This document shows, piece after piece, positions 1 through 20,962 of a DNA stretch of 20,962 nt; positions within the stretch are counted from its first letter, which is position 1; every line of letters begins with the position of its first letter. Under the pieces are notes generated by a model. The model did no database searches, was not told where the DNA came from, and saw only the letters and a list, made by a program, of their open reading frames with translations. The stretch lies in the IMG/VR virus record IMGVR_UViG_2671181136_000003; one strand, given 5' to 3'. A program made the position numbers and the translations under genes. This DNA comes from a virus. Taxonomy: Duplodnaviria > Heunggongvirae > Uroviricota > Caudoviricetes.

Positions 1-506
1 CGGCTGCCGTTCTGGCGCTGATTGCCGCAGGTGCGCCTGCGCCTGAAATCCTCGACCAGTTTCTGGATGAAAAGGAAGGTAACCACACCACGGCATACCG
101 TGATGGCGCGGGTATCTGGACCATCTGTCGCGGTGCCATTCTGGTGGATAGTAAACCTGTCCTCCCGGGCATGAAGTTGTCGAAGGAAAAATGCGACCAG
201 GTTAACGCCATTGAACGTGATAAGGCGCTGGCATGGGTGGAGAAAAACATCAGAGTGCCACTGACCGAACCCCAGAAAGCGGGGATCGCGTCATTCTGTC
301 CGTACAACATTGGTCCCGGTAAGTGTTTCCCGTCGACGTTTTATAAACGAATTAATGCAGGTGATCGAAAAGGTGCCTGCGAAGCGATTCGCTGGTGGAT
401 TAAGGACGGTGGCAGAGACTGCCGTATTCGCTCAAACAACTGTTACGGTCAGGTATCCCGTCGCGACCAGGAGAGTGCGCTGGCGTGCTGGGGAATTGAC
501 AGATAA
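1..506 (+). CDS. Phage endolysin, T4-lysozyme-like (GH24) fold, 5'-partial (reading frame enters from upstream of the window, codons start at base 3)
   Basis: Frame of ORF 144..506 stays open to the window start. Translation contains the E-x8-D-x5-T catalytic spacing typical of T4-type lysozymes (EGNHTTAYRDGAGIWT). The N-terminal hydrophobic stretch (AAVLALIAAGAPAP) suggests a SAR/signal-anchor type endolysin. Sits immediately upstream of the Rz/Rz1 spanins. Confidence 0.8.
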   Translation, partial: AAVLALIAAGAPAPEILDQFLDEKEGNHTTAYRDGAGIWTICRGAILVDSKPVLPGMKLSKEKCDQVNAIERDKALAWVEKNIRVPLTEPQKAGIASFCPYNIGPGKCFPSTFYKRINAGDRKGACEAIRWWIKDGGRDCRIRSNNCYGQVSRRDQESALACWGIDR

Positions 507-600
507 GCAGAATATTTTGCTGAAAAATAAGGCGTGGCCACGCGGGCGGATAACACGAAATCCTGCGAACTGGCGAAACGTAAGTGAATAAAAGTAAAAA

Positions 601-635
601 CCCCGTTTGTTGGCACCAAGCGGGGGTTTGTGTTT
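601..635 (+). terminator. Candidate intrinsic terminator-like hairpin downstream of the endolysin
   Basis: CCCCGTTTG (601-609) pairs with CAAGCGGGG (617-625) with one G-U wobble, 7-nt loop, followed by the T-rich tract GTTTGTGTTT. Seen directly in sequence; function not tested. Confidence 0.35.
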
Positions 636-662
636 CTGACCTTGAGTAAGGCAAGGGAGAAC

Positions 663-845
663 ATGGCGAAGTATAAACGAATTCTGTTGAGGTTGACCAT
701 GAAAAACGGCCTTGAACTGAAAGCGCCTGTAACTGATGACATCAGCAGAGCACTGGCTTTTGCCATTAAGTGGGTGGCGGTCGGTGTTGCTGTGTCCCCG
801 ATGCTGTATGGGCTGGCAAAACTGGTCATTGCGTTGAAATCGTGA
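663..845 (+). CDS. Hypothetical small protein (60 aa) between endolysin and spanin genes
   Basis: ATG at 663 preceded by AGGGAGA (654-660); the ORF track entry 630..845 starts further upstream, inside the hairpin. C-terminal hydrophobic segment ([22 protein letters not shown]). No family recognised. Confidence 0.4.
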
Positions 846-859
846 AGGGAGGATTAAGC

Positions 860-991
860 ATGTCAGACAAACTCATAACGCTGGCGAAGATCCTCTGTGT
901 AATTGTCGGCATTTCATTTTCACTAATGCTGGTTGCTCTTTTTCTTTCCATGGCCTGGATGATGTTGTCTTCGTCGGGGCTGCTGGGGTGA
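860..991 (+). CDS. Hypothetical small membrane protein (43 aa, single predicted transmembrane helix)
   Basis: ATG at 860 preceded by a strong RBS GAAGGGAGGA (844-853). Almost entirely hydrophobic ([26 protein letters not shown]). Its TGA stop overlaps the GTG start of Rz (GTGA), suggesting translational coupling. Confidence 0.45.
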
Positions 992-1488
992 ACATAAACC
1001 GAATGCTTTCCGCGTTTATCGTTATTCTGCTGGTGGCCTGTGGTGCGCTGTGGATGGCAACAGACCATTACCGTGATAACGCGATTACCTACAAAGCGCA
1101 GCGCGATAACAAAGCCAGTGAACTGAAGCTGGCGAACGCAACCATTACTGATATGCAGGTGCGCCAGCGCGATGTTGCTGCGCTCGATGCAAAATACTCG
1201 AGGGAATTAGCCGATGCGAGAGCTGAAAATGAAACTCTTCGCGCTGACGTTGCCGCTGGTCGTAAGCGCCTGCGGATCAACGCCACCTGTCCAGGCTCCG
1301 TGCGTGAAGCCCCCACCACCTCCGGCGTGGATAATGCAACCGGCCCCCGACTGGCAGACACCGCTGAACGGGATTATTTCATCCTCAGAGAACGGTTGAT
1401 GACAATGCAGAAGCAGCTGGAAGGGGCGCAGGAATATATCCGCACTCAGTGCACTAAGCTGGCTTTTTATTATCCGGAGGATATATGA
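988..1488 (+). CDS. Rz: Rz i-spanin (inner-membrane spanin subunit)
   Basis: Translation closely matches the remembered lambda Rz sequence ([14 protein letters not shown]..., [37 protein letters not shown]). N-terminal TM segment. Start may be GTG at 988 or ATG at 1003. Confidence 0.9.
1214..1399 (+). CDS. Rz1: Rz1 o-spanin (outer-membrane lipoprotein), embedded in the +1 frame of Rz
   Basis: Completely nested inside Rz in another frame. Lipobox LVVSAC, proline-rich core [27 protein letters not shown], closely matching remembered lambda Rz1. Confidence 0.85.
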
Positions 1489-1709
1489 AGAAATTACTGG
1501 TAACCGTAAAGCCTTTTCAGGGAACAATTCTGTTCCGTATTTTGCAGCGTGGTCGTGTTCTTGTTGAAGGTTCGTTCAGTGGTAAATGTACGCAATTACA
1601 CTCCCGGACCTTTCAGGTGAATGCCACGAATGAAGAGCTAACCGTGGAGTGTACGATGAATGCCGCTAAATGCCGCATGGTATCCGCTGCATTACAGCCA
1701 GTGTGTTGA
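1485..1709 (+). CDS. Hypothetical protein (74 aa), first gene of the accessory island
   Basis: ATG at 1485 preceded by GGAGG (1476-1480) and overlapping the Rz stop (ATGA). No family recognised. Confidence 0.4.
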
Positions 1710-1984
1710 GCGACCTTATTATCCATGCGCGGTATTGTCGCCGTATTCCCGCATTAACAGAGACCGCAGCCCGACCGGGAGACTCCTCTTCGCGAGTGTG
1801 CGGGGATAATCAAAAACGATACACACCGGGGTTTACCGCGTTAACGGAGCGCGGCGTTGCCCCTCATAGTCGCCTGTCCGGTGCGATGGTGGAAGAAGCC
1901 GGACGATGTGTTACCTCGCAAGCCCTGTTATGTGTCTGATTTGTGATTTAAGTCGGATAATTGTCGTTGCCATCAAGCAGAGGA

Positions 1985-2027
1985 TTGATGACCGACAGGG
2001 TGGCATTGTTAGAATAAGACTTATTCT
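1985..2027 (+). promoter_or_regulatory. Candidate promoter with overlapping 17-bp palindrome upstream of the TonB-C-like lipoprotein gene
   Basis: Possible -35 TTGATG (1985-1990) and -10 TAGAAT (2010-2015), spacer about 19 nt. Perfect inverted repeat AGAATAAG-A-CTTATTCT (2011-2027) overlaps the -10. Sequence-only, untested. Confidence 0.25.
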
Positions 2028-2041
2028 TATCTGTGCCGGGA

Positions 2042-2374
2042 ATGAAAATGAAAAGAAATCTTCCGTTAATTATTTTGTTGTCTTCTCTGGTTATGGGCTG
2101 TACGCAACATAAAACAGATATGCCCCGACAGTTGGTTAAGGCATTACCACAATATCCGGCCTATGCAGCGGCAAATTATATAAAGGGACGGGTTGATGTG
2201 AAGTTTGATATTGGTGCTGATGGTACTGTCACCCGAATTGAGTTTATCCGTTCAGAGCCGCACCATCTGTTTGATGAGCAGGTTGTAAAGGCGATGGCAA
2301 AATGGCGATTTGAGAAGGACAGGCCGCGTAAAGGCGTGAAGAAAACGTTTATCTTTAGTCCTTCTGCACCCTGA
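2042..2374 (+). CDS. Putative lipoprotein with a TonB C-terminal-like domain
   Basis: N-terminal signal peptide with lipobox-like LVMGC. The rest aligns by eye to the TonB C-terminal domain (PxYPxxAxxxxIxGxVxVKFDIxxDGxV, then AMxKWRFE). Start is ATG 2042 or ATG 2048; the ORF track shows GTG 2033. Confidence 0.65.
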   Translation: MKMKRNLPLIILLSSLVMGCTQHKTDMPRQLVKALPQYPAYAAANYIKGRVDVKFDIGADGTVTRIEFIRSEPHHLFDEQVVKAMAKWRFEKDRPRKGVKKTFIFSPSAP

Positions 2375-2505
2375 TTATTTCATCAGAAATTAATTATCAC
2401 TCTGTTGTTATTCTGTACATTCCGGCTGGGTAAGTCTTGTTCCGCCGGGTATGAAGATGAAATATTGTTGGAGGACAGTGGGTGCCTGCTCCTGTAACCG
2501 AACGT

Positions 2506-2706
2506 TCATTTCTCGTTATTTGTCATGCTGGCCGGACGCAGATGCGTTGCATCTGTTGCCAGCCTTCTCCTGCAGGCTTCAATAACCCACGCTGAAAAGT
2601 TACCGGAACCTTTATGTTCAAGGGCGATATTGATCTGTTCAATCATGTGATTGGGGAAACGGATATTGCGGGTTGTGGTTCTGCGGGTCCGGTTTTTCGA
2701 TGACAT
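2506..2706 (-). CDS. Small DUF3950 / YlcI-like protein (66 aa), convergent with the lipoprotein gene
   Basis: Start placed at the internal ATG (2706-2704) of - strand ORF 2506..2766, which has an RBS AAAGGAAAT upstream. The sequence (MSSKNRTRRTTTRNIRFPNHMIEQINIALEHKGSGNFSAWVIEACRRRL) resembles, from memory, the DLP12-prophage YlcI family, which also lies between lysis and packaging genes. The identification is memory-based, so the symbol is left blank. Confidence 0.55.
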   Translation of the reverse strand: MSSKNRTRRTTTRNIRFPNHMIEQINIALEHKGSGNFSAWVIEACRRRLATDATHLRPASMTNNEK

Positions 2707-2747
2707 ATTTATTTCCTTTACTGATTGCCATATGACGGGGATTTTAC

Positions 2748-3113
2748 ATGGCTGAGCTTCGTACACTCCAGAGCAGAATCAAAACACTGAATACCCGACG
2801 GGTGAATATTCTGAAGGGTGAACAGCGTCGTGTCAGTGGCAGTGCACGTGTTTCCCTCAAGCGTCATATCTGGCTGAGGGATGCCGGACAGTGCTGTCTC
2901 TGTGGTCGTGTGGTTGACCTCTGTGACAGTGAACTCGATCACCGAATTGCACTTCAGTTCGGTGGTGGTAATGAGGAGACGAATCTCTGGACGCTCTGTA
3001 CCGAATGCCATCGCCAGAAGTCAGTCAGTGAAACGGCGAGTGGTATGCCGGACCCGACGCTGCCGGAGGTGTCCGGAGGTCATGGCAGGGCAGACGATAT
3101 CATCGGACTGTGA
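2748..3113 (+). CDS. HNH endonuclease (packaging-associated)
   Basis: Motifs CxxCG ... DHRIALQFGG ... N ... CxxCHxxK. Lies immediately upstream of the terminase genes, the position typical of HNH proteins that assist terminase in HK97-like cos phages. Confidence 0.85.
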   Translation: MAELRTLQSRIKTLNTRRVNILKGEQRRVSGSARVSLKRHIWLRDAGQCCLCGRVVDLCDSELDHRIALQFGGGNEETNLWTLCTECHRQKSVSETASGMPDPTLPEVSGGHGRADDIIGL

Positions 3114-3204
3114 CCCGCCCCGGGGGGGGATCATCCGGCGAAAAAAACGATCGCCCCGGACACCGCGCCCCCTCTCACGCAGAGAAAAAATTCCCGTTTC
3201 AGGG

Positions 3205-3331
3205 CAGTTAACATGTTAACTGGCTGCCCGGGCATTTTTGCGGTTTTTATCTTTATTATTCAGTTTGTTGTGCGGAAAAAATGTTAACAGGCTTTTTCAG
3301 CAAATGTTAACCAGGCAGCAGTTAACATTTG
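3205..3331. promoter_or_regulatory. Cluster of four GTTAAC-core motifs (candidate terminase recognition / cos-region or operator elements)
   Basis: Perfect 18-bp palindrome CAGTTAACATGTTAACTG (3205-3222); ATGTTAAC at 3281-3288; 11-bp inverted repeat CAAATGTTAAC (3301-3311) and GTTAACATTTG (3321-3331) separated by 9 bp. All lie in the 289-bp non-coding gap between HNH and terS. Confidence 0.45.
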
Positions 3332-3402
3332 CGGCATGAGACGCCGGGAAAAATGGGCTGAACCATACCCGGCTGAGTGCGTTCTGGACCCGGGAGGAGG
3401 CT

Positions 3403-3966
3403 GTGCTGACAACGCAAAAACGAAAATTTGCGCTGGCGCTCATGTCCGGGAAAAACAAAACAGCGTCAGCCATTGCCGCCGGTTATTCGGCGAAGACAGC
3501 CAGGGTTAAAGGCTCGCAGCTGGCAAAAGATCCGGAGGTGCTCGCGTTTATAGCCCGTAAACAGTGCGAGACGGTGGAGGTGGATGAGGTTCCTGTTTAC
3601 CGGCAGAAAAAATCAGAGCAGGAGGATAAACCCCGTCGCCGTGAGGCGGCTGCAATACCACAGCCGGACGAAAACAATCCGGAGATGCCACCGTCCGCGG
3701 TGATGTCTCCTGGTATTGAATATATGGAGGATGGTCTTCCCGATCCGGTGAAAGCCATGGGGCGGATCCTGGTGGAAAACCTCTGCATTGATCCGAAACT
3801 GGCACTGGATGCGGCCTGGCGTCTGGCGCAGTTCACGCACCATAAAAAAGGGGATGCCGGTAAAAAATCGGCAAAAGGTGATGCCGCGAAAAAAGCGGCT
3901 AACCGTTTTGCGGTGCCACCGCCACCCCGACTGGTGGTGAATAACGATAATGAGGGCAACGGATGA
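3403..3966 (+). CDS. Terminase small subunit
   Basis: GTG start with RBS GGGAGGAGG (3391-3399). N-terminal HTH-like segment (KTASAIAAGYSAKTARVKGSQL) typical of small terminases of the P27-type family. Stop overlaps the terL start (ATGA). Confidence 0.75.
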   Translation: MLTTQKRKFALALMSGKNKTASAIAAGYSAKTARVKGSQLAKDPEVLAFIARKQCETVEVDEVPVYRQKKSEQEDKPRRREAAAIPQPDENNPEMPPSAVMSPGIEYMEDGLPDPVKAMGRILVENLCIDPKLALDAAWRLAQFTHHKKGDAGKKSAKGDAAKKAANRFAVPPPPRLVVNNDNEGNG

Positions 3967-5624
3967 TACCTGTATGGAGCACAGCCTGCCCGGACTGGGC
4001 AGAGCGCCTGAAAAAGGGGCTGTCGATTATTCCGGCTCCGATTTATCCGGACCAGGCTGCACATGCACTGGCGATTTTTAAACAACTGCGGATTGTGGAT
4101 GCACCGGGTAGCCCGACGTTCGGGGAGTCCTGCGCACCGTGGGTGTTTGACCTGGTGGCGGCCCTGTTTGGCTCCTATGATGCGCAGACCGGTGTACGCC
4201 ATATCAAGGAAGTGTTTATCCTTATCCCCAAGAAAAACAGTAAGTCCACGCTGGCCGCGGGGATCATGATGACGGCGCTGTTACTGAACTGGCGGCAGGC
4301 GGCGGGCTACACCATTCTGGCCCCGACCGTGGAGGTGGCGGCTAACGCCTTCAACCCTGCCAGGGATATGGTACGACGGGACGATGATCTGGATGACCTC
4401 TGTCAGGTGCAGACACATATCCGGACCATCACCCATCGGGTGACGGACACCACCCTGAAGGTGGTGGCAGCCGATCCGAATACGGTGTCCGGTATCAAGT
4501 CCGTGGGGACACTGATTGATGAACTGTGGCTGTTTGGCAAGCAGTACAAAGCGGAAGACATGCTACGTGAAGCCATCGGCGGGCTTGCCTCCCGTCCGGA
4601 AGGATTTGTGGTGTACACAACCACCCAGTCGAATGAACCGCCTGCCGGGGTGTTCAGACAGAAACTGCAGTACGCCCGGGATGTCCGTGACGGCAAAATT
4701 CATGATCCGCACTTTCTGCCGGTGATATTTGAACACCCTCCTGAAATGGTGGAAAGCGGGGCTCACCTGCTGATGGAAAACCTCGCCATGGTCAATCCGA
4801 ATCTCGGTTATTCGGTGGATGAGGCTTTTCTGTACCGGGAGTACCGTAAAGCCCGGGAGGCTGGTGAGGAAGCATTTCGTGGCTTCATGTCAAAACACGC
4901 CAATGTGGAAATCGGTCTTGCCCTGCGTTCTGACCGCTGGGCGGGCGCGGATTTCTGGGAGCAGCAGGGCCGTTGTATCAGCCTGGACGATATCCTGCGT
5001 CGTGCTGATGTGGTGACGGTGGGGATTGACGGCGGAGGGCTGGATGATCTGCTGGGGATGTATGTGATTGGGCGTGACCGGGAGACCCGCGAATGGCTGG
5101 GCTGGGGCCATGCCTGGGCGCATGAAACCGCGGTGGTCCGACGGAAGAGCGAGGCGTCCCGGTTTCAGGATCTTGTTGCCTGTGGAGATATGACCATTGT
5201 CCGGCGTGTCGGGGATGACACGGCGGAAGTGGCGGAATATGTGCGTCGCATTCATGAGGCTGAGTTACTGGACCATATCGGTATTGACCCGTCAGGGGTG
5301 GGGCAGATTCTGGATTCACTGGCGGAAGCCGGGATCCCCGACGGAATTGTGGTGGGGATAAGCCAGGGCTGGAAACTGGGCGGGGCCATCAAAACCACCG
5401 AGCGCAAACTGGCTGAAGGGGTGCTGATTCACGGTGATCAGCCCCTGATGGCCTGGTGTGTCGGTAATGCCCGGGTGGAGCCTAAAGGTAACGCCATTCT
5501 TATCACCAAACAGGCCAGCGGACGGGGAAAAATTGACCCGCTGATGGCGCTCTTCAATGCGGTGTCCCTGATGTCCCTGAATCCGGAACCGAAAAAGAAA
5601 GCGTATGAGGTTTTTTTCATATAA
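3963..5624 (+). CDS. Terminase large subunit
   Basis: 553 aa. N-terminal ATPase region with a P-loop-like segment (ILIPKKNSKST), C-terminal nuclease-like region. Size and position after terS fit a phage large terminase. Confidence 0.9.
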   Translation: MIPVWSTACPDWAERLKKGLSIIPAPIYPDQAAHALAIFKQLRIVDAPGSPTFGESCAPWVFDLVAALFGSYDAQTGVRHIKEVFILIPKKNSKSTLAAGIMMTALLLNWRQAAGYTILAPTVEVAANAFNPARDMVRRDDDLDDLCQVQTHIRTITHRVTDTTLKVVAADPNTVSGIKSVGTLIDELWLFGKQYKAEDMLREAIGGLASRPEGFVVYTTTQSNEPPAGVFRQKLQYARDVRDGKIHDPHFLPVIFEHPPEMVESGAHLLMENLAMVNPNLGYSVDEAFLYREYRKAREAGEEAFRGFMSKHANVEIGLALRSDRWAGADFWEQQGRCISLDDILRRADVVTVGIDGGGLDDLLGMYVIGRDRETREWLGWGHAWAHETAVVRRKSEASRFQDLVACGDMTIVRRVGDDTAEVAEYVRRIHEAELLDHIGIDPSGVGQILDSLAEAGIPDGIVVGISQGWKLGGAIKTTERKLAEGVLIHGDQPLMAWCVGNARVEPKGNAILITKQASGRGKIDPLMALFNAVSLMSLNPEPKKKAYEVFFI

Positions 5625-5649
5625 CCCTGCTCACCCTGTAACCATCATG

Positions 5650-5670
5650 AACCGCTGCGGCGGTTTTTTT
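5650..5670 (+). terminator. Short GC hairpin plus T7 tract (terminator-like) between terL and the capsid gene
   Basis: AACCGC-TGCG-GCGGTT followed by TTTTTTT; the next gene's RBS CAGGAGG is 6 nt downstream. Nearly identical to the element at 13358-13378. Confidence 0.3.
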
Positions 5671-5687
5671 ATTTTCAGGAGGCTGAT

Positions 5688-7625
5688 GTGACTCTTAAAC
5701 GGGCCTGTTCCCTGCTGACGGTGAAATCCTTCAGTGAGGATGAACGGGTGATCACCGGGATTGCGTCAACGCCTTCTCCGGATCGGGATGGTGACATCCT
5801 GGAGCCGGAGGGGGCTGAGTTTGGCAGTACGATCCCGTTTCTCTGGCAGCATGACCATTCCCGCCCTGTAGGACAGTGTACGGTGCGTCGGGTCAGGGAA
5901 GGGCTGGAAATCACGGCAATGCTGGTGAAGCCGGAGCCGGGGATGCCCTCCCAGATGGCAGCCCGGCTGGATGAGGCCTGGGCTGCCATTAAGACCGGGC
6001 TGGTCAGGGGGCTTTCTGTGGGCTTCCGGCCCCATGAATACACTTATCTGGACGGAGGCGGACTGCATTTTCTGCGCTGGGATCTGATGGAGGTGTCTGC
6101 CGTCACCGTGCCCGCGAATGCGGAATGCACCATCCGGACCATTAAATATTTCGACCGCCCGTTTTCTGCCGCGTCCGGCAACCGGAAACCGGTGGTGAAA
6201 ATCGCATCTTCTGCCGGCGCTTCGGCACAGTCAATAACCTCTTTTCATAAGGAAAAGTCAGCAATGAATACTGGTGAACAGATTAAAAGTTTTGAAAACA
6301 AGCGTGCGGCGCTGGCAGCCTCCCTTGAGGAGATCATGAACAAAGCCGCAGAGGAAGGCCGCACACTGGATGTGGAAGAGGAAGAGCACTACGACAACAC
6401 CGCAGCGGAAATCCGTCAGGTGGATGCGCACCTGAAGCGTCTGCGTGAACTGGAAACCAGTAAGGCCGCCACGGCACAGCCGGTGAAACAGGCCGGTAAC
6501 GGGAATGTGGCCACGGTGGCTTCAGCGCCGGTGATCCGTGTTGAGCAGAAACTGGAGAAGGGGATTGGTTTCGCCCGCTTTGCCAAATCACTGGCCGCGG
6601 CTAAAGGTGTCCGCTCTGAAGCCCTGGAAGTGGCCCGTCGTCAGTATCCGGATGACAGCCGTCTGCATCATGTCCTGAAATCGGCGGTGGGGGCAGGGAC
6701 CACCACGGACCCGCAGTGGGCAGGCAGCCTGTCTGAATACCAGGAATATGCGCAGGACTTTATTGATTACCTGCGTCCGCAGACCATTATCGGGCGATTT
6801 GGTCAGGGCGGGATCCCTGCACTTCGTCAGGTGCCGTTCAATATCCGCGTGCATGCCCAGGTGTCCGGTGGTGCTGCCGGCTGGGTGGGTGAGGGTAAGG
6901 CCAGACCCCTGACGAAGTTTGATTTTGAATCCATCACCTTCAGTCATGCGAAAGTGTCGGCCATTGCGGTACTGACGGAAGAATTGATCCGTTTTTCCAG
7001 TCCGGCTGCTGATGCACTGGTCCGTAATGCGCTGGCGGAAGCGGTGGTGGCGCGTCTGGACACAGACTTTGTGGACCCGAAAAAAGCGGCGGTGGCGGAT
7101 GTCTCCCCGGCGTCCATCACCCATGATGTGAAGGGCACGGCATCAACCGGTAACCCGGATGCGGATGCCGAGGCCGCGTTTGGCCAGTTTGTGACGGCAA
7201 ATCTGCAGCCCACCGGTGCGGTCTGGCTGATGTCCAGCACCAATGCCCTGGCGCTCTCCATGCGTAAAAATGCGCTGGGGCAGAAGGAATATCCGGACAT
7301 GACCTTGCTGGGCGGGACCTTCCAGGGGCTGCCGGTGATTGTCTCCCAGTATGTGGGTGACCAGCTGGTACTGGTGAATGCACCGGATATTTATCTGGCT
7401 GATGACGGCGGTGTGGCGGTGGATATGTCCCGTGAAGCGTCACTGGAGATGCAGTCTGAACCGACCAGCGACAGCAGCACACCGTCACCGGTGGAACTGG
7501 TCTCCATGTTTCAGACCGGCAGCGTGGCCATCCGTGCGGAGCGCTGGATCAACTGGCGTCGTCGCCGTACCGCGGCAGTGGCGGTGATCACCGGTGTGAA
7601 CTACGGAACTGCGTCCGGTGGCTGA
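5688..7625 (+). CDS. Fused prohead protease (HK97 family) - major capsid protein (HK97 fold)
   Basis: GTG start with RBS CAGGAGG. The N-terminal ~170 aa carry prohead-protease-like motifs (PFLWQHD, GLSVGF, EVSAVTVPAN). A coiled-coil delta-domain-like stretch follows (ENKRAALAASLEEIMNKAAEEGRTLDVEEEEHY), then a ~400-aa capsid-like region. Confidence 0.8.
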   Translation: MTLKRACSLLTVKSFSEDERVITGIASTPSPDRDGDILEPEGAEFGSTIPFLWQHDHSRPVGQCTVRRVREGLEITAMLVKPEPGMPSQMAARLDEAWAAIKTGLVRGLSVGFRPHEYTYLDGGGLHFLRWDLMEVSAVTVPANAECTIRTIKYFDRPFSAASGNRKPVVKIASSAGASAQSITSFHKEKSAMNTGEQIKSFENKRAALAASLEEIMNKAAEEGRTLDVEEEEHYDNTAAEIRQVDAHLKRLRELETSKAATAQPVKQAGNGNVATVASAPVIRVEQKLEKGIGFARFAKSLAAAKGVRSEALEVARRQYPDDSRLHHVLKSAVGAGTTTDPQWAGSLSEYQEYAQDFIDYLRPQTIIGRFGQGGIPALRQVPFNIRVHAQVSGGAAGWVGEGKARPLTKFDFESITFSHAKVSAIAVLTEELIRFSSPAADALVRNALAEAVVARLDTDFVDPKKAAVADVSPASITHDVKGTASTGNPDADAEAAFGQFVTANLQPTGAVWLMSSTNALALSMRKNALGQKEYPDMTLLGGTFQGLPVIVSQYVGDQLVLVNAPDIYLADDGGVAVDMSREASLEMQSEPTSDSSTPSPVELVSMFQTGSVAIRAERWINWRRRRTAAVAVITGVNYGTASGG

Positions 7626-7669
7626 GTCTGATGAGGAGGGCGGGAGGCGCGAGCTTCCCGCAGTAACAG

Positions 7670-7891
7670 ATGGCAAAAATCCAGTATCTGCAGGGCACGC
7701 ATGATGCCCGGGCCGGGGATATCCGTGATGTGGCACAGCCGTGTGCGGAGGTGCTGGTTCGCCTGGGGAAGGCGGAGTACATCACAGCGCGACGTCCGGC
7801 AGGTCAGAAAAAGAAACGTGATGCGGAGCATGGCGAATGTGGAACCTTTTGCGGCGAACCCGAAAAAACCAGAAATCAGGACGTGACGTAA
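7670..7891 (+). CDS. Hypothetical small ORF (73 aa) between capsid and portal genes; may not be a real gene
   Basis: Listed only in the ORF track; weak RBS; overlaps the portal start by 55 nt; no family recognised. Confidence 0.2.
   Translation: MAKIQYLQGTHDARAGDIRDVAQPCAEVLVRLGKAEYITARRPAGQKKKRDAEHGECGTFCGEPEKTRNQDVT

Positions 7892-20962: not shown

Follow-up and report, generated by a model that had tools for sequence, protein, structure and literature searches.

The window, a stretch of 20,962 nt from a Caudoviricetes virus, an E. coli lambdoid prophage (IMG/VR record IMGVR_UViG_2671181136_000003), carries between its spanin genes and its packaging module a gene for a small lipoprotein with a TonB C-terminal domain. 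We propose that the product is an outer-membrane-tethered decoy for TonB boxes, encoded by a prophage moron, and we give this reading a probability of about 0.4. The domain, its fold, the lipobox, the structure of the cassette, purifying selection on the gene and lysogenic transcription of an ortholog were established here; binding of TonB boxes and an exclusion phenotype are what we infer for the product. The region contains the following features.

988..1488, plus strand: Rz i-spanin (Pfam Phage_lysis, 3.4e-49), left border
1214..1399, plus strand: Rz1 o-spanin, embedded in Rz (Pfam Rz1, 1e-21)
1485..1709, plus strand: 74-aa ORF whose start overlaps the Rz stop as ATGA; hypothetical protein in PGAP
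1732..1904, plus (late-transcript) strand: structured RNA-like element, conserved and supported by covariation
1906..2495, unstranded: moron cassette of 590 bp (promoter, operator, TonB_C gene, 3' tail), delimited by presence/absence and GC
1988..2015, plus strand: promoter-like site, -35 ATGACC (1988-1993) and extended -10 TGTTAGAAT (2007-2015; TAGAAT with TG), 16-nt spacing, scan score 9/12
2011-2027, unstranded: exact 8-1-8 palindrome AGAATAAG-A-CTTATTCT, overlapping the -10 element and the predicted transcription start
2013-2031, unstranded: degenerate Fur-box-like sequence, 13/19 to the consensus GATAATGATAATCATTATC, overlapping the palindrome (together 2011..2031)
2048..2374, plus strand: TonB_C lipoprotein gene, 108 aa (Pfam, NCBIfam, PDB chain match, AF2, Foldseek)
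2048-2098, plus strand: its signal peptide, followed by the codon of the predicted lipidated Cys18 (2099-2101) and linker residues 19-25
2123-2359, plus strand: its TonB C-terminal domain, residues 26-104
2506..2706, minus strand: DUF3950 / YlcI-YnfO gene (Pfam DUF3950, 4.2e-20; NCBIfam YlcI_YnfO_N), convergent with the TonB_C gene
2748..3113, plus strand: HNH endonuclease (Pfam HNH, 2e-06; PGAP), right border, where the packaging module begins
3403-3966: TerS
3963-5624: TerL

Domain, fold and lipid anchor of the encoded protein

The product of the gene at 2048-2374 is identical to WP_000828070.1, a "TonB family protein"; the gene is already annotated under this name and is common. The earlier note had recognized by eye a domain like the C-terminal domain (CTD) of TonB in the central gene of the region, and profile searches recovered it, with Pfam PF03544 (TonB_C) at E=5.5e-15 and 56 bits against a cut-off of 24.6 and TIGR01352 at 56.5 bits against a cut-off of 27.1. 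The TonB-CTD chains of E. coli and Salmonella in the PDB match the protein at E~1e-16, and its alignment with E. coli TonB 153-231 runs without gaps at 37-41% identity. The NCBIfam TonB equivalogs (PRK10819) reach 49-73 bits against cut-offs of 265-448, over the last ~85 profile positions only. By these matches the protein has the domain of TonB but is no TonB itself. A Pfam scan of the protein returned TonB_C and TonB_2 only and revealed no relation to Llp/Cor, Bor, Lpp, OmpA-like, Phage_lysis or Rz1 families; the protein has no match in PADLOC or in the BFVD viral fold library. The gene had been started at 2042. A start at 2048 (MKR...) is more likely, as it is the PGAP call, has a GGGAA Shine-Dalgarno sequence 7 nt upstream and agrees with the homologs, which all begin MK(R/K).

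An AF2 model of the protein, built from a 22-sequence alignment, has a mean pLDDT of 87, with 96-98 in the domain (6 near-identical sequences gave a pLDDT of 56). It contains the TonB-CTD fold of a short helix, two strands, a helix and a third strand. In Foldseek the model comes closest to TonB in its monomeric, transporter-bound form, namely 2gsk_B (BtuB:TonB) with an rmsd of 1.0 and 2grx_C (FhuA:TonB) with 1.1, followed by 1u07 with 1.3; TolA domains are much weaker matches. The superposition on the TonB C-terminal domain proposed earlier thus gave rmsd values of 1.0-1.4 Å and TM scores of 0.88-0.92 across the TonB-CTD matches, a fold match that is partly built in because the alignment contained true TonB C-terminal domains.

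The YP motif is kept in the protein (Y36 and P37, corresponding to TonB Y163 and P164), as are further conserved TonB positions (F53=F180, G59=G186, F75=F202, W86=W213, F88=Y215, F103=F230); the TonB numbering and the functional importance of these aromatics were taken from the literature. The beta3 strand, which in TonB pairs with the TonB box, lies at residues 94-103. The position of TonB Q160 is occupied by Leu, and Q160L in TonB is a functional suppressor allele. The equivalents of R158, Q160 and Q162 differ between the two phage subfamilies described below (K/T, L/Y and Q/R), and the R166 position is Y in both. As these four positions are unconserved, contacts beyond the backbone strand pairing may differ from those of TonB.

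The lipoprotein-type signal peptide noticed earlier is borne out by an n-region with K2 and R3, a hydrophobic stretch L5-L14 and a canonical lipobox L14-V15-M16-G17-C18, which fits PROSITE PS51257 as read from the sequence and whose Cys is invariant in 13 family members. The +2 residue is Thr in the protein and T, S, A or V in the listed lipobox-bearing members, never Asp. Since Asp at this position is the Lol-avoidance signal, delivery to the outer membrane is predicted, and we infer that the lipoprotein probably resides there.

The moron cassette and its surroundings

Three ORFs lie between the spanins and the HNH/terminase module, as described before: the ORF 1485-1709, the TonB_C gene and the minus-strand ORF 2506-2706. 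The whole interval 1485-2747 had been taken as one accessory island. A comparison with the collinear phage vB_EcoS-569R3, in which homology covers 1300-1905 and then 2496-2900, narrows the mobile unit to the cassette 1906-2495, which that phage lacks. The GC content of the cassette is 0.42-0.44 versus 0.50-0.59 in the flanks. Moron status is upheld by this presence/absence polymorphism, the GC dip and the autonomous transcription of a 71%-identical ortholog in strain LF82. The convergent DUF3950 gene had also been counted as a sign of the usual moron layout. It is retained where the cassette is absent and is a constant neighbour of terminase genes, as in K-12 (ylcI-nohD, ynfO-nohA); because it belongs to the backbone, the argument from layout is weak. 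No site like an intrinsic terminator was found on the plus strand at 2375-2505, and exbBD is absent from the window. The 74-aa ORF at 1485-1709 has no Pfam, NCBIfam or PADLOC match; it matches phrog_2571 at positions 100-172 of 291, and phage Lys8385Vzw has a Rha-family gene in its place.

The proposal that the gene has its own promoter holds in part. Phage 21 keeps the extended -10 element TGnTAG(A/T)AT, as do homologs from Salmonella, Klebsiella and Raoultella with 40-50% protein identity, and the ortholog is transcribed autonomously in LF82. The site 1988-2015 taken alone is no better than chance, as 4 promoter-like sites were found versus 2.3±1.7 in shuffles. The suggested overlapping operator finds similar support: the exact 8-1-8 palindrome is present and homologs have strong Fur boxes at precisely its position, though phage 21 has lost the right arm. 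For the palindrome in the window alone, no convincing consensus match was found to a Fur, Zur, CRP, FNR, LexA, MntR, PurR, ArgR, TyrR, MetJ or NikR site. The 13/19 Fur match at 2013-2031 is reached by ~3% of local shuffles and is equalled or bettered elsewhere in the window; the lead to Fur comes from the boxes of the homologs.

The segment 1732-1904 is more than plain spacer: we found there a conserved, structured RNA-like element that occurs in ~400 lambdoid phage records, independent of the TonB_C gene. In a set of 40 representatives with <95% identity, its 7 helices have 98.1% of cells paired (slid controls, 34-61%), and 11 pairs show compensatory change versus 4.1±1.4 in shuffles (0/500). 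Single-nucleotide indels among close relatives argue that the segment is non-coding; together with the RNA-type covariation they led us to reject the ORF 1670-1939 (phrog_6954, "Rz-like spanin") as a coding sequence. Rfam gave no match for the region at the gathering cut-off or at E≤5. The prophage sRNAs AgvB/AsxR and Pas were dismissed as candidates, being located at the pR' site instead.

Conservation, expression and possible functions

Phage 21 and the Perceval prophage of strain LF82 each carry an ortholog with 71% identity. Between two phage subfamilies dN/dS is 0.12 at dS~1.5; purifying selection acts on the gene, which is maintained and not debris. Of 5426 complete E. coli genomes, 417 carry one subfamily and 1225 the other (7.7% + 22.6%, about three in ten with any co-occurrence left in the sum); Nissle 1917, the type strain and LF82 are among them, as are many Shiga-toxin and EPEC lineages. 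In four phage lineages the gene occupies the post-spanin slot, on the late strand.

The Perceval ortholog LF82_160 ("TonB fragment", 71% identical) is expressed 8-fold above the prophage background, with a log2 expression of 5.0-6.6 versus 2.3-4.3 for the same-strand Rz and terS in lysogens (PMC9928086). It is transcribed in lysogens, at a modest level, while the flanking late genes are silent.

Relatives with 38-51% identity are lipoproteins in Klebsiella, Raoultella, Serratia, Erwinia, Pantoea and Salmonella, on chromosomes, plasmids or phages; their loci were retrieved with a 7-sequence alignment. No phage context emerged around the chromosomal homologs when their loci were searched by tblastn with lysis and terminase proteins, and no TonB-dependent transporter, exbBD or colicin gene was found beside any family member examined. 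Klebsiella and Pantoea plasmids also encode lipoproteins with a TolA C-terminal domain, at a distance of 3-5 kb from a TonB_C lipoprotein, and the lambdoid phage mEp460_ev081 carries two of them in tandem at the Q-holin moron site.

A possible mechanism for a decoy would begin with transcription in the lysogen from the gene's own extended -10 promoter, over which a Fur box lies in the wider family. The signal peptide would be removed and Cys18 lipidated, and the 7-8-residue linker would keep a complete TonB C-terminal domain (equivalent to TonB 153-235) just beneath the outer membrane. There the domain would bind the TonB-box strand of TonB-dependent transporters by beta-strand addition, as TonB does, and possibly also the TonB boxes of incoming group B colicins. 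Having no ExbB/ExbD link, it would energise nothing and so would compete with the scarce host TonB. Cells carrying it would be less sensitive to group B colicins, siderophore-receptor microcins and those phages that depend on TonB (T1 and phi80 types), and would lose some siderophore and B12 uptake.

Periplasmic TonB fragments are described in PMC9841981, which cites Howard et al. 2001 (J Bacteriol 183:5885), as dominant-negative inhibitors of iron import via TonB-dependent transporters. This inhibition, the TolA parallel and the retained fold and residues may be taken as indirect support, by analogy, for a decoy. The reading also draws on the invariant lipobox Cys, the maintenance of the gene, the lysogenic expression of the ortholog, the example of T5 Llp and the Fur boxes of the relatives, which tie the family to the Ton/iron regulon. 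On the other side, a general TonB antagonist would starve its host of iron and B12. The modest expression of the ortholog, the absence of a PADLOC model, the four unconserved TonB positions and the lack of transporter, exbBD or colicin genes beside the family members examined also weigh against a decoy. Literature searches turned up no work on the function of TonB-like lipoproteins from phages.

If the decoy reading is true, about three in ten complete E. coli genomes carry a gene that blunts TonB-dependent entry, which would affect T1- and phi80-type phages, TonB-requiring phage-therapy candidates, group B colicins, siderophore-receptor microcins and possibly siderophore-conjugated antibiotics. 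It would add to superinfection exclusion a receptor-independent mode at the level of energy coupling, and the TolA-domain lipoproteins suggest a general principle. A wider extrapolation, which we regard as rather doubtful, is that mobile elements of Enterobacterales (lambdoid phages, IncF plasmids, islands) carry an unrecognised class of envelope decoys. These would be outer-membrane lipoproteins with a TonB or TolA C-terminal ligand-binding domain that intercept the TonB-box or TolA-binding motifs of phages and colicins and confer broad exclusion or tolerance, the TonB type being ancestrally Fur-co-regulated with the receptors it guards.

The lipoprotein might instead be an accessory of the iron regulon, that is, an outer-membrane-anchored helper or modulator of TonB-dependent uptake whose phage copy tunes host iron acquisition rather than blocking entry. 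It could possibly hold periplasmic binding proteins near the transporters, or occupy the TonB boxes of unloaded transporters so that scarce TonB serves the loaded ones alone. We consider such a role unlikely. Reported binding of periplasmic FhuD and BtuF by the TonB C-terminal domain counts for it; against it, a domain severed from ExbBD transduces no energy, and we know of no helper of that kind. The relatives also speak for it: in each ~12-kb homolog locus the best Fur-consensus match stands 25-70 nt before the gene (Serratia 17/19, 0/200 shuffles; Klebsiella 16/19; Raoultella 15/19; Salmonella phage region 15/19, with a perfect TGATAATNATTATCA). The palindrome of the window aligns with this Fur-box position. 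On chromosomal relatives such boxes imply induction when TonB-dependent uptake is needed, which would be odd for a pure inhibitor, and the Fur link suits the altered iron uptake also raised in the earlier note at least as well as exclusion. The chromosomal copies sit in ordinary, non-defence neighbourhoods, and another moron of Perceval is the iron/manganese importer sitABCD (PMC9928086). However, no good Fur box is left in the E. coli phage copies, where it is degenerate (13/19) or half-deleted, so that their expression is probably largely constitutive; LF82_160 is expressed in iron-replete LB without differential regulation (PMC9928086), and no role in nutrient uptake is obvious for the parallel lipoproteins with a TolA C-terminal domain. 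If the family does help iron uptake, it would be an unrecognised component of the Fur regulon.

Lambda Bor, which confers serum resistance, offers the model for another role, independent of TonB boxes, in which the lipoprotein would act through peptidoglycan or general outer-membrane effects (tether, stiffening, surface change). The slot is shared with bor in phage 21 and Perceval, the product, like Bor, is by prediction a small outer-membrane lipoprotein encoded by a moron, and an affinity for peptidoglycan has been reported for the TonB C-terminal domain. We nevertheless judge this role quite improbable: the protein is unrelated in sequence and fold to Bor, to Lpp and to peptidoglycan binders of the OmpA-like kind, it keeps the whole TonB box-binding architecture, and the Fur boxes of its relatives point to the Ton system. 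Moreover, LF82 Bor is strongly induced across the compared conditions (log2FC 7.1), but LF82_160 is not (PMC9928086).

It is very improbable that the gene, which immediately follows the spanins and shares the late strand with them, encodes a spanin-like or spanin-assisting lipoprotein for lysis. Its assignment to phrog_1267 (E=2.6e-42), labelled "Rz-like spanin" in PHROGs, looks like a label transferred from the neighbouring gene, and the protein has no Rz/Rz1 profile match, coiled coil or C-terminal membrane segment. The window already has a complete Rz and Rz1, closely related functional phages lack the gene, the Perceval ortholog is transcribed while the lysis genes are silent, and the relatives on chromosomes or plasmids have no lysis genes around them. 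Equally hard to credit is a captured tonB fragment that drifts with the prophage without function, as the labels "TonB fragment" and "partial tonB-like membrane protein" and the many frameshifted or truncated copies in the protein database would have it, given the dN/dS, a lipoprotein signal peptide that TonB does not have, an architecture constant at 38-51% identity across six genera, a conserved promoter element and a transcribed ortholog.

Comparison with known systems

The phage protein has the fold, the YP motif, the aromatics and the beta3 strand in common with the TonB CTD (E. coli TonB 150-239; 1u07, 2gsk_B, 2grx_C). TonB has an N-terminal membrane anchor, a proline-rich rod and an ExbBD link, whereas the phage protein has none of these and instead carries a lipoprotein signal and the short linker. 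It ends at the equivalent of TonB T235, and the ExbD-contacting segment of TonB is absent. The engineered fragments cited in PMC9841981 resemble it as periplasmic TonB C-terminal regions without energy coupling, but they are laboratory-made, soluble and overexpressed, whereas the phage protein is lipid-anchored by prediction and comes from a natural gene.

Two superinfection-exclusion lipoproteins inactivate FhuA, namely Llp of T5, which blocks it (bioRxiv 10.64898/2026.03.26.714494), and Cor of phi80 and N15 (PMC11436027). Both are small phage outer-membrane lipoproteins, as the 2048-2374 product is predicted to be, and Llp, according to the same preprint, binds a TonB-dependent transporter and stops further infection. 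Llp and Cor are specific for one receptor, whereas a decoy made of the TonB CTD should act on any TonB box, and there is no sequence or profile likeness. The J gene of the tail lies beyond the window, and a related prophage shows no cor gene. With other morons between spanins and terminase (lambda Bor; K-12 borD, ybcV, ybcW; gnsB, ynfN, cspI) the gene shares the slot and, judged from its Perceval ortholog, probably autonomous expression in lysogens. Bor is likewise a small envelope lipoprotein but has an unrelated fold, and bor lies on the opposite strand, whereas the TonB_C gene lies on the late strand.

The TolA C-terminal-domain lipoproteins (WP_032416767.1; mEp460_ev081) are also borne by mobile elements and follow a matching design principle with the other envelope energy transducer, although they belong to a different domain family (Pfam TolA, 5e-24) and the phage pair occupies the Q-holin slot. 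Nearer to the phage protein than TonB itself are the "TonB family protein" lipoproteins (e.g. WP_032416808.1). Many of them have strong Fur boxes and stand in non-phage contexts, whereas the copy in the window has no strong Fur box; they share with it a lipobox and a TonB_C domain within 108-135 aa and the extended -10 element.

A TonB C-terminal domain on a lipid tether

The gene at 2048-2374 (+), between the Rz/Rz1 spanin genes and the HNH/terminase module, encodes a TonB C-terminal domain on a short lipid tether and is under purifying selection. The 108-aa product matches Pfam TonB_C with E=5.5e-15 (56 bits against a cut-off of 24.6), in line with the domain that an earlier note had recognized by eye, and TIGR01352 with 56.5 bits (cut-off 27.1). 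Comparison with PDB sequences gave a gap-free match to the TonB C-terminal domains of E. coli and Salmonella over TonB 153-231 (E~1e-16; chains 1u07, 2gsk_B, 2grx_C and 8rd6). The N-terminus MKRNLPLIILLSSLVMGC is a textbook lipobox, confirming the proposed lipoprotein signal, and the lipobox cysteine is unchanged in 13/13 aligned full-length family members. The lipoprotein probably sits at the inner face of the outer membrane. The start first placed at 2042 is more likely 2048, because of the PGAP call, a suitably spaced Shine-Dalgarno sequence and the MK(R/K) with which all homologs begin.

Against the NCBIfam TonB equivalogs the protein scores 49-73 bits, where the cut-offs are 265-448. The match is confined to the last ~85 profile positions, and the protein has neither a membrane anchor nor a proline-rich rod. 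It thus contains a TonB domain without being a TonB. With TonB residues in literature numbering, the positions kept are Y36/P37 (Y163/P164), F53 (F180), G59 (G186), F75 (F202), W86 (W213), F88 (Y215) and F103 (F230), whereas K31 (R158), L33 (Q160) and Y39 (R166) are changed; the latter also vary between the two phage subfamilies.

The AF2 model has a pLDDT of 87 overall and 96-98 over residues 31-100. When it was compared with the PDB by Foldseek, TonB C-terminal domains ranked first with TM 0.88-0.92, a match not fully independent of the sequence evidence because the 22-sequence alignment behind the model included true TonB domains. The rmsd was 1.3 to 1u07, 1.0 to 2gsk_B (BtuB complex) and 1.1 to 2grx_C (FhuA complex); TolA domains were weaker in the same ranking (E≥0.1). 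No viral structure in BFVD was similar to the model.

The insert and its neighbors

The window spans the late region of a lambdoid prophage from E. coli. Two RefSeq chromosomes match its positions 1400-2800 with 100% identity; over its full length, the match to EPEC/STEC-type prophages is ~96%. The genes run in the order lysozyme, two small membrane ORFs, Rz/Rz1, a 74-aa ORF, the TonB_C gene, DUF3950 on the opposite strand, HNH, TerS, TerL, an HK97-type head and a lambda-type tail.

Features of the window, with strand where assigned
988-1488, Rz
1214-1399, Rz1
1485-1709 (+), 74-aa ORF
1732-1904 (+, the late-transcript strand), RNA-like structure of ~175 nt between the lysis and packaging genes
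1906-2495, 590-bp insert carrying the TonB_C gene
1988-2015, promoter-like sequence
2011-2027, palindrome
2506-2706 (-), DUF3950 gene
2748-3113, HNH gene, followed by the terminase genes
3205-3332, inverted-repeat cluster upstream of terS
5688-7625, long ORF directly after terL

The flanking modules and the DUF3950 gene are as the earlier note described them, and its observation stands with small changes to coordinates and to insert membership. It had drawn an accessory island at 1485-2747; an insert does exist there, but its mobile part is only 1906-2495. This segment is missing from the otherwise collinear phage vB_EcoS-569R3, while the DUF3950 gene remains, as it does in every phage compared. 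Among them is Lys8385Vzw, which keeps 1728-2900 and in which a Rha-family gene replaces the 74-aa ORF. GC content is 0.42-0.44 across the TonB_C gene versus 0.50-0.59 on either side. The DUF3950 gene of K-12 is a fixed neighbor of terminase-like genes (ylcI-nohD, ynfO-nohA), and the interval between spanins and DUF3950 holds other known accessory genes there, such as borD, ybcV, ybcW, gnsB, ynfN and cspI. The slot is therefore a recognized moron site.

Several neighboring features deserve mention. The 74-aa ORF overlaps Rz via ATGA, and its place is taken by a Rha or KilA-N gene in other phages. Of the 291-position profile phrog_2571 it covers positions 100-172 only and may therefore be left over from a longer protein. 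The DUF3950 protein resembles ribbon-helix-helix DNA-binding proteins in sequence (IRFPNHMIEQINIALE...NFSAWVIEACRRRL), and PHROGs gave a weak HicB-like match (E=0.007). Because its gene is a constant divergent neighbor of terminase or HNH genes, the protein may have a regulatory or assisting role in packaging. Inverted repeats centered on GTTAAC cluster in the HNH-TerS interval: CAGTTAACA/TGTTAACTG, which forms an 18-bp palindrome, and AAATGTTAAC or its complement in three copies. They may represent the cos site, a region for terminase binding or a different regulatory site. Farther along, NZ_CM136167.1 (10279-12695 of the fetched locus), identical to the window across 1400-2800, carries the IS66-family element ISEc23 between terL and the major capsid gene. 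This insertion appears absent from the window, as the long ORF there directly follows terL; that ORF matches the 1938-bp capsid gene of a related prophage.

The insert starts two bases past the last helix of the RNA-like element, which between the window phage and phage 21 is far more conserved than synonymous sites of the adjacent gene. The element occurs in the lysis-packaging interval of 398 phage records, among them lambda-like, Stx and Salmonella phages; in DLP12 of K-12, part of it is found between borD and ybcV. Indels of 1 nt separate close relatives. Across 40 representatives at <95% identity, seven helices show 98% pairing, with 11 compensatory pairs versus 4.1±1.4 in shuffles (0/500) and many U·G/U-A/C-G alternations compatible with the plus strand alone. 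Rfam gave no match to 1732-1904. Spurious ORFs are annotated on both strands across it and appear to be the basis of phrog_6954 ('Rz-like spanin').

Relatives, expression and Fur boxes

A word-indexed search found close relatives only, in two groups: subfamily A (the window type) and subfamily B (71% identical). The latter is represented in classical phage 21 by CPT_21_73, which adjoins bor and bears the annotation 'TonB C-terminal domain protein'; subfamily B is also carried by phages ev017 and Perceval, Nissle 1917 and ATCC 11775. Of 5426 complete E. coli genomes, 417 have subfamily A and 1225 have subfamily B; the two diverge with dN/dS 0.12 at dS~1.5. An exhaustive HMMER search added short proteins (107-135 aa) at 33-49% identity, nearly all with a lipobox. 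Genome scans located relatives on Klebsiella and Pantoea IncF plasmids. Others are chromosomal, in surroundings free of phage genes: beside lacZ-lacI in Raoultella and Klebsiella, between ycgN and dsbB in Serratia, and in Erwinia. In a Klebsiella phage and a Salmonella phage-like region, the gene follows the lysis genes. The phage protein is 38-51% identical to TonB_C lipoproteins versus 37-41% to TonB, and so belongs to an older lipoprotein family acquired by phages.

Expression in lysogens was measured for the subfamily B ortholog (LF82_160) of Perceval, the prophage of strain LF82. In the supplementary table of Misson et al. (PMC9928086), this ortholog stands at log2 5.0-6.6 in all conditions without significant change between them, compared with 2.3-4.3 for the same-strand Rz and terS genes. 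This shows autonomous, roughly constitutive transcription of the ortholog rather than of the window copy. The promoter proposed for the window gene, ATGACC-16-TAGAAT with an upstream TG, is by itself at chance level, but phage 21 and the genes of Salmonella, Klebsiella and Raoultella share its extended -10, TGnTAG(A/T)AT, at the corresponding place of the alignment.

Directly downstream of this -10, the relatives have Fur boxes, matching at 17/19 positions in Serratia (0/200 shuffles), 16/19 in Klebsiella, 15/19 in Raoultella and 15/19 in Salmonella, whose box contains a perfect TGATAATNATTATCA. Each is the top Fur match within its ~12-kb locus and lies 25-70 nt upstream of the start codon.

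Fur boxes of TonB_C lipoprotein genes (coordinates of the fetched loci)
L015 5928-5946, Serratia
L012 5910-5934, Klebsiella
L007-L010 ~5966-5990, Raoultella
L150 4922-4946, Salmonella phage-like region

These boxes suggest that the family belongs to the Fur regulon. The palindromic operator of the earlier note exists as an exact 8-1-8 palindrome but is best read as a decayed Fur box: it aligns with the relatives' boxes, matches at 13/19 only, a level also reached elsewhere in the window, and has lost its right half in phage 21. Separately, TGATAATNATTATCA recurs in lambdoid prophages between DUF3950 and the small-terminase-like gene (41/153 fetched loci), including the ylcI-nohD (L026 5095-5109) and ynfO-nohA (L027 2594-2608) intergenic regions of K-12; the window has no such site. 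Both nohA and nohD have been reported as Fur-regulated.

Possible function and parallels

RefSeq and GenBank already annotate the gene, which has been listed among morons of unknown function; full-text literature searches found no functional work on it. Its architecture and distribution, the connection to Fur and the parallel with TolA appear undescribed. As the most economical function, the lipid-tethered domain would compete for TonB boxes, a tentative reading to which we give a probability of about 40%. Iron import through transporters is reportedly inhibited by soluble periplasmic TonB fragments (Howard et al. 2001, as cited in PMC9841981). TonB binds transporters through strand addition, in which the TonB-box strand joins its own beta3 strand (PMC11658791), and beta3 is present in the window protein.

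The main objection to TonB-box competition is cost: judging from their Fur boxes, the chromosomal relatives would be induced just when iron uptake is most needed. Such induction fits either a guard co-expressed with the receptors it protects or a positive accessory role, a rival that we rate as less likely than competition. General envelope effects rank lower. So does a role in lysis, to which the PHROG label 'Rz-like spanin' (phrog_1267, E=2.6e-42) would point; this label looks carried over from the neighboring gene and is most likely an annotation error, which Pharokka-type annotations will spread. Plain decay of the gene also ranks low.

The TonB and TolA C-terminal domains have related folds; TonB is the periplasmic hub for group B colicins, and TolA for group A colicins and filamentous phages. 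On Klebsiella and Pantoea plasmids, the gene of the TonB_C lipoprotein lies 3-5 kb from that of a second lipoprotein, 144 aa long, which has the lipobox LITAC and a TolA C-terminal domain (Pfam 5.3e-24). The two types occur together on 5/6 listed plasmid records carrying a 40%-identical TonB_C lipoprotein. One TolA-domain type is found on 750 plasmid records, mostly from Klebsiella, often 3-5 kb from the TonB_C lipoprotein. The lambdoid phage mEp460_ev081 has two in tandem at the moron site between Q and the holin gene. RefSeq names these proteins 'cell envelope integrity protein TolA'.

TolA-domain lipoproteins (coordinates of the fetched loci)
L152 2348-2782, Pfam TolA 5e-24, lipobox LITAC
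L153 3489-3917, Pfam TolA 2e-23, lipobox IIIGC
L153 4068-4463, Pfam TolA 1e-14, lipobox FVAGC

This parallel strengthens the idea of a decoy. T5 Llp, a small phage-encoded outer-membrane lipoprotein, disables FhuA by binding it (bioRxiv 10.64898/2026.03.26.714494). Together with the reported inhibition by TonB fragments and the retained beta3 strand, this precedent supports competition for TonB boxes.

Follow-up and report, generated by a model that had tools for sequence, protein, structure and literature searches.

A probable HK97-type cos site with a cosB-like array of candidate small-terminase-binding sites between the HNH and terS genes of a Stx-type lambdoid prophage

The stretch of DNA analysed here, referred to below as the window (20,962 bp), is a segment of the late genes of a long-tailed lambdoid prophage of the Stx type and contains an HNH-terS-terL module (Table 1). 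The HNH gene, which is labelled as HNH endonuclease or DNase in related phage records, ends at 3113, and terS starts with a GTG codon at 3403; the gap between the two genes is therefore 289 bp long (3114-3402). It is non-coding, as an earlier note on this DNA had stated, and stands in the HK97-type layout that the note had also recognised, directly downstream of the HNH gene and directly upstream of terS-terL. The small terminase (TerS) weakly matches the DNA-binding domains of SF6/SPP1-type TerS proteins (2cmp and 4zc3), and the large terminase (TerL) is a distant homologue of cos-phage TerL proteins such as that of SfI, with 22-24% identity to those of HK97-like phages such as SfI. Further downstream, a single 645-aa ORF located ahead of the portal gene combines the prohead protease (Peptidase_S78) with the major capsid protein as a fusion, an order that is unusual among HK97-like head modules; fused protease-coat genes have been mentioned for Gifsy-2-like heads (PMC12315714). 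Between the lysis genes and the HNH gene, a 113-aa ORF (2033-2374) encodes a TonB C-terminal domain (PF03544, E = 6e-15). Runs of N, representing masked or unresolved bases, occupy positions 18251-18273 and 20091-20111, among the overlapping and repeated ORFs of a tail-fibre-like region.

The 1.3 kb around the gap share 94-97% identity with 94 phage records, and the 401 bp centred on it (3060-3460) share 96-99% identity with nearly all of the same records. These relatives are long-tailed Stx1a/Stx2a/Stx2c converting phages, including BP-4795, 2851, 1717, YYZ-2008 and phi330 (genus Pankowvirus), and the carriers of the HNH-cos-terS module include Stx1, Stx2a and Stx2c phages. Of 5426 complete E. 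coli genomes, 1277 contain the gap sequence, at 3000 places, with up to seven copies per genome and six copies on plasmids; the RefSeq annotation of those genomes contains no feature over it.

Table 1. Features of the window. Positions from +1 are counted from the predicted left end of the packaged DNA (3174).
Feature	Position	From +1	Strand	Basis
Rz	988-1488			Pfam scan
HNH endonuclease gene, packaging accessory nuclease of HK97-type cos systems	2748-3113		+	Pfam PF01844, E = 2e-6
G8-ATCA element, conserved upstream cos sub-site	3122-3133	-52 to -41	+	Comparison of representative loci
Conserved cos core, ATCGCCCCGGACACCGCGCCCCCT/CTCACGCAGAGAAAAAATTCCC (slash, nick), A-tract at +12 to +17	3150-3195		+	Alignment across relatives
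cosN, predicted 10-nt 3' cohesive end CGCGCCCCCT	3164-3173		+	Homology to Lys8385Vzw CGCCCCCCCT, one substitution
Site 1, 18-bp palindrome of two back-to-back half-sites (GTTAACAT / ATGTTAAC)	3205-3222	+32 to +49	.	Inverted-repeat search
T-tract-rich spacer separating site 1 from the downstream sites, with a predicted intrinsic bend	3235-3270		+	Wedge-model curvature
Site 2, solitary half-site AAATGTTAAC	3279-3288	+106 to +115	+	
Site 3, inverted pair GCAAATGTTAAC-N9-GTTAACATTTGC	3300-3332	+127 to +159	.	
terS, small terminase (Terminase_2) with N-terminal helix-turn-helix	3403-3966	+230 (start)	+	PF03592, E = 1.3e-8, residues 2-57
terL, large terminase (ATPase and nuclease)	3963-5624		+	PF03354 and PF20441
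Protease-capsid fusion	5688-7625			Pfam scan
Portal	7837-9201			Pfam scan

The gap contains five GTTAAC hexamers, starting at 3207, 3215, 3283, 3306 and 3321 and all lying within 3207-3328, rather than the four copies counted previously, and every one of them extends to the 8-mer ATGTTAAC/GTTAACAT. The first two constitute the perfect 18-bp palindrome already described at this position, CAGTTAACATGTTAACTG. The third is a solitary half-site that had been overlooked, while the last two form an inverted pair, for which the reported 9-bp spacer was correct but the reported arm length of 11 bp was not, the arms being 12 nt long (3300-3311 and 3321-3332). The 8-mer ATGTTAAC occurs five times in the window, always inside the same 122 bp, against a chance expectation of 0.35, and none of 100 shuffles reached five copies. 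The hexamer GTTAAC is found eight times in the window (2.35 expected), five of the eight in the cluster. The GTTAAC cluster is real and non-random. The possibility that GTTAAC is relevant here as an HpaI-type restriction target was also considered and set aside; outside the cluster the hexamer is neither avoided nor enriched (three sites, compared with about 2.35 expected for the whole window).

Site 1 is parted from the downstream sites by the T-tract-rich spacer, in which the wedge-model curvature peaks at 3239 (41 degrees), the second highest value in the 21-kb window and above the 99th percentile; a further peak above the 99th percentile lies at about 3182, in the A-tract just past the nick described below. 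These curvature values are indicative only. The related loci L085, L089 and L092 have T-tract spacers as well. A search of 3114-3402 for the IHF consensus WATCAANNNNTTR, allowing up to one mismatch, gave no match, and elsewhere in the window the consensus was matched nine times, with 9.29 matches expected by chance.

A palindrome followed by T-runs, at 3235-3239 and 3244-3248, could be taken for an intrinsic terminator or another RNA structure that ends or attenuates transcription of the HNH gene, an alternative that had been raised before. We regard this as very improbable. The first T-run begins 12 nt past the palindrome, not 9 nt as had been reported, and the stem is AT-rich and has no loop, instead of the GC-rich stem-loop with an immediate U-run typical of such terminators. 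No terminator-like site was detected on the plus strand between 2700 and 3700, and the Rfam search over the gap returned no family, its lone match being a spurious miRNA at 19 bits against a threshold of 70. A terminator would also leave the other three copies of the motif unexplained, and it would be harmful in the short-gap relatives considered below, where the palindrome spans the terS start codon.

The position of the cut can be derived from a near-identical phage. The Stx1 phage Lys8385Vzw was induced and its virion DNA was sequenced, and PhageTerm assigned it to the cos class with cohesive ends of the 3' type, 10 nt long, and CGCCCCCCCT as its cos sequence at the genome end (Zhang et al. 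2021, PMC7946995). In its record (MT225100), which contains the same module as the window, both ends were read: the sequence finishes with ...GGACACCGCCCCCCCT and restarts with CTCACGCAGAGAAAAAATTCCCGTTTCAGGGCAGTTAACATGTTAAC; the ends were also read as ...GATCGCTCCGGACACCGCCCCCCCT on the right and CTCACGCAGAGAAAAAATTCCCGTTTCAGGGCAGTTAACATGTTAACTGG... on the left. The ends mapped in this relative by one PhageTerm analysis were transferred to the window by alignment, which places the equivalent of the cut at 3173/3174 and the left end of the packaged DNA at 3174 (+1). Since the ends of Lys8385Vzw align to 3164-3173, the earlier proposal of a cos site in the interval 3114-3402 holds as far as the interval is concerned; however, instead of coinciding with the GTTAAC palindromes, the cut is located 31 bp upstream, in a GC-rich core that had not been singled out.

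In Salmonella phage FSL SP-016, this non-coding core is about 80% identical to that of the window and represents the sole part of the 401-bp query that aligned at the DNA level, the flanking coding DNA being unaligned. Across loci, the pattern GGGGGGG..(~35 nt)..GGACACCGCNCCCCNNCTCA.....AGAAAAAAT is nearly invariant. Its carriers are E. coli Stx-type phages, phage FSL SP-016, three E. coli satellites resembling phage-inducible chromosomal islands (PICIs; L090-L092), and prophages of Enterobacter, Klebsiella, Kosakonia, Citrobacter, Buttiauxella, Atlantibacter and Entomohabitans. In 16 representative loci, satellites among them, the G-run shows no variation, its length differing among the E. 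coli copies, and the G8-ATCA element is possibly cosQ-like. In the PPompW prophages of O157-type strains (LC567818, LC567822 and others), ISEc20, an element of the IS110 family, interrupts the G/C run about 50 bp upstream of the cos nick (window ~3125), so that the cut-site core is parted from the HNH gene and the G-run. A literature search with the core sequence as a string returned a single match, an unrelated human-genetics paper, and nothing on this cos type was found in a paper on Chi hotspots of lambdoid phages or in a preprint on cf-PICIs.

Related loci were collected through TerS homologues in the protein database together with their contigs, and by pattern scans of GTDB genomes and IMG/VR. 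The core pattern used for GTDB was too loose, so that most of its 120 matches were chance occurrences in high-GC genomes and nine Enterobacterales loci were real; the combined sample comprises about 218 loci with the cos core. In all of these, the first half-site pair is located at +33/+34 and +41/+42, with terS starting at +40, +74 or +230. The comparison with relatives that the earlier note had proposed thus gave a positive result: in phages and satellites alike, the half-sites are conserved in position relative to the nick and co-vary with the DNA-binding domain of TerS.

Short-gap phages have an HNH-terS gap of only about 106 bp, and their pair reads GTAAAC-AT-GTTAAC, its ATG being the start codon of terS (ATG TTA ACA, Met-Leu-Thr). 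Accordingly placed starts are found in SP-016, Enterobacter and Klebsiella, where terS begins with ATGTTAACA at site 1, the equivalent ATG of the window being at 3213. The window lineage retains ATGTTAAC at +40 without starting terS there, and its terS begins at +230 with GTG CTG ACA. The upstream terS starts of some annotations (202 aa, e.g. in Lys8385Vzw and P0001) were rejected because the N-terminus MLT[TA]QKRK is conserved across all lineages. A 24-aa hydrophobic ORF (3213-3287, MLTGCPGIFAVFIFIIQFVVRKKC) begins at the ancestral terS ATG. Its equivalent retains 24 aa in L089 and has only 14 aa in L085; because of this shortening, and because the hydrophobicity follows from the T-tracts, the idea of a small membrane peptide was set aside, and the ORF is probably not a gene but a side effect of the T-tracts.

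The two half-sites of the inverted pair keep a 15-bp offset, at +133/+148 in the window and +132/+147 in L085, and in most of the short-gap relatives examined the pair, at +247/+262, is part of the terS coding sequence and specifies a conserved NVYTPAVN peptide (ATGTTTAYACCCCAGCRGTAAACA) in the otherwise hypervariable TerS linker (L002:1840-1870; equivalents in L093, L112, L120, L146 and L153). The occurrence of half-sites inside a hypervariable linker points to constraint at the DNA level; the embedded half-sites are a cis-acting DNA signal that shapes the protein sequence. The solitary site 2 lies at the same position in L085 and L089, with a lineage-specific motif. An extra half-site is present about 35 bp upstream of the nick in short-gap relatives, as GTAAAC (L002, L093, L112, L120, L146 and L175) or GTCAAC (L134, L198 and L114), and it also varies with the type of TerS; the window has GAAAAAAAC instead at 3139-3148, and this site appears to be degenerate in the window lineage.

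The relationship between site 1 and the start of terS could also mean that the repeats are functionless debris, namely duplicates derived from the former start of terS (ATG TTA ACx, Met-Leu-Thr) and from part of its linker, left stranded in the gap by a rearrangement of about 190 bp that moved the start from +40 to +230. The site 1 start codon of the SP-016, Enterobacter and Klebsiella prophages and the location of their inverted pair inside terS would agree with such a history, as would the start of terS in the window, GTGCTGACA, which is a diverged copy of ATGTTAACA. We nevertheless consider this explanation unlikely. Debris should decay, whereas in 79 loci of the E. coli group the five sites, together with the spacer, are nearly invariant, in a region where the 3' end of the HNH gene and the lengths of the G/C runs vary. 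Moreover, the exact positions relative to the nick have been retained, and the embedded copies constrain a linker that is otherwise hypervariable; all five sites have been re-specified together in L085, and satellites carry an analogous array with a different motif.

The last two points belong to a wider pattern, in which the sequence of the half-sites follows that of the predicted recognition helix of the TerS helix-turn-helix (approximately residues 29-39), KTAR accompanying GTTAAC and KSAR accompanying GTTTAC/T. Among the long-gap loci, about 150 combine the helix S-A-K-T-A-R-V/I with GTTAAC, and two (L085) combine S-E-K-S-A-R-C-K with GTTTAT/GTTTAC at all five positions. Among the short-gap loci, S-E-K-T-A-R-S-Q is associated with GTTAAC-GT-GTTAAC (about 12 loci) and S-E-K-S-A-R-S-K with a left half-site GTAAAC/ATAAAC and an inverted pair GTTTAY...GTAAAC (about 45 loci). 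Seven satellite loci with the helix [EG]-K-T-A-R-V-K-G-W carry GTTACAC. The switch between Thr and Ser therefore coincides with the switch between GTTAAC and GTTTAC once in each architecture, short-gap and long-gap. The most telling case is L085, where the five half-sites have changed together while the layout of the window, with its palindrome, solitary site and spaced inverted pair, has been kept. Such co-variation is difficult to explain by sequence debris or by the binding of a host factor. It is suggestive rather than conclusive, because the independent events are few (about 2-4 lineage switches), and it could partly reflect the co-inheritance of adjacent DNA. In one counter-case, the right half of site 1 remains GTTAAC in short-gap phages despite their KSAR helix, possibly because it encodes Met-Leu-Thr.

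The satellites L090, L091 and L092 from E. coli have PICI hallmarks (alpA, or a replication gene of the AAA_25 or D5_N/primase type) and a TerS homologue, and L090 and L091 also have a capsid-like gene; no HNH gene or terL was called in the fetched flanks of the three loci. Each of them (L090:1873-2489, L091:1873-2489 and L092:1638-2474) contains a cos cut-site core of the window type followed by GTTACAC repeats in place of GTTAAC. Additional GTTACA copies occur in the TerS linker of L090 and L091, where they are read as Lys-Val-Thr repeats (AAAGTTACA; L090:2230-2310), and the linker of L092 has the same VT/KVT peptide repeats. Compared with the TerS of the window, the satellite proteins are 52-60% identical in the N-terminal DNA-binding part and 58-64% identical in the C-terminal part, while SP-016 TerS shows the reverse pattern (74% and 43%, respectively). 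This is what would be expected if the TerL and HNH proteins of a helper phage read the cut-site core and the adjacent TerS reads the repeats. TerS-encoding E. coli PICIs for which no helper phage had been found were noted by Fillol-Salom et al. (2018, PMC6092414); since the satellites share the cos core, and their TerS C-terminus is nearer to that of the window than that of SP-016 is, Stx phages of the window type are candidate helpers for them.

The satellites also bear on the remaining alternative, that the repeats bind a protein other than TerS, such as the HNH protein, a regulator encoded by the phage or one of the host's nucleoid proteins, and serve as an operator or an architectural element, for example in the control of the late operon or of terS. 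Regulation could be allowed by the overlap of site 1 with the ribosome-binding site and start codon of terS in short-gap relatives, and a weak promoter-like match is found on the minus strand at 3310-3281. On balance this is improbable. The motif tracks the helix-turn-helix type of the adjacent TerS, and a site for a host factor should not alternate between GTTAAC, GTTTAC and GTTACAC within one host species; the lack of an IHF consensus site in the gap likewise speaks against it. In the satellite loci fetched, the only nearby packaging or regulatory genes to be called are terS, the capsid-like gene and alpA, without an HNH gene. The operator for an unrelated regulator, suggested in the earlier note as an alternative, is made less likely by the matching repeat array found in satellites that retain nothing but the cos core and their own terS.

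The gap is thus probably an HK97-type, HNH-assisted cos site with 3' overhangs, equipped with a cosB-like array of candidate TerS-binding sites, and the small terminase most likely binds at the GTTAAC repeats that follow shortly downstream of the cut. We infer both the identity of TerS as the binding protein and the geometry of the complex. In the proposed mechanism, TerL, aided by the HNH protein, would make staggered nicks flanking 3164-3173, leaving the cohesive end, and packaging would run rightwards from 3174. The five (A)ATGTTAAC half-sites at the first-packaged end, from +32 to +159, would act as the recognition module, in the order back-to-back palindrome, T-tract bend, solitary site and inverted pair. 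The N-terminal helix-turn-helix domains of an oligomeric TerS would bind the half-sites and thereby wrap or bend the DNA, placing TerL and the HNH protein on the conserved cut-site core. The resulting complex would start packaging and would probably also stop and cut at the end of each genome. A cos site at this place is expected biology, unusually well resolved here, and the element itself is uncharacterised, although the kind of element is already known. Several features go beyond the routine: the architecture is locked in position, the sites have been re-specified in concert and are embedded in the coding sequence of terS, and satellites have the cut site in common with the phage but a different address.

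The cut-site architecture of the window is homologous to HK97 cos, and the function of the array resembles that of lambda cosB and SPP1 pacL/pacR. In the HK97 record, the HNH gene is located at the right end (...GGGGGGGGGATCAAATCTTCAAAACCTTTGCCCCAAATGACCGCCGCCAAA) and terS 49 bp from the left end (GTTTGAATTT...). The 10-nt 3' overhang of HK97 is made with the help of the HNH protein gp74, and its TerS binds a 15-bp site at +15 to +29, downstream of the nick (PMC11331095), which makes a TerS element between the nick and terS the arrangement to be expected. The gene order HNH-cos-terS-terL and a GC-rich 10-nt 3' overhang are common to both systems, as would be TerS recognition downstream of the nick. 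Both also have a G-run followed by ATCA, HK97 in the form of G9-ATCA at -51 to -39. After the G-run, the window continues with an A-rich stretch, GCCCC and then GACACCGCGCCCCCT up to the nick, and GCCCC...GAC(A)CCGC... precedes the nick in both, a similarity too weak for BLAST and seen by direct alignment only. However, the two TerL proteins are distant, and HK97 TerS belongs to another family, which threads DNA through its channel and uses the single 15-bp site, in contrast to five helix-turn-helix-type half-sites over 128 bp in the window.

The lambda cos site is composed of cosQ, cosN and cosB, the latter with the elements R3-I1-R2-R1 bound by gpNu1. The window is similar in having repeated candidate TerS sites between the nick and terS, at the first-packaged end, over a span of about 130 bp with a bend in the middle; given that the gap has no IHF consensus site, this bend would be intrinsic, unlike that at I1 of lambda. 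In lambda compared with phages 21 and N15, the specificity types of cosB co-vary between TerS and array, and the same kind of co-variation is seen here. The differences are that the window has a 3' overhang of 10 nt where lambda has a 5' overhang of 12 nt, that it has an HNH partner nuclease, that its TerS is of the Terminase_2 type and not Nu1-like, and that the half-site sequence is unrelated to the R sites. The resemblance to lambda cosB is functional and not by descent.

With the pac site of SPP1/SF6, where G1P acts on the pacL and pacR boxes, the window shares the TerS family (PF03592) with its N-terminal helix-turn-helix. The SPP1 pac cut site is flanked by several short boxes in repeated copies and by DNA with an intrinsic bend. 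By analogy, the recognition sites of the present family may flank the cut on both sides, because short-gap relatives also have a half-site at about -35. SPP1 differs in packaging by the headful mechanism from one imprecise cut, as opposed to the precise cohesive ends and HNH-type cos of the window. The satellites, rather than the window itself, recall the TerS swaps of SaPIs and other PICIs, in which the TerS of a satellite recognises that satellite's packaging site: L090-L092 have their own TerS homologue beside the cos core of the window phage family, with a different repeat motif, although in a cos rather than a pac system.

It is conceivable, if tentative, that the array represents a re-programmable packaging address, in which a change in the TerS helix (Thr or Ser at residue 32 and neighbouring residues) together with a concerted change of the half-sites gives rise to mutually exclusive specificities on a shared cut-site core, and that TerS-encoding PICIs exploit it. 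If so, the co-resident lambdoid prophages of one E. coli genome, where up to seven copies of the gap occur, would be sorted into separate packaging groups. The PICIs would use the address by keeping the cut-site core of the helper and a TerL-compatible TerS C-terminus and employing GTTACAC, and the widespread Stx-phage module would be the long-missing helper type for these islands. The naturally varied pairs of TerS and half-sites provide material for studying how DNA is read by TerS of the Terminase_2 type, a family different from that of the HK97 TerS:DNA structure (PMC11331095). The cos region also gives a minimal cis element for transducible cos plasmids. The nick and the likely specificity determinants would tell which prophages and satellites are open to co-packaging and hence in what way Shiga-toxin genes and islands are spread.
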